Made by a program: the position numbers and the translations under genes. Shown here piece after piece: positions 1 to 64,000 of a DNA stretch of 64,000 bases. The stretch is from a virus. The stretch lies in IMG/VR virus record IMGVR_UViG_3300033049_000020, positions 64,001 to 128,000 of that record; one strand, 5' to 3'. Numbering within the stretch: position 1 is the first letter of the stretch; each line of letters starts with the position of its first letter. The notes below the pieces were generated by a model. It did not search any database and was not told where the DNA came from. It worked only from the letters and a program-made list of their open reading frames with translations.

Positions 1-2
1 TT

Positions 3-380
3 TTGAAGTCAAAACCTAACTCAACTAAGAATATCTGGATTAAGGATATGTTAGAACCTAAAACATCCTCTGGATTGTATCTTAGCTACACAATGGCTCG
101 TTTACTATCTGCTGGGTTGGCACTCCCAACGTATGAAGATATATTAGCTGATTCCTTCATCAGTAAGGAGATTCAATTCGCCTACATTAAGGCAAAGATT
201 AATATGATGCCTAATACGCTATTAGAAGCGTTGGTAGAGCACTGTAAGATGATTAACACGTTATACATCGACCATCATATTAAGGACAATCCTGAGAATC
301 AGAAGATGTTCCAGCCAATGTTGGAAGATTTATCTTACGGAATGTTGTGCTTAGGTATGTACGAAGTAACTAAAGTATAA
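3..380 (+). CDS. argS: Arginyl-tRNA synthetase C-terminal (DALR-type anticodon-binding) region; 5' end outside window
   Basis: GLYLSYTMARLLSA resembles the ArgRS GPYLQYAHAR motif; C-terminal LSYGMLCLGM resembles L..GL.LLGI; directly followed by Arg tRNA cluster. Confidence 0.6.
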   Translation: MKSKPNSTKNIWIKDMLEPKTSSGLYLSYTMARLLSAGLALPTYEDILADSFISKEIQFAYIKAKINMMPNTLLEALVEHCKMINTLYIDHHIKDNPENQKMFQPMLEDLSYGMLCLGMYEVTKV

Positions 381-520
381 TGGCGACTATTGGAGAAAAC
401 TGGAATGAGCATGAGTCAGATGATAAGGTGCTAATGATTCTTGCCTTTGTAATTGGTTTTATAATGGCAATGGGATTTGGATTAGGTTTTTTAATTGCTT
501 GGTTCATGTTTGCTTAAAAC

Positions 521-591
521 GCCCCTATGGTGTAATGGATGCATAAGACTTTCCTAAAGTTTTGGTGGAGGTTCGAACCCTTCTAGGGGTA
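521..591 (+). tRNA. tRNA-Arg(CCT)
   Basis: Acceptor GCCCCTA/TAGGGGT, loop TTCCTAA, GTTCGAA T-loop. Confidence 0.85.
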
Positions 592-594
592 CAC

Positions 595-667
595 ACTCTC
601 TTGGTGTAACTGGATAGCACTTGAAACTACGAATTTCAGAGTAAGAGTTCAAATCTCTTGGAGAGTA
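595..667 (+). tRNA. tRNA-Arg(ACG)
   Basis: Acceptor ACTCTCT/GGAGAGT, loop CTACGAA. Confidence 0.85.
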
Positions 668-673
668 CTTTAT

Positions 674-752
674 GGCGGTGTAGCCCGTTCAGGTTTCGAC
701 CCTGTTAACGGTAATGGAGCTGCAAATGTGGGTTCGAATCCCACCTCCGTCT
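674..752 (+). ncRNA. Non-canonical D-armless tRNA-Arg(TCG)-like RNA
   Basis: Acceptor GGCGGTG/CTCCGTC, T arm GTGGG-TTCGAAT-CCCAC, hairpin CAGG-TTTCGAC-CCTG on an extended stem. Confidence 0.6.
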
Positions 753-785
753 CAACGTTACAGTATATACTTTATTGTGTAATAT

Positions 786-865
786 GGGGGTATAACCGAC
801 TAAGTTTTCTAAACTTTTAATCGTAATCGGAGTTGAAAATGGGGGTTCGAGTCCCTCTACCCCTT
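786..865 (+). ncRNA. Non-canonical D-armless tRNA-Arg(TCT)-like RNA
   Basis: Acceptor GGGGGTA/TACCCCT, T arm GGGGG-TTCGAGT-CCCTC, hairpin AAGT-TTTCTAA-ACTT on an extended stem. Confidence 0.6.
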
Positions 866-939
866 CAACAATTTAATACCAAGGTTTACATTGATTTTCT
901 CAATAATTATGCGTATCTTTGTACTATAAAACTTAGAAC

Positions 940-1410
940 ATGATTAAACTTAAAGAGAAAAATACGGACAAGCCCAAAGGTGGCAAAATACCTTATTACG
1001 AACTAGTATTCGACTACATGATTGGTGATGCTAATGGGGATACAACAGAGACGATTACAACATCAGTGGACAACCCACATGTAGAGAGATTTGTAAAATT
1101 AATAAACAGCTTAAAACCACTAAACGGTACTTGGGGTATCGTATTCTGTGAATATGAGGTAGAGGGATTTTCAGAGCAATTGGAATTGGAGGACTACCAA
1201 TTTCTGAATGCTGCATTGTTTGGTATTCACGGTAGAGAGGATTTGGATGATAATCCATATTTCGCAGAGGGTTTTGAAGATAACTATTTATGTGAATTTG
1301 AAGACGGAGTTCGTGGAGAGACTGAGTATTCATTCTTAGTATTTCAAGGAGTTGACCTATATTACTATGACGAATACGGTGTAAAGAACGAAACTGAAAT
1401 CACCTCATAA
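940..1410 (+). CDS. Hypothetical phage protein
   Basis: 156 aa ORF after TATCTTTG promoter. Confidence 0.7.
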   Translation: MIKLKEKNTDKPKGGKIPYYELVFDYMIGDANGDTTETITTSVDNPHVERFVKLINSLKPLNGTWGIVFCEYEVEGFSEQLELEDYQFLNAALFGIHGREDLDDNPYFAEGFEDNYLCEFEDGVRGETEYSFLVFQGVDLYYYDEYGVKNETEITS

Positions 1411-2232
1411 TGGTAGATATCAAGGAAGAGTATAACAAATTCGAAGTCTGGCTATCAACACAATCTAAAGTTGATATAGCTGGTCTTTTGTTGCCGACTA
1501 GAAATTGGTCTAATATAAAGACCAATGCTCACGAAATTCTTGAAAGACGTTATCGTTGGTTTACAACAATACAAGAGGAACCTAATATCGAAATAGTAAT
1601 GGGTGATAAGGTAGTTACGTTGGAAGATATATCTAACCATATGGTTAAGTACATTAGTAAGTTTGAGGATGAGCCTCAATCGGTGACTTTGACTGAAGCT
1701 CAGTATAAAGTGCTGGAAGAGTCAGAACACAAACGAATGTGGTTACGGTCATTAAAGAACATCTAATGAAATGTGATAAGCATAGTCAAGGTATGATAGT
1801 CCTACACGCATTCTCCGATGGTGAGTGTGAAGTATGTGGACAAGAGGTAGTTACAGCGCATATCCCTTGTGATGAGGTATGTGAACGTTGTAGTGAAGAC
1901 AATAACCTTTGCCAAGTTTGTGGAGAGAAGATAAGTAAGGTTACAGTCAAGATTGGCCACGTAACCGACATTGACGAGGGAGTGGTAACCTGTTTACTAC
2001 GAGCCGAAAAAGAAATTCACGATGAAATCGAATTCAACATAGAAACATTAACTGAAGAACAACTACAATACGTAGAAATAGGTAATACTATGAGATTCAA
2101 TAAGGAGACTTATGAGATTGAATTCATGAAAGAAGATATGAGCTACATCCAACCTAATTATGAGTTGGAGTACTGTGAAACCTGTATACAAATGACCAAC
2201 CACTTATACGGTAAGTGTCAAAAACATAAAAA

Positions 2233-2547
2233 ATGAAAGAACATTACGAACGAAGTCATGAGCTTAATACTTATGATGTTGCACCCACTTCTGAGAAGCT
2301 ATGTAAATTATTCGAAGAGGTCGGAGAATTGGCTCAAGGGGTTAATAAAACCATCGGTAGAAAGATTACCAATGATACGCCAGAAGATATACGAGATAAT
2401 GTATTAGAAGAGGCGGCAGATACACTACAATGTATTTTCTCCCTATTGGGTGATTATGACGTTACTTACGAAGAATTATGTGACCGAATAGGAGTCAAAA
2501 ATGAGAGATGGTTAGAAGTAATTAATAAGCGTAAACAGAAGGTATAA
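2233..2547 (+). CDS. MazG-like nucleotide pyrophosphohydrolase
   Basis: EEVGELAQ...EEAADTL motifs. Confidence 0.8.
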   Translation: MKEHYERSHELNTYDVAPTSEKLCKLFEEVGELAQGVNKTIGRKITNDTPEDIRDNVLEEAADTLQCIFSLLGDYDVTYEELCDRIGVKNERWLEVINKRKQKV

Positions 2548-2782
2548 TCTTTACCATGTGAGGCGATATTTATATCTAAAGCCCACATGAAGGACTCAAT
2601 CAGAAATAAGCTTCGGGAAGCTATTAAGTTTAATGGTATAGTTTACGATGGTGTAGACACACCTAACGGTAAAGTCATGATAAGTGACGATGGTGTATTA
2701 GGTTATGATGGAATTCTAATTCCGTGGGATATAATCGAAAGCCAAATGATTAAACGTGGGGCTAGTAATTGTTCTCAGTGGA

Positions 2783-3435
2783 AATGAAATTGTACCCAAT
2801 ATTAGAATCAGTTTTATCTGAAGAGGAAGTATTTGAAACTATCGAGACTTTAATGGGTGAAGAATATCCTTCCAGTTTTAATATGGAAGAGTTCAAAACA
2901 TTGCGTTCATATAGTGCAAGGGTACGATACTGTGAAACTCATTTACAACGAATAGCGGCTGGTACTGCCAGAGTGGTATTTAAAATTGATAATGAAAAGG
3001 TACTTAAGTTGGCCAAGAATCAAAAAGGTCTGGCTCAGAACGAAGTTGAAATATCTTATTCCCAATATAATGACCTTGAACATGTTCTAGCTAGAACATT
3101 CGATTACGAACCAAATGAAACTAAATACAGCACAATTCACTAATATAACAGGATTCAAATGGAAGGATTTTCAAGCTGCTATTCATAATTATGGACAAGA
3201 TGTTAATGGACGTGGTGGTGGTTATAAAATGCCAATAGACCACATGGTTTCATAAACCATGTGGGAAGAAGAATTTATTTATGGTGTATTCGATTATATT
3301 GGTAACTACGGTGTTCCAGCAGGTGACCTTACTAGAATGAATTCTTATGGAGTTGTTAAGCGTGGTGGAACTGACGAAATTGTTATCATTGACTACGGTT
3401 TAACATCTGACGTATATTCATCATATTATAGTTAA
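2783..3435 (+). pseudogene. Disrupted protein-kinase-like gene
   Basis: GTARVVF..KVLKLA..NEVE N-lobe; frame break near 3120-3140 and in-frame TAA at 3253; downstream frame continues GDL..NSYG...VIIDYG to stop at 3435. Confidence 0.55.
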
Positions 3436-3440
3436 ATTTA

Positions 3441-3472
3441 TTTGTATTTCTCAATTTAATTTAGTATCTTTG
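3441..3472 (+). promoter_or_regulatory. Bacteroidota sigma-type promoter (TTTG...TAnnTTTG); example of >25 copies in the window
   Basis: TTTG 3441-3444 and TATCTTTG 3465-3472; same motif recurs before many operons (e.g. ~914, 9850, 16539, 26885, 40298, 45572, 60858). Confidence 0.85.
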
Positions 3473-3554
3473 TAATATGATTTTTGCAATAGATTTTGAT
3501 GGGTAGCGGATTTTACTGATTTATCTACATATTTATTACTATAAAGGTAATGAT

Positions 3555-4271
3555 ATGGCAAAGGATAAAATCGGTATCTATATGATACTTAACAAAGTTA
3601 ACGGTAAAAGGTATATAGGTTCATCTAAGAATGTTCGGAAAAGAAAAAACAGACATTTTAGTGAACTTAGACGAGACGTACATAAGAATCGTAAGTTACA
3701 AAATTCATTTAACAAATACGGTGAAGATAAGTTTGAATTTAAACTATTAGAGGAAGTTTCGGACGAGAAGGACTTGATAGTTAGGGAACAGGTATTTATA
3801 AACGAATTAAAACCAAAGTTAAATATAAATTTAATTGCAAACTCTTCATTAGGTGTAAAACGAAGTGAGGAGACTAAAGAGAAAGTAAGGCAAGCTAACT
3901 TAGGACTTAAACATCCAGAATGGAGAAATAAAATAAAGAGTGAGGCGCAGGGTGGTGATAATCATTGGACTAAGAGTAAATCGTTTTCTGATGAAGCCAA
4001 AGAAAATATGAGTAACACTCATAAAGAGTTATATAAAAATGGGTATGTTAACCCTAGAAAAGGGGTTAAGGAATCTGAAGAGATTATAAATAGGAAGAGA
4101 ATAATAAGTGCTAAACCAATACAAATGTTTGATTTAGAGGGTAATATGGTTGGAGAATTTGGTTCTGCGAAAGAAGCGCACGAACAATGCGGCTTCAGTC
4201 CCCAATACATTGGTCAATGTTGTAATGGTAAACGAGAAAAATATAAAGGATATGTCTGGAAATTCAAATAA
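3555..4271 (+). mobile_element. GIY-YIG homing endonuclease (NUMOD3/NUMOD1 domains)
   Basis: GIYMILN..KRYIGSS; C-terminal CCNGKREKYKGYVWK. Confidence 0.9.
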
Positions 4272-4683
4272 AACAATTACAGTAGCCGTGGATTTTGATG
4301 GTACTTGTGTCACACATGAATACCCATTAGTGGGTTCGGATATAGGTGCGGCTGAAGTTCTACGTAAATTAGTAGATAAAGGCCATCAATTAATCCTATT
4401 CACTATGCGTAGTGATGGAGAGGTAAGTAATACGAGTTTCGGCACTCCACATGGACTAACCGATGCCGTTAATTGGTTCAAAAAGAATGACTTACCATTA
4501 TTTGGTATTCAGACTAATCCAGAGCAAAAATCGTGGACAGAATCACCAAAGGCATATGCTCAAATGTATATTGACGATGCAGCATTAGGTTGTCCGTTAC
4601 TATATGATGCAAATTTATCCTTAAGACCATTTGTAGATTGGAAAAGTGTAGAAAAACTATTAAAAGCTAAAGAGTTGATATGA
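4252..4683 (+). CDS. HAD-superfamily phosphatase (BT0820-like)
   Basis: AVDFDGT, LFTMR, YIDDAA motifs. Confidence 0.8.
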   Translation: MSGNSNKTITVAVDFDGTCVTHEYPLVGSDIGAAEVLRKLVDKGHQLILFTMRSDGEVSNTSFGTPHGLTDAVNWFKKNDLPLFGIQTNPEQKSWTESPKAYAQMYIDDAALGCPLLYDANLSLRPFVDWKSVEKLLKAKELI

Positions 4684-5441
4684 AACGTGCATTTTTAGAA
4701 AAGGAAGCTGGTGAATGGGCTTATGATTTTGTTTTCACGTCCAAACAAGCAGCTATTGATTTAGGGTATGAAGTAATACCTTGTGATACTGTCAGAGGAT
4801 TCGACTTTAATTACCCAAATATTACTGAGGATATTTGTATTGGTTCAGTAGAGTTCACAGAGATGTTTTTCAAGGAATGTGGTGTAATGACTCCTGAATA
4901 TCTTGGCTATCCAGACTCTCTCATTAATAATAAGAGCGCTATGGGTAGAACTGTAACTGAATGTACTGTGTATGACTTAATTAACCATGAATATCCATAC
5001 TTTGTTAAACCTTCAAGAAAGGTTAAACAGTTTACGGGTGACGTGATAGAGAATGATGGTCAAATGCGAATATTCAGAGATTATTATGATGTAGCTGATG
5101 ATACGGAATTGTACCTATCAGATGTGGTTAATTTCGTAAGTGAATATCGATGCTTTATTCATAATGGTGAGTTGAAAGGTATTCAATACTATAAAGGTGA
5201 CTTTACGGTATTCCCTAGAATGAAAGCGATTAAATACATTATGAATATCTATGAAAATGATTTAACCACAAAACCATTGGCTTATACAATGGATGTTGGT
5301 GTATTGGATACTGGGGAAACACATTTGGTAGAGTTGAATGACATGTGGGCAATTGGTGCTTATGGATTTGACTCAGAGGATTATGTTAGAATGATAATTA
5401 GTCGTTTTAGACAAATGGCTTTTGCGTTAACTACGAAATAA
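4680..5441 (+). CDS. ATP-grasp (R2K-like) protein
   Basis: FVKP..K.FTG, SEYRCF, MDVG...LVELND. Confidence 0.75.
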   Translation: MKRAFLEKEAGEWAYDFVFTSKQAAIDLGYEVIPCDTVRGFDFNYPNITEDICIGSVEFTEMFFKECGVMTPEYLGYPDSLINNKSAMGRTVTECTVYDLINHEYPYFVKPSRKVKQFTGDVIENDGQMRIFRDYYDVADDTELYLSDVVNFVSEYRCFIHNGELKGIQYYKGDFTVFPRMKAIKYIMNIYENDLTTKPLAYTMDVGVLDTGETHLVELNDMWAIGAYGFDSEDYVRMIISRFRQMAFALTTK

Positions 5442-5447
5442 TAAGAA

Positions 5448-6398
5448 ATGAACAAGAACGTAATAAGAAATAAGGTAAGAGAAGCACTAGGAAGTGTTAA
5501 CTCTATTGGGGTGGCTATCACTAAGCCAAACCAAGAGTTAATTGTTATGAGGGGTGTTTCTGGGGCTGGTAAGTCCACTAGAGCTAGAGAAGTAGTCGGT
5601 GAAGGAGCAATACACTCAACTGATGACCTTTGGGAAGCTACTGGTGACTACTTAGGTGCCTTCAAGAAGATGAACGAGACTGGTGACTGGTCGGCACACG
5701 GTAAGATGCATAACTTAAATTTCACTAACGCGAAAGCGTCAATGGAAACGGGTGTATCTCCAGTTGTTATCGATAATACCAATCTTAAGGCTTCGGATGC
5801 GAAAGCATATGTTAAGGCTGCATTGGAATTGGGTTATTCGGATGTTAATATCAAGGTTGAAGACGTTGGAACGAACGGTTTGACTGTTGAGGTATTGGCT
5901 GAAAGAAATACTCACGGTGTACCATTGGATAAAATTAAGAAGATGGTTAACGTTCATAAGAGCGTTGGAACATTGACAGTTAAGAAGATTATGGAAGCCT
6001 CTGGCGGTAAGAACCGACCAAAGGTTCTATATTCTGCTGTGGTTTTAGATGAAAACTCTAAGACCAAATTGTTGACTGCGTTGAAGCATTTAATCCCAGA
6101 AGGATGGGCACTATTCGCGCATCACATGACAATTGTATTTGCTAAAGGACTACCTGATGACCTTAAAGGGGATTTGGGTGAGACTGTGACGCTTAGAGCG
6201 ACTGAAATCGGTATATCCGATATGGCGATAGCCGTTAAGGTTGATGGATATTTCACAACTAACGATATTCCACACATTACGCTTGCGGCTAACACTGAGG
6301 CAGGTGGGAAGCCATTCATGTCTAATAAAATTACAAATTGGAAACCATTGGGGTCATACGTGAGCCTTACTGGTGTTGTAACTGAGATAAGGTCATGA
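5448..6398 (+). CDS. AAA_33 polynucleotide-kinase-like domain fused to 2H cyclic phosphodiesterase
   Basis: GVSGAGKST P-loop, VIDNTN, RNTHGVP; HHMT and HITL 2H motifs. Confidence 0.8.
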   Translation: MNKNVIRNKVREALGSVNSIGVAITKPNQELIVMRGVSGAGKSTRAREVVGEGAIHSTDDLWEATGDYLGAFKKMNETGDWSAHGKMHNLNFTNAKASMETGVSPVVIDNTNLKASDAKAYVKAALELGYSDVNIKVEDVGTNGLTVEVLAERNTHGVPLDKIKKMVNVHKSVGTLTVKKIMEASGGKNRPKVLYSAVVLDENSKTKLLTALKHLIPEGWALFAHHMTIVFAKGLPDDLKGDLGETVTLRATEIGISDMAIAVKVDGYFTTNDIPHITLAANTEAGGKPFMSNKITNWKPLGSYVSLTGVVTEIRS

Positions 6399-6655
6399 GG
6401 ATAGTTGATAAAATAATTGAACAGTATCCTGATGAACATATAATATTGTTTGATGGTTTTGACGATGCAGTTATTGGGCTTGACCCATATAAAATGACTG
6501 TTATATATTCAATAGAGCAGTGTCTGGAGATTCTTGTTGAAAGAGATGAAATGACTCCAGACGAAGCTGTTGAATTCTTTGAATTCAACGTAGCTGGCAC
6601 ATTATTAGGTGAAGACACACCAATATGGTTGGATGATTTAACGGAATATTAGGAT

Positions 6656-7210
6656 ATGTCAAAATTATTTCGTACCTTTGTAGAAGAAAAAAGAAAACAG
6701 AAAAATATGCCAAAAGACATAGAGATTGAACGTAAGTTTCTAATGAGGGTTAATCCTTTCAGATTCGATTATGACGATGTAGTAGAGATACACCAATGCT
6801 ACCTTCCCAGAGATGAGGAAGGGTTTACGGTTAGATATCGAGCAACAGCATTAGATGGAGTCGCGGCATACGTCAAGACAAGGAAGAAAAGAATATCTGA
6901 CATGTCATGTACAGAACTTGAACATAAAGTGACCAAGCCTGAGTATGATAGAGCAGAAGAAGAGAGTTTAAAGAGTTTAGTAAAATTAAGATATAGAAAG
7001 AAAATAGGTAATTTAGTTTGGGAACTAGATGATTTCTTAACGTCCCGACTTATGATTATGGAGGTAGAATTACCTAGCGAAGATTATGAGTTTGATATTC
7101 CTAAAGAGGTGGAAATTTGTACACTTATGGAAGTAACGGGAATTGATGAGTTCTACAATGAAAACATTGCAATTACAGACGAAGTTGCTGCAACACAGAT
7201 AAGAGTATGA
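6656..7210 (+). CDS. CYTH-domain protein
   Basis: EIERKFL, WELD.F, EVEL. Confidence 0.85.
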   Translation: MSKLFRTFVEEKRKQKNMPKDIEIERKFLMRVNPFRFDYDDVVEIHQCYLPRDEEGFTVRYRATALDGVAAYVKTRKKRISDMSCTELEHKVTKPEYDRAEEESLKSLVKLRYRKKIGNLVWELDDFLTSRLMIMEVELPSEDYEFDIPKEVEICTLMEVTGIDEFYNENIAITDEVAATQIRV

Positions 7211-7379
7211 TTGACGGAGACGAATTAATTAAAAGATTTTGGAAAGAAAGTGCTGAACTTATGGAAAGGCACAGGGAAAAGGATAAAGAAAGACAAGCTC
7301 AAGGTATAGTAGATTGTAGAATCTTAATAACTAGGATACAGGGCACGTTAAAACAAGAAGAGTTTAACAAGAAGAAATA

Positions 7380-8075
7380 ATGATTATAATTGGTGACATC
7401 CACGGTAACTTCGGGTACCTTGAGTACCTATTTAAGCAAATGAAGGGGCTAAACCTTTTTCATGTTGGTGATTTCGGTATGGGCGATAGCATCATCAATG
7501 GTGGTGTTACGCTTAAGAGGTTAGATGCTAAATTGAAAGTGGCCAATAATGTCATGTACGTTATTCGTGGTAATCACGACAATCCAGCATTTTGGACTGG
7601 TGACCACATGTACGACAACATCAAGCTAATTCCTGACTACACAGTTGTAGAAGCAGAAGGAAAAAGGTTTCTTGGTGTAGGTGGTGCAATAAGCATCGAT
7701 AGAGTACCTAGATTAGCTGGAATTGGGTTTTGGTGGGAAGATGAGGTATTCGTTCTAGATAGAGATAAATTGGCTGAGATGCGAGATATAGATGTCGTAG
7801 TGACACATACTGCGCCTCACTTTGCATATCCTACTGAAATTAATGGTCTTGTGAGAAGCTACGCTAAGAACGACCCAATGCTGATTCAAATGTTGGCAAA
7901 GGAGAGACTTGACCTTACAGAGATGTATGATATTATTAAGGAGAATAATACCATCACTGATTGGTTTTACGGTCACTTTCATACTAACAAGTTGACGCTG
8001 CATGATGGTGTTAAGTTTAGAGTTATCGGAATTAACGATACTTACGACCTAAGATTAGATATGGAGACTGGGTAG
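7380..8075 (+). CDS. Calcineurin-like metallophosphoesterase
   Basis: GDIHG, GDFG, RGNHD, GHFH. Confidence 0.9.
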   Translation: MIIIGDIHGNFGYLEYLFKQMKGLNLFHVGDFGMGDSIINGGVTLKRLDAKLKVANNVMYVIRGNHDNPAFWTGDHMYDNIKLIPDYTVVEAEGKRFLGVGGAISIDRVPRLAGIGFWWEDEVFVLDRDKLAEMRDIDVVVTHTAPHFAYPTEINGLVRSYAKNDPMLIQMLAKERLDLTEMYDIIKENNTITDWFYGHFHTNKLTLHDGVKFRVIGINDTYDLRLDMETG

Positions 8076-8121
8076 ACAATTTAGTCTACCCAGTCTCCTA
8101 CTTATAGAAAAGAAGATTACA

Positions 8122-8706
8122 ATGGAAAATGAAGTATTAAATAATTTAAGGAAAAGATTGACTGAGATGAAGAATGGGGTAACAAGGTTAGAGGTATTTG
8201 ATTTTGATGGCACTTTGATTGATACGCCACTACCAGAGAATGGGAAACCAATCTGGGAGAAAGCAACTGGTAAAGAATGGCCACATAAAGGTTGGTGGAG
8301 TAGACTTGAGTCTCTTGACCAAGACATCTTCGAGATGAGAGCTTTGCCACAGGTAACTGCTGCTTACAAGCAAGCGGCATCTAGACTAGATACCATGAAA
8401 ATCATGATGACAGGAAGACGTGGTGGGCGAAAGTATGATGCGCTGATGGCGGCTGTTAAATCTATCTTAGACAAGAAGGGACTTACTTTCGATGGGTATT
8501 ACTACAACTATAAGGGTGAAACATCTGCTTATAAGATTAGTGAACTTAATAAAATATTGTCTGAAAATCCTAACATCGTTGATGTAACGTTGTATGATGA
8601 TAGAGTGGCTCACGAGCCAACATTTCAGGAATGGGGGAAATCGCTACTAGATAATGGGAGACTAGAGAATTTCACATTTAACTTGGTAACGAGTGACCAT
8701 CATTAG
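8122..8706 (+). CDS. HAD phosphatase, Swiss-Army-Knife RNA-repair-like
   Basis: FDFDGTLIDTP, GWW, MTGR, YDDR..H. Confidence 0.75.
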   Translation: MENEVLNNLRKRLTEMKNGVTRLEVFDFDGTLIDTPLPENGKPIWEKATGKEWPHKGWWSRLESLDQDIFEMRALPQVTAAYKQAASRLDTMKIMMTGRRGGRKYDALMAAVKSILDKKGLTFDGYYYNYKGETSAYKISELNKILSENPNIVDVTLYDDRVAHEPTFQEWGKSLLDNGRLENFTFNLVTSDHH

Positions 8707-9325
8707 AATCCTTTTTTATGAATCGATTAATATAAGTGCATAATGGTTGAAGATTTGTATGATGGTTTAACCTGATTACATCTTCTTCCGTTATTGCTGA
8801 CGATATTACCACAACGTGGTCAATATCCCAAGTCTTATTCAGTTCATATATACCGTCTTTAGGATTACCGTAGTTGTCCCAATTCATCCAATCTTCCCAT
8901 TGTGACTCAATATGTATTTTGAATTCATCGAATGAACATCCTAATATTTCATGGGTTCTAGACTTCTTACGATACCCACGTTTCTTAAATGCGCCCCTAA
9001 TGGAACATCTAGTATAATGCTTCAACTTATATAGTGGGTCGGTAGCTAGCTTCTTACGAACATAATCCCCATTAGCTTTTTTACGTTTATCTGGGTTATT
9101 TTTAGCCCATAACACTTTTCTAGCGTTTTCTTGCTCTACATTCTTCTGAGCGTATTTCTTATCACTAATCTTTTTTCCCTCTTTATTACGCAGTTTATTC
9201 TCCGCAATTATATCTGGATTTTTCATTCTCCATACTTTAGCCTTTTCCCGTAGTTTAACTTTGTTTTTCCTCCGATATTCTATATCGTATAATCTTTTAG
9301 CTTCTTTTTTCTCTTCTGGTATCAT
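8678..9325 (-). mobile_element. HNH-type homing endonuclease
   Basis: LGCSFDEFK..WMNWDNYG..WDIDH..NHHTNLQPL; likely start MIPEEK after TATTTA motif; paralog of 57725-58291. Confidence 0.7.
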
Positions 9326-9869
9326 ACTATTGTTTTTAGATAAATATAGGGCTAACAACCCAAAAGACGACAGAGACGAACATTTATTTTCGGTTGGGGG
9401 GTTGACAAAACGAAAAGTTTCGCGTAACTTTGTACTATAAATTAATACTATGACATTTAATAATAAAATTAACATACCAAACCCACCCCAGTTTCCTGTG
9501 ATGGAATTTAGCGATAAAGCACTAATATGTATATACGGCAATGTTGACCTAACAGAAGTTAGAAAGTTAAAGCCTTACCATGAGGTGCTGAAAGATATTC
9601 CATGGTTTTTAAGTAATCACGATATTACCAAAGTAAAAGAAATTAATAAGATGCCTTTTATGGAAATATTAGAACGATTAAATAGTATAGTGGAAACTAA
9701 TAACCTACCAAAGAAAATGATACCTAATTTAAAAAAGATTAGTCTTATTCCAAGAAAGAAAATTGATACGAGGACTGGAGATGTCACAGCGCAATGAGTT
9801 TGCTGAAATTTATTATCCGTAAAGACTTGTATAAGTCAATATAATTTCGTATCTTTGTAAAGAAAGAAG

Positions 9870-10379
9870 ATGAATTACATGGACACAAAAGTAAAAGAAG
9901 CAAGGATGGTCGCTGTTAAGGCGCACTCAGGACAATACTATGATGATATTTTCCCTTACGAGAAGCATCTTGATGATGTAGTAGAGGTTCTTAAATCTCA
10001 TAATATTGTATCACCTTCATTATTGAAGGCGGCTTATCTACACGATGTGATTGAGGACTGTAATGTATCCTACAACGATATTAAAGATTATTTTGGTGAA
10101 GATGTTGCAGAAATTGTGTACTGTGTAACAGATGAGCTTGGACGTAATCGTAAAGAGCGAAAAGCTAAGACTCTTCCAAAGATAGCGTCAAACGCTGATG
10201 CCGTCATCGTGAAGCTGGCTGATAGAATTGCCAATATTAATCACGGTGGTAAGGTTGGTATGTATGCTAAAGAGTACTCTGATTTTAGAGATGTATTAAA
10301 GCAACCTGACACATTAGCTGAACCACTATGGGATGAACTAGATAGAATTATGAATTATAAAATAGAGGTAAATGTCTAA
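9870..10379 (+). CDS. HD-domain (p)ppGpp hydrolase (Mesh1/SpoT-HD-like)
   Basis: AH.GQ..PY.KH..V, LHDVIED, VKLADRIAN. Confidence 0.85.
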   Translation: MNYMDTKVKEARMVAVKAHSGQYYDDIFPYEKHLDDVVEVLKSHNIVSPSLLKAAYLHDVIEDCNVSYNDIKDYFGEDVAEIVYCVTDELGRNRKERKAKTLPKIASNADAVIVKLADRIANINHGGKVGMYAKEYSDFRDVLKQPDTLAEPLWDELDRIMNYKIEVNV

Positions 10380-10788
10380 TAATTGGGACGAGCTTGCGGC
10401 CAAGGAAGGTTTAGAGACTGAAGCTGGATATAAAGTGGTTTTTATGAATCACAAACATTTCGATAGAAATAGTCCTATGATGTTAAATCATTTTAAGGAT
10501 GGTGAGAAATATGTTACAGTAGAAGAAGCATTAAGTGCCATAAGATTAGCAGAACAAGCACTAAAAAAGAAGTACAATATAAAATAATGCAACACAAGAA
10601 AGATTTATTAATGGGTAGAGTCCTTAAATTAAAGGAAGATACCGAGTTAAGCAACGATTTAAAGTTCAAGAAAGGACAAGAGTTTGAATTGGTTAAGAAT
10701 ATGGTGTACATGAGGGGTATACCAGTTCAACCTAATATGCAACGGTACATATATAACTGGATAATAAACAACCAAAAACTATTTGTAG

Positions 10789-11517
10789 ATGACACAAGAA
10801 CTTGGTAAGAAACAATCACCATACAAATGGTGTTTAGAACATAACGTAAGACCTTTTAATCCTGAGAAATGGGGTGAGGGTAGCAATGAATTTAGCTTTG
10901 GTCACTTCCATGAAACAATGATGAGTGAAGAAGACTTTCTAAATAGATTGAAGGATGTTAAGTATAAAAATAATTCTCGTCCACGTAAGATGAATGAGTT
11001 CCTAGCATATAGGATGTATGGAATGGTTATATACCAATTGAAGGGTATCCAACAAGGTATTCAATTCCAACACTCAACATCTAGATATGTTAAAAATTTA
11101 CCTGAAGAAACCAATCTTATCAACACCTACAACTGGTGGATGGAAAGGAATGAAACTAGTATCATATTGAATGGTGGTAGTACTAATAATAATCTTAACC
11201 GTTTAGGAACAATTAATGTATTCATGAATGAGTTGATTGATAATGGTATTCATGTAGAGCCATTCTATGAAATTGACCTTAATGATGCTTTAACTGCATT
11301 CTCCTTCGTGGTGGATGAAAGAGTGTTCCTTAAGGAAGATTACCCAGATTATAAGAACTCACCATACACTTGGGATTCGAAGCATACACCTAATGACGCT
11401 ACTTACAAGAAGTGGGAGGACGATAATGCTAAGAATCATAAGAAGTGGGTAGAGAAGATAGGTGGAGAGCAAAACGCTTTCTTACGCGAATTTTTAATTG
11501 GAAAAAGATTAGCCTAA
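10789..11517 (+). CDS. Peptidyl-tRNA hydrolase type 2-like protein
   Basis: QQGIQFQH, SIILNGG, FYE.DLNDALTA pattern. Confidence 0.45.
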   Translation: MTQELGKKQSPYKWCLEHNVRPFNPEKWGEGSNEFSFGHFHETMMSEEDFLNRLKDVKYKNNSRPRKMNEFLAYRMYGMVIYQLKGIQQGIQFQHSTSRYVKNLPEETNLINTYNWWMERNETSIILNGGSTNNNLNRLGTINVFMNELIDNGIHVEPFYEIDLNDALTAFSFVVDERVFLKEDYPDYKNSPYTWDSKHTPNDATYKKWEDDNAKNHKKWVEKIGGEQNAFLREFLIGKRLA

Positions 11518-11785
11518 AATGTTACCAAGAAAATTACACTTAGAGCAGATTAATAGGTTTCACGACACTTATGAAAAATTGGACACTGATATTCAGAATA
11601 AAATAGATGAAGTAGCTGACGTACACGATGACGAACTATACCAACTAATGAAAATCTGGAGAGATATGATTAAGATTTGGGAAAAGATGGACGACTTCAT
11701 TGAATATGATATTAAACATGAGTTAGATTGTAATATCAAAGTTTAATTTGGTTTTCTCAATTTAATTTAGTACCTTTGTATAACA

Positions 11786-12325
11786 ATGAAGGAAAACACC
11801 ATAACGGTTAAAGGTAAAATCGTGTTCGACCCTGACAACAAAACCAAGAAGCACTCAGCTCAAGGTAGTTGGAAGAGGGTCGCAATGGTATTTTTTTCTG
11901 GTGACCTATGCGAATATTATGCTTGGTTTGTTGAAAAGCGATACGCACTACCATTAGCAAGACCATTAAGGAATGCACATATTTCTTTTATCAACGATAG
12001 AGGAAGTGATACCAATGGTAAGTGGGAAGAGGTAAAGAAGAAGTGGGATGGTAAGAAGATTGAAATAACGTTAAGTGTTGACCCAAGAACCGATGCCACA
12101 CACTGGTGGTTAATTGTCCCAGAGGGAGATAGAGTAGAGTTACAAGGTATACGAAGTGAGTTAGGGTTATCTAATCCGTATTACCCTTTTCATATGACGA
12201 TAGGGTATCCTACTGACTCATATGATAATGTTGATTTAGGGTCTAACGTGGCGAAGGCTAAACGAATGAATAAAGAGCATTCGAAGTATATTCATAGACT
12301 AATCAGGGATGGGTGGATTAGTTAA
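11786..12325 (+). CDS. 2H phosphoesterase-like protein
   Basis: AHISF and FHMTIG motifs. Confidence 0.6.
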   Translation: MKENTITVKGKIVFDPDNKTKKHSAQGSWKRVAMVFFSGDLCEYYAWFVEKRYALPLARPLRNAHISFINDRGSDTNGKWEEVKKKWDGKKIEITLSVDPRTDATHWWLIVPEGDRVELQGIRSELGLSNPYYPFHMTIGYPTDSYDNVDLGSNVAKAKRMNKEHSKYIHRLIRDGWIS

Positions 12326-13090
12326 GTCCACCCCCATTTATAACCCAAATACGTCTTTCTCTTACCGTAACATACTCTACTCACATTGGTTTTACTAAAT
12401 CCAGCGAGACCCAATTTTATTGGTTCAATCACCATTCGGTTTCTACTGGCAAATATTAGGGGCTTGGGATGAGGAGATGATTTTATTAGGAGAACTATAA
12501 ATAGAAAATAATTGGTGATAAAATAAAGAATTATGACACAAGACAAAAAAGCAAAACTGTACGATGACCTAGTAAGAGAAGGTGATAAAATAAATGCAAA
12601 GATTAGTAAATTAAAAGCCAATACAATCTCTGGTATGACACCAGAGGATGAACAGAATTTAGCTAACCTTAAGGAACAATTAACTAATTTAGAAAAGCGA
12701 GTTCAACAATTAATGAACGGTTAAAAATAAGAAGCACTTAAATTATTAACTAAATGAGAGAGTTTAAAACAATGTTTGATGGTATTGTGGACTTAGATGA
12801 CCCTAACACCTACGACTATCTACCTAGGGATGTTAAAACGTTGCAGAATAGGATATTGTTCGAGATTGGGTATTCTCATGTGTGGCAAAAGCATTGGCAT
12901 CCAGAAGGTAAATCCTCTCAACCAGAGCGAGTAGAAATATTGGTTAAGGAGTTTGCAGATGATTATATGACTAATATTAGTAACGTATTATGGTTACAAG
13001 AATTTTTATTCCGATTTGTAGATGAAATCGAGAATATGTGTTAAAAATAAGATTAAACTAAATAGTATATTAACTAAAAGAATTAGATAA

Positions 13091-14089
13091 ATGGGTGGTA
13101 GAGCACTAAAAAATACCGTAACAAGGCGTTACAATAAGAGGGAATTCACCAGCATTTCAACTGATATTTTAAGGAAAGTCAGGCGTGAATTTGCTAAGGC
13201 TGAGGTACCTAGATATTATCACAATAAGGAAACTTTTGGTGATGCCGATATTATTGTATCAATCGAAGGTTACAAGGGTGATATTCACAAATGGATTAAA
13301 GAAGTATTTGAGCCTAATGAAACATTCTCTAATGGTAATTGTATATCATTTGACTACAAAGAGTTCCAAATTGACCTAATGTTGGTTGAGGGAGAACATT
13401 TTGATTCAATGTTCAATTATCTGAGTTTTAATGATTTAGGTAACTTTATTGGTAGATTATCTCATGGATTCGGATTGAGATATGGTCAAGAAGGATTATG
13501 GTACACCTATTTTTATAAGAATACTAAGCACAAGCTAATGGTATCCAAGGACTATCCAAAGATATATGAATTCTTGGGGTTAGATTATAGACGATGGTTG
13601 AAAGGTTTTGATACGCTTGAGGATATCTTCGAGTTTATATCAGAATCACCTTATTTCAATTGGCAAAAGTTCCAACCTGAAGAGTTGAATAGGATTAATA
13701 GAGAGCGTAACCTTAAGAGAGCTTCCTATATGACGTTCCTTGAATGGATGGATGTCAATGTAGCTGATGAAGACCATGAGTATAAGTTCGAAAAGGACAA
13801 GACTACTTACCTGTCAATAATTGACCGATTCTTCCCAGAAGCTGGTCTTTTGAATGAGATGGAAAGAGTAGACTACGAGGTCTCAAAGAAGAAGTACGCT
13901 GCTACAATATTCAATGGTAAGCTAATAATGGATACCTATGGATTGACTGGTGGTGAACTTGGAAAATCTTTGCAGGGGTTTAAGGAGCATCTAGAAATGA
14001 GAGGTACTGATGACATCCCAGATTACTATATCCAAATGGGTAGGAAGCAGATGTTAGTAGAGTACGATTACTACCTGGATGTTCAATAA
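13091..14089 (+). CDS. Pol-beta-family nucleotidyltransferase-like protein
   Basis: GDADII and FQIDL motifs; C-terminal NGKLIM..YGLTGGELGK. Confidence 0.5.
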   Translation: MGGRALKNTVTRRYNKREFTSISTDILRKVRREFAKAEVPRYYHNKETFGDADIIVSIEGYKGDIHKWIKEVFEPNETFSNGNCISFDYKEFQIDLMLVEGEHFDSMFNYLSFNDLGNFIGRLSHGFGLRYGQEGLWYTYFYKNTKHKLMVSKDYPKIYEFLGLDYRRWLKGFDTLEDIFEFISESPYFNWQKFQPEELNRINRERNLKRASYMTFLEWMDVNVADEDHEYKFEKDKTTYLSIIDRFFPEAGLLNEMERVDYEVSKKKYAATIFNGKLIMDTYGLTGGELGKSLQGFKEHLEMRGTDDIPDYYIQMGRKQMLVEYDYYLDVQ

Positions 14090-14096
14090 TACCTTC

Positions 14097-14411
14097 TCAG
14101 GTATAAAAGGGATTCTCCCGTAAAAGAAGGTCGATGAGTTCATCGGCCTTTTTTGCTTCATCACTAAACGACATTACTTGTTTGTGAGTTAAATTAAACC
14201 ATTCACCAATAGCTCTGCTAGTTCCGTAATAACGATGCAGCATACCCTCAACTTTACGATAGTTAACAGAGTCGTATTTGTTGACTAAGAATATCTCTTG
14301 AGAGTTGCCAGTTTGGAGTTGTTTAATACGTTTATTCACATCACTTTTAGTGATACCGATTTTGAATCTGCCATTATCGCAGAACTCACCTAATAGATAA
14401 ACTGTTCCCAT
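14097..14411 (-). CDS. GIY-YIG nuclease (T5orf172-like)
   Basis: VYL..FKIG.TK..KRIKQLQTGN..E.MLH..GEWF. Confidence 0.8.
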   Translation of the reverse strand: MGTVYLLGEFCDNGRFKIGITKSDVNKRIKQLQTGNSQEIFLVNKYDSVNYRKVEGMLHRYYGTSRAIGEWFNLTHKQVMSFSDEAKKADELIDLLLRENPFYT

Positions 14412-15839
14412 ACTTTAAATATACACATTAAATTTGCATATGTCAATTATTTTTAGTATCTTTGTTCTATGAAAATTAAAAATGTTTGAAATTTTAAAGA
14501 AATACTTCAATATTCAGAATTCAAGTCAAAAGGCTTTGATAGTTGAAGAGAAGATTAAGTACAATGAAATCATTGACGCTATACGAACTGATGACAACAG
14601 TAATAGTAGGGAAATAACTAATCGACTTAATGGTCGTTGTCCTAATTGTGGTGAGACAACCAAAATAGTGAATAAGATACAACAAACCCATGGTAGTGGC
14701 TCAGTATCTGGTAGCTTTTCTTTAGGGTTTGGCTCAGTATATGGTAGTTCCAGTTTGGATACTGACCCTGTAAATCACTGTAATGGTTGTGGTAATCAAT
14801 GGAAGAAATACCGTTCTAATCATAAGAGTAGTAAGGATGTGTCACGAAGTATGTTAAGAAGTGTGGAAAGTATCTTGGAGGGAAATGATTATAGATTCCA
14901 ACTTAGTGATTATGAAAAACTTAAACATTTTCATGCCGAAACTATAGAGGTTGTTAATGAAGATTTAGGTGGCCATTGGCTTACGGGACAGAGGGAGTTC
15001 ACACTAAAAGAATTAAGAACGATGTTTAAATCAGTATTTGACAAACAATAATATGGGATGTGATATACACGGATACCTTGAATACTCAGGGATACCAAAG
15101 AAAGAAGACTTAGATAAAGGTAAAAAGAGATATTGGCGCTCAATGGGTGACCAGATTTCATTAAATAGAAACTATTACATGTTTGGAACATTATGTAAGG
15201 GTGTTAGGGGAGACCTAAAACATACATTTATACCTAAAGGTATCCCAGAAGATATTGGGTATTTTGCTCAGTTTGATAATAGATTACACCTAACAGATAA
15301 CCCAAATGAGGGAGGGGAAGAGTATGCCGACAGTAAGTCAGCCAAAAGGTGGGTGGAACAAGGTATAAGTGAATATCTTATGAATAGAGATGGCAAACCA
15401 TATGCGGTGACACATCCAGACTGGCACTCACACAGTTACCTATCAACTGCTGAATTTAAAGAAGCGTTTGAGATGTACAAGAAGAATCTAACTAATGAGG
15501 GAGATGATTCGGAAGGATGGGGTCTTGCTGCTACATACTACGCGGTGTTAGGGGCAATGGAAGCATATGAAACCAGAGACATGGAAGCCAGATTTGTATT
15601 TTGGTTTGATAACTAATGGAAGGCGGTCAAGAAATAATACGCAACGTTCTCAAGAGAATAAAGAAGCGTAAATCACCTTTCCACGGTAACATAAAGTGTG
15701 ATTGTGGCCATACTCAGAAAGACCATTCTGGTGGTCAAGGATGGTGTCACGATAGTAGACATCCAAATGCTGGAAAGTGTGGTTGCACTTGGTTTCACCC
15801 AAATGTAAGTTATATTAATAAACGAAAAAATAAATAATT

Positions 15840-16475
15840 ATGCCATCAGGATTTACAGCAGGTATTATAGACGGAAAACACAAAACCTTCACAGACTTTG
15901 CAAAGGATTGTATGAGGAACTTTGGTGCCACCATACATATGAGAGATGATGCTAGGGATAAGGAATATGAAGCTAGAGTTGTTTCTCCATACTACAACGA
16001 AAGGTTTGAGGAATATGTAATAAACTTAGGTAAACTATTAACAGCAACTGACAAGCAACTAATAACTAAGGAGAAAAAAAAACTAAAAGATAGGATAGTT
16101 CGTGCTACCGAAAAAATAATAGAAATTACTGCAACCAAAGAACGGTTAAACGCTTTCTTAAAAGAGGCTAAAGCATACCAATCACCGACACCAGAACATG
16201 ACGGTATTAGAGAGTTCATGATTAATCAAATTAAAGAGACTACTAAGTTTGATGGTAGTACTGAGTATTACGATAAAGAATTAGCTACCTGTAAAGAAGA
16301 GTTAAAGAATATTAACGTTGAAGAGATAAGAAGTAAAAATAAAGTATATCTTAAGGAAGATATTGAACGTGCTCTTGAGAATGAGAAAGACGAAAAAGAT
16401 AGATGTGACAACTCAAATGAGTGGGTTAGAACATTTCTTGATAGTCTTGAAGAAGAAAAAACCGAGAGTATTTGA
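15840..16475 (+). CDS. Hypothetical phage protein
   Basis: 211 aa ORF in tightly packed + strand run. Confidence 0.7.
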   Translation: MPSGFTAGIIDGKHKTFTDFAKDCMRNFGATIHMRDDARDKEYEARVVSPYYNERFEEYVINLGKLLTATDKQLITKEKKKLKDRIVRATEKIIEITATKERLNAFLKEAKAYQSPTPEHDGIREFMINQIKETTKFDGSTEYYDKELATCKEELKNINVEEIRSKNKVYLKEDIERALENEKDEKDRCDNSNEWVRTFLDSLEEEKTESI

Positions 16476-16496
16476 ACTTAAATTAGATAAAAATCA

Positions 16497-16566
16497 AAAA
16501 TATTTTACAAAAGACTTGTATTATCCAAATACTTTTCGTATCTTTGTACTATATTTAATAGAAAGA
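16497..16566 (+). repeat. 70-bp promoter block identical to 26843-26912
   Basis: Exact direct repeat containing TATCTTTG and TATTTAA, ahead of leaders 1 and 2. Confidence 0.9.
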
Positions 16567-16577
16567 AGAAACAAGTT

Positions 16578-16673
16578 ATGTTTACAACAATTACAATATT
16601 AGTCTTATGTTTACTGAGCAGCGTGGTGCTGTTGAGGCAAGAGAGCTATGATGTAATCTATTGTAAAGCATAA
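16578..16673 (+). CDS. Leader peptide 1 (Leu/Val/Cys-rich): MFTTITILVLCLLSSVVLLRQESYDVIYCKA
   Basis: Short ORF between promoter and terminator, ahead of Cys/Val/Leu tRNAs. Confidence 0.75.
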   Translation: MFTTITILVLCLLSSVVLLRQESYDVIYCKA

Positions 16674-16698
16674 AGAACTACAATACTTAATACATTAG

Positions 16699-16729
16699 AA
16701 GCTCTTACTCTCCAGTAAGGGCTTTTTTT
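16699..16729 (+). terminator. Attenuator terminator 1
   Basis: AAGCTCTTACT/AGTAAGGGCTT plus T run; 5' arm can pair alternatively with GAGAGCT at 16641. Confidence 0.85.
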
Positions 16730-16755
16730 ATGTCCAGTTCTTTGAAATAAAATAT

Positions 16756-16841
16756 GTGTAGGTGCCTGAGTGGTCGAAAGGTGCGGTCTGCAAAACCGTA
16801 AGGAGAAATCCTCATCGTCAGTTCGAATCTGACCCTACACT
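16756..16841 (+). tRNA. tRNA-Cys(GCA), long variable arm
   Basis: GTGTAGG/CCTACAC, loop CTGCAAA. Confidence 0.85.
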
Positions 16842-16847
16842 CTAAAT

Positions 16848-16920
16848 GTCCCTATAGTGTAGCGGTTCAGCACGTAACTCTTACAAAGTTGCAGCCCAGA
16901 TTCGAATTCTGGTGGGGATA
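16848..16920 (+). tRNA. tRNA-Val(TAC)
   Basis: GTCCCTA/TGGGGAT, loop CTTACAA. Confidence 0.85.
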
Positions 16921-16947
16921 CAAAGAGGAATGAAGTACAAGTTCCTT

Positions 16948-17464
16948 GGCTAAGTGGTGGAATTGGTATACACGCCCTCTGAAGGGGAGAGTTCATTACG
17001 ATACCAGAACGGAGTTGCGAGAGCGTGAGAAGGAGTTAGTTAATGAGGGTTTGTTGAAAGAGGTTTTATGTATGAATTTGGCAATAGGTGGAGGCGGTGG
17101 GTTTACTAGTAAAGAGCATATGTTAAAAGCTACTAAAGCTGGTAATAAAGCGACCCTTAAGAAGAGGTGGATTGATAATAGAGAAGTGAATGTTGATAAT
17201 TTGGTTAAACTAAACAAGAGTATGTGGGCTGACCCACATATGAGAGAAAAAATGCTTAAATCTAATGGGTTTAAAGATAAGACACATAGTGAAGAAACGT
17301 TGGGGAAGATGAGAGAGGTTATGAAGGGTAAAGGTACTGGGAAGGATAACTCGCAATATGGTACTTGTTGGATAACCAGAGATGGTGAGAGTAAGAAGAT
17401 AAATAAAGAAGGAATTAACGAATACCTTGCAAAAGGTTGGGCTAAAGGAAGAAAAGGAACATAA
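16948..17464 (+). pseudogene. Truncated tRNA-Leu 5' half fused to N-terminally deleted GIY-YIG/NUMOD3 endonuclease
   Basis: GTGGTGGAATTGGTATACACG Leu-type D arm with no T arm; ORF matches C-terminal part of 18569/30518 (CMNL..GG.GG, NSQYGTCWITRDG). Confidence 0.65.
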
Positions 17465-17696
17465 AATGGGTAAAGTAAAATATATAAGTAAAGTAGGTGA
17501 ATGGTTTAAAGAAGGTACAGAAGCTTTCCGTGAAGAACCTACCTATGAGGGTCATGCAATATACAAAGGTGTTTATGTTGTCGGAAGTTCTGGTGGTGGG
17601 TATGACAACTTTTGGTATAATAAAGGTCATAAGGATGGTGATGAGGTAGAGATGAGGGAACATTGTTCAGATGATGAATTTGATATTAAATAATAC

Positions 17697-17768
17697 GTCT
17701 CTATGGTGTAACGGCAAGCATCTCACTATGACATGGTGAACGGATTGGTTCGATTCCAATTAGAGATA
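17697..17768 (+). tRNA. tRNA-Val(GAC)
   Basis: GTCTCTA/TAGAGAT, loop ATGACAT. Confidence 0.8.
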
Positions 17769-17779
17769 CAATAATATAA

Positions 17780-17862
17780 GCCGCAGTGGTGAAATGGTAG
17801 ACACGCCAGACTTAGAATCTGGTGCCCTTACGGGCGTGTGAGTTCGAGTCTCACCTGCGGTA
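17780..17862 (+). tRNA. tRNA-Leu(TAG)
   Basis: Class II cloverleaf, loop CTTAGAA. Confidence 0.95.
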
Positions 17863-17873
17863 CAGTATCACAT

Positions 17874-17956
17874 GGGGATGTGGTGGAATGGTAGACACAC
17901 TAGCTTGAGGGGTTAGTGCCGTGAAAGGCGTGTGGGTTCGACTCCCACCATCCTCA
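17874..17956 (+). tRNA. tRNA-Leu(GAG)
   Basis: Class II cloverleaf, loop TTGAGGG. Confidence 0.9.
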
Positions 17957-17964
17957 CAACATAT

Positions 17965-18042
17965 GCGCTAGTAGTCCAATTGGTTAGAGGCATCAGGCTT
18001 AAACCCTGTCCAGTGTGGGTTCGAGTCCCACTTAGCGTACCA
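17965..18042 (+). tRNA. tRNA-Leu(TAA), short variable loop, encoded CCA
   Basis: GCGCTAG/TTAGCGT, loop CTTAAAC. Confidence 0.85.
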
Positions 18043-18045
18043 AAT

Positions 18046-18129
18046 GCCGTAGTGGTGGAATAGGTAGACACGAGGGTTTCAAAAGCCCTTTCCAGTAATG
18101 GAGTGTGGGTTCGAGTCCCACTTACGGTA
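18046..18129 (+). tRNA. tRNA-Leu(CAA)
   Basis: Class II cloverleaf, loop TTCAAAA. Confidence 0.9.
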
Positions 18130-18458
18130 CAAAATGAATGGAAAGCTAAAAACGGATATTAAGATGGAAATGAAACATAGTATTAAAGAAATAGTGAAAG
18201 ACAATACAGCTATACTGGAGTATAGTCAAAGTGGTAAATTATATTACTCTGTGGAAGTTGCAGATAGTACATATAGTGTGACAGCTACTAAATATACCTT
18301 CCCAGTAGACGTTACTAATAGTGATGACGTTGGAGATAGCAGATTTGAGTTAACGCATAAAGCGATTACTCTAATGAGGTATATTCGAAAGGCTATTAAG
18401 TCTGAAGAGATTCGTTGGGAAGAGTGTGCTATAAACTTTTCACAGTTGTAATTAGTAT

Positions 18459-18530
18459 TTCCCTATGGCGTAACGGCAAGCGTATCGTTTTTACATGACG
18501 AAGGGGATGGTTCGATTCCATCTAGGGAAA
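18459..18530 (+). tRNA. tRNA-Val(TAC)
   Basis: TTCCCTA/TAGGGAA, loop TTTACAT. Confidence 0.8.
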
Positions 18531-18568
18531 CTGGTGACTTTTTGGTACCTAGCACTATATTTAACTAT

Positions 18569-19213
18569 ATGAGGAAACCAAAAACGATACATTACATTTA
18601 CAAAACCACTTGTGATGTAACTGGTCGATACTATGTAGGGATGCATAGTACCAGTAACCTAGAAGATGGTTATATGGGTTCAGGTAAGAGGTTAAGACGT
18701 TCCATACGTAAGTACGGAGAAGATAATCATACCAAAGAGGTTGTGGCGTTCTACGATAGTAGGGAACTACTGGTTGAAGCTGAGAAGGAAGCCATCACAC
18801 CATATATGATTGGGGATAGGGATTGTATGAATCTGATGGGAGGTGGAACTGGCGGTTGGTGTAGTGAGGAGCACATGGTTAAATGTACTATAGCTGCTGG
18901 AAAAGCTAATAAAGTAAGGTTTGAAGTGGATATTGAGTATAAGAATTGGTGTTTAGATATTATGGCTAAAGGTAGGGCTAAATTAATTGATACGGGAGCG
19001 TATAAAAAGAAAGGTAAGGGGTTAGGTAGAGTTCATTCAGATGAAACTAAACAGAAAATGTCCAAATCGTCTAAAGGGAATGGTGTTGGAAAGTCTAACT
19101 CTCAATATGGTACTTGTTGGATAACCAGAGATGGTGAGAACAAAAAAATAAAGAAAGAAACTCTTAATGAATACTTAGAGATAGGTTGGGTTAGGGGAAG
19201 AGGAATAAAATGA
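18569..19213 (+). mobile_element. GIY-YIG (Seg-like) homing endonuclease
   Basis: YIYKTT..YYVGMHST..YMGSG; NUMOD3-like HSDETKQKMS. Confidence 0.9.
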
Positions 19214-19302
19214 AGGATAGGTTCAGCAAAAACCAACAGGTAAACAATTTGATTTCAACTCAGATTCAGGTGGTTCAAATCCATCGAACAATATCTATCC
19301 TG
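19213..19302 (+). ncRNA. CAGCAA-stem tRNA-mimic element
   Basis: AGGATAG..CAGCAA...CTATCCTG closing stem around an anticodon-like hairpin (loop TTTCAAC) and a T arm. Confidence 0.55.
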
Positions 19303-19603
19303 TCTTATTTAATTTGGATAAGTGAAAATTTTTACTTATCTTTGTACTATTATGACTAAAGAAGAGAAAAAAGCTAAAAGATTAGCAAGGGCAGAACGCA
19401 GACGCGAGAAGCAACGTAAGAGAACTTGGTTCGACTATGGTACTCTTCGTACAGACATCCCTCTTTGGGCTGCAAGACAGATTGCCCGAAAAGGCTACTC
19501 TTCAGCAAGTTGGGATGACCCTAGTTCACCAACTGGCAGAAGCCAAGTTTGTGATTGGAGTGGAGTCTGTCAAGCTCCTTGTAATGGTGATTGTTAGTAT
19601 ATC

Positions 19604-19662
19604 TGTGGGGTAGCTCAGTTGGCTAGAGCCTTGTTTCGGTGGTTCGAATCCGCCCCCCACAA
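19604..19662 (+). ncRNA. Anticodon-armless tRNA-like RNA
   Basis: TGTGGGG/CCCCACA acceptor, canonical D and T arms, 8-nt linker in place of anticodon arm. Confidence 0.65.
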
Positions 19663-19887
19663 CTAAATAATTATTTATATGTTTGAAAAATTAAAATGTA
19701 AGGTGTTTGGTCATGAGTGGAGATATAACTTCTCCACCATGCCAAACAAAACTATTTGTGCTAATTGCAAAATAAAGGCTAAGTTTGATTTGAGAGGATT
19801 GGAGTGGAATCCAATCGACACCTTTGAAGGTGAAAAAAGAACCGATGAAGAATTAATTGCCGAGTGGGGTAGTAAATTGTATTAATA

Positions 19888-21162
19888 ATGAAAGAAGATA
19901 AGTTTTACTGTTTGACTATGTTTCCTTATCCTAGTGGTAGTGGGTTGCATGTCGGTCACGCCTATAACTACGCTGTTATGGATAGCTATTGCCGTTGGAA
20001 GAATTTCTGTGGCGTAGAGACATTCCAACCGTTTGGTTATGATGCATTTGGCTTGCCAGCAGAGAATTACGCTATTAAACACAATCGAGACCCAAGAGAG
20101 ATTACTTATGAAAATATCGATAATTTTCGTGGTCAAATGGATAGAATGACTACCAATTACGAAGAGATGGTTATCACTTCTGACCCATCTTACTACAAGT
20201 GGTCACAATGGTTGTTCACCAAGATGGTGGAACACGATATGGCCTACAAGAAGAATGCGCCTGTGAATTTTTGTCCTTCATGTAATACTGCTTTGGCTAA
20301 CGCTCAAGTGGTTGAAGATAAGTGTGAACGATGCGATACTAAGGTAGAACAACGAGATATGAACCAATGGTTTTTCAGGTTGAGCAAGTATGCAGATAGG
20401 TTGGTCTCCAACTTGGACATCATTGACTTCCCAGAGAAGACAAAGAAGCAGCAACGTCACTGGTTGAAAGAACCCCAAGATTGGTGTGTATCTAGGCAAA
20501 GAGCTTGGGGTACACCAATCCCTATTAAGGGAGAAACCGACACATTGGATACATTCGTTGACAGCTCATTTTACTTTATAAGGTATTGTGACCCAACTAA
20601 CGAGAATGAAATAGCCGCTAAGGATAAGATACGTCAAGTAGACTTGTATGTAGGTGGTAATGAACACGCTTGTATGCACTTGGTGTATGCTAGGTTTGTA
20701 AATATGTTCTTGTTTGATATTGGTGTGACCCCATTTGAAGAGCCATTCAAGAAATTGGTTCACCAAGGTATGATAATCAAGGATGGTGAGAAGATGAGCA
20801 AATCTAAAGGTAATATTGTTAATCCAGACGATTATGACCCAGACGAGATGCGAGAATATTTGATGTTTTTGGGTCCTTATACCCAAGGTGGTGATTGGAG
20901 CGATAGTGCTATGGTGGGCATTAGGAGGTTCAACGGTAGGTTTAATAGATGGTTGGGTAATGCCCAGATTGACGGTGAATCAATAGATGTTGGACAATTG
21001 ATGAGTGATATTGATAAAAATGTGGAGATATTTAATTTTCATTTGGTTATTAGTTCATTTATGAAATTCTATAATTCAAACAAGGGTAAAGTTATCAACA
21101 TTAACACTAAGAATGAATTGACTAAAATGTTTACCTGTTTTGCACCCAATTTTACGTCTTAG
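19888..21162 (+). CDS. leuS: Minimal leucyl-tRNA synthetase (no CP1 editing domain)
   Basis: MFPYPSG.GLHVGH, DAFGLPAENYA, DWCVSRQRAWG, GGNEHA.MHL.YARF, KMSKSKGN. Confidence 0.95.
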   Translation: MKEDKFYCLTMFPYPSGSGLHVGHAYNYAVMDSYCRWKNFCGVETFQPFGYDAFGLPAENYAIKHNRDPREITYENIDNFRGQMDRMTTNYEEMVITSDPSYYKWSQWLFTKMVEHDMAYKKNAPVNFCPSCNTALANAQVVEDKCERCDTKVEQRDMNQWFFRLSKYADRLVSNLDIIDFPEKTKKQQRHWLKEPQDWCVSRQRAWGTPIPIKGETDTLDTFVDSSFYFIRYCDPTNENEIAAKDKIRQVDLYVGGNEHACMHLVYARFVNMFLFDIGVTPFEEPFKKLVHQGMIIKDGEKMSKSKGNIVNPDDYDPDEMREYLMFLGPYTQGGDWSDSAMVGIRRFNGRFNRWLGNAQIDGESIDVGQLMSDIDKNVEIFNFHLVISSFMKFYNSNKGKVININTKNELTKMFTCFAPNFTS

Positions 21163-22039
21163 GAAATATTTCGTCTAACCAACCATTTTTATATGCGGAT
21201 TTATAAGCGGCTTGATTATCACCTCTAAAAGATGTCCTATTTTTATAACCCGTTGAAGCCTCAAAACATTTATCCTTAGTCCAATAGTATTTTTCGTGCC
21301 CATCCTTGGACATGTGCTTACAAATATCATCCAACCAACCCCTTCTTAATGCTATATTATAAACTGAAACGTGTTTTTTTCTAAATTCACTTTTAGTCTT
21401 ACAATTAATGCTTATTTCCCGACACCTGTCCTTATCCCAAAACCCTCTGGGTTTAATTTTATTTGGAATAATATCGTATACGTCTACCAACCACCCACCG
21501 TTTTTTGCCGAATTGTAAGCTCCATGGTATTTTTTTATGAAATAGTCTCTACTTTCACATAATTTAGCCACTTCCAGACATTTTTCTCTTGTCCACTTGG
21601 TAGTATTACCCCCTAAACCACCACGTTTTCGATTAATTATATTAACCTTAGACTCTTGGTATTCTTTAATTATTTTAGACTCTAATTTAGCCGCTTCTTC
21701 TTTATCTATATAGTCGGTTAATTGTTTGACAATGAATTTATGATTATTCTTAGCTAAATATCGGTATATTGAACTTCTTCGGTCTACTCTGTGTTTATAT
21801 TTCCTAACGTCTAAATTGTAAGTTAAACCAATATAGATAGCGCCACCCTCAAATTCATAAGCGTATACGCACCTATTATATCTGTTACCGTTATTAGACA
21901 TATGTTCACATAGTTCTTCGTGCCACCCCATTTTCAACGACTTATTATAAGCACCACTGAACCTAATAGTAAATTCGGTTTTAGTAGAACATAATAAGGC
22001 TAATTCCTTACATTTATTTTTGGTTAGTTTATATTTCAT
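21152..22039 (-). mobile_element. GIY-YIG homing endonuclease with repeated WT/WD..KC helical modules
   Basis: VYAYEF..IYIGLT..R; four repeats ending AY.SA..GWL. Confidence 0.8.
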
Positions 22040-22090
22040 TATTACGGTTTATTATAAATATGGGCTAGAACCAAGAAAACCCATTAATTT

Positions 22091-22396
22091 ATGTACTTGA
22101 TGTTCATTGGTCACTATTTCGAAGGTGGTGATTGGGACGATAGGGCTATTAAAGGTATTCGTAAGTTCAAAGGACGAATGGATAGATGGTTGAACGAAGC
22201 TGAGAAGCATGGTGAAGCTATTGACGTTAGAACGTTTATCGATACAGTTGATGGGTACGTTGAGGCATTCAAATTCAATAAGGTTATTAGTAGTTTTATG
22301 GAGTTCTACAATAAGAACAAGAATACCACAATAGATATACCTACGGCCAATATCATAAGGGAGATGATGAAATGTATATCTCCTAATTTCAAATAA
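22091..22396 (+). pseudogene. Orphaned duplicate of LeuRS C-terminus
   Basis: YLMFIGHYFEGGDWDD..GIRKF aligns with YLMFLGPYTQGGDWSD..GIRRF of leuS. Confidence 0.85.
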
Positions 22397-22822
22397 GGTT
22401 GCACAAGTCAATTTAATTTAGTATCTTTGTATTATGAAAAATTTTATATATTTCGTTATGGCGGTGCAAGTAGTTCTAATAGGCTTAGGTGTCTATGATG
22501 TTTACCAAGGAGACGTAGGTTTCGGAGTAAGTATGATACTATTCAACGGATTCTTCTTAGCTAATAATGTGAAGACTATGAATCGCTGAGACTAATGGCA
22601 ACTGACGAAGAATTACTGAAAATCTATAGGCTCGGCTTCAATGATGAACTATGGGATAAGCCACGACAAGCTTTTAATGATGACTTCCAAGACCGAGCCT
22701 ATGGGTTAGGTATGATGGATGCAATAGCAGGTGATGACGTATCATCAGTCGATGAGAAGTCCAACGAGGAAACCTTGAAGCAGATTAAAGGATTATAGCT
22801 CGGTTAACCTATATTTATAGGT

Positions 22823-23605
22823 ATGTTACCAAGCATAAGAAAAAGTTTACGAGAAGGATTAATGTTCGAGCACGATGTTGTGGACTCAAAGAGAGTACGC
22901 AATCAAATAGACCACATACGGTATGTCTTTACAGTTAATGGTGTTTTATATAACGTCAATTTCTGGCATGATGACAAGGTGCATAAATTTGGTGAGTACG
23001 AACTAGAGTTTTCAATTGATAATCAAAACAATACTGGTCAAAGAGTTGGTAAAGACCTTAGACACCTTAACACAGTTTTATACACGGTTACCAACATTAT
23101 CGAAAGAGAAGTTCAAGAAAAAGGTATCATACGAGTGAAGATTGAGGGTGCTGGTGACGCTAAGGATAGTGCTGGAATATTCAATCCAACTATTAGAGCT
23201 AAACTATACCTTAGATTCCTAAAGAACAAATATCCAACGGACGCTATAACTGCCGCAGGTCGTTATATTAATATGGATATGACCAAGATATATCCTAACA
23301 TGAAACGAGACGCTGAGAGTAGCTCAGATAAGCTTATCAAGGCTCTACTGGTTGTGTCTGATGCCGACCCAGATGAGACAGGTCTTAGAAGAGGCTTAAG
23401 TGGTAAGGATGAGTCACAATTCGTCATCAATACTGACTTTATTCAAAGCTCTAAATTTGGAACCATCTACGTAGAGATACGAGTGTGGGGTGCTATCAAC
23501 GAATATGAGCTTGCTTGGGATATAAACAGTACTGGAAACGAAGGTAGTAAAGAGTTCGAGAGCGTTGACCAAATGGTTGAGTTCATATTAGCCAATTTTA
23601 AATAA
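22823..23605 (+). CDS. Hypothetical protein (TATTTATA promoter class)
   Basis: 260 aa ORF. Confidence 0.7.
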   Translation: MLPSIRKSLREGLMFEHDVVDSKRVRNQIDHIRYVFTVNGVLYNVNFWHDDKVHKFGEYELEFSIDNQNNTGQRVGKDLRHLNTVLYTVTNIIEREVQEKGIIRVKIEGAGDAKDSAGIFNPTIRAKLYLRFLKNKYPTDAITAAGRYINMDMTKIYPNMKRDAESSSDKLIKALLVVSDADPDETGLRRGLSGKDESQFVINTDFIQSSKFGTIYVEIRVWGAINEYELAWDINSTGNEGSKEFESVDQMVEFILANFK

Positions 23606-23661
23606 ATTTGTATATATCAATTTAATTTAGTATCTTTGTATTATTAAATCAAAACATATAA

Positions 23662-24879
23662 ATGGGTAGTTTTTCATATACTTGCAAATTAACTGGAGTC
23701 CCTATCACATCAGGTGAGCCAGCAGTTCTAATCCCGATAAAACCTTCGGGGAAATTATATGACAATTCAGAAAAGAGTCTAAGTGAGTACGGAAAAACGT
23801 GCTTGGTATCAAATGATGGTGCTAGACTTAAATTTAATCCATGCTGGTTCCCAATCAGATTAAACTATAACGACTATGGTAGTGGTGAAGATATTGTAAA
23901 GGACGACAACACTGAAGTACTGGAAAAGTACTATAATCTACCCATAGAAACATTGGTTGAAATCATCACTTCACATAGAAAGGATGATGGATATGATGAT
24001 GCATTAGATGAAATCAAAGACCAAGAAAATCCTGGTGAGTACGGAGCGCCTAATTACCAAGATAGATATAAAGAACTTTTGAATATTTCTGGCATGTGGG
24101 TTCATGGAACCGTATATGATGAATTAGTCAAAGAGCAAGACCACTCGACCACTTCATGGGGATTTCCATTAGACTTGGGTATGCCAGAGATTCTAATTTC
24201 TTTCGGGTTTACCGAGATTGAAGAAGACCCGAAAGAAGCTAGATATAAACGACAGTTTGAGAAAGACGGATTGGTTGTTAATTCTGATGGTACTTGGTTA
24301 CATGTTAAAGACACTAATGGGATATATGATTTAGTTAACCTACAAGACTATTGTAAGTCGGAAGGGGTTACAATCGACATCAGTAATCATGAAAATAAGA
24401 GTTCTTGGGAGTTACTAAATGACTTCTTCATACCAACTATAGATAACTTAGACGGTGACCGTGGCTTGTTACTTAGTATGAGCACAAAGTCTATGGGTAC
24501 TATACTTAGAGAGCTAATGGCTGACGGAATGGATGAGGAAGATGCTGCGGATTTAGCTTTCGAATTAAAACATGGTATGATGTCCGAATCTAAAAAGAAA
24601 ATCGCTTACCGATTACTTAATTTTGGTTGTAATGAACATTCAGTTAAAAATCCGATAACTAGAGCATACTTTGAAGCTGTCAAAGAAGGTAAACTGAGAG
24701 ATGTAGTTAGAGACTTCTGGAGATTCGACAGTTATATGTACCCAACTGGTAGATTTTACGATATTATCGGTACGTCTCCACAATGTGGAGACGCTATATC
24801 GGTTAAAAGAGTATTGGAAGCCGCATTGGTAGCAGTAGCCCCACAAGTAGCTCAAGAAGAGGAATACGCAAACGAATGA
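23662..24879 (+). CDS. Hypothetical phage protein
   Basis: 405 aa ORF after TATCTTTG promoter. Confidence 0.75.
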   Translation: MGSFSYTCKLTGVPITSGEPAVLIPIKPSGKLYDNSEKSLSEYGKTCLVSNDGARLKFNPCWFPIRLNYNDYGSGEDIVKDDNTEVLEKYYNLPIETLVEIITSHRKDDGYDDALDEIKDQENPGEYGAPNYQDRYKELLNISGMWVHGTVYDELVKEQDHSTTSWGFPLDLGMPEILISFGFTEIEEDPKEARYKRQFEKDGLVVNSDGTWLHVKDTNGIYDLVNLQDYCKSEGVTIDISNHENKSSWELLNDFFIPTIDNLDGDRGLLLSMSTKSMGTILRELMADGMDEEDAADLAFELKHGMMSESKKKIAYRLLNFGCNEHSVKNPITRAYFEAVKEGKLRDVVRDFWRFDSYMYPTGRFYDIIGTSPQCGDAISVKRVLEAALVAVAPQVAQEEEYANE

Positions 24880-25586
24880 AAAAAAATTTAAAAACATCAA
24901 AAGAGTGGGAAGAGTTAGTTCCCAAAAGATTTAAATTGCAAATCCTAGACCCAGATGGTTGGGATAGAAGTAACTATGAATTCTCCTTTCATGAGGAGTT
25001 GATTACGTGGGAGCAATTCCGTAACAGGATGTCTTATTCTACGTGCATTGTACATGCCGATATTCATAAGTGGGATGGTTTAATATTTCGGGAGGAATTA
25101 GAAGAAAACGGATGGAAAGAAGAAGAAGGATTGTGGCGTCACGAAACGTTCGGTGCAGAAGGATTGATGTACGATGAGGCGGTACCAAACCTACCATCAC
25201 AAAATGAAATACCAGAAGGCTGGATGGATTGGAATAATCAGTCAATGGACTTCTATGTAAGTGTACTTGGGGGGTGGCAATTCCAAAGTAGTGGAGAAGC
25301 TAAAGCTATATGCAAATTGATAGCGTTCTATGAAGCCAACAAGGATAGAGACCCAAACCGAACAGAAACGGAACTATACTCAATCAAAGACGAGTGGGTG
25401 CGACATAACGCTAAAACAGATAGAGTAATTGCAGAAGGAACTAATCGTATAAATGGAATGTTCACAATGGAAGAAGCTCAAGCGTATGTAGCTAAACAAG
25501 ATGAGAGGGTAGAACTAGAGAAGTTCAACCAATATAGGTTACACTCTTTTATAATAGAAGAAATCACCAGTAAACCATTAGTATAA
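24876..25586 (+). CDS. Hypothetical phage protein
   Basis: 236 aa ORF overlapping previous stop. Confidence 0.7.
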   Translation: MKKNLKTSKEWEELVPKRFKLQILDPDGWDRSNYEFSFHEELITWEQFRNRMSYSTCIVHADIHKWDGLIFREELEENGWKEEEGLWRHETFGAEGLMYDEAVPNLPSQNEIPEGWMDWNNQSMDFYVSVLGGWQFQSSGEAKAICKLIAFYEANKDRDPNRTETELYSIKDEWVRHNAKTDRVIAEGTNRINGMFTMEEAQAYVAKQDERVELEKFNQYRLHSFIIEEITSKPLV

Positions 25587-26923
25587 GATGGACTTAGAAA
25601 AACAATGGAACGACTTACGTAACGATGGTAAATTATTATCATATATTGAGGATAAGTTTGACCACTATAAAGAACTTGGCTATCAAGTAAGTGCCTTCAT
25701 AAGCTCTTCTTATATTAGTATTGGAGATGAGAGTATCACAGGCAACAAATCCATGTACCACGAATTAAAGAGTATTCATGATATGGATGCGTACTTAAAA
25801 GATAAAGAGGAAAGTCAACCATGAACAAACTACACGCAAGAAAAATAAGTGAAACCATACCTGATGTTGCAATATTCAACATGCTGGAACGTGCTAAGAC
25901 TGAGGTAAAGGATTGGTCGGTTCCATGTAAGGTGAATGGTCAGATAAGTAGGGGACATTTCTGGAACATGTTCGCATGTCAACTTAAAGCTCCAGATTTT
26001 GAAATCGTGAGTAGTATGGTTAAGTATAGTCTTATATATGAGTTCGGTGACCTACTTCCAAAGGAGTACCAACCACCCAAAAAGAAAAAAGGTAAGGAGT
26101 TACCATTAAACTATATTCATTCAGAACCAAAATTTAACTAATGGAAACAGATGGAGATTACGATACTGGATGGGATGAATCAGAAGATACTGAACTAGAA
26201 GCATGGGATGTAGAAACGGATTCTGAAGACCCAGAATTTGAAACTGGTAAGGAACCAAATAAGGATATTGATTATTTATACATTCTTGGTGAGGCTTGGC
26301 CAGTATATCCGCAAGGTATCACCACTATTTTCGAAGATAAATATGAAAGACCTCATATTGTATCTAGAGAGCAATTTGATGCTATTCACACCAAATACTC
26401 TTGTATAGATATTGATGATGAGGTAACGGCTATCGATATAGTCAAAATTGGAAACACATCTTACGAATTTACCATTAAAGAACTTAATATCAGATGTCGC
26501 TCTAACTATCCTTGGGCATTCTTTGAGAACACTCCAGAGAATAGACCGAAAATCAATGAGTACTATAGACAGAAAAAGAATAGAGAAGAGTTGGCTGAAA
26601 TAGTTGAAGTATTAAGAAACGATATTGCACAACTATGAACGAAGAAGTTACCCACTTCAATTATTGTATAGCTAGACCATGGAAAAATAATCCAAATAGT
26701 CTATCCGCATACGCTTTAGGTACTCAATTATTTTATGGTACTATGGAGGAGGCTGAAGACACAAGAGCGAATATAAGTAAACGAGCTGGAAAAGAATATG
26801 AAATCTATAAGCTTGATAATCAACCACTTATGAGAAAACCTTAAAATATTTTACAAAAGACTTGTATTATCCAAATACTTTTCGTATCTTTGTACTATAT
26901 TTAATAGAAAGACATAAACAGTT

Positions 26924-26992
26924 ATGAGAAACTTTAACGACATATTCGAATTCAACTTTGCCGCATTTGCGGAGGAGGATGATTGCATCTAG
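26924..26992 (+). CDS. Leader peptide 2 (Phe/Glu/Asp/Ala-rich): MRNFNDIFEFNFAAFAEEDDCI
   Basis: Short ORF between promoter and terminator, ahead of Phe/Glu/Ala/Asp tRNAs. Confidence 0.8.
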   Translation: MRNFNDIFEFNFAAFAEEDDCI

Positions 26993-27034
26993 ATGCCAAA
27001 GGATATGTTGTAAACGAAACTCAATACGATATAC

Positions 27035-27068
27035 AAAACCTTTGGCTAACCAGTCAAAGGTTTTTTTT
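27035..27068 (+). terminator. Attenuator terminator 2
   Basis: AAAACCTTTGGCT/AGTCAAAGGTTTT plus T run; CCTTTGGC can pair alternatively with GCCAAAGG at 26995. Confidence 0.85.
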
Positions 27069-27185
27069 ATGCCTTAAAATTAAAATATGCGACCTAAGCT
27101 AACTTGGTAGAAGCACTGGCTTGAAACCCTTCTTTCTAATAGAAGTAAAACAATTAGAGTGAGTTCTTTGACATCTTGGTTAAAT

Positions 27186-27259
27186 GGGGTAGTGGTAGAG
27201 TTGGTCAATTGCGTTCGGTTGAAGCCCGAAAGATGTAGGTTCGATTCCTACCTGCCTCA
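27186..27259 (+). tRNA. tRNA-Phe(GAA)
   Basis: GGGGTAG/CTGCCTC, loop TTGAAGC. Confidence 0.8.
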
Positions 27260-27323
27260 CAAAAGTTTGAACTATTTTTACACTTTTCAGTCTTTGTTGA
27301 TATTTATATTAAACGATGATATT

Positions 27324-27740
27324 ATGGAAAAGAAAATTTGTACACGATGTGAAGATAGTAAAGAGTTAGACGACTTCAGTTGGAAGAGTAAAGTAAAAGG
27401 GACTAAACAGTCTAAGTGTAAAGTATGTATGCGTGAGTTGGATAAGATAAAATACGCTAATGATACTGAAAGGAGAAGAAGAATAAGGGAAACCGCAAAA
27501 CTGGCTTATATTAGGAATCGTGATTTTGTGCGGAGAGTAAAAAGGTTGGGTAGCTGCTCTGAATGTGTAGAAGATAGGTGGTATTGTTTAGACTTCCATC
27601 ATTGTGGAGATAAAGAGTTTGAACTTAGTGATATGGTACATTCTGGGTATTCCATTATTAAGATTAAAAAGGAAATTAGAAAATGTAAGCTTCTATGTGC
27701 TAATTGTCATAGAGAAGAACATTACCAGAATGGTTATTGA
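27324..27740 (+). mobile_element. HNH homing endonuclease
   Basis: CSEC..LDFHH...KC.LLCANCHREEH. Confidence 0.85.
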
Positions 27741-27776
27741 CGCGGTTCGAAACTGGTAGGTCGCACCAAAACATAC

Positions 27777-27849
27777 GTGACAGTAGCTCAGTTGGTAGAG
27801 CATCGCCCTGAAGAGGCGAGTGTCGGGGGTTCGAGACCCTCTTGTCACA
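27777..27849 (+). tRNA. tRNA-Phe(GAA)
   Basis: GTGACAG/TTGTCAC, loop CTGAAGA. Confidence 0.9.
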
Positions 27850-28013
27850 CAGCTAATATTTTAGCCAGAAATAGCTAAAATAGAGGTAAATAGTTAATAT
27901 ATTAGCTATTGTTCTTTGACATCTTGGTTAAATGGTGCTGTATGCAAGCGGTTCAACGCAGCAATTTGACATTTTCTAAATGTTTAGTATATTTATATTA
28001 AAATAGATATATT

Positions 28014-28640
28014 ATGGTAAGAAAATGGAGAGAAAAGGAAATTGAGTTTTTAAAGCTTAATTATGGTGCTAATGGTTGTAAATACGTTTGTGAAAAATTA
28101 AATAGAGGTAGAGGTAGTGTACAGAAAAAGGCTAAAGTCTTCAACCTGAAAGTAGATAGGAAAAAAATTTATTATTCAGTGGAAGTTGTTAGTAGAATAG
28201 TCAGTGAAAGTATGTCGATGAAGGATGTGGTGTTGGCATTAGGTAAAAGTGTTAGTGGTAAACAATATAAGGTAATAAAAAAGTTTATAGATGATAATAG
28301 TATTGACGATACACATTTTAATCCTTACCACTTAAATAAAACTAATTTAAAAATTGGTAGAGTCACATATCCAATTGACCATTGGCTTAAGAACGGTTCT
28401 AATATTAGTAGTTCTAACTTAAAGGTTAAACTATATAAAGAAGGTCTGAAGAAGAGGGATTGCGAAATGTGTGGGCAAGGTGAAGAATGGTTAGGTAAAA
28501 AAATGAGTTTAATACTTGACCATATTAATGGGGTGAATGATGATAATAGGTTGGATAACTTAAGGATTGTTTGCCCTAATTGTAACGCTACCTTGGAAAC
28601 CCATTGTAGAGGTAGTAAGGGATTAAAACAACGTGCGTAA
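28014..28640 (+). mobile_element. HNH homing endonuclease
   Basis: CEMCG..LDHING..DNRLDNLRIVCPNC. Confidence 0.9.
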
Positions 28641-28714
28641 TGCAATTGGGTGCGCAACTGGGCTTTCACCCCAGCTACATTGTTAGAGAGTGGGTTCGAT
28701 TCCCACACGCATGA
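28632..28714 (+). tRNA. tRNA-Glu(TTC), long variable arm
   Basis: CGTGCGT/ACGCATG, loop CTTTCAC; overlaps HNH stop. Confidence 0.75.
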
Positions 28715-28908
28715 CTATACAACCTTGTGTCTATATGACTTCGAGGGTTCGAATCCCTTCGGCACTACATTATTGGTGTTCCAAATTGACCTAAAATTGA
28801 GTGTTTTGGAACACCAATAACCAGCCAAAACTACCTGTTTTAGGGTACATTTGGCTGGTTATAGAACGCGGAATGTACTTAAATGTGGTAGATTCCGAGA
28901 AATATCAC

Positions 28909-28981
28909 CGCCCGTTGGTCTATCGGTTAGGACGTCTGGTTTTCAACCAGAAGGTGATGGGTTCAATTCCCATACGGGTGA
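28909..28981 (+). tRNA. tRNA-Glu(TTC)
   Basis: CGCCCGT/ACGGGTG, loop TTTTCAA. Confidence 0.9.
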
Positions 28982-29011
28982 CCTTGACAATCTGGAAAGA
29001 CAGATAATTAT

Positions 29012-29088
29012 GGGGGATGGGACTGCTTTGGAGTGGTCACCTCACTTGCAATGAGGAAATCAGATGGGTTCGAATCCCATATCCTCCA
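29012..29088 (+). tRNA. tRNA-Ala(TGC)
   Basis: G3:U70 pair, loop CTTGCAA. Confidence 0.85.
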
Positions 29089-29153
29089 CTCAATGTGGGA
29101 CTTTGATTTACTTTTTCTCCACTTTGCGTATATTTATAATAAAGACTAAATAA

Positions 29154-29933
29154 ATGGCTAAGTGTAAGAATATTGAGTGTAAAAATAATACAGAAGGTAA
29201 ACGAGTTTATTGTTCGTTACAGTGTAGGAACTATTATGTTAACAAATATATTAGGGACTACAATAAAAATAGCAAGGGGCTTGCCAAAGACGCTAAGAAA
29301 GTTTATGAGGACAACCCTAAATATTGCTTAAACCCTAATTGCGGAGAGAAGATAACATATAAGAAAAGAAGGAACCAATATTGTAATAGCTCATGTCAGG
29401 CGTCTGTTACGGGTGTAGGTAGAATTGTTAGCGAAAGTACTAGGGAAAAGCATAGATTAAGTAGGTTAAAACAAATTGGTGATTACAAAAAGGTTGATTG
29501 TAAATGGTGTGGTTCAGAACTATTAGTTATGAATAGAAGACTATATTGTGATTCAGAATGTAGAAGAAAATATAATCGTAAGAATATGGATGAGTTCTTA
29601 ATCTACAAAGCTGACACAAAATTCGGTTTTAATTTGGGTGATTATCCTAAAGAATTTAATTTTGGGCTGATAGAGGAACACGGTTGGTACTCACCAACCA
29701 ATTCAAGAAAGCCTAATATTGGTGGTATAAGTAGAGACCACATGTTATCAGTTAGAGAAGGGTTTAATAGTGGGATAGACCCAAAATTATTGAGTCATCC
29801 AGCCAATTGTAAATTGATGATTCATGGTGATAATATTAGTAAGAATAAGAAATCTAGTATAACAGAAGAAGAATTAAAGGAAAGGATTAAAGAATGGAAT
29901 AAGAAATATGGGGCTATGGTGACAACTGGCTAA
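29154..29933 (+). mobile_element. Zn-finger/HNH-like homing endonuclease
   Basis: Multiple CxxC/YCS..C; SRDHMLS..HPANC..NISK; ends inside tRNA-Ala. Confidence 0.65.
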
Positions 29934-29983
29934 CACGTTGCTTTTGCAAGGCAGAGATGGGGTATCGTACACCCCTAGCTCCA
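29910..29983 (+). tRNA. tRNA-Ala(TGC), atypical T loop
   Basis: GGGGCTA/TAGCTCC, loop TTTGCAA. Confidence 0.75.
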
Positions 29984-30297
29984 CTTATTAACTTAAAAAT
30001 GAAGTAAAATGAGACTTACAGAGAAAAGAGAAATGCTTATGAAATTGGGTGAGAACCTAATGAGTAAAGGTGGTAAGCTAACACTTAACTTCACCAACGG
30101 TAGTATGAGGTATACGGAGCTTATAGCTTCTGAACAGTATCACTATCAAAGTGACAAACGATATGTCGAAATATCGGCTATGGTTCATTTCAGTGAACCA
30201 AACGTCTACAGGGTAATACCTATAGGCACTAATACAATTAGTTTTGTACTGGAAACACTTCTGAGTAACTCCAAGTAACCGCTTGGCATCAGTAATT

Positions 30298-30369
30298 GGT
30301 CTTGAAGCACAATGGCTGTGCAACTCGTTGTCTGCGAGAAAGTTGCGAGTTCGAATCTCGTCAGGACCG
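30298..30369 (+). tRNA. tRNA-Asp(GTC)
   Basis: GGTCTTG/CAGGACC-G, loop TTGTCTG. Confidence 0.8.
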
Positions 30370-30398
30370 CCTTTGACAATCTGGAAAGACAGATAAAT

Positions 30399-30481
30399 GG
30401 ATATGGCGCATAACGGCTGGTGTACCTGACTGTCACTCAGGTGTGTGTAACACGTAGTGGGTTCGACTCCCATCATATCTG
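30399..30481 (+). tRNA. tRNA-Asp(GTC), long variable arm
   Basis: GGATATG/CATATCT-G, loop CTGTCAC. Confidence 0.8.
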
Positions 30482-30517
30482 CCCTTGACTTTTTGGTACT
30501 TAGCCATATTTATATGT

Positions 30518-31159
30518 ATGAGGAAACCAAAAACGATACATTACCTTTACAAGACTACTTGTAAAGTAACAAATAGGTACTATGTAGGGATGCATAGTAC
30601 CAACGACTTAGAAGACGGTTATATGGGTTCTGGAAGAAGGTTACGAGCCTCAATCAGGAAACATGGTGAAGATAACCATACCAAAGAGATATTGGAGTTC
30701 TTTGATGATAGAGGACGACTGATAGAAGCAGAGAAGGAATCTATTACCTTAGACATGATTGATGATAAGGATTGTATGAATCTGATGGGAGGTGGAACAG
30801 GTGGTTTCATCAGCGAAGACCAACAGAGGCATCGTTCAACGATTGCAGTGGAGAAGAGAGAAAAGAAGAGAGAGGACGACCCAGAGTGGGATAAAGAGTA
30901 TAGACAAGCTCAATCCCTATCATTGATGAAGCAATATGAGAGTGGTAAGCGAGTATCCAAGCTCCCAAACTGGGAAGGTAGGAAACATTCAGAAATTACT
31001 AAAGAGAAGATGAGGGAGACTAAGAAGGGACAAGGCTCTGGCGAAACTAACTCTCAATACGGTACTTGTTGGATAACCAAAGATGGTTCCAACAAGAAGA
31101 TTAAGAAACAACTTCTTGATTCATTCCTTACTGAAGGATGGGTTAAAGGTAGAAAATAA
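30518..31159 (+). mobile_element. GIY-YIG (Seg-like) homing endonuclease, paralog of 18569
   Basis: MRKPKTIHY.YKTTC..YYVGMHST..YMGSG. Confidence 0.9.
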
Positions 31160-31465
31160 TTTGGATAGGTCGAATATTTTACGTATCTTTTACGTATCTT
31201 TGTAGGATGAAAAGATTTAAGATAGGCGATACGTTCGTCAATAATGTAGACCATAGTAAGGTTAGTTCTAAAGGATATGACCATGCAGTTAACTACCTGC
31301 CATACACTTCAGAACCAGATGAAAGTTTGGAAACTATTGGTAAAACACAAACGGTTATAGATATTGAAGATGGTGATACTATAATCACTGATTTTGTTTT
31401 ATCATCTGGAGAAACGTACTGGTTTGAAAAGGATTCCTCATACGCAGAAAGTTGTAAAAAAATAC

Positions 31466-31576
31466 GAATGTAAGAGCAAGCTGTCGTGAGACGCTGTATT
31501 GGGTTCATTACCCGATAAGTCTACGGTTAAAGGTGGTACCATTGTTAACTTATAGGTGCAATTCCTATTACATTCG
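31466..31576 (+). ncRNA. Expanded tRNA-like RNA with CAT anticodon hairpin
   Basis: GAATGTA/TACATTC acceptor, T-like arm ATAGG-TGCAATT-CCTAT, hairpin TATTGGG-TTCATTA-CCCGATA. Confidence 0.5.
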
Positions 31577-31578
31577 CT

Positions 31579-31661
31579 AAGGTTGAATACAGCAAACAAA
31601 AATTCCGAGAGATGTGCCCACGGGCACCCTTCCCGACCAAATTCCCGAAAGGGGTCAACCT
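31579..31661 (+). ncRNA. CAGCAA-stem element
   Basis: AGGTTGA-ATACAGCAA...TCAACCT closing stem with internal hairpins. Confidence 0.5.
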
Positions 31662-31667
31662 ACATTC

Positions 31668-31739
31668 CGTCCTATGGTGTAACGGCTAACATGCTACCCT
31701 GTCACGGTGGCGCTAGGGGTTCGATTCCCCTTGGGACGG
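31668..31739 (+). tRNA. tRNA-Asp(GTC)
   Basis: CGTCCTA/TGGGACG, loop CTGTCAC. Confidence 0.9.
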
Positions 31740-32708
31740 CTCTGGAACTTTTGTACCTTAGCTATATGAGGAAACAAAATGATGGTGTTTCAAGTAGAAA
31801 ATAATTTGTAAATGTCAAATAAATTTTGTATCTTTGTATTATGAGTAGATATGAAGTAAGGGTAATATGGTACGAGGGTGCCACTCAAACTGAAATAATC
31901 ACAGGTAACCTAACCATGGGTAATAATTATTATCAGATAGTTGACGAAGATTTTAAGGACTGGTTCTTCCCAATGGGAAGAACCGTAATTCAAGAACTAT
32001 GAAAGGATTTATATTTTGTATATGGATGTTTATGGATGTTTATAACACTTGTACTTGTACTTAGTCTTATAGGTTTGTGGGTGGTATTACCTACCACAAC
32101 ACATTACGTTGAAGGTCCGCCAAACATCATTAGAAGTGACTGGATGATATTAGGTGACAAATTACTGGAAGCGGTATTAACGGATAAGAAATAAAACTGA
32201 CAGATGAAACTTAAGAAATTTATAAAGAACTTAGAAGCGTTCGCAAAGAAACATCCAGAAGCATTGGAAATGACGGTAGTAACTGCCATTGATGATGAAG
32301 GTAACGGATTCAATGAGGTGTACTTTACTCCAATATTGGGATTCTACGAAGATAGAGAATTCATGTCTGTTGAGAATATGGAGGAGTACGAAAGACCTCC
32401 ATCTGACATCAACGCTGTCTGTGTGAACTAATGGGTAATAAGAAAATAAATAGGCTGCTTATCAACATGAAGAACAAGATTGATATTATTAACGGTTCAA
32501 TCAACATGGTTCATGAGATGAGGCGAGGAGAAACGATTACGTTAAATGGAATACACCGATTGGAAGTCGGGATGTCAGAGTCTACAACCAATGACGAGTA
32601 CATCGGAATAATAGACAAGTTGATTGATGAGAGAGATAACCTTCAAAATTAGTTAACCGAATGGATGGTTAAGTACGAATAACGCTTCTCTCTGTCATAT
32701 TTACATAT

Positions 32709-33125
32709 ATGACAGAGAGAAGAAAAAAACTCCATTTTATTTATAAGATTACCCATATCAAATCTGGTAAGTATTATTTGGGTATGCATTCAACATTCGA
32801 TATGGATGATGAGTATATGGGTTCAGGTAAAAAGATAGTGGCATCCGTTAAAAAGTACGGAGTAGAGAAACACACTAAAGAGATTTTAGCATATGCTAAG
32901 AGTCGTAGTAGTCTGGTAAAGTTAGAAGCTGAGATGGTTACCGAAGATGTTGTGAGCGAAAAGCTTTGCCTCAACATGAAGAATGGTGGACATGGAGGTT
33001 TTGCTGGCGAGACGCATAAGAAGAGATTCATGGCCGCAGGCAGAAGAAAGAGGAGATTTAATCTTAAGAAGAAGAAAGTGAAGAAACGTATTGCAGCAAG
33101 GAAAGCAAAAGCAAGGAAAAAATGA
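32709..33125 (+). mobile_element. GIY-YIG endonuclease (short)
   Basis: FIYKIT..YYLGMHST..YMGSG. Confidence 0.8.
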
Positions 33126-33308
33126 AAGAAAAAGAGAGAAACAAAAGATTGATAGAACTCATTACTAAACTTAGGATGGAAGGTGATGATAAAGCAATTG
33201 AATTATTAGGTACAATGGTGGCTTATAATACCGAAGCGATGCAAAAGTCCTATGAAATAATGACAACAGATAATTTCATCACAAGGATGCTTGATGAGTA
33301 AATAATAT

Positions 33309-33424
33309 TGGCGTATGGTGTAGTGGTAGCACACTTATAACGGAACCTGACCAAGGTTCTATTCAGCAACAAAAATTTCCATTTCGAGGAAGTAGCGGAG
33401 GTTCGATTCCTTCTACGTCAACCA
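33309..33424 (+). ncRNA. tRNA scaffold carrying a permuted CAGCAA module
   Basis: TGGCGTA/TACGTCA-A-CCA, D and T arms intact; insert GAACCTG-ACC-AAGGTTC-TATTCAGCAA before hairpin TTCC-ATTTCGA-GGAA. Confidence 0.6.
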
Positions 33425-33606
33425 GACATATTTATAGAGAAACATAGATATGGAAAAGAAGATTAATAGTATTAATAGTTGGAAAGCTAGAAACAAACAA
33501 CGTGACAAGGTTTATATTTATGTTCGATTCGGCAAATTAACCGTATTCGAGGTTTACTTAGACTTATCCACAAAAGAATTCAGAGTAATGATACTCAATT
33601 TCGGGT

Positions 33607-33798
33607 ATGAAAGAAAATGATACATTTAAGAAGGACGTAGATTACTACATGGAAGATGGTCGGTTAGTTTTTACCGAACATTATTTAACCAAGATTAGGA
33701 AATACTGCTGCGGCAACGGCTGTAGACACTGCTGTTTCACACCAGCCAACCAAAAGGGAAACACTCAACTGAAGAGTCAAAAAATCAAATTAAACTGA
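33607..33798 (+). CDS. Small Cys-rich protein (DUF5522-like)
   Basis: DYY.EDG..VFTE.Y...CCGNGCRHC. Confidence 0.6.
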   Translation: MKENDTFKKDVDYYMEDGRLVFTEHYLTKIRKYCCGNGCRHCCFTPANQKGNTQLKSQKIKLN

Positions 33799-34559
33799 AA
33801 TTAAATTTGGTAGTATGGATTATTTTACCTATCTTTGTAGTATGAGAAATCAAAGAGAAATAGATTTAGCAATCGCATCGATTGAAAAGGACATGGAAAC
33901 TGCCCCAGAGTATAACTACTTCGGGGATAATAATCATGAGAAGATGAGACTCGGTTTGAGTATCTTACAAGGTTTGATTGATGAAGACGAACTTGACCAG
34001 ATGGGGGATGATGAGGAAATTACTTCCGAGGAATATAATGATGCTTATACGTATATTGAGTATCTTAATGGTGATGTTGAATTGGTCGAGATGTTGTTCA
34101 ATCCAGAAAACATCGTCACAGAGTAAGTATGGTCAACGTCTGCAAGAAAACATGTAAGGACTGTCCGTTCTCCAATCAATCTATGAAAGGGTGGCTGGCA
34201 GATTATGAAATCCAAGATTTTCAAAATTATATGTCTCGTGAAGTCAGCTTTCCTTGTCATATGATGATGACCAAAGATAATTTGGACGCTAATGAAACCA
34301 AAGAAGCCATTACCAACGGAGAGATGAGTTTGTGTAGGGGATATGTTGAGAGTATTATTAAATCGGCTAAGATGCCGTACATGAACAAGCAACTGGTTGA
34401 GGCCATTGCTCAAGTTAAAGAAGAGGGATTATCTAACAATACAATGTCCATATTTGAATTCAGAACTTATCATACATTAAATTGAATAATAATACGTAGT
34501 AGGCTTGTTTTTCTCAATATTAATGCGTATATTTGTACTTACAAACATTACTATTAAAC

Positions 34560-35303
34560 ATGGAACTAATAATTGGGTCAACCGCCCTTAAATACCACTT
34601 CCCCGACTTCAATCGGGAACCGAAGGACTTAGACATTGCGGTGCCAGATAGTTCTAAGTATAAGACTTCTAGAGAGATAGAATATCTCCAAAATCCAGTA
34701 ATTTTCAAGTATATAGAAGAAGGTCAAAAATACATTGACCCAAACTTGTTATTATCCTTAAAAATGTCACACCTATTCTTTGATAATAGATGGGACAAAC
34801 ATATGTGGGATACTCAGTTCCTAATAGATAAAGGTTGTGAGTATGACATCAATATTATGATGGACTTATACGAGTACTGGAAGAAAGACTATCCTAGACA
34901 TAGAAGAAGTGATTTGGATATGACCAAAGATGAATTCTTCACCAATGCTATTAACTATGATGAGAATGAACATGATTACCTTCACACTCTAATCAATCCA
35001 GAGCCACTATATCGTAAGATATTGGTTGGAGGTAAAGAGGTGGAGATAAGTGAAGCCCAGTTCAACGCTTTAGACTTTGAAACTAAGTTGGAATTGATTA
35101 GGGAAGAAGTATATGTAATGGCATTTGAAAGGTATAAGGATAAACATCATTTGGTGGCCTATTCTATAATGCTTAAGAAGTTTATCAGACAACACGCACC
35201 GATATGGATGTTTCCATTTGTGGTGGAGAATTACATTAAATTAAGTAGAGCAAAAATCAATTTTATAACAAAAATAGAAACACAATTAAATCATGGAAAT
35301 TAA
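34560..35303 (+). CDS. Phage nucleotidyltransferase-like protein
   Basis: IIGSTAL..REPKDLDI N-terminal motif. Confidence 0.5.
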   Translation: MELIIGSTALKYHFPDFNREPKDLDIAVPDSSKYKTSREIEYLQNPVIFKYIEEGQKYIDPNLLLSLKMSHLFFDNRWDKHMWDTQFLIDKGCEYDINIMMDLYEYWKKDYPRHRRSDLDMTKDEFFTNAINYDENEHDYLHTLINPEPLYRKILVGGKEVEISEAQFNALDFETKLELIREEVYVMAFERYKDKHHLVAYSIMLKKFIRQHAPIWMFPFVVENYIKLSRAKINFITKIETQLNHGN

Positions 35304-35535
35304 CTTAACAGAACTTAACACAAAGCTGAAGAACTTCGGCTCACTACCTGTCGTAGAGTCACACTCTGACGTCAACGTTGACGAAGGATACACTATCAGA
35401 AAGCTTACCGATGACTTATTCTTGAAGGTATACACCTATGAGGATTCGTATGGTGACAACGTAACCACTGGAATCGAATTCGTTAAAGCGGTAGAATCAA
35501 AAGTAACAAATTATGAAACAATTTAAAAATAAAAC

Positions 35536-35928
35536 ATGGAAGACAAGAAATTAACATTTGACGAGATTATAACTATCGCTAAAGAAATGTACGGTGATGA
35601 TGGTGTATCTGACTTCGCTGAAGGAATGTGGTATAGCGTCCCAGAAGACTTCGAACCACTGTCAGAAGATGCTACTGCTGAAGAAAGAAAAAGTAGACGA
35701 GAGAATTATGCAAATACACAACCATTGGGGCATACTACAGAGGTAGATAGTACTGGTGGTATGGACGAAGGTTCTGATTGGAGTACCGTACAACACTTTA
35801 CCAAGCATGATGTGTACATCCAAACATCTGGATGGTACCAGTCTCATAGTGGAGTCGAATTCTACGATGGGTGGGAATCCTGTTCTGAGGTAACACCTAA
35901 ACAAAAAACAATAACTGTTTACACATAA
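35536..35928 (+). CDS. Hypothetical protein, paralog of 35933-36355
   Basis: Shared KKLTFDEII, GGMD.GSDW, GWY.SH.G. Confidence 0.75.
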   Translation: MEDKKLTFDEIITIAKEMYGDDGVSDFAEGMWYSVPEDFEPLSEDATAEERKSRRENYANTQPLGHTTEVDSTGGMDEGSDWSTVQHFTKHDVYIQTSGWYQSHSGVEFYDGWESCSEVTPKQKTITVYT

Positions 35929-35932
35929 AACT

Positions 35933-36355
35933 ATGGAAAATAAAAAACTAACGTTTGATGAGATTATAGCTCTAATACAAGAAATATATGATGTTGACGA
36001 AACGGCTCAAGATGATTATGGTGGAAGTATTGAAATGTTCGCACATGAAGGTATGTACTACCCAACCCCCCAAGACTTCGAACCGTTAGGGAGTGATTCT
36101 ACCTACCAAGAAGATATTGCTAGGGATAAGCGATATGTAGATACCCAACCATTGGGTCGAACTGAGCAGATGGCTAGTAATGGTGGTATGGACAAAGGTT
36201 CTGATTGGTGGAGAATTTACCATTTTGTTAAGCACGATGTATATGTGAAGGTTAGTGGTTGGTACGCATCTCACGATGGTACACACTTTGAAGATGGATG
36301 GGGTAGCTGTAAGGAGGTTCATCCTAACGAAGTCACCGTTATCGAATATAAATAA
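35933..36355 (+). CDS. Hypothetical protein, paralog of 35536-35928
   Basis: Tandem paralog. Confidence 0.75.
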   Translation: MENKKLTFDEIIALIQEIYDVDETAQDDYGGSIEMFAHEGMYYPTPQDFEPLGSDSTYQEDIARDKRYVDTQPLGRTEQMASNGGMDKGSDWWRIYHFVKHDVYVKVSGWYASHDGTHFEDGWGSCKEVHPNEVTVIEYK

Positions 36356-36407
36356 AAAAAATGGGAATTTATTTGTATATGTCAAATAAATTCCCTATCT
36401 TTGTTGT

Positions 36408-36866
36408 ATGAACGACTCAATATTATTTCACGGAGGGTGCCACGGATGTACTATGCAGACTGAAGGAGAAGGATTAGGCGGCTGTGTCGGCTGTAGATTT
36501 TTCGACTTCACTGCGCACTCAGATTTACCTGACCTTAATGATTCTCATCTAAAAGAAGAGGATTCTCATCTAAAAGAAGAGAATTATATGACTAAAGTTA
36601 GAGGTGAGGCAAGAGCATTAGCCGCAGGTCTAAACAACATACCAAAAGAGCCGAAGGTATCCTTGGGTGACCAACTGGATGTTGCAGTTGGAGCCGAGAA
36701 CTATGAAGAGGCTGCAATTGTCAGAGACAAGATAGCGGCTGAGAAACCTTTTAAGGATGCCCTTAATGCTGCAATAGCTAAAGGTGATTATGAAGAGGCT
36801 TCTAATATCAGAGAAAAGAATAAGAAAGGTTTTTTTGGTAAACTCGGTGATTACTTCAAGAAATAA
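36408..36866 (+). CDS. Protein with two UVR (UvrB/C) motifs
   Basis: AVGAENYEEAAIVRDKI; AIAKGDYEEASNIRE. Confidence 0.65.
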   Translation: MNDSILFHGGCHGCTMQTEGEGLGGCVGCRFFDFTAHSDLPDLNDSHLKEEDSHLKEENYMTKVRGEARALAAGLNNIPKEPKVSLGDQLDVAVGAENYEEAAIVRDKIAAEKPFKDALNAAIAKGDYEEASNIREKNKKGFFGKLGDYFKK

Positions 36867-37332
36867 AAATGGGAAAATATAAAATACTTATATCATATGG
36901 TACGGGTGATAGTTTCAATAATTATGATACTACCAGTTTCATTGAATTGGAATGGGATAATCTTGACGTAGCCAAAGAGAATTTGAAGGCTATTCGAGAG
37001 CACGACAATATGTGCGAGTTAGCCAATGCTTGGAGAACTAAATTCGAGGACAAGGTTAAATATTACCAAGATAATGAAGACAAGTTCTGGTTTGTTTCGG
37101 ATAGTAAGCCTTTACACAATAAGAATAAGTGTTATCATGCTATGGCAGACTATAAGAAGTCTCCAGACGATTTCACTTTAGTGCCAGATGATTACTCTGC
37201 ACAACACCTCATTAAGTTTAAAGCTGATAACGGCAACTTGATGCAAATTCAAGCTTTTTGGGTTGGTTATTTTGAAAGATTTATGGGTGCTGAAATAATC
37301 ACCGATGACTCAGATATGAAATTCATTAAATA

Positions 37333-38175
37333 ATGGCATTCAAAATTAAAGTATTACATATTACGGTTGGCTTACCAGCTAGCGGTAAAACGACTTGGGC
37401 TAAAGAGCAAGCGGCTAAGGCTGGTTACTCACGTAATTTTGGTGCCATACACTTAGATGAGTGGATGATGAGAGACCAATTCGATAGTTATTCTGACTTC
37501 ATCGAGTCGACTTCATTTCGTCCATACTGTAGAGAAACAACCATCATTGATGGTTTGTTCTTGACTGTGGCCAATATTGAGATGTTCTTGACAGCTTTGA
37601 ATAAGAAGGGTATGTCATTTGAAAAGGTGGTTATTCATAAGTGGGATATTGACCGAGAATCATGTATCTGGAATGACTTATACCGTAGAGAGAAGGGTTC
37701 GGGTATTACTATTGCAAATGGTGAAATAGATATGTTCAGTAGAGAGCAACTAAAGGCTCTGAAAGATAAGTTCAATGGTACCGTATTCATTAGAGAGAAG
37801 CACTTAGTCGAGAAGAAAGAACCTTGGCAAGTATTTGCCAATCAGTACGAAATATATCACAATAGAGACGGATACGTAAAAAGCGAATCGTGGTCTGGTG
37901 GTGGTGATTGGAGAGACTGTTGGGAAGGTGGGGGCATTATTCATCCAGACTCAGAGCCTGAATATATGAATGAGTTATATGACCTATTAAAGAAAATCGA
38001 TGAGACTACTGACCACTACAAGTATAAAGTTATTCATAATTCGGTAGTATGGGAAGACGAGGATTACGAGAACGACTACTATGGTGGTAGTGAGAAACGT
38101 ATTCGGCACGTATTCTCTGTAGAGTCACTTTACAAAATGTTGGTTACTGATAAATTGATAGAAGCAATAACATGA
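37333..38175 (+). CDS. AAA_33/polynucleotide kinase-like P-loop protein
   Basis: GLPASGKTTWA, IIDG. Confidence 0.7.
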   Translation: MAFKIKVLHITVGLPASGKTTWAKEQAAKAGYSRNFGAIHLDEWMMRDQFDSYSDFIESTSFRPYCRETTIIDGLFLTVANIEMFLTALNKKGMSFEKVVIHKWDIDRESCIWNDLYRREKGSGITIANGEIDMFSREQLKALKDKFNGTVFIREKHLVEKKEPWQVFANQYEIYHNRDGYVKSESWSGGGDWRDCWEGGGIIHPDSEPEYMNELYDLLKKIDETTDHYKYKVIHNSVVWEDEDYENDYYGGSEKRIRHVFSVESLYKMLVTDKLIEAIT

Positions 38176-38422
38176 TTTGGATTATAGTGGAGCTAATAAT
38201 ACCTTAGATGGTCTTCATACCTTCGATAATAATAAGTTCAAAGCAGTGTATTTGCATAAGCATGGTGCTAACATCATGTTTAAGAGTTCAACACCAGCAC
38301 ACGAAGTTATTAAATTCATTGATTGCAATATTCAATTGGGGGTTAAAACCATATAAATGTTAATAAATTACTTGTTATTGTCAATTTTTTTACGTATCTT
38401 AGCATAATCAAAACAAAAACAG

Positions 38423-39346
38423 ATGTTTAATAAATTATATGGTAAGCCAGTGGCTACAGTTGAAGAAATTCACGAAGAATTTGATTCGGCACAAGAAAGA
38501 CTACTTAAAGAGTGTGATGATATTTTGAATACACTTGAAATCCCTACTGAGGGTAAAGTGGAGCGAAAAGCATCTAACTTAGAAGCGTTAGGTTTTATTA
38601 ATTCAAAAACAGTAGAAGATTATAAGGACTTTAAAGAGTCAGTAAAGAACGTAGAGGAAAAAATTGATTTTACAACCACACAAGCCACTGAAATCAGAAA
38701 CTTAGCATTCAGATATCCATTCGAGAAATTCATCACTACTGACGAATTAGATAGAATCTGTACTAAGTACGACCTACTTCATGCGCCAGTAGCTAACTAC
38801 ATCAAAGATGTTCCAGAGAAGAATGTGTTGGAGATGAAGAATAGAAAACCTTTGGACGTAAAAGATGCGGTTGAGGCGGTTTACGAATTATTTGGATTCG
38901 AAACCAATAGATTCATGAATCTATTGGGTAAAACGGATACTAAGTTCACTGAGTCTGAGGTAATAGCTATCTGTGAAACATACGGAGGGCGTCCAAATAC
39001 TACGATTGGACACCTTAAAAATGGTGATACTAGTTTTACCTTCGGAATTCTTTATAGTATTTTAAACGATTTTACGAAAATTAATTATAGTGATTATAAT
39101 TTTACTAGTATGACCACGATAGACCAATCTGGATTACATGTTGCTGCACCAAAATCACACTTTAACCTAAAAGGGTTAGATAAAATTACTAAATTTGGGT
39201 GGGGCGTTAAAAGAGAGGTAGAAGTTAAAGACCCAGTAGTATTTGAATACTGCCAAAATGACATCGTAAGAATTATTACTAAATGGGGAACGGAAGACGA
39301 CCAATCATATTTGGATGATGCATTACAAAACCCAACACTAAACTAA
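38423..39346 (+). CDS. Hypothetical protein, paralog of 39352-40245
   Basis: Shared VEEIH.EFD.AQE, YIKDVPEKN, DP.VFEYC..KWG. Confidence 0.8.
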   Translation: MFNKLYGKPVATVEEIHEEFDSAQERLLKECDDILNTLEIPTEGKVERKASNLEALGFINSKTVEDYKDFKESVKNVEEKIDFTTTQATEIRNLAFRYPFEKFITTDELDRICTKYDLLHAPVANYIKDVPEKNVLEMKNRKPLDVKDAVEAVYELFGFETNRFMNLLGKTDTKFTESEVIAICETYGGRPNTTIGHLKNGDTSFTFGILYSILNDFTKINYSDYNFTSMTTIDQSGLHVAAPKSHFNLKGLDKITKFGWGVKREVEVKDPVVFEYCQNDIVRIITKWGTEDDQSYLDDALQNPTLN

Positions 39347-39351
39347 GAGAC

Positions 39352-40245
39352 ATGTTTAATATTTTTAACAAAGAGGTGTTTGACACCAAGAAGATAGTTA
39401 CTGTGGAAGAAATCCACCAAGAGTTTGATGATGCACAAGAAAAAGTGTTAAAGGAAGCTTCAGACATACTGGATGGTATTCCTACCAAAGATTCTAGATT
39501 AGAAAGGAAGGCACTTAAATTAGAAATTACTGGTTTCGCTAAGTCGGAATTATTACAGGAATATTATACTAAGAATACCGAAATAGAAACTATTGCAAAA
39601 GCGGTGGAGGGTAGAAAACGTATGTTGGATAGTATTATGAAATTCATTCAGAAATATCCATACCAAAAGTTTATCACAGTTGATGAATTGGATAATATTT
39701 GTGGCAAATATGGGTTGATATATGCACCCGTCAAACACTACATCAAAGATGTTCCAGAGAAGAATCTAGACGAAATAGTTAATAGGAAGGAGCTTCATAG
39801 TTCTGAAATAACACCAGTTGTTCATATTGTGTCAAAAATAAGTTTTTGGGACAATACACCACAAGATTATCAGGATTTTGTGAATAAGCATATCTTGAAC
39901 CGAGTCTTTCCCGATAAAGAAATGACTGAACGAAACTTTGAACAAGTGATTGAAGAGCGAGGATGGAAAGATGGTAAGTCATCCCAGTATTGGTTTAGGA
40001 AGGCAACTGTGAAGACTGAAGATAATGCTGGATTACAGGTTGCCGCTCCAGAATCACATTTTGATTTGAAAGGATTGAAAAAGACCAAGAAATTTGGTTT
40101 CGCTAAAGTGGAATATATCGAAACTAAAGACCCAATTGTTTTTGAATACTGTAAAGACAATATTGTACGAATAATAAGTAAGTGGGGGACTGACGATGAC
40201 CAATCATATTTGGACGAATCGTTGATTAATCAAAATTTAAACTAA
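39352..40245 (+). CDS. Hypothetical protein, paralog of 38423-39346
   Basis: Tandem paralog. Confidence 0.8.
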   Translation: MFNIFNKEVFDTKKIVTVEEIHQEFDDAQEKVLKEASDILDGIPTKDSRLERKALKLEITGFAKSELLQEYYTKNTEIETIAKAVEGRKRMLDSIMKFIQKYPYQKFITVDELDNICGKYGLIYAPVKHYIKDVPEKNLDEIVNRKELHSSEITPVVHIVSKISFWDNTPQDYQDFVNKHILNRVFPDKEMTERNFEQVIEERGWKDGKSSQYWFRKATVKTEDNAGLQVAAPESHFDLKGLKKTKKFGFAKVEYIETKDPIVFEYCKDNIVRIISKWGTDDDQSYLDESLINQNLN

Positions 40246-40329
40246 AAGAAAAAGTGAAATAATTGTCCAAAGATTTGGTAGTGTGGATTATTTTACCTAT
40301 CTTTGTAGTGTTCTTTGAAATGATAGATA

Positions 40330-40645
40330 TTGAAGTATTAGGATTTAAAGATTTATTTCTGCAATTAAAAGCGAAATAACGGTTCTAAGGTACTGACAGC
40401 CGTGAAAGCGGCCTAGGGATAGTAGTGTTAGACAGAAGTTTGATGTTAACGCATTAAATGTTTACTGCGGTAGGAAAGGCTCTTCGGAGTTACGAAAACA
40501 TTACGTGCTCAGTGTTGCATATGTGGGCTGGTTCAAGGAGGTTAGACTCTCTGCCCAAAAAAATGCAATTTATAGCGGCCATAAGCGCTCGTGGAGATGT
40601 AGTCTGCATCGAATAGAGTAATTAAATCTATATCCGATACTTCAA
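40330..40645 (+). ncRNA. ~315-nt structured ncRNA of unknown class
   Basis: Ends pair (TTGAAGTAT/ATACTTCAA; AGATTTA/TAAATCT); GAAA- and UUCG-containing hairpins; follows promoter and boxA-like site. Confidence 0.6.
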
Positions 40646-40659
40646 CCTTTAAAAATATT

Positions 40660-41670
40660 TAGGAAATGCTTGGCATTAACCTGATGAGGCAATCACGAAT
40701 GTAGTGGATACATTGCAATAGTAGTGATTGTAACTGGTAAGTGAGAACCAACCATGGAACGGTTATCATAGTCTTGCCGCACGTAGAGTGCCAACATGCC
40801 TCTAAAGCATTAGATTCATACGATTGAGTGTGGGTCGTGGTTGACGGATGGTGCAAACCCCTCCCAAGACGCAAAGGAATAGTGAGAAGAGTGGTAGTTC
40901 GCCCTACTTTGTCCCCTTAAGTGGGATGCTCTTCTGGCGACATTATTCCGAGAAATTAAAGATAGATTGGAGAGTGACCTATTAGCGTAGGCGGCCTAGT
41001 TGGGGTGGAACATACTACGACACCCAACAACGTGGTTAGAGGTCATTGAAGAGTAAGTGTATGTGACGATGACACGCTCTCCTAACTGTATTGTTTACCG
41101 CAGCATCCGAGATTCAAGGTAGGACTGGGCGTTTGGTTTATCCAACGAAGAAAACTTGGGAGAATTGGCGAGTCGATAGGGTAGATATACCTTGAATACG
41201 CGAAATAAATTGTTCAAAAGGGGCGAATCGAGAGTCGAGGTATTTGTCGTTCCAAACCGAGAAACTCGAACTACTGGCGAGTAGATTCCACTAAAGATGA
41301 AAGCTTGTCTAGGGTGGTGAATACGTAGATGCCCCACCTGTTAAAAGGTTCCAACTACCGTTGGAGGATGGTCGTGGTCGGAGTGGTGTTCGATTAGTAG
41401 CAATGACTTGAAAAAATCAGAGGTCACTGTCATACGCTGTGAATGGGCGTATCGGTAGTCGGACACCGTAAGTTCTGATGAAGGGGTGCCCATGCCCCAC
41501 CTATATGGTTCGAACTACCGTTCGAACAGAGATGTGTCGACTTCCAACCGACTATATAGCATTCTCGAAAAAAACAGAGGCAAAGGGGGTACGCTGCAAA
41601 TGGGCGTAATAGGTAGCTATATCCGAATAAGTATAGTAAGTCGCCAGAGACTTGGGATTCATCTCTGGCG
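40660..41670 (+). ncRNA. Large structured ncRNA candidate (GOLLD/ROOL size range)
   Basis: ~1 kb with no credible ORF, GC-richer than flanks, many hairpins, adjacent to tRNA-like genes. Confidence 0.45.
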
Positions 41671-41676
41671 GTAATT

Positions 41677-41761
41677 GGCGCAATAGCTCAGTTGGTAGAG
41701 CGAGGTTTAAAAATGCTACTTGTAGCGGCCTTGGTCGGTGGTTCGAATCCATCTTGCGCCA
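41677..41761 (+). ncRNA. tRNA-like RNA with hairpin inserted in anticodon loop
   Basis: GGCGCAA/TTGCGCC, canonical D/T arms, extra GCTAC-TT-GTAGC. Confidence 0.6.
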
Positions 41762-41766
41762 CATAT

Positions 41767-41824
41767 GGGGAGGTCAGAGAGGTAGCATTAGGGCTACCCA
41801 AGGGTTCGAATCCCTAACTCTCCA
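41767..41824 (+). ncRNA. Mini tRNA-Ala/tmRNA-TLD-like RNA
   Basis: GGGGAG/CTCTCC-A with G3:U70, T arm, single internal hairpin. Confidence 0.5.
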
Positions 41825-41835
41825 CTATTATATAA

Positions 41836-42034
41836 GGTACGGTAGCTCAGATTGCGTTAGAGCACTCTTCCTATTAGAGGTGTACAACTTGAAGTAGGAG
41901 TATTAAGATGACTGATAAGATAGTATAGTGAGATTCCCTGATGTACAAGGAGGAACGTTGCTAGAGTGAAATTGAAAGAAGTCTCGATATTAATAACATG
42001 AGAGGGGTCGGTGGTTCGAATCCCTCTAGTGCAA
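41836..42034 (+). ncRNA. tRNA scaffold with ~130-nt anticodon-loop insertion
   Basis: TAGCTCAG..AGAGC D arm, CTCTT/GAGAG stem, GGTTCGAATCC T arm; acceptor imperfect. Confidence 0.5.
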
Positions 42035-42059
42035 CTAAAATATTTTAAACGAATATACT

Positions 42060-42947
42060 ATGTATAAAGGAGATTTAAAAAATGTACCATCAGAAGTGGT
42101 GGTAGTAATCTTGGAAAGGCAGTTAGAACAAGGCAATAGAAGGGATGTAAGTGTATTTGAAGAAACTCTATATGCCCAACAAGATGAAAATGGGTTCGAT
42201 TGGGATGCTGCGCCAGAAGGCGATAATTTTTGGGAGAGAGTTTTGGAGTTTGAGGAGTGGGAAATATTTTTCGAGAAATATCCTAGGAAGTCTTGTGGAG
42301 ATTATAAGGAGGGTGATTATATTATAGTTACTGAACTTCACGGTGAGTCTAACTACTATAATTGGTTTATGCCAAATGAAGTTATAAAAGTTGGTGGTGA
42401 CCGTTGGATGGGGTCTTTAAGAGAACATTTTGCGGCTATAAGTGCTAACAACTACCCAAATGGTAACGGCATGAATTATAATTTTGAAGAAAACTACAAG
42501 ATAAGACATGCTACAGATTGGGAAATATTATTATCATTTTGGGGTAGTTTTCCAAAAACTAAAATTGAGTTACAAGTAGGGGACACTTACGAGAACTCAA
42601 CAGGTAAGATGATGAGGATACATTCAATGAATAACAGTATGTTATGGTACATACATGAGAATGGTACTCTGTACGAGGAAGAAAAAAATACAATATTGGA
42701 ACGATTAGAAAGGAAGTTATACAAGAATTATAAATCAGTAAATAATAAATCAAAAACAATTAAAAATGAAGTACACAGAGAGAATTCAGAATCAAGGCGA
42801 ACAAGCAACAAAGGTATTAGAGCAATTAGGCAAAAGGTCGAAATTGCAAGCGCAAGCAGACCTGTTGGAAGTAGAGTCTCAGATATCCGACAAAGAAACA
42901 GACCTAGAAAATCTACGATTAGCGGAAGGAGAGTATTCTTTAACTAG
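42060..42947 (+). CDS. Hypothetical phage protein
   Basis: 295 aa ORF, GFDW..APEGDNFW motif. Confidence 0.7.
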   Translation: MYKGDLKNVPSEVVVVILERQLEQGNRRDVSVFEETLYAQQDENGFDWDAAPEGDNFWERVLEFEEWEIFFEKYPRKSCGDYKEGDYIIVTELHGESNYYNWFMPNEVIKVGGDRWMGSLREHFAAISANNYPNGNGMNYNFEENYKIRHATDWEILLSFWGSFPKTKIELQVGDTYENSTGKMMRIHSMNNSMLWYIHENGTLYEEEKNTILERLERKLYKNYKSVNNKSKTIKNEVHRENSESRRTSNKGIRAIRQKVEIASASRPVGSRVSDIRQRNRPRKSTISGRRVFFN

Positions 42948-43433
42948 AGTAGCGGAATGTCAACTTGCGTTGAACGACCTGAATGCCGTTTACAAATTGA
43001 TGAATAAAGAGATGATTGCCGAATTCGGCAAGTAATCAAAAACATTAAGGATAACAACCTTGTGGGTTACAAAATATTATCTGCTTTAAGCAAACAGTAA
43101 ACACGCTGCCCATGGAACCGTTGATAACCTATATTATAGGAAGGAGGGGCAAGGATAATGAAAGGAATAATACGTCCTTTTTAATTTACAGTCTAACCAA
43201 GACGTTGTTTGTATTAGAGGTGTAGACAGAAGTAACTGTTTTGTTACGACCACTCAACCTTTGGTGGGTTGACAGATATAATATTGAGAGTGATAGACAG
43301 CTCCTGAGTGGATACAGGGCGATTAGGACTAAGGAGAGTCATTAATGACTAGCCTCCTACGGGAACACAACTCCGTCTAGCTCTTTTATTGTTCTCATCC
43401 AATTTGCAGAGAGCACAACATATTTATATACAC

Positions 43434-43913
43434 ATGAGAGCAATAGAGACACAAGCACCAGACCCAATAGAGAATAAAGATGGATTCTTAACAGTTTTCT
43501 TAGCTGGTTCCATTGAGATGGGAATAGCTGAAGACTGGCAGAAAGAATTAATCGGACTATTATCAGATAAACCAATTGAATTCTTGAATCCAAGACGAGA
43601 CGATTGGGATTCATCTTGGATTCAAGAATTCGGTGATAATGAATTTACCGAACAAGTAGAATGGGAACTATCATCATTAGATGCGGCAGACTTAATCATC
43701 TGCTATTTCGACAAAGAAACCAAATCACCGATTACCATGATGGAACTTGGCTTACATGCTAAGTCTCAGAAGCTAATTGTTTGCTGTCCAGAAGGATTCT
43801 GGCGTAAAGGAAACGTTGATGTTATTTGTAATAAATACGGTATAACACAAGTAACAGAATTAGAAAAATTAGCCAATATATTAAGATTACGAAGTCTTAT
43901 AAGTACAATTTAA
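43434..43913 (+). CDS. Nucleoside 2-deoxyribosyltransferase-like protein
   Basis: VFLAGSI..DWQ, NPRRDDW, QVEWE, SPITMMELGL. Confidence 0.85.
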   Translation: MRAIETQAPDPIENKDGFLTVFLAGSIEMGIAEDWQKELIGLLSDKPIEFLNPRRDDWDSSWIQEFGDNEFTEQVEWELSSLDAADLIICYFDKETKSPITMMELGLHAKSQKLIVCCPEGFWRKGNVDVICNKYGITQVTELEKLANILRLRSLISTI

Positions 43914-44382
43914 TTTGGTAATATCGGATATTTTTTGTATCTTTGTCTTGAATCAAAACAATTACTATGATTAAGAACTTATTACAGGCGAGAGCCAACG
44001 GTATTATCGATAGCATGGAAGCCTTGGAAGGTAGAGATGATGAGGAGGCTAACTATGAATTTGATGCATTGTATAAGATGGGTATATCTTTGAATATGAT
44101 GGCATTACACATATTTAAGGTAGAATTAGATTAATTTGTTGAAATTCTCAGAATAAATGTGTATCTTTGTATTATGAAGAAAAATAATTACAGAAGACGA
44201 ATGACCGTCTTAAACCAATTAGAAGCCCAATTGGAGTCTGGAACTAAAAATTCTGATGGGAAGGAAATCTCTCTTACTGACAAGGATAAGAAGAGAATAA
44301 CGAAGGAAGTTGAGGTGTTAACTACTCGACTAAAGAGTGCATAAATAGTTTTAGATACTATTTATCATAAAGAATAGGAACT

Positions 44383-44862
44383 ATGGAATTTGACGATAAT
44401 GAATTTGATTTCAATGGCTTTCACAATATGAAAGACCTTGGAGAACCCACCAGTGTTGAGAAATTTACCCAAGGTGGAGTAACTTACGAACTTAAAGTAT
44501 GGCAAACAGCTAACGGTGTTATTAAAACCATGGACATCATAGATGTCTCCAGCAACTTTGACGATATAGATTTTAAGGTTGTTAAGGAAGAGGTTTCGTT
44601 TAATAAGGACGATTTAAACTCAGTATTTGATAATGCAGGTGCAATACCAATGGGCTTTTTACGTTTATTAGGTGAAGCGGCACAATTGCATGACAGTCAT
44701 GCAGAACGATTCAGAGGTATGAAACCACCTGAACTCACAATAGAAGAACAAATTGAGGAACTAGAAGAAGACCTTTTAGTTGTAGTAGGCCAAGAAGATT
44801 ACGAAGCTGCTGGTGACATTAAAAAGGAAATTGAAACTCTTAAGTTAAAAACTAATGGTTAA
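44383..44862 (+). CDS. Protein with C-terminal UVR motif
   Basis: VGQEDYEAAGDIKKEI. Confidence 0.6.
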   Translation: MEFDDNEFDFNGFHNMKDLGEPTSVEKFTQGGVTYELKVWQTANGVIKTMDIIDVSSNFDDIDFKVVKEEVSFNKDDLNSVFDNAGAIPMGFLRLLGEAAQLHDSHAERFRGMKPPELTIEEQIEELEEDLLVVVGQEDYEAAGDIKKEIETLKLKTNG

Positions 44863-45642
44863 AAACTAATGGCTAAGAAACCAGTACCATGTATAAAGTG
44901 TGGCGAAACTAAAATAGTAATCGGAGATGCAAACGAAAGCGCCTTCAACTATTTTACGGGTAAATGTACCAATTGTGGTAATGAAGTATTTGGTGATTGT
45001 GGCATATTCCCTGAGATGGATATGATGGTTGGAACGTGGAATGCGTCTAACGACCCAAAGAAGATACTTAAGTCTTATAAGAGTACTATTAAAGATTACG
45101 AGAAGAAGATTGACGAAGTAAAACAAAAGATAGTTGAACTTGAATTCTGGCATACCAAATGATAGATATTAAAGACCTAAGAGTAGGAAATCATATTCAA
45201 CTTCATGAGGTAGATGCTGGTGAAGATAGAAAGGCAACCTTTGATTGGTTGAAGTCAAATCAATTGAAAAGGATATGATAAATGGATAAATTAGAGATAG
45301 GAACAAGAATAATATTCGTAAAGCTTTTAGATAGCCCAGCCACTGGCGACCACCCAGAATTAGTTTATGCTTATAAAGGAGACGAAGGAGAGGTAACTGG
45401 ATACAATAACTTTGAAGGGTATTGGGTTAAAAGAGATAAATGGCCAGCCCCTTTCGGTGCAGAGATAGAAACCGAATTCATCGAGTTAAAATTATAAGAC
45501 TGAAAATCAGTCACTTAAGAGAAATTTTAAAAATAATTGTACGAACACTTGTTTTATTCAAAACTATTTCGTATCTTTGTACTATAATTAAAATAAACAA
45601 AGAAACTTTGCACTTTTATTAAGTGCGCTATATTTAAAAGAA

Positions 45643-45732
45643 ATGAGAAACTTTACTACGACTTATAAAGGGAAACAGTATCCGCAAGGCACAAAGCCAA
45701 GCGCACTGAGATTGTCGTATCTTGTTTTCTAA
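45643..45732 (+). CDS. Leader peptide 3 (Thr/Tyr/Lys/Gly/Gln/Pro-rich): MRNFTTTYKGKQYPQGTKPSALRLSYLVF
   Basis: Short ORF between promoter and terminator, ahead of Pro/Gln/Tyr/Thr/Gly/Lys tRNAs. Confidence 0.8.
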   Translation: MRNFTTTYKGKQYPQGTKPSALRLSYLVF

Positions 45733-45765
45733 CTTTTTAGAATAGAAAAACACATAGATATTGCG

Positions 45766-45798
45766 AAAGCCTCAGTGAGAAATCACCGAGGCTTTTTT
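45766..45798 (+). terminator. Attenuator terminator 3
   Basis: AAAGCCTCAGTGA/TCACCGAGGCTTT plus T run; CTCAGTG can pair alternatively with CACTGAG at 45704. Confidence 0.85.
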
Positions 45799-45864
45799 GT
45801 TGTTTCATATTTTGACAACGTTAAAAATAAAATATGGTTCTTTGACATCGTGGTAATAAATAAA

Positions 45865-45937
45865 TTGAGAAGTAGCTTAAACTACAAAGCTCCATCCGTG
45901 AGGGGTGGGGATGGAGGTGTAAACCCTCCTTCTCAAC
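45865..45937 (+). tRNA. Degenerate tRNA-His(GTG)-like
   Basis: TTGAGAA/TTCTCAA-C, loop CCGTGAG, atypical D and T loops. Confidence 0.4.
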
Positions 45938-45943
45938 TAATAT

Positions 45944-46022
45944 CTAGGTACTTGAGCAGTTGGTTGAACTCGCTTGCTTTGGGAGCAAGAGTATTGCGCT
46001 GGTTCGAATCCAGCTACCTAGA
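45944..46022 (+). tRNA. tRNA-Pro(TGG)
   Basis: CTAGGTA/TACCTAG, loop TTTGGGA. Confidence 0.8.
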
Positions 46023-46033
46023 CTTTTTAATCT

Positions 46034-46127
46034 CTAGTAATGTGCGAGTGGATTAAGCAACTGGCCTTGGAAACCAGTGAGGACTTCAAGAGGTTGTCTT
46101 CCGTAGGTTCGAATCCTACTTACTAGA
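46034..46127 (+). tRNA. tRNA-Pro(TGG), long variable arm
   Basis: CTAGTAA/TTACTAG, loop CTTGGAA. Confidence 0.75.
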
Positions 46128-46248
46128 AATGACTAAGTTAACTACTTCCACGTAGTAGTCATTGGAAACAGGTAATGCTGGCTAAAAGTTAACAAAAAAT
46201 TCTGGTCACTTTCTCTGACTTGAACATATTTATATAGAAATAGATATT

Positions 46249-46596
46249 ATGGGACAATCAGAGAAACAACAATTATGGAAGAAGCAACACTACCAAGAGA
46301 ACAAAGAATTTTATATTAATAAGCAACAAAAGAGGAGGAAAGAAATTAAAGAATTCATTGATTCCTTTAAAACGGAATGTGATGCATGTTATGAATATGA
46401 TAAAGCGTGTTTGGACTTTCATCACCTAGATGGAGCTGATAAAGATGCGGCAGTATCTCAAGCATTGGTAAATAAATGGGGCAATAAAAGGATTATAACA
46501 GAGATAGAAAAATGTGTTGTATTATGTTCTAACTGTCATCGTAAGTTACACGCTTATAATTTAACAGTCGAAGAACTTAAAATTAGAATAGCATAA
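46249..46596 (+). mobile_element. HNH homing endonuclease
   Basis: CDAC..LDFHH..KCVVLCSNCHRKLH; paralog of 27324. Confidence 0.85.
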
Positions 46597-46648
46597 TAAT
46601 ATACGGCAATTAGTTGTCGTATTTGCCGCAGAAAATGCGGCAAATAAT

Positions 46649-46723
46649 CGGGGGGTTCCGCAGATGGATATACGGACCTGCTTTGGAAGCAGGTGTTCGT
46701 GGGTTCGAATCCCACTCTCCCGA
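46649..46723 (+). tRNA. tRNA-Pro(TGG)
   Basis: CGGGGGG/TCTCCCG, loop TTTGGAA. Confidence 0.85.
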
Positions 46724-46726
46724 CTA

Positions 46727-46784
46727 AAGGATGATTACAGCAAACAAAAACAATTTGACTCTTAATCAAAAAAAATTCATCCTG
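46727..46784 (+). ncRNA. CAGCAA-stem element displaying a Lys(CTT) anticodon arm
   Basis: AGGATGA-TTACAGCAA...TTGACTCTTAATCAA...TCATCCTG. Confidence 0.6.
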
Positions 46785-46790
46785 TTATAT

Positions 46791-46876
46791 TGAGCGATAT
46801 GCAAACTGGCAAGCAAACAGGTTTTGAACCTGTCGTGACGAAAGTCCAATTGTAGGTTCGAACCCTACTCGCTCAA
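46791..46876 (+). tRNA. tRNA-Gln(TTG), long variable arm
   Basis: TGAGCGA/TCGCTCA, loop TTTTGAA. Confidence 0.8.
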
Positions 46877-47185
46877 CCGTTTACTTTTCTGTACTTTTTA
46901 AGTACATTATACAATAACAAAAAATGATACTATGGAGAATATAGAGAAATTAATAACTGAATATGAAACCAAATATGAAGAAGGTTTCACCGATGATGAA
47001 ATCAAAAACATATTAGAGAATTATCCCAACATTAACATGGATAAGTTTAATGGTGCAATGATGGGAAATACGTGTGCAATGAGAGATGGGTTACTAGTAA
47101 TGTATCCTTGTGATGTAAGAGCAGCATTGTATTGTGGAATGGAGAATCGAGATTTAAATATACAGGAATGGGATTAAACGTATAT

Positions 47186-47256
47186 TGCCTTGTCGTCTAG
47201 CGGCAGGACCCTCCCCTTTGAAGGGAGTGACGGTGGTTCGAATCCATCCGAGGCAA
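47186..47256 (+). tRNA. tRNA-Gln(TTG)
   Basis: TGCCTTG/CGAGGCA, loop CTTTGAA. Confidence 0.9.
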
Positions 47257-47283
47257 CCCTTAACTTTTTGGTCGCTTTACTCC

Positions 47284-47354
47284 AATTATAAAAATTGTAC
47301 ATGACCTAATTATAAAAATCGTACATGACCTAATTATAGATATTGTACGTCACT
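47284..47354 (+). repeat. 24-bp tandem repeat x3
   Basis: AATTATAAAAAT(T/C)GTACATGACCT twice plus a degenerate third copy. Confidence 0.85.
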
Positions 47355-47374
47355 TTAGAGATGAATAAAAATAT

Positions 47375-47460
47375 CGGTTAGATGGTAAATTGGCTAAATC
47401 AGCAGACTGTAAATCTGTCGTCTTTCGACTATGTAGGTTCGATTCCTACCTGACCGACCA
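47375..47460 (+). tRNA. tRNA-Tyr(GTA), C1:G72, encoded CCA
   Basis: CGGTTAG/CTGACCG-A-CCA, loop CTGTAAA. Confidence 0.85.
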
Positions 47461-47503
47461 AGCTAAGTTCACACTATAATCGCAAAGAAGAGGAAGTGTA
47501 ATT

Positions 47504-47575
47504 GGGAATATGCTCAGGGTAAGTCAGACGGATTGTAACCCCGAACTGCATGGAGTTCGAGTCTCCTCATTCCCA
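47504..47575 (+). tRNA. Atypical tRNA-Tyr(GTA)-like
   Basis: GGGAAT/ATTCCC, T arm, loop TTGTAAC, weak D arm. Confidence 0.5.
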
Positions 47576-47688
47576 CAGCTTAGTTGGTACTATACTCGGT
47601 TGACGAGGAAGTACATTGGTTGAAGTTATAATAAACCACCCTTCTTGAAAGGGAACCCATAAAGATGGGTTATAAATAAAACTTAGAT

Positions 47689-47771
47689 GCTTGATTAGTA
47701 TAACGGAGGGGAAACCCGTATTACCTTGGCTTTGTAACCCAAAAATATCAGTTCGATTCTGATATCAAGCT
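47689..47771 (+). tRNA. tRNA-Thr(TGT) with hairpin in D loop (Tyr register possible)
   Basis: GCTTGAT/ATCAAGC, loop TTTGTAA, insert GGGAAACCC. Confidence 0.6.
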
Positions 47772-47855
47772 CTACATAGTGATTATTTGTGGTTGATGTA
47801 TAACAATTAATCATTATCACTATACTTTTTGATGATAATGCTTATATTTATTATT

Positions 47856-48356
47856 ATGGAAGCTAAAATATGTAAAAATTGTGGTGAGGAAATCAAAGGT
47901 AGAGGCATTAAGTTCTGCTCTCAAACCTGTAATGGTATCTACAACAATAAAGATAGGATTAAGAAGGTAGAACGAGAATGTAATAATTGTGGTGTAGTAA
48001 CAACTAATAAATTTTATTGTACGCCAGAGTGTAATCAAAAACATAAAACTCAATTAAGGTTTGACCAGATTGAGAATGGTGACATTACATTAGATTTTAG
48101 GCAGTATAAAAAATACCTAATTAATAAACATGGTGCTAAATGCATGAGATGTGGTTGGTGTGAGGTTAATCCGACATCTGGTAATGTGCCTATAGAGTTG
48201 GAACATAAAGATGGTGACTCAAGTAATAATTCATTAGGTAATCTTGAATTACTTTGTCCTAACCACCATTCACTAACACCAACGTATAAAGCGTTGAATA
48301 AAGGTAACGGTAGACATAAAAGGATGGAACGTTACAAAGAAGGTAAAAGTTATTAA
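47856..48356 (+). mobile_element. HNH homing endonuclease
   Basis: CMRCG..LEHKDG..NNSLGNLELLCPNHH. Confidence 0.9.
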
Positions 48357-48576
48357 ATTAATAGTTATGGAAGAGACAATAATCGATGGTAGAGAAGCCA
48401 TCATAACAAGAGGAGAGGGGTTAGTGGTCATAGCATCCAAAGGTAAAGGTGGTGCTGTAATATCTGATGAGAATGAAGATGTTGCTAAGGAGAAGTTTTC
48501 TGAAGCGATGAATTTGGCTGAGTCAGTTTACAAACTAATCTTTTTTGAAAAACATGGGAAATTCCCATAAACATAA

Positions 48577-48650
48577 GCGAGTAACGCATAAGTGGTGGTG
48601 CGCCAGCCTTCCAAGCTGGAATAGAGTCGGTTCGATACCGTCTACTCGCT
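48577..48650 (+). tRNA. tRNA-Gly(TCC)
   Basis: GCGAGTA/TACTCGC-T, loop CTTCCAA. Confidence 0.85.
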
Positions 48651-48690
48651 CACGGACATATCGGACTGTCCAATAAAATGTCCGATAAAT

Positions 48691-48761
48691 GCAGTATAGG
48701 TGTTACGGTAGCACATCTGGCTTCCACCCAGAAGGCGAGATTTCGACTATCTCATACTGCA
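48691..48761 (+). tRNA. tRNA-Gly(TCC)
   Basis: GCAGTAT/ATACTGC, loop CTTCCAC. Confidence 0.8.
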
Positions 48762-48906
48762 CAAAAGTAAGTATAGTAGCAATAACACAAAGCGCTTGTG
48801 TTATGTACCTTGCAGTGGGTGACCACAAGGAGAAGTACGTTTCGAGTAATTAACGGGATGGAATTGGGCTAATCAGGCGAATAAACTTCTCTTACTTTTA
48901 ATAATT

Positions 48907-48981
48907 CCATCGGTAGCAAATGTGGATAAGCAACTGGTTTTTACCCAGAATGGAAGACGGGTTCGACTCCCTCTTGGGGCA
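48907..48981 (+). pseudogene. Chimeric tRNA-Lys(TTT) with non-pairing acceptor
   Basis: 5' end identical to 49021 copy, but 3' strand TTGGGGC does not pair with CCATCGG. Confidence 0.55.
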
Positions 48982-49020
48982 CTGGATTAGTTAGCACTAT
49001 ACTCGAAAGGAAGTGCAAAA

Positions 49021-49094
49021 CCATCGGTAGCAAATGTGGATAAGCGTTCGGTTTTTACCCGAAGTAGGAGTGGGTTCGACACCCACCCGATGGA
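49021..49094 (+). tRNA. tRNA-Lys(TTT)
   Basis: CCATCGG/CCGATGG, loop TTTTTAC. Confidence 0.8.
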
Positions 49095-49099
49095 CAAAT

Positions 49100-49171
49100 G
49101 GCTCTATAGTATAAGCGGCAATACACTAGTCTTGTAAACTTGAGTTCTGGCATCGATTGCCAGTAGAGCCT
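49100..49171 (+). tRNA. tRNA-Thr(TGT)
   Basis: GGCTCTA/TAGAGCC, loop CTTGTAA. Confidence 0.75.
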
Positions 49172-49177
49172 CAATAT

Positions 49178-49247
49178 GCGATTATAGTTTAATTCAGAAT
49201 ACCAACCATCTAGGTTGGAGATGTTGGTGGAAACCCAGCTAATCGCT
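49178..49247 (+). pseudogene. Degenerate Gly-like tRNA
   Basis: GCGATTA/TAATCGC-T acceptor; loop CATCTAG lacks U33; T loop atypical. Confidence 0.45.
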
Positions 49248-49252
49248 CATAT

Positions 49253-49340
49253 GACTCCATAGTTCAATTGGTTATCCCGAAAGGGTGTAGAATAGTTGCC
49301 TTTTAAGCTTCGGATTTGGGTTCGAGTCCCAATGGAGTCA
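49253..49340 (+). tRNA. tRNA-Lys(TTT) with hairpin in D loop
   Basis: GACTCCA/TGGAGTC, loop CTTTTAA, insert ATCCCGAAAGGGT. Confidence 0.7.
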
Positions 49341-49453
49341 CACAAGTTTGTACGTTTGTGCTGTAAAACGTACTTATCATGATGAATTCATGTGCAACTG
49401 GGTAACAGGTTAACCACTCTCCTGTCCTAATGTTAAAGACTAAAAGTGGATAT

Positions 49454-49528
49454 GCGAATGTAGCTCAGTTGGTTTAGAGCGTCTGGTTGCCAATCAGAAG
49501 GTCGTGAGTTCGAATCTCATCTTTCGCT
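49454..49528 (+). tRNA. tRNA-Gly(GCC)
   Basis: Canonical D/T arms, loop TTGCCAA. Confidence 0.9.
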
Positions 49529-49567
49529 CTCTTGACTTTTTGGTACTTCCCACCTCCCCAACAATAA

Positions 49568-49641
49568 CCATCGATAGCAAATGCGGATATGCACTTGACT
49601 CTTAATCAAGACGGGAAAGGGTTCGACTCCCTTACGGTGGA
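49568..49641 (+). tRNA. tRNA-Lys(CTT)
   Basis: CCATCG/CGGTGG, loop CTCTTAA. Confidence 0.8.
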
Positions 49642-49664
49642 CTAACATTAAAATCAACATTATT

Positions 49665-50339
49665 ATGGAAGATGAATCGTATTACGTCTCTGACGTAACA
49701 GGTAATAAGTACCCCAAAGATGAGTATCATAATCATGGTTGGGGTGGGATTAAGTACAATTTTAAGGATTTACCTCATGATGAATATCCTTATTCAGTAG
49801 TAGAACCAAACATCAAAAGCGATGAGGAGTTACTGGTTGAATATATGCGAGAGGTCTTTAGTATCCTTAAGGAACGAGAAGTGCCGAGTAAGTATGATAA
49901 AGAGTATGATGCTAGACTATACAAAGCTCTGGCTAATTGGAACATTCACGTAATACCTCACGCCTTTAAGGAGCGTGGATTGAGAGAAGAGGATGTTGCG
50001 ATAATATTACCGTCAGCACGATTAAGAGAGCTGGCAGAATACGTTGAATTCACAAATTTAATTGATTTTACCACGGGAAAGAAGGTATTGGGCGAAATGC
50101 TTGATAGTAATGAAGACGCTTGGACGGTAATGGAAAGAATGGATTTATTATACAAGGCCGAAGGTTCGGCAGTAGAAGATGCTGTTGACGCAGTATTAGC
50201 TAAATATCCAGATAAAATTATTGCCTACAAAGGTGGAAAGAAAGGTTTATTTGGAATGTTTGTTGGTGAGATAATGCGAAGCATTAAGGGTGTTAATGGG
50301 AAAGAAGTAAGTGATATATTAACCGAAAAATTAAAATAA
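49665..50339 (+). CDS. GatB C-terminal/YqeY domain protein
   Basis: VDAVLAKYPDKIIAYKGGKKGLFGMFVGEIMR..KG. Confidence 0.75.
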   Translation: MEDESYYVSDVTGNKYPKDEYHNHGWGGIKYNFKDLPHDEYPYSVVEPNIKSDEELLVEYMREVFSILKEREVPSKYDKEYDARLYKALANWNIHVIPHAFKERGLREEDVAIILPSARLRELAEYVEFTNLIDFTTGKKVLGEMLDSNEDAWTVMERMDLLYKAEGSAVEDAVDAVLAKYPDKIIAYKGGKKGLFGMFVGEIMRSIKGVNGKEVSDILTEKLK

Positions 50340-50620
50340 TGATGGAACGAATAGATTTTCCAACATCTGGAATGCACATCAACGACTATTTAACGTCAGT
50401 TGAACGTGAAGTATCTGAATACTACTCAGATTCTATTCGTAGAATTTGGGTAAGCTATGCTAGAATCAGCAAAGGACGTGGAGAGTATAGGCTACAAGTG
50501 ACTGTATTTCCAAATGGAGTTGACTCCCCATATAGGATTATCACTGGAGAGGTTGATACTCAATTGACTCTAGAGGGAGTCTGCGAAATGATTGATGGAG
50601 CACTTAAGGCCATCAATAAT

Positions 50621-50692
50621 GCCTCCATGGTATAAAGGTTATTACGTGCCCTTGGTAAGGGTAAAATTCCGATTCAATTTCGGGTGGAGGCT
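50621..50692 (+). tRNA. tRNA-Thr(GGT)
   Basis: GCCTCCA/TGGAGGC, loop TTGGTAA. Confidence 0.85.
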
Positions 50693-52563
50693 CCCTGAAC
50701 TTTTTATTTGTACATGTCAAATATTATGCGTATCTTTGTCTTATGGATAAGTATGTAAAGGTAAAGTTCAATGGTAAGGTAACACCTTATTTACTTTACG
50801 TAGATGAGAATTACGTATGGACAGATGAGCAGGTAAAGTCGGAAAACGCTAAAACAGTTGAATTAGCTAAAATGGCTTTCCTTGACCACGGAGTACCATT
50901 AATACCTTTGGATTCAATATCAGATGTCTTGAGCCTTAAAGCGGCCTACACAACACCAACCAAAGATGTAGTATTACTCATTTATGAGGGTGGAAATTTC
51001 ATGACACTATTACCATCTATGGAGATAGTAAAGGAACAATACTCTGAGTATTACCCAATAGAAGAAGGTTTTGCGGTTATATGTGAAAATGACCCATTCG
51101 ATAAAAACGTGAGTATGACGGACTACATATTTGAGAGGATGTGCAAGGATAACTCAATAGTTGGGTATCATTATCTGTTCAGCTTCAGGAATAGATTAGA
51201 ATCGGAATTGATTAAAGCATTTTCTGAAGCACCAGCGATACTATTCAATAGTTCGTATGTGGATGTGGATTGGTGGGAATTAATGCTGAGGTGTATAATA
51301 AAGTCTAAAACCAAGGCTAAAGTCATCGGTAAGAAAAAAACTCACCCAAAAATGGTGGAGAGACAGGATAAGTATCTTGAATTAGCCAATAAGTTTGGGG
51401 TTGAAATATCGATGATGCTATAATTTGCATATGTCAAATATTTTATGTATCTTTGTTCTATTATGAGTAAAGAAGACAAATTCAATCCAGAGAGACTATT
51501 ACGTAGTCTAGGCTTCACTAGTGTAAGTAAGGATGAAGACGGAAATTCTAAACCTAGCGATTGGGGTAGTAGTCGTTTCTACAATCATCCTCTAGGTTAT
51601 CGTGTAGATATCACTTACGATGACAATACGACTAGGAAGCCTGATAATGTCCTTTACTACATGTTCAGGGATAACCAACATAGAGAAGTGGTTGAGGATT
51701 ACAATAAATCATACGGACAGCATAGAACGTCAACGGAGTTTGCTAACGCTCTACACGACTTCAATAAAGAACTCAAAGAATTTTACAAAGACAAATTAGA
51801 GGCTAATCCACTATTAAAAAAGTATGTAACAACCTTCGAATACGTAGGCTGCTCAGGATTTCACCCTTCTCACTTTGGAACAAGGACTAAAGGTCATTTA
51901 AGTATGGACTGGTGGTTAGAAACATTCAAAAACTTAGAGTGGGATGTGGACATGATGAAAGAAGCAAAAGAAAAATCAGAATAAATTTGCATAGCTCGAA
52001 TATTTTTCGTATCTTTGTAATCTAATCAAAACAAAAAACGTATGATTCTAATTTTTATATTACTAGCATTAATAATACTCGGTGGGTATATAATGAACAC
52101 TAGTTATAATTATGAGCCTCTTGGCTTTATGATGGTAGCTATATTCAGCATTTGGCTACTTATTCATACTATTATGTGGGGGTTAACTACTTACGATTAT
52201 TATATGTTTGTAGTTAAGAGAAATGCATTTGAGCAAACGTTGAGTGACTCTAGAGAAAACGGCAATGAATATGAGACTGCTGCAATTGTTAAAGAGGTGG
52301 CTGAGTGGAATATTAGTTTGGCCACTAGACAGTACGACAATAAGACTTTCTATCTAGACCAATATCATGACGATAGAATAGAAGATTTAAAGCCAATCAA
52401 ATAAATGGCCTCTAAGAATAAGTGGAATAAGATGAAGAACGCTCGTTCTAATCGTGGATTTGCACTTAAAGAGTCTAAATTAAAAATGAAGCGAAGACTA
52501 TTCTTCAACGCCTCAACAAGAAAAAATTTAAACAACCCCAAAAACTGGGATTAATTAATAACA

Positions 52564-52932
52564 ATGAAAGAATTAAAAGAATTTGCAGAGAGAATAGCCA
52601 ACTTCACACCAAGTGAAGCAAAAGAGCTAAAAGAAATATTAGAAGATACTTACGGTATTGAAGCACCTAATACTGATGTTGTGGTATTTGATAACGTTGA
52701 GGTAGAAGAAGTGGAAACTCAAACTGAGTTTGACGTGATTCTAGAGAACTCTGGCGCATCCAAATTGGGAATCGTTAAGTTGGTTAAGCAAATGCTTGGT
52801 TTAGGGCTTAGAGAGGCTAAAACCATTGTTGATGCGGCTCCTACAGCAATAAAGGAAGCAGTTTCTGACATGGAAGCTCAGTCCCTTAAGTCTGAATTGG
52901 AAGCAGCAGGTGCGACTGTAACAATTGTATAA
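52564..52932 (+). CDS. rplL: Ribosomal protein bL12 (L7/L12)
   Basis: TEFDVILE..G.SKLGIVK.VK..GLGLREAK.VD.AP..IKE.VS..EA..LK.ELEAAGA.V. Confidence 0.95.
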   Translation: MKELKEFAERIANFTPSEAKELKEILEDTYGIEAPNTDVVVFDNVEVEEVETQTEFDVILENSGASKLGIVKLVKQMLGLGLREAKTIVDAAPTAIKEAVSDMEAQSLKSELEAAGATVTIV

Positions 52933-53859
52933 TGACCTTTAAAAAGATTGACGTCATAAATCGAATATTGGTTTTCTGTGATGAGGTCAAAATTTATCGT
53001 AAAGAACTTATGGTTCGTAAGCACTTTATATGCGAGTCAGAAGAATATACTGATGAGCTGTGGGAAATATTCAAAGAAATTTGGTTATCCAAACCCCTAT
53101 TGTAATGTTCGATAAGATACTAGAAGAACATAAAAACTTGATGAATAGTAATCACCGTAACATAGTTATTGTGGTTATGATACTAACAATACTTATAGCA
53201 TGTTTATAGAGAGATACACTTCCCCGACTTCCGACCTATACCTTGATGGTGAGTTCGTGACAACCCTCTTTAATGAGGAAGAACTTCTTAGAGTAAGACT
53301 TAAAGTGGCTCAAGAAGAACTTAAAGGTTACACAGTGGTGATTGAAGGATACGAATATAACATGTTACATGACGGCATGTTGGAGTCGGAAGATGATAAG
53401 GATGGTGAAGCGCTCAGAGAGGTATTTAATGTGTCCTTTGAATGTGTTCGGAAAATATGCTTACTCAATCGAGAAAGAAAAGACCTTTTGAAGAACTAGA
53501 GTTCTTTTCCATACCACCCTGAGTACAAAGCCGAAGTTTATTTTCGGCTTTCCTTGCATTTGTCAATTATATTTTGTATCTTTGTCTCATAATGAATGAA
53601 ACAAGACTGAAATTAGACCATTGTCCAGCTTGCAAAAGTGAATGTGATTCTGCATCATCTTCTGATAATAGTAATGCTAAACCAGTACCATACGATATTA
53701 CAGTATGTTTTTACTGCGCAGAGACATTACAATTCGATGAGGATTTGCGATTAACATCATTATCTAGTCGAGATTTCGACATGTTGGATAAGGAGACAAG
53801 AATAGAGGTTTTGAAAGTAAAGAGGTTTGTTAAAGAGGAAATAGATAGAAAAGAAAAAA

Positions 53860-54459
53860 ATGAGTAACAAAAGTAATAAAAGTGACATATTTGTCACGAG
53901 TGACCAACATTTTGGTCATAAGAACATCATACGATTCTCCAATCGCCCGTATCGAGACGTGAATCATATGAATGAGGAAATGATAAAGAATTGGAACGCT
54001 ATCATCAGTGATAATGATGATGTTTACATGCTGGGAGATGTAAGTCTAACAAATGCAGAGAAAACAAAGGATATAATATACCGATTAAACGGTAGATTAC
54101 ATCTGATTAACGGTAACCATGAGAAGAGTGTTCTTAGCAAAAGCTATAATAGAGACCGATTTGAGTGGATTAAAGATTACTACGAATTGAAGATTAATGA
54201 CGAAGGCGAAAAAGCAATGTTCGTGATGTGTCATTACGCATTTAGAGTATGGAATAAAAGCCATCATAAATCAATTCACCTTTATGGGCACTCTCACGAT
54301 AGCTTAGACGCTAACGGAGAATTTTGGGGGAGAAGTATGGATGTTGGGGTTGACAGTGCCGCCAGAGTATTGGGAGAATATAGACCATTTAGACTTAGCG
54401 AAATTACGAATATAATGAAAAAACGTGAACCTAAAATTATTGACCATCATGGTAAATAA
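53860..54459 (+). CDS. Calcineurin-like phosphoesterase
   Basis: TSDQHFGH, LGDV, GNHE, GHSH, DVGVD. Confidence 0.9.
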   Translation: MSNKSNKSDIFVTSDQHFGHKNIIRFSNRPYRDVNHMNEEMIKNWNAIISDNDDVYMLGDVSLTNAEKTKDIIYRLNGRLHLINGNHEKSVLSKSYNRDRFEWIKDYYELKINDEGEKAMFVMCHYAFRVWNKSHHKSIHLYGHSHDSLDANGEFWGRSMDVGVDSAARVLGEYRPFRLSEITNIMKKREPKIIDHHGK

Positions 54460-54524
54460 TTTGGAGTATTTCACATCAGTTATGACTTTTTGGTTATTCT
54501 ACGATATTTATATTAAAGACTAAG

Positions 54525-55106
54525 ATGGAAAAAAGATGTGTAATATGTGATGACGTGAAACCACTTAATAAGTTTCATAAAGCTTCAGATAGACCAGATG
54601 GATATAGAGGTGATTGTAAAATTTGTAGGAAAACTAAGAGGAGATTAGACCCAAACGCCACTAAATTAAGGTGCTATACTTGCGATGAGCTAAAAGATAA
54701 AACGGACGAAAATTTCCACATATCTAAAAAGAGTAAGTATGGGTTTAGGCGTTGTTGTAAAGAGTGTCACAAAAATATACAGAGGAAGAGTCACCTAAAT
54801 AGGAATTACGGTATAACACCAGAAGAGTATGAGGGTATGCTAATAAACCAAGATTATAAATGTTTAATATGTACAGAGGTTAAAAAATTGGTTGTTGACC
54901 ACAACCACTTGAGTGGTGAGGTGAGAGGTCTTCTATGTGATACTTGTAATCGGGGAATCGGTTATCTACAGGAAAGTAAGACCAACCTTTGGAACTCGAT
55001 ACTATATTTGATGCCAGAATTAGAGAATGTTAGATTTAGTGAAGTAAAAGACATTTTGGATAAAAGAGAAAAAAAGGTGGTAGACCACCACACAGGGAGG
55101 ACTTAG
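54525..55106 (+). mobile_element. Endonuclease VII-family homing endonuclease
   Basis: YGIT.EEY..Q..KCLIC..LVVDHNH.SGEVRGLLC..CN.GIG. Confidence 0.9.
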
Positions 55107-55167
55107 ATTTGTCTTAGACAATTGTCCTCTACTATTTATAAATGAGGATAATTAAAAAAGAGAAATT

Positions 55168-55773
55168 ATGGAAACAGTTTTCAAACTAAAGAATGGTGCA
55201 TCAGTCGATGTTATCGAGCACACTAACAGCGTAATCGCTGAAAATAGAGCATTAGGATACGTAACCAGAATCTACATTGGTACAGACTCACAAGACAGAG
55301 GTAGCAAGTCTACTTATGCTACTTGTATTTGTTACAGAAGTGGGTTCTACTTAGAACCAGCATATGAAGGTGCAGACCCAGAATTTGTTGGTAAGGGTGT
55401 TCACTATATCTACACTAAGGAAAAGATTCCAAGGTTAAGAGACATCTGGTCAAGGTTGTACAAGGAAACTGAGTACACCATGGAAATTGCCACTTGGTTC
55501 ATTGACTTGTACCCAAATGCAGATGTAACAATCGATTTGGACTATAATATCAAGCCAAGCGAAAATAGTAACATCTTGGTAAGCGCAACCAAAGGTTGGG
55601 CAGAAAGTATGGGTATGAAGGTTAACATTAAGTTGGACTGGGAGGACGAAAATACTAAGTACCATGTACAAGTTGCTACAAAGGCGGCTGACCGTGAATG
55701 TAGAGGTGGTGGTTCAAAAGCTGGAAACAGAAAGAAGTTCCGAAAGGAAAACAAAAAAGCCGCTAAGTCATAA
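55168..55773 (+). CDS. RNase H-like YkuK family protein
   Basis: IYIGTDSQ, RL..E, IDLDYN, A..AAD. Confidence 0.75.
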   Translation: METVFKLKNGASVDVIEHTNSVIAENRALGYVTRIYIGTDSQDRGSKSTYATCICYRSGFYLEPAYEGADPEFVGKGVHYIYTKEKIPRLRDIWSRLYKETEYTMEIATWFIDLYPNADVTIDLDYNIKPSENSNILVSATKGWAESMGMKVNIKLDWEDENTKYHVQVATKAADRECRGGGSKAGNRKKFRKENKKAAKS

Positions 55774-55776
55774 TTT

Positions 55777-55807
55777 AAAAAGCCCATTTATTACAAATGG
55801 GCTTTTT
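55777..55807 (+). terminator. Intrinsic terminator
   Basis: AAAAGCCCATTT/AAATGGGCTTTTT. Confidence 0.8.
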
Positions 55808-56190
55808 ATTTGCATATGTCAAATATTTTGTGTATATTTGTATTATCATTAATAAAAACTATTAATTATGGAATGGGTAATGTTAAACATGTTTCTGGCA
55901 ATAGCCAATTTTGGAGTGGGGGTACACTCTTATAATAATAAAGAGTATGGACAATATGTGGGTGTCTGGATTATGTACAATGAGTACATTTAGTCAAATT
56001 GCAAACCTTATAGTCTAATGGGAGTTCTACTATTCGTATTGTTACTCCTATTAATATTAGCGCCAGAGATACTGCTACTACTTGCAATGGTTCCAATCAT
56101 ACTACTTGTAGTGATATTCGAGTTCATATTGAACCTATTTGGTAAGAGCCTTGATGGTAAAGACCTTAATAATAACTAAAATAAATAATA

Positions 56191-56463
56191 ATGAAAAGAA
56201 TACTATTAGTACTTGCGGTTGCGGTGACATTTATGTTCACTATTACAAGCTGCACTGAGAACCAAAGAGCAAAGCGATTTGGTGGGAATATGACAATCAA
56301 CCTACCAGCAGGTCAGAAATTGGTTGAGGCAACGTGGAAGAACGAAGACCTTTGGTATCTCACCAGAGATAGACGAGAAGGAGAAGTGGTTGAGAAATTT
56401 AGCTTCGTTGAAGAATCCTCATTTGGGATTATTGAAGGAAGTGTAACCTTTATAGAGAAATAA
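56191..56463 (+). CDS. Putative lipoprotein
   Basis: Hydrophobic signal ending ITSC. Confidence 0.65.
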   Translation: MKRILLVLAVAVTFMFTITSCTENQRAKRFGGNMTINLPAGQKLVEATWKNEDLWYLTRDRREGEVVEKFSFVEESSFGIIEGSVTFIEK

Positions 56464-57461
56464 ACCATGTCAGTATTTGCAATGAACATATTATTTGTCT
56501 TCCTTAACGGAGGAGTATCAATTTTGAATTACAACATTGGAAACCACAAGACATCATTATTTTCAATGTTTGTGGTTGGATGGTGTGCTGCCTTGGCATT
56601 TAAAGCAATCCTTTAAATGACTGAGATAATCATTTGTAGTGCTGTTTGGTATAAGGACTTACCAACGATGGTTCACTTACCTAAAAACATTGATGTTGGA
56701 ACGGTAGTATGTGGTCATAGACATCACAACTGTATTCACACCGTTTTTACCCTATGTAAACTTAGAAGTGTTACTTTCGCTGAAGATGCCGCAGGTGAGG
56801 ATGTACAAGGTTTCCTAACCAATACGAACAGATTTGTGGATAGGTATGATGGGATGGAAATTGCAATTGCATGTGGACAAGTGGGTGAAGAGAAAACTGG
56901 TAAAGAATTATATAGTGAAGATTTATATTAATGAGCGATAAAGCCTACATAAGGATGATTGAAACGGCTGAGTCCATACAGAAGGGTGACTGGTTGTTTA
57001 CCTGTGATATGGAACCTAAACAATTTGAGTCTTTTGACCCAGAGAAATCTCCCGATGATTGGGAGAGGGATAAATTCTCGGACAAGAATTGGGAGCAATT
57101 CTCCAAGTATGGGGACTTTACAACCATTGGAGGTGCATGTCATTCACAATCTAATTGTGGTCTACACCCAGTATCGGAGAAGTACGCTAAGTGGTTCATC
57201 GAGAACAAATGCTGGGAAGAATATGATAAGTTGAAAGGTAGCGACATAAATTATGATTCGACAGATAATGACATCTGGGAGGACTATGAGATACGAGTAA
57301 AGGAACGATGTGAAGAAGAAGGAATAACTTACGAAGGAATATAAAACATGGAGTGGATATTGATAGCATTAGTAATTTGGTATTTCTTCTTTCGAGAAGA
57401 TGATTATTGAGAAATAAAGGCAGAGATTGTATCGCTGGGCGAAAGCCTTGAGGAATTATAT

Positions 57462-57739
57462 AGAGTGGGTAAACAGAGAATCTAACGCTGTGAATACGCT
57501 AGACGTATTCATTGAGGAAGTTCAGGGCATCTCTCCAAGAGGTAGGAGATTCGGGCTAACGTTCGGGTTGTTTGGACTACCGCAACATGGGATGCAACAC
57601 CAACAGTCTTAGCAAGCGAACTTGGATTGCGATGATAGACGGGTAGTGGCACCAGTATGAAAAACTGGATGACTTTTAGGGTCATAGATAAATGTTAGAT
57701 TTAAAAACAAGACCTTGGCTATGCTCACTTACCCACTCT
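57462..57739 (+). ncRNA. rnpB: RNase P RNA (compact bacterial type)
   Basis: P1 AGAGTGGGTAA/TTACCCACTCT; P2 ATCTAAC/GTTAGAT; GAGGAAGTTCAGGG and AACAAGACCTTGGCT form P4 with bulged U; GCAACAC, AGCAAG and AGATAAATG conserved blocks. Confidence 0.85.
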
Positions 57740-58291
57740 TATGTAATTTTCTCTCTTTATTTCTCTATTTATCTTACTACACAAAGGTTGGAGGTTAGTA
57801 TAGTGATTTAGGTTAATAATATCATCCTCAGTCTTACCAGATGTCGATGGTATTATGTGGTCAATATCCCAACCGTAATCAAATTCACCATTATACTTAC
57901 CATAATTATCCCAGTTCATCCATGGCTCCCAAAGGGATTCTATACGTATTTTAAATTCATTAAACGAACAATCTAGTATTTCAGTGGCTTTAGACTTTTT
58001 GGTATAACCATTACGATATATGGTCATTCTTATTAGTCTACTAATACTGCTACGTATCTTGAATAGGTTATCGGATTTGCGCTTAGTCTTTAGGTACTCA
58101 CGTTTATACTTTCGTCTATAGTCAACATTTTTAAGTTCCCAGCGTCTACGGCCATCTTTAACCTTTTCTGGGTTATTATTACGCCATACTTTATGCTGAA
58201 TACTGGTACATAGCTTACAAATACCCTTATGTTTATAGAACGTAACATTAGGTTCATACTCACCACAATGTTTACAGGTTTTAACCTTCAT
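57725..58291 (-). mobile_element. HNH-type homing endonuclease
   Basis: WMNWDNYG..WDIDHIIP..NHYTNLQPL; ends in RNase P P1 3' strand. Confidence 0.75.
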
Positions 58292-59490
58292 CGATATCTT
58301 TCTTTAGTAACACCCTTAGTCGTTGTGATATAGAATATCCATTATCTTTGCAGTGCTTAACGAACGCATCCTTTAATTCTTGTTCAACCCTTACGTTGAG
58401 CATTATCTCCTTTTTATTTCCCATGTAAATCAATTGCTTTACAATAAATATAATAAAAATTTGGAAAAGTCATATTAATTGTGTATATTTGTAATATGAA
58501 AGTAATAACAGGTAAAGCGAGATATAAGAAAGAGAGTAGGTTCATCTATAATACTGATGAAAAACTTATCTTCGACATCACTAAGGTGTATATCACGACT
58601 ACAGCTAAGAGTTGTGTCGGTGTATACCCAGTAGGGTCACGAGAATATCGACTTAGCTTAGTTGGTACCGAATGGGACGACTCTGATGGTAAGTATAAAA
58701 AGGATACGGTGTGTCATGATAGTGAACTGATTATACTTGAGTTGTATGAGACAGTTACACTGCCATTGACAGATGAAGAGTGTTACAAGCTAGTCGATTT
58801 CATTAAAGAAGACTCAACTAGAGTATTACAAGATTTCTTGGATGCTAACATTAGGGTATCTAATTTCCCAATTATTGATTTGTCAACCTCTAACTTCCCC
58901 TCAGTGAGGGAAAGCTACTTGGAGTGGGAACAAGACCCAAACGCAAGAATCATCAACGCAGACGTTGAACCTGCGCCATACGATAGATAGGACTAATAGT
59001 GGAGGGGTATGGGTAAGCTCACCTCCTTTATTTTAAAACCAAACAACATGGCTAAGACTAAAAAGAAACGTACAGATTTAAGGTCACTTACAGTTAACGG
59101 TGTGGAGTGGGGGTATAAGATTGGAAAGACTTGTATTGCTATTCACGACCCTAACGATAAGAGGTACTTCCCTAAGATTGACAGTTTAATCGATTCTAGC
59201 AGTATAGGTTACAGAATAACACCTGCGCTGATACTCAACTATATTAAGGTTGTGATATTGAAAGAGGAAGCGGTACATAGTACGTGTTGTGACTGTGGTA
59301 TAGTGTCTAGTAATTTGGAAGTGTTAACTTTTGATGGTATTACCAGTGCGTGGTGTTATAGTTGTGTATAAAGAATATGATTCTGAGTAAGCTCACCTTT
59401 ATTTATTTTTTGAAAAACCACCCATTGGGTGGTTTTTCTCGTTTTAATATAGTATCTTTGTTGTAACCTTAAAAATAATAAACAAATAGA

Positions 59491-60780
59491 ATGAATTTAG
59501 ACCCAAAGACTAAAGTATGGAACGAATCAGGAGGTAGACACTATCTACAATTCCCAACCAACAGAATGCAAGAATTAGATAAAAACTCTGTCTATGTGGT
59601 AGAGCAAGATGAATTTAAAGTGTTTTATTTATCTAAAGTATCGAATGGATATGTTTTCGATTATAAAATTTACGGATTAGAATCAGAATTCGTTAGGAGA
59701 GTGGAGAAGAGTTATGCCGCTACAAATAGCAACTTAGGTATTCTACTTAATGGTACAAAAGGAACTGGTAAAACTGTATGTTGTAAAACGATTGCTAACA
59801 ACCTTAATCAACCAACGGTTATTATTAATGTCCCGTTTCCAGGAGTCCAATTCTTCGTGAATAGTATTCCACAGGACATCACCATTTTTGTTGATGAGTA
59901 TGAGAAGATTTACGGTAATTCAAATGATATGCTTACCATTATGGATGGGGCACTTAATTCTGAGTTCAAGCGTATGTTCTTATTGACAACTAATAAGTTG
60001 TACATCGAGGACAACCTAAAACAACGACCATCAAGATTACGTTACTTGAAGACCTTCAGTGACCTATCACCAGATGTTGTCGAGGAATTGGTTGAGGACA
60101 TTCTCATATTGGAGAAATTCAAAGATGAGTGCTTCAAGTTTATCAGCTCTCTAGAGATTATCACTGTGGACATAGTGAAGGAGATTTTGAATGAAGTAAA
60201 CCTTCATAATGAATCACCATTTGAATTCGCTGAAGACTTTAACGTAGAAATGCGAGAAGGTAAGTATAAGATTTTCAATGTAGACCAAAATGGTAACACG
60301 TCATTGGCTATGAACAATGCGAATATCTACCCTAGACCTAAGTTTAACGAACAACATACTCGACACTACGTTGAGGTTGGTGGTATAATGATTGGTGAAA
60401 TAGTCAACGTGATTGATGAAGATACCATTATGATTGGTGAATGGGTGGTTGATGAAGAAACTGGTGAAAATACACCGACTCTGAGCAAGCTAATGGTATT
60501 ACGACTTGAAAAGACATATACTACTCACGTTCATTACGCTTACGGTGGCTATGATGATTACGGTTTCGGTGGTAGAACTGATATTAATTCGTCAAAGATA
60601 GCAGGTGGATTCACAAATATCTTAATAGGTATGACGGCTGAAGAGCTATTGAAAATCATGAAACTTATCAATCATAACCAGCCAACCGATGAAGGATTTG
60701 AATTCGGTGATGAGGCGGTTGCAAAGCCAAAAGCATACCAAGCTATAAGCGAAGTAGAAGTAGGAAAGGCAGAGGGATAA
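59491..60780 (+). CDS. AAA ATPase
   Basis: GTKGTGKT, IFVDEYEK, LTTN, RPSR. Confidence 0.85.
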   Translation: MNLDPKTKVWNESGGRHYLQFPTNRMQELDKNSVYVVEQDEFKVFYLSKVSNGYVFDYKIYGLESEFVRRVEKSYAATNSNLGILLNGTKGTGKTVCCKTIANNLNQPTVIINVPFPGVQFFVNSIPQDITIFVDEYEKIYGNSNDMLTIMDGALNSEFKRMFLLTTNKLYIEDNLKQRPSRLRYLKTFSDLSPDVVEELVEDILILEKFKDECFKFISSLEIITVDIVKEILNEVNLHNESPFEFAEDFNVEMREGKYKIFNVDQNGNTSLAMNNANIYPRPKFNEQHTRHYVEVGGIMIGEIVNVIDEDTIMIGEWVVDEETGENTPTLSKLMVLRLEKTYTTHVHYAYGGYDDYGFGGRTDINSSKIAGGFTNILIGMTAEELLKIMKLINHNQPTDEGFEFGDEAVAKPKAYQAISEVEVGKAEG

Positions 60781-60800
60781 TACCCACTAATATATCAATA

Positions 60801-60835
60801 AATAAGGAAGCTGGATTAAATCCAGCTTCCTTATT
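60801..60835 (+). terminator. Intrinsic terminator
   Basis: AATAAGGAAGCTGGAT/ATCCAGCTTCCTTATT inverted repeat. Confidence 0.75.
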
Positions 60836-60854
60836 TGCATATGTCAAATATTAT

Positions 60855-61235
60855 TTGTATCTTTGTGGTGTGGATTTATTCAAGAACGGCATATTAAGTT
60901 TAAAAGATATATTCTCTTTACTTAATTCCCCTAGGGATTTAACTGAAGAAGAGTTTCATTGCCTATCTATTTTCTGTAGTCTTAAGCCGTGGAAACATAT
61001 TATTGAATCCATAGATACTCCACAAGTAGTGATAGATTGTGGAATCTCATCCACGCTTAGTGAGGTGAGAAGGATGATAAAAGCTAACGCACTATCAATC
61101 GGTAAGCGAAAGGTAAAAGACTTTAGTGATACTATCCAACCTGAAGATTTCTTTGAGACGGGTATCGAAGGGTTAAAGTGGACAACAGTTAAACACGGAA
61201 AGAAAATTCAAGAAGTAATACTAACATGTCAGTAA
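60855..61235 (+). CDS. S4-like RNA-binding domain (TyrRS C-terminal type)
   Basis: G..STLSEVRRMIKANALSI.KRKV.D...VKHGKK. Confidence 0.65.
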   Translation: MYLCGVDLFKNGILSLKDIFSLLNSPRDLTEEEFHCLSIFCSLKPWKHIIESIDTPQVVIDCGISSTLSEVRRMIKANALSIGKRKVKDFSDTIQPEDFFETGIEGLKWTTVKHGKKIQEVILTCQ

Positions 61236-63205
61236 GAGGAATAACATACAATGATGGTGGAAATCCGATTGATTACAAAGAGGTAACAATCAGCACCAGA
61301 GAAACTGGAGACCATAAGTGGAACTCTGGAGATTTCGTAAGAGATTGGTATTTCTCGACTAAGTTCATTCTAATGGGTGGGCTGAATGGAGAACACGGTT
61401 GCCATTCATCAAGTGTTGACCATTTTGTTATGGATGGTGCTCCGTATGATTCGCTTTATCTGGTTTTCGGTGAGGACGACAAACCTAGTTTAACTAATCA
61501 GTATGATTGGGATGGTGATAATATCGAACTTTTCGTACCAGAAGGAACCCAACCAACGTGGGAAGAATTAAGAGAGATGTGTGGTGACCCAGTATTAAAA
61601 GTTGGTGATATTGTTAGCTTCATGCCAGATTATGATGTAATCACTGGTATGGTTGACGAAATCATTGATGAGGAGAAGGAAAGATTCGTGATGGTTAATT
61701 GTGTTGAGCCTGTGCAAGGTACCATAAGAATACCATTTTTGGACTTAATACGGCCAGAGAGGTAATGAAAAAACGAACTCCCTGTCAGCGATTTGATAAG
61801 GATGGCAATTTAGTACCTAAGAAGGCGTTTAATACGTTTGAGAATGCTTTAAGACGGGCTAGAGAGCTTAATTTAAGAAAAGGGGAGACCGATATGCTTA
61901 CACCCTATAAGTGCCCTATATGTGCTTTATTTCACATGGGACATAATGGTGAAAAAATAACAGATGCGTATCGCAAAGCAGTTATACCTAAGATGTTTGC
62001 CATTAAGGTTGTGGGGAAGATTGATTTAGAGGAGTTGAGTAAACGAATAAAGAAATAATGAAATATAAACTAACATGTGGGTATCAATATACCAAAAGAC
62101 TTTAAAATAGAAGGAATATGAGTACAATAAGAGAAGAAATATATTACGAACACTTTGGGGGTCACCACGTATTAAGGTTTTCTGATTTACCAGAAGATAT
62201 GTTACCAGACGACCAAATAGAGATGACACATGTTGAGGGATTCTATTCTGAGAATAATAGTTGGGATGCATATTCTGAGTTAAGGGTTTTCCATGTGAGA
62301 GAAACAACAGAAGAGGAAAAGGTTGAGTTGAAAGCACATTTCGCTAAACTAAAGGCTGAGAGTAAGGAAAAAAGACGACTTCAGTTTTTAAAATTACAAG
62401 AAGAATTTAAAGATGAGTGAATTTATATTAAAGTTTAATGAGGCCAATAACTTCGACCCAGTTGGTGAGAAGTATGGAACTCTAGGAGATAGAGAGGACA
62501 TAGCCAGAAACGTTGCGTGGATTATCAATTGTGCTGAATCGGCTATCGAAAAGGCTTATGGTGATGGTGCTCCTAGAAGGGTGGAGATGTTCAAAATGTG
62601 TAATGAATTAAGAGGTCAATTGAGAAACCAATTATCTCAAGAGGAGATTGAAACGTTGAAATTAGGATAGGTCAATTTAATTTTGTATATTTGTACTATG
62701 GAAAAACAATTTGTACCATATGCCGAGGCTAAGGCTATGAAAGAGCTGGGATTTGATGAAACATGTTTTGCATGTTTTTATGATGGAGTGTTAAGTTTGA
62801 CAACTGACGAAGAATCTTTGGTTTATGAAATAGAAGATAATTTTTGGAGAAAGAATAGTGATATGGATAATTCAGTCACTACACCACTATACCGACAAGC
62901 ATTAGAATGGTTTAGAAAGGAACACGGATTATACTATTCAATTATACCTGAGTTCTATACTAATGTAATACATTTTAATTGGCAATTACGTTGGTATTTA
63001 CCTAAAGAAGAGTGGACTAAATATGTTATTAGTGGTGGTACATATTGGTATGGTGATGATGGTCAATATCCCACACAAGAAGAGGCAGAGTTAGCCACTT
63101 TAAGAAAAATGATTGAAAGAGTGAAACAACAAAGTTAATATGGAAAATGGGTGAATTATATGGTGTTAGTTTGGAAACAATTAAGAATATAAAATATAAG
63201 AAGAC

Positions 63206-64000
63206 GTGGAAACATATAAAGATTTAAAAGGGAAAAGGGTCTTGTGTGCGATGTCGGGAGGATTAGATTCCACCATGACAGCGTTACTATTGCACGAGGC
63301 TGGATGTGACTGTATAGGTATCACGATGAAAACTTGGGACTATGCATCTTCTGGAGTTGCTGACAGTAACTCCAAGACCACAGGTTGTTGCTCGTTGGAT
63401 GACATCAACGATGCTAGACAACTATGTGTCGATTACGATATCCCTCATAACATCATTGATATACGTGAAACTTTCACCGACTCAGTGGTTGATAACTTCA
63501 TTGATGAATATATGGCTGGTAGGACACCCAATCCTTGTATAGTATGTAATACTCACATTAAGTGGGGTGCGCTATTAAATTATGCCGACCAATTAGGGTG
63601 CGACTATATTGCGACTGGCCATTATGCTCGTATCCGTTACGAAAATGACAGATACGTTATCTCAAGTGGTATTGATGTAACTAAAGACCAAAGCTATGTG
63701 CTATATGGGTTGAGCCAAGAGGTGTTAGCCCGTACTCTAGTTCCTATGGGTGAATACCTTAAAAGTGATATCAGGAACATGGCTAAAGAGCGTGGCTATG
63801 ACGCAATTGCTACTAAATCGGAGAGTTACGAGATTTGTTTTGTACCTATTGGACACTTTAGTGATTTCTTAAAATTTAAGAGACCAGAGTTATTGCACTT
63901 AGATGGTGGGGAAATCAGACTTAAAGATGAGACCGTAATAGGTACGCATCATGGGTATCCTTTCTACACCGTAGGACAAAGAAGAGGACTTGGGTTATCG
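63206..64000 (+). CDS. mnmA: tRNA 2-thiouridylase MnmA (runs off window end; absent from ORF track)
   Basis: GTG start; VLCAMSGGLDS, GRTPNPCIVCN, IATGHYAR, KDQSY, ESYEICF, YTVGQRRGLG. Confidence 0.95.
   Translation, partial: METYKDLKGKRVLCAMSGGLDSTMTALLLHEAGCDCIGITMKTWDYASSGVADSNSKTTGCCSLDDINDARQLCVDYDIPHNIIDIRETFTDSVVDNFIDEYMAGRTPNPCIVCNTHIKWGALLNYADQLGCDYIATGHYARIRYENDRYVISSGIDVTKDQSYVLYGLSQEVLARTLVPMGEYLKSDIRNMAKERGYDAIATKSESYEICFVPIGHFSDFLKFKRPELLHLDGGEIRLKDETVIGTHHGYPFYTVGQRRGLGLS

Follow-up and report, generated by a model that had tools for sequence, protein, structure and literature searches.

SegB of phages T4 and T6 is a free-standing GIY-YIG homing endonuclease encoded in a tRNA gene cluster; it cuts within tRNA genes, a T-loop motif being part of its recognition, and it spreads itself together with the neighbouring tRNA genes (PMC2330249; PMC13096335). 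SegB homologues are widely associated with tRNA genes, and SegB causes microhomology-driven rearrangements of tRNA-plus-nuclease units (PMC2330249; PMC13096335). The locus analysed here, a broken tRNA-Glu gene that we call X, likewise has a free-standing nuclease gene within a phage tRNA array. The nuclease is of the HNH and not of the GIY-YIG type, and, whereas SegB lies between intact tRNA genes, here tRNA halves flank a block that consists of a nuclease gene and a tRNA gene. SegB cleavage has been demonstrated, while cleavage by the HNH protein (HNH2 below) is a prediction.

In fungal mitochondria, mobile endonuclease ORFs bring with them a foreign version of the C-terminal end of the gene that they invade; the cases include atp6 in Allomyces and atp6, atp9, cox2, and nad3 in Glomus, the native end being left downstream as an unused remnant (PMC3630166). 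As in these fungal genes, a nuclease ORF appears to have entered a needed gene at X, bringing a divergent substitute and leaving a native remnant, and in both the native remnant is nearer to its relatives (71% identity for X) than to the incoming copy (58% for X). The fungal mobile ORFs are found in protein genes of organelles and encode LAGLIDADG or GIY-YIG enzymes, whereas a tRNA gene, an HNH nuclease, and a phage are concerned here. Only the 3' part is replaced in the fungal genes, by in-frame fusion, whereas at X a whole tRNA would have been brought and both native ends remain. The fungal mitochondrial mobile ORF is the closest conceptual precedent for the X cassette; the presence of its architecture at X is a likeness of mechanism, not membership.

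Homing nucleases survive in needed genes by means of self-splicing introns or inteins, or they sit between genes. Bacterial tRNA group I introns lie in the anticodon region, and those with homing endonucleases are found in the anticodon loops of cyanobacterial tRNA-Leu(UAA) and of tRNA-fMet. X resembles such genes in carrying a putative mobile element in the anticodon region; unlike them, it has no ribozyme, its exon sequence is incomplete, and rescue would come from a spare gene and not from splicing. Integrating elements (phage and island attachment sites) also have tRNA genes as their targets, and restore the gene with their own copy of the tRNA 3' end. The X cassette would similarly carry sequence that keeps a working tRNA available, but the integrating elements use an integrase and reconstitute the target gene, whose 3' segment they supply in identical form, while the cassette has a nuclease gene and a complete, different tRNA, and its target stays broken. 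Nucleases in phage tRNA arrays are already known. In a limited literature search, we found no description of a nuclease-split phage tRNA gene or of a nuclease-plus-whole-tRNA block nested in a tRNA gene.

The window, the whole stretch of 64,000 nucleotides that was analysed, represents bases 64001-128000 of a 152,464-bp virus record, with 36.5% G+C and 43 tRNA genes called by ARAGORN; positions below are those of the window. Nucleotide searches found no close relative among cultured phage records, and the protein-mode search of these records gave distant HNH relatives only, with identity of at most 53%. No relatives of the flanking protein (26141-26638) were found in the viral contigs. Four nuclease genes are present in the tRNA array between 27100 and 31800, namely HNH1 (27324-27740, phrog_2255), HNH2 (28014-28640, plus strand, phrog_10822), an HNH-like ORF (29154-29933), and a GIY-YIG gene (30485-31159). 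The 3' end of the HNH-like ORF is overlapped by a degenerate tRNA-Ala-like gene (29910-29983; Rfam 40.9 bits, odd T loop), which has no ARAGORN call; the tRNA-Ala at 29012-29088 was likewise missed by ARAGORN. Perfect T-arm motifs outside the ARAGORN-called tRNAs are many at genome positions 45099-64865, upstream of the window, and further ones occur at 728, 841, 19269, 19638, 33397, 47747, and 49316 of the window. These orphan T-arm motifs may be odd tRNAs missed by the finder, or more tRNA remnants.

The 5' fragment of X (27934-27964, plus strand) comprises an acceptor strand, a 3-bp D arm, G26, and anticodon-stem positions 27-29. The 3' fragment (28720-28767, plus strand) comprises C36-A37-A38, the 3' strand of the anticodon stem, a variable-arm hairpin, a T arm, an acceptor strand, and the discriminator A (28767). 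GGTGCTG (27934-27940) pairs at 7/7 positions with CGGCACT (28760-28766), with G.U at 1:72 and 6:67, and the 3' piece has CAACCTTG at 28720-28727, the hairpin GTC-TATAT-GAC at 28729-28739, and the perfect T arm GAGGG-TTCGAAT-CCCTT at 28743-28759. An earlier note, made from the letters of the window, had pointed to this acceptor pairing, distal hairpin, and T arm, and all of them are present as it placed them.

The two pieces were compared with 373 distinct tRNAs, taken from the same genome and from 98 loci encoding HNH2 relatives. Both had the same top match, the 85-nt long-arm tRNA-Glu(UUC) of the metagenome locus L021, and for both the long-arm tRNA-Glu of L022 was the close runner-up. In the alignment the 5' piece occupies columns 1-31 and the 3' piece columns 38-87, with no overlap and six columns empty. 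The six bases absent from X read GACTTT in L021 and represent tRNA positions 30-35, including U33-U35, so that the break in X falls between positions 29 and 36, inside the anticodon stem-loop. The identity of X is 71% with the L021 tRNA and 66% with the L022 one, whereas with the inner tRNA of the same genome it reaches only 58%. It has the wobbles G1.U72 and U6.G67 in common with the L021 tRNA-Glu, and relative to L021 the pairing at 2:71 and 50:64 is kept by two-strand (compensatory) changes. Our own family model gave a local match for the 3' piece at 28730-28759 (15.2 bits, E 0.0036) and only 6.5 bits for the 5' piece alone, with the alignment beginning exactly at 27934; no Rfam match was obtained for the 5' piece on its own. 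These comparisons show that one long-variable-arm tRNA-Glu gene has been split into 27934-27964 and 28720-28767. X has no anticodon, and it is assigned to Glu because of its similarity, the retained C36-A37-A38, and the gene order.

Acceptor complementarity alone is weak evidence and is not convincing. In a crude test, which asked for 7/7 pairing and a D-arm-like motif within 3 kb, 18% of the shuffled acceptor strands succeeded, and the crude search returned a second chance 5' partner for the 3' piece at 28229. Both results would suit a reading in which the pieces are unrelated debris of different tRNA genes, with acceptors complementary by chance, and this phage is indeed rich in orphan T arms and degenerate tRNAs. 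The comparative data speak strongly against such debris, which we regard as highly improbable: the two pieces share their top match out of 373 and tile that tRNA without overlap, their wobble positions are identical to those of the L021 tRNA-Glu, compensatory changes at 2:71 and 50:64 preserve the pairing, and a 23-nt tRNA-start motif abuts the 5' piece. A stricter null, in which each candidate 5' position in the 152-kb genome was joined to the 3' piece and ARAGORN was asked for a tRNA, also disagrees with chance pairing. Position 27934 ranks ninth among 955 candidate positions, almost all of the better ones being inside real tRNA genes, and the non-tRNA positions that score as well amount to ~3 per 152 kb, that is, roughly 0.02 expected in the 830 nt upstream. 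The common origin of the halves was settled by the comparative evidence (same top match and tiling), not by complementarity alone. According to the earlier note the halves come from one Glu-like tRNA, a claim that their derivation from unrelated tRNAs would have overturned; instead, the two share their best match among the 373 tRNAs, the intact long-arm tRNA-Glu of L021, which they cover between them except for 6 nt.

An intact long-arm tRNA-Glu is located just 5' of a canonical tRNA-Glu in L021, L025, and L115, where long-arm Glu followed by canonical Glu is a conserved order. X has the same order, at a distance of 141 nt from the canonical tRNA-Glu(UUC) that begins at 28909 (28909-28983, plus strand, 75 nt; ARAGORN, Rfam 62.1 bits). 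The spacer between the broken and the canonical tRNA-Glu (28768-28908) contains two strong inverted repeats, ATTATTGGTGTTCCAAA...TTTGGAACACCAATAA and CCAGCCAAA...TTTGGCTGG.

The 5' end of X is abutted by the 23-nt motif GTTCTTTGACATCTTGGTTAAAT (27911-27933, plus strand). A second exact copy (27163-27185) abuts the tRNA-Phe at 27186, the chance expectation being 0 matches. The motif core TTCTTTGAMAT was detected further at 16738, 40311, and 45838 of the window, and upstream of tRNAs in the related contigs L024, L026, and L027. The motif at 27911-27933 represents the native context of a tRNA start, and could act as a promoter or in processing. One copy of GTTCTTTGACATCTTGGTTAAAT sits inside the upstream nuclease cassette. 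The conserved order, together with the 23-nt tRNA-start motif, identifies X as the resident gene, still at its native location 5' of the canonical tRNA-Glu.

The halves of X are separated by an insert of ~755 bp (27965-28719), in which a leader is followed by the HNH gene and then by a tRNA. The leader forms the left end of the insert (27965-28013, plus strand) and has a promoter-like TTGACA-16-TATATT at 27966-27993, with 11/12 positions in agreement with the promoter consensus. The same layout, TT(G/C/T)ACA...TATA(A/T)T, precedes the homologous HNH genes in L020, L024, L025, and L026, which makes the leader part of the nuclease gene rather than of the tRNA. Past position 29 the sequence of X opens with TTTGACA, the -35-like box. 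For the left junction of the insert there is a margin of two or three bases, since CAA/TTT could be assigned to either side. ARAGORN offered the 5' piece as a tRNA-Val(GAC) with a TTGACAT anticodon loop, which was rejected, TTGACA being the -35-like box of the HNH leaders.

HNH2 (28014-28640) is intact and encodes 208 aa. It matches Pfam HNH (PF01844) with E 1.4e-5 and 25.6 bits against a cut-off of 21.4, over residues 150-193, and phrog_10822 with 3e-34; the catalytic and zinc-binding residues C150, C153, H170, N178, N182, C187, C190, and H197 are invariant in its six closest homologues. HNH2 stands alone as an ORF, with a start codon and a leader of its own, and is free-standing in the sense that neither an intron nor an intein carries it.

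The third part of the insert is the inner ('cargo') tRNA-Glu(UUC) (28632-28715, plus strand), 84 nt long, detected by ARAGORN and by Rfam (RF00005, 39.5 bits, above the cut-off of 29). It has a long variable arm and a 3-bp D stem with a 13:22 mismatch, and the HNH2 stop codon TAA (28638-28640) forms its positions 7-9. On the right, the insert ends with the inner tRNA followed by TATA (28716-28719, plus strand), junction bases with no counterpart in the alignment of the intact relatives. A common cloverleaf, its D stem 3 bp long, unites five members of the long-arm tRNA-Glu family, with compensatory changes in 16/20 pairs, and a sixth intact long-arm tRNA-Glu was found in L255. By its sequence, the inner tRNA is a complete, divergent member of X's own tRNA family. 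A donor-type copy of HNH2 with the inner tRNA was not found, and an exact-pattern scan of the viral contigs for the D arm of the inner tRNA gave no match. An HNH gene at 28014-28640 and a long-arm tRNA-Glu that overlaps its stop codon are what the earlier note had described between the halves, and this description is borne out.

The homologues of HNH2 number 2680, the closest two being 72% and 65% identical. Of 87 distinct homologue copies in viral and metagenome contigs, 83 are no more than 1 kb from a tRNA; in 16 the distance from the stop codon to a tRNA 5' end is between -20 and +10 nt. Genes of the HNH2 family were thus shown to be all but confined to the neighbourhood or the interior of tRNA genes. 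A tRNA-Glu is located 70-80 nt 5' of several of the closest relatives, and in L022 it is a long-arm one. The contig of P0002, the closest homologue (72%), was found neither in the viral contigs nor among the 80 metagenome loci listed. Several homologue ORFs end inside the downstream tRNA, at positions 7-10 (L022, L046, L072, and others), and the stop of such ORFs is often the tRNA's own U8-A9-G10, reading TAG; in these copies, too, the nuclease message would lose its stop codon when RNase P processes the tRNA.

A 43%-identical homologue was detected inside a class II tRNA-Leu(UAG) in L004 (2765-3516; IMGVR_UViG_3300023196_003249, a complete 360-kb phage genome). The insertion is exactly between tRNA-Leu positions 33/34, no base having been lost, and in silico removal of 662 nt gives a perfect 90-nt tRNA-Leu(UAG). 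The ARAGORN intron mode, which produced many false chimeras of neighbouring tRNAs, was employed for L004 alone. Taking X and L004 together, two members of the HNH2 family therefore interrupt tRNA genes in the anticodon region. The homologue ORF in L004 extends 24 nt into the 3' part of the tRNA-Leu, and an intact 77-nt tRNA-Leu(UAG) is present 8 nt upstream of the split one.

The site of the break, the anticodon region in which group I introns of bacterial tRNAs lie, and the homologous insert of L004, which interrupts a tRNA-Leu without base loss, would both fit an insert that is an intron or intervening sequence giving a working X, or halves that are joined in trans as in archaea. We consider these readings very unlikely. 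No group I/II intron match was found in the window at E up to 1 or in the L004 insert, and in the 20 closest loci all 119/119 matches at the gathering score are tRNA, with no intron. The non-coding parts of the insert are limited to the 49-nt leader and ~80 nt, the latter being a complete tRNA. U33-U35 and three more bases are absent from both halves; the joined halves therefore encode no anticodon and X is dead, and ARAGORN does not call X because these six bases are missing. A group I/II intron was rejected on both counts, the lack of a ribozyme match and the lack of the six bases including U33-U35 from the joined halves. A trans-joined split gene of the Nanoarchaeum type was rejected as well: the anticodon is absent, the flanks of the halves are the nuclease leader and a tRNA 3' end, and the halves have no complementary leader sequences. 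X is a broken, disabled gene, neither intron-containing nor a trans-joined split gene.

In comparative genomics for an empty site, which the earlier note had recommended, an intact X-type tRNA was found at the matching place of the array in L021, L025, and L115, which belong to distant phages with 66-71% tRNA identity; a near-identical genome with an uninterrupted X was not found, and exact-pattern scans of the viral contigs with each X half gave 0 matches. Two degenerate D-arm patterns returned mostly chance matches, the true long-arm tRNA-Glu genes among them being only those of L115 and L255.

Taken together, the arrangement suggests, with a probability of about 0.75, that the HNH gene, its leader, and the abutting long-arm tRNA-Glu are a block of homing origin lodged in the resident gene X. 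We infer, because of the geometry alone, that HNH2 and the tRNA moved as one unit in one step. In phages without HNH2, the enzyme would cut or nick intact tRNA-Glu genes of the X type close to the anticodon region, and the break would be repaired by copying the nuclease gene and the neighbouring tRNA from the donor. With a donor that has no flanking homology, repair would proceed via ends near the break and would leave a nested insert in place of a clean allele swap; the six-base loss in X would have arisen during that repair, and the broken X site would no longer be cuttable. The inner tRNA, with ~40% of its positions different, would escape cleavage and supply the long-arm tRNA-Glu function, and with this function supplied the phage would tolerate the insertion. 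An RNase P cut at 28631/28632 would strip the nuclease stop codon from the shared transcript, and this removal of the stop codon may hold nuclease expression low.

Other histories of the block can be proposed, in which HNH2 and the inner tRNA arrived separately, for example by a later insertion of HNH2 at the 5' end of a tRNA already in X, or in which the locus is the scar of nuclease-triggered tandem amplification and deletions, as in SegB and T6. For a separate arrival, the 16/87 family members within -20 to +10 nt of a tRNA 5' end are relevant: abutment of HNH genes on tRNA 5' ends is frequent, and therefore the adjacency can arise by HNH insertion alone. A lone tRNA gene, however, has no known route into another tRNA gene. 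Amplification has a precedent in SegB, which drives tandem repeats of a tRNA and a truncated nuclease gene via microhomology (PMC13096335), and the 23-nt exact repeat at 27163/27911 shows that recombination or conversion has occurred locally and recently. With 58% identity, X and the inner tRNA are nevertheless not recent tandem copies, and amplification would take three events or more, where a single insertion takes one. We therefore hold these histories to be unlikely, and the single insertion of a nuclease-plus-tRNA block is preferred.

The earlier note had also regarded X as a case independent of the nuclease cassette upstream, with the opposite gene order. This holds on both points: HNH1 (phrog_2255) and HNH2 (phrog_10822) have no detectable similarity, and the order is tRNA-nuclease in the upstream case and nuclease-tRNA at X.

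Long-variable-arm versions of normally short-armed tRNAs (80-96 nt, with a class II-like 3-bp D stem) were observed in this genome and in L001-L098. Examples in the window are located at 16756-16842 (Cys), 30398-30484 (Asp), 46033-46128 (Pro), and 46791-46878 (Gln). They are often found beside a canonical tRNA with the same anticodon, and 9/22 adjacent same-anticodon pairs are of the long/short kind; L004 also carries a short tRNA-Leu. A limited literature search found no paper on long-armed phage tRNAs of normally short-armed types. The X case points to a conserved set of long-variable-arm versions of short-armed tRNAs in such phages.

At X the nuclease gene appears to offset the damage that it causes by supplying an entire replacement gene, a small expense when the gene is an 85-bp tRNA. 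Blocks of a nuclease and a spare tRNA could be a general third way for homing nucleases to persist, besides introns and inteins, in which the tRNA is broken and an uncuttable allele is installed; this is a tentative proposal, for which we would offer somewhat less than even odds. If it is general, it would imply a constant turnover of tRNA alleles in phage arrays, explaining many duplicate and degenerate tRNAs as well as the pseudo-tRNA debris in these arrays, and nuclease expression would be tied to the processing of the tRNA in which the stop codon lies. Such loci would also provide natural pairs of cut-sensitive and presumably cut-resistant tRNA genes, from which the nuclease recognition site would be readable, and the proposed process would offer a route by which large phages rapidly gain, lose, and duplicate tRNA genes.

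Follow-up and report, generated by a model that had tools for sequence, protein, structure and literature searches.

A putative multivalent leader-peptide attenuator preceding a tRNA operon of a presumed marine Bacteroidota phage

A short leader ORF upstream of a phage tRNA operon contains 15 consecutive codons taken exclusively from the six amino acids of the canonical tRNAs encoded in that operon. The ORF belongs to a unit comprising, in order, a Bacteroidota-type promoter, the leader ORF, alternative hairpins, a U-tailed terminator, a putative rrn-type boxA and the tRNA genes. Judging from sequence features, their statistics, conservation in related contigs and alternative RNA pairings, this unit probably functions as a ribosome-mediated leader-peptide attenuator of the multivalent trp/ilv style that gates the tRNA operon (estimated probability about 0.7).

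The analysed stretch of DNA, referred to below as the window, is 64,000 nucleotides long and corresponds to bases 64001-128000 of virus record IMGVR_UViG_3300033049_000020, the total length of which is 152,464 bp. Positions are those of the window unless genome positions, i.e., those of the whole record, are indicated. The record has a G+C content of 36%, and nearly every gene is located on the + strand. ARAGORN predicts 43 tRNA genes in the whole record, clustered by amino acid. The Bacteroidota sigma-A promoter has a -33/-7 consensus with the -7 box at -12 to -5, and Flavobacteria feature TAnnTTTG promoters as well as leader-peptide attenuation of amino-acid operons (PMC9723704). On the + strand of the window, 67 such -7 boxes were found against 32 expected, frequently directly 5' of genes, and the gene starts of the phage are A/U-rich and carry no Shine-Dalgarno sequence. 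Both features point to a Bacteroidota bacterium as the host. The related contigs originate in Tara and JGI marine samples, and no cultured relatives were present in the phage collection searched. On these grounds, the virus is a marine phage of Bacteroidota.

The promoter of the unit is of the Bacteroidota sigma-A type and occupies positions 45549..45579, with the -33 TTG at 45549-45551 separated by 20 nt from the -7 box TATCTTTG at 45572-45579; this places the transcription start at approximately 45584. The promoter, leader, RNA structures, boxA-like element and operon all lie on the + strand. A second -7 box accompanied by a -33 TTG is absent from positions 45580-50730, and the next consensus promoter is located at 50731, just past the last tRNA gene. 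Hence, a single consensus promoter serves the whole operon (45944-50694). A search of viral contigs with the exact promoter 20-mer returned only generic Bacteroidota promoters preceding ordinary genes.

The leader ORF (45643..45732) consists of 29 codons and a TAA stop. Its ATG is located 60 nt past the inferred transcription start in a context typical of the phage genes, A/U-rich and without a Shine-Dalgarno sequence. Codons 5-19, TTTYKGKQYPQGTKP, form the regulatory run (45655..45699), in which only Thr, Tyr, Lys, Gly, Gln and Pro are used, so that 15/15 codons fall within the six isotypes of the downstream canonical tRNAs. The ORF, its peptide and this run, including both Lys codons (AAA, AAA, AAG) and both Gln codons (CAG, CAA), were reproduced as given in the preliminary description of the locus. 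In the six-frame translation of the 152,464-bp genome, no other run drawn from these six residues is as long, the runner-up being 11 residues long, and the counts of such runs drop approximately 3.5-fold with each additional residue. At a set frequency of 0.315, taken from the amino-acid usage in the long ORFs of the phage itself, the probability that a random 28-mer contains a 15-residue run is 2.9e-7, and 3.5e-4 such runs are expected across the 1,206 small ATG ORFs of the genome. The residue set was dictated beforehand by the downstream tRNAs, with no post hoc choice. The composition of the leader, for which a comparison with chance had been suggested, is thus non-random. Each of the nine anticodon species of the operon also has a cognate codon in the run; full coverage of this kind has a chance probability of about 0.30 and is not significant.

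The gated operon (45944..50694) contains 13 canonical tRNA genes, three degenerate tRNA-like genes, two HNH genes, a gene for a GatB/YqeY-domain protein and small ORFs. The canonical tRNAs, predicted by ARAGORN with default settings, comprise three for Pro, two for Gln, one for Tyr, three for Gly, two for Lys and two for Thr. The three non-canonical genes inside the operon, found with Rfam, are a Thr- or Gln-like gene with a D-loop insert (47689-47771), a Lys-UUU-like gene with a D-loop insert and stem mismatches (49253-49340) and an Arg-UCU-like gene with A33 and a degenerate T-loop (49178-49247); the D-loop inserts of the former two are 14-17 nt long. The Arg-UCU-like gene is the sole member of the operon outside the leader's set. 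The earlier statement that the leader uses exactly the set of the intact tRNAs is therefore to be restricted to the 13 canonical tRNAs. The HNH homing-endonuclease genes (46249-46596 and 47829-48356) are scattered between the tRNA genes. The 224-aa GatB/YqeY-domain protein (PF02637; 49665-50339), also encoded within the operon and kept in the relatives, may act on tRNA.

A further tRNA-like cloverleaf of non-canonical type (45866..45939) is located between the boxA-like element and the first tRNA gene and is also present in L012, L015 (twice) and L019. Eight of its 22 pairs show compensatory changes; its T-loop is non-canonical and its anticodon arm irregular, and no match to an Rfam family was reported there. 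In addition, copies of tRNA-Pro(UGG) and tRNA-Gln(UUG) with 15-23-nt inserts in the variable arm were observed (46033-46128 and 46791-46878), as well as in the relatives (L015:5606-5700 and 5706-5793; L022:9228-9322 and 9371-9460). Their preservation in three lineages beside normal copies makes pseudogene decay unlikely, and they are probably not decayed pseudogenes.

Several other RNA-related features were noted in the genome. A full-length tmRNA gene is located at genome 44751-45126 (L006:4751-5126; Rfam RF00023, 90.7 bits), with a tag peptide predicted by ARAGORN. Two neighbouring tRNAs with the anticodon CUA, which would read TAG, lie at genome 47335-47483 (L006:7335-7483) and share a leaderless promoter with one tRNA-Cys, which may point to suppression or recoding of stop codons. 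The second leader of the genome (window 26924-26992) terminates with TAG. A 484-aa protein (L005:17834-19288) matches phrog_850 ('RNA-binding protein') with E = 2e-148, and a protein encoded at window 5448-6398 resembles polynucleotide kinase or RNA ligase. By these resemblances, the two proteins may constitute an RNA-repair set.

The promoter, small ORF, terminator and tRNA array are arranged in the same way in four copies in the genome. The 20-mer carrying the -7 box recurs without change at window 16534 and 26880 and with two mismatches at genome 55978. The ORFs of the sister units comprise 22-31 codons and are followed by a terminator and then by a tRNA array. The fractions of leader residues belonging to the isotype set of their own operon are 0.46, 0.40, 0.67 and 0.57, with all other pairings of leader and set at or below 0.23. 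Strict runs for the three sister sets are not the longest in the genome, and the comparison was therefore based on stop-free 12-residue windows of the six-frame genome translation (n = 151,425). The maximum own-set content of such a window, reached by 3-5 of the 151,425, is tied by the leaders of the Cys/Val/Leu, Phe/Glu/Asp/Ala and Pro/Gln/Tyr/Gly/Lys/Thr operons. The maximal windows fall inside the respective leader in 1/5 cases for Cys/Val/Leu, 2/3 for Phe/Glu/Asp/Ala and 4/4 for Pro/Gln/Tyr/Gly/Lys/Thr; the leader of the His/Ser/Arg/Met/Asn/Trp operon belongs to the top 0.15% of windows. This fourth leader unit is located at genome 55978-56195 (window -8022 to -7805); it is rich in Met, Ser, Ile, His, Asn, Trp and Arg, and its array contains His, Trp, Ser, Asn, Arg and Met tRNAs. 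The four leaders may jointly cover all 20 amino acids. A tRNA-Ile(GAU) was not found, and the coverage of Ile would rest on CAU tRNAs.

The GatB/YqeY-domain protein was used to reach related marine contigs. The unit was found in four distinct ones (L019, L012, L015 and L022), with the identity of the GatB/YqeY protein down to 44% (L022). In all four, the ORF is retained with 13-15 consecutive codons from the set and an unchanged stop position, and the tRNA arrays contain the same six isotypes; the Tyr tRNA of L022 was not found before the contig end, though the Tyr codons of its leader are kept. Variable sites in the core of the ORF fall at the third codon position in 7/8 cases (binomial p ~0.003, calculated by hand), and the eighth, Lys to Gln, still remains within the set. 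In L015, two codons are altered and the frame is preserved. The order of residues in the peptide is conserved beyond composition, which could reflect the hairpin at 45683-45703 described below or a function of the peptide itself. Leader codons 14 and 16 are invariant across the orthologues, and codon 10 is always GGR, both forms of which are read by one tRNA. The part of the run at 45670-45699 includes codons that are rare in the phage (GGG, GGC, CCG and ACG, accounting for 12%, 7%, 8% and 13% of their families, respectively). Such invariant or rare codons may be due to the same hairpin or to selection for slow codons. Near the tRNA operon, the relatives also encode a ribosomal protein L12 homologue and glutamine-synthetase-like and NADAR proteins (L012:12360-12728, L015:11958-12341; L012:3941-4987).

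A more distant, independent instance was found in a groundwater contig, L025, in which the GatB/YqeY protein is 41% identical and the promoter is of the same type. Its leader ORF has 34 codons, 15 of which form an unbroken run, LRQLQLLQVVLFVFR, of Leu, Arg, Gln, Val and Phe only; a terminator and then Leu, Phe, Val, Arg and Gln tRNAs follow. This run is the longest from its own set within the locus, the next being 11. Gln is grouped with Leu/Val/Phe/Arg in L025 and with Pro/Tyr/Gly/Lys/Thr in the phage under study, and each leader includes Gln. The placement of Gln thus shifts in the array and the leader alike, indicating that leader content tracks tRNA content across phages. The Gln tRNAs of L025 sit behind an additional promoter-like site. 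Among viral contigs, neither a degenerate DNA pattern for the leader peptide nor the GatB/YqeY protein or its alignment yielded any match or relative, and a structural-protein query returned short fragments only.

The RNA of the unit can form several hairpins. A hairpin in the 5'-UTR (45609..45627, -7.5 kcal/mol) is kept in close relatives. Region 1 (UACGAC, 45657..45662), located within the run, pairs with GUCGUA at 45714-45719 to give a protector (1:2) in the full-length minimum-energy fold. Both protector hexamers are invariant in five sequences, and the pairing recurs in the folds of L019, L012, L015 and L022. A small hairpin inside the ORF (45683..45703, -7.4 kcal/mol), just 5' of the antiterminator arm, is a possible RNA polymerase pause hairpin according to the predicted fold. 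The antiterminator hairpin (2:3) extends over 45704..45777 (-19.3 kcal/mol). It is closed by the helix CACUGAG/CUCAGUG (45704-45710 with 45771-45777), which consumes the 5' arm of the terminator; in its inner stem (45712-45766), TGTTTTCTA pairs with TAGAAAAACA, and the TAA stop (45730-45732) adjoins the apical loop. Both of these pairings and the stop near the apex had been proposed earlier and are present. The intrinsic terminator (3:4; 45765..45798, -17.7 kcal/mol) has a 13-pair stem at 45765-45796 and a GAAA loop, with a U tract (U6) at 45793-45798, after which comes GUUGUUU.

The full-length RNA folds into the protector plus the terminator (z-score -4.0). When the RNA is cut before the 3' arm of the terminator, the antiterminator becomes the minimum-energy fold in the window sequence and in L019, L012 and L022. 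The terminator state is 7-9 kcal/mol more stable than the antiterminator state at equilibrium, so the switch would have to be kinetic; equilibrium folds with the ribosome footprint masked retained the terminator every time. In L022, the terminator arm differs (GCCCAGAGG..., GCCCAG...), and the leader bears a matching CUGGGC at the corresponding place; both states were seen in its folds, with the stop near the apex. The antiterminator arm lies 3' of the regulatory codons in 4/4 units of the genome, with the stop inside or just before the hairpin: it adjoins the apex in units B and D, as well as in L022, and the arm of unit C starts 3 nt past the stop.

For this unit alone, 5.2% of dinucleotide shuffles contained a stretch of 7 nt or more perfectly complementary to the terminator arm (p = 0.052, marginally above chance), as did 5.4%, 24% and 0.1% of shuffles for the three sister units. 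The longest-complement p values of the four units, combined by hand using Fisher's method, give approximately 4e-4. In a shuffle test based on minimum-energy folds, the real leader was not separable from shuffles, about half of which sequestered the arm equally, and this test of arm sequestration was dropped as uninformative. The closing helix is paired in 35/35 cells of the five-sequence alignment, with one pair occurring as A-U, G-U and G-C; covariation in the five sequences showed no excess over shuffles (72/500). Taken as a set of predictions, these structures provide moderate evidence for a hairpin switch.

Downstream of the terminator, a boxA-like element of 17 nt, GTTCTTTGACATCGTGG, occupies positions 45837..45853. 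It is invariant in five relatives, even where the leader has diverged. A shorter core of the element, GTTCTTTGA, occurs eight times on the + strand of the genome, in 7/8 cases just 5' of RNA genes. At two sites (window 40310 and genome 48140), the core is located directly 3' of a promoter -7 box, which indicates that the element is transcribed. The form GTTCTTTGA(A/C)A precedes every RNA operon of the phage (window 16737, 27163, 27911, 40310 and 45837; genome 48140 and 56997). The full 17-mer was also found in three Bacteroidota rrn spacers (L164, L175 and L198), 68-104 nt 5' of the start of the 23S rRNA; the majority of 17-mer matches in genome contigs look random, and only the 23S-proximal ones are informative. 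A 16S 5' end downstream of the motif was not found in the genome contigs. The 17-mer reads as a putative rrn-type boxA, which would make it a candidate site for NusB/NusE.

From these features, we infer translation of the ORF, kinetic competition of the hairpins, the polarity of the switch and its response to tRNA supply, which can be combined into the following mechanism. Host RNA polymerase would initiate at the Bacteroidota-type promoter, and a ribosome would translate the 29-codon leader. If cognate tRNAs were scarce, uncharged or damaged, any of the 15 codons would be read slowly and the ribosome would stall on 45655-45699. With its A site at codons 5 to ~17, the stalled ribosome would mask region 1, allowing 45704-45777 to fold as the antiterminator, which would capture the 5' arm of the terminator and permit read-through past boxA into the Pro-Gln-Tyr-Gly-Lys-Thr tRNA genes. 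With fast decoding, the ribosome at the stop would cover approximately 45715-45745 and block the antiterminator; the terminator would form and the transcript would end at about 45798. Without translation, region 1 would pair with region 2 and the terminator would form as well. The net effect would be negative feedback, in which a shortage of decoding capacity turns on the operon supplying that capacity. The element would respond equally to any such shortage, and, given the stability of tRNA, the feedback may be slow within one infection cycle. The leader stop is situated about 35 nt short of the terminator, which makes a direct block of the pyrBI type unlikely.

The leader might also sense the same codons and act on another output, with the stalled ribosome altering RNA processing, stability or access of Rho, or with the polarity reversed. 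The hairpin-competition evidence is weak for this unit alone and the terminator is favoured at equilibrium, both of which suit such an arrangement. It is nevertheless unlikely in view of the placement of the stop at the antiterminator apex (B, D and L022) or 3 nt before the arm (C), the location of the arm 3' of the regulatory codons in all four units and the combined longest-complement p of approximately 4e-4.

Alternatively, the promoter, ORF and terminator could form an independent small gene yielding a micropeptide or an RNA of about 215 nt, with the tRNAs transcribed constitutively from another signal. The conserved order of the peptide would suit a gene of this kind. A candidate signal is GTTCTTTG, which departs from TAnnTTTG only at the TA positions (G-T for T-A) and has a TTTG upstream at a spacing like that of a promoter, so that GTTCTTTGA could be a weak variant of the -7 box. 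However, the transcription of GTTCTTTGA at window 40310 and genome 48140 and the occurrence of the 17-mer in rrn spacers fit boxA better than a promoter, and four peptides mirroring their own tRNA sets, together with L025, would be left unexplained, which renders an independent gene very unlikely. An unrelated small ORF lying by chance upstream of a tRNA array has nothing in its favour except the abundance of small ORFs, and its probability is negligible given the 3.5e-4 runs expected genome-wide, the presence of the pattern in four units of this genome as well as in L025, and the third-position variation of the conserved ORF.

The leader-peptide attenuator thus remains the preferred reading, and a link with host defence was also considered. 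In E. coli systems, AriB cleaves tRNA-Lys (PMC11464382), PtuAB degrades tRNA-Tyr and phage tRNA-Lys counters PrrC170 (PMC11555353); the preliminary description was correct in naming tRNA-Lys and tRNA-Tyr as nuclease targets for these E. coli systems (PMC11464382, PMC11555353). It is conceivable, if doubtful, that the four codon-addressed sensors constitute an inducible counter-defence circuit and not just a homeostatic one, each making replacement tRNAs once the corresponding host tRNAs have been depleted or cleaved, for instance by anticodon nucleases. The attenuator proposed in that description is supported by the leader composition, the layout, the four units, the conserved ORF, the exclusive pairings and L025; its defence-nuclease part draws no such support from them.

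In a full-text literature search, no paper reporting control of tRNA genes by a leader peptide was found, whether for phages or for cells, and, as far as the literature found goes, what is new here is probably the application of a known type of attenuation to tRNA genes. If true, this would be the first case found of tRNA genes regulated by the decoding speed of their own codons. The purpose and control of phage tRNAs are debated, the proposals including codon-usage matching, replacement of degraded tRNAs and escape from anticodon nucleases; what the phage senses could be read directly from the codons of the leader. Classical attenuation would thereby reach RNA genes, phages and Bacteroidota, with six amino acids sensed simultaneously, and the unit would provide a small, programmable device for sensing how fast particular codons are translated.

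Among known systems, the ilvGMEDA leader senses Ile, Val and Leu, and thrL senses Thr and Ile. The phage unit resembles both in having a promoter-proximal short ORF with codons for several amino acids, 1:2, 2:3 and 3:4 hairpins, an intrinsic terminator and a stop that would let an unstalled ribosome block the antiterminator. Unlike them, it would control tRNAs rather than biosynthetic enzymes and addresses six amino acids in an unbroken series of 15 codons; it is also phage-borne, belongs to a Bacteroidota setting, carries no Shine-Dalgarno sequence and has no Rfam leader match. The Rfam leader families (His, Thr, Trp, Leu leaders and others) gave no match up to E = 1 in 44500-51500. With trpL and hisL, the unit shares the logic and the geometry, ~65 nt separating the leader stop from the U tract. 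The trpL terminator is likewise more stable than its antiterminator, the choice between them being kinetic. These leaders differ from the phage unit in that they sense a single amino acid, are chromosomal and have a biosynthetic pathway as their output. In the pheST attenuator, the pheM leader precedes the genes for phenylalanyl-tRNA synthetase; it is also a leader-peptide attenuator acting on a component of the decoding machinery, but it controls a synthetase, senses one amino acid and belongs to a cellular genome.

T-box riboswitches similarly tie a terminator/antiterminator switch in translation-related genes to tRNA status. They bind uncharged tRNA directly and require no translation, whereas the phage unit has a candidate translated ORF instead; no covariance-model match to the T-box (RF00230) was found in 44500-51500. 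The tRNA-rich region of phage T5 is comparable in that phage tRNAs replace host tRNAs lost to defence nucleases (PMC11555353, PMC11464382). In T5, the control reported for this region is a strong promoter (PMC11555353) and, in contrast to the unit proposed here, no leader-peptide gating is described. Finally, the 17-mer is identical to the motif located 5' of 23S in Bacteroidota rrn spacers, which relates the unit to rrn boxA antitermination; unlike the rrn copies, the phage copy is situated past a putative conditional terminator and heads a phage tRNA operon.
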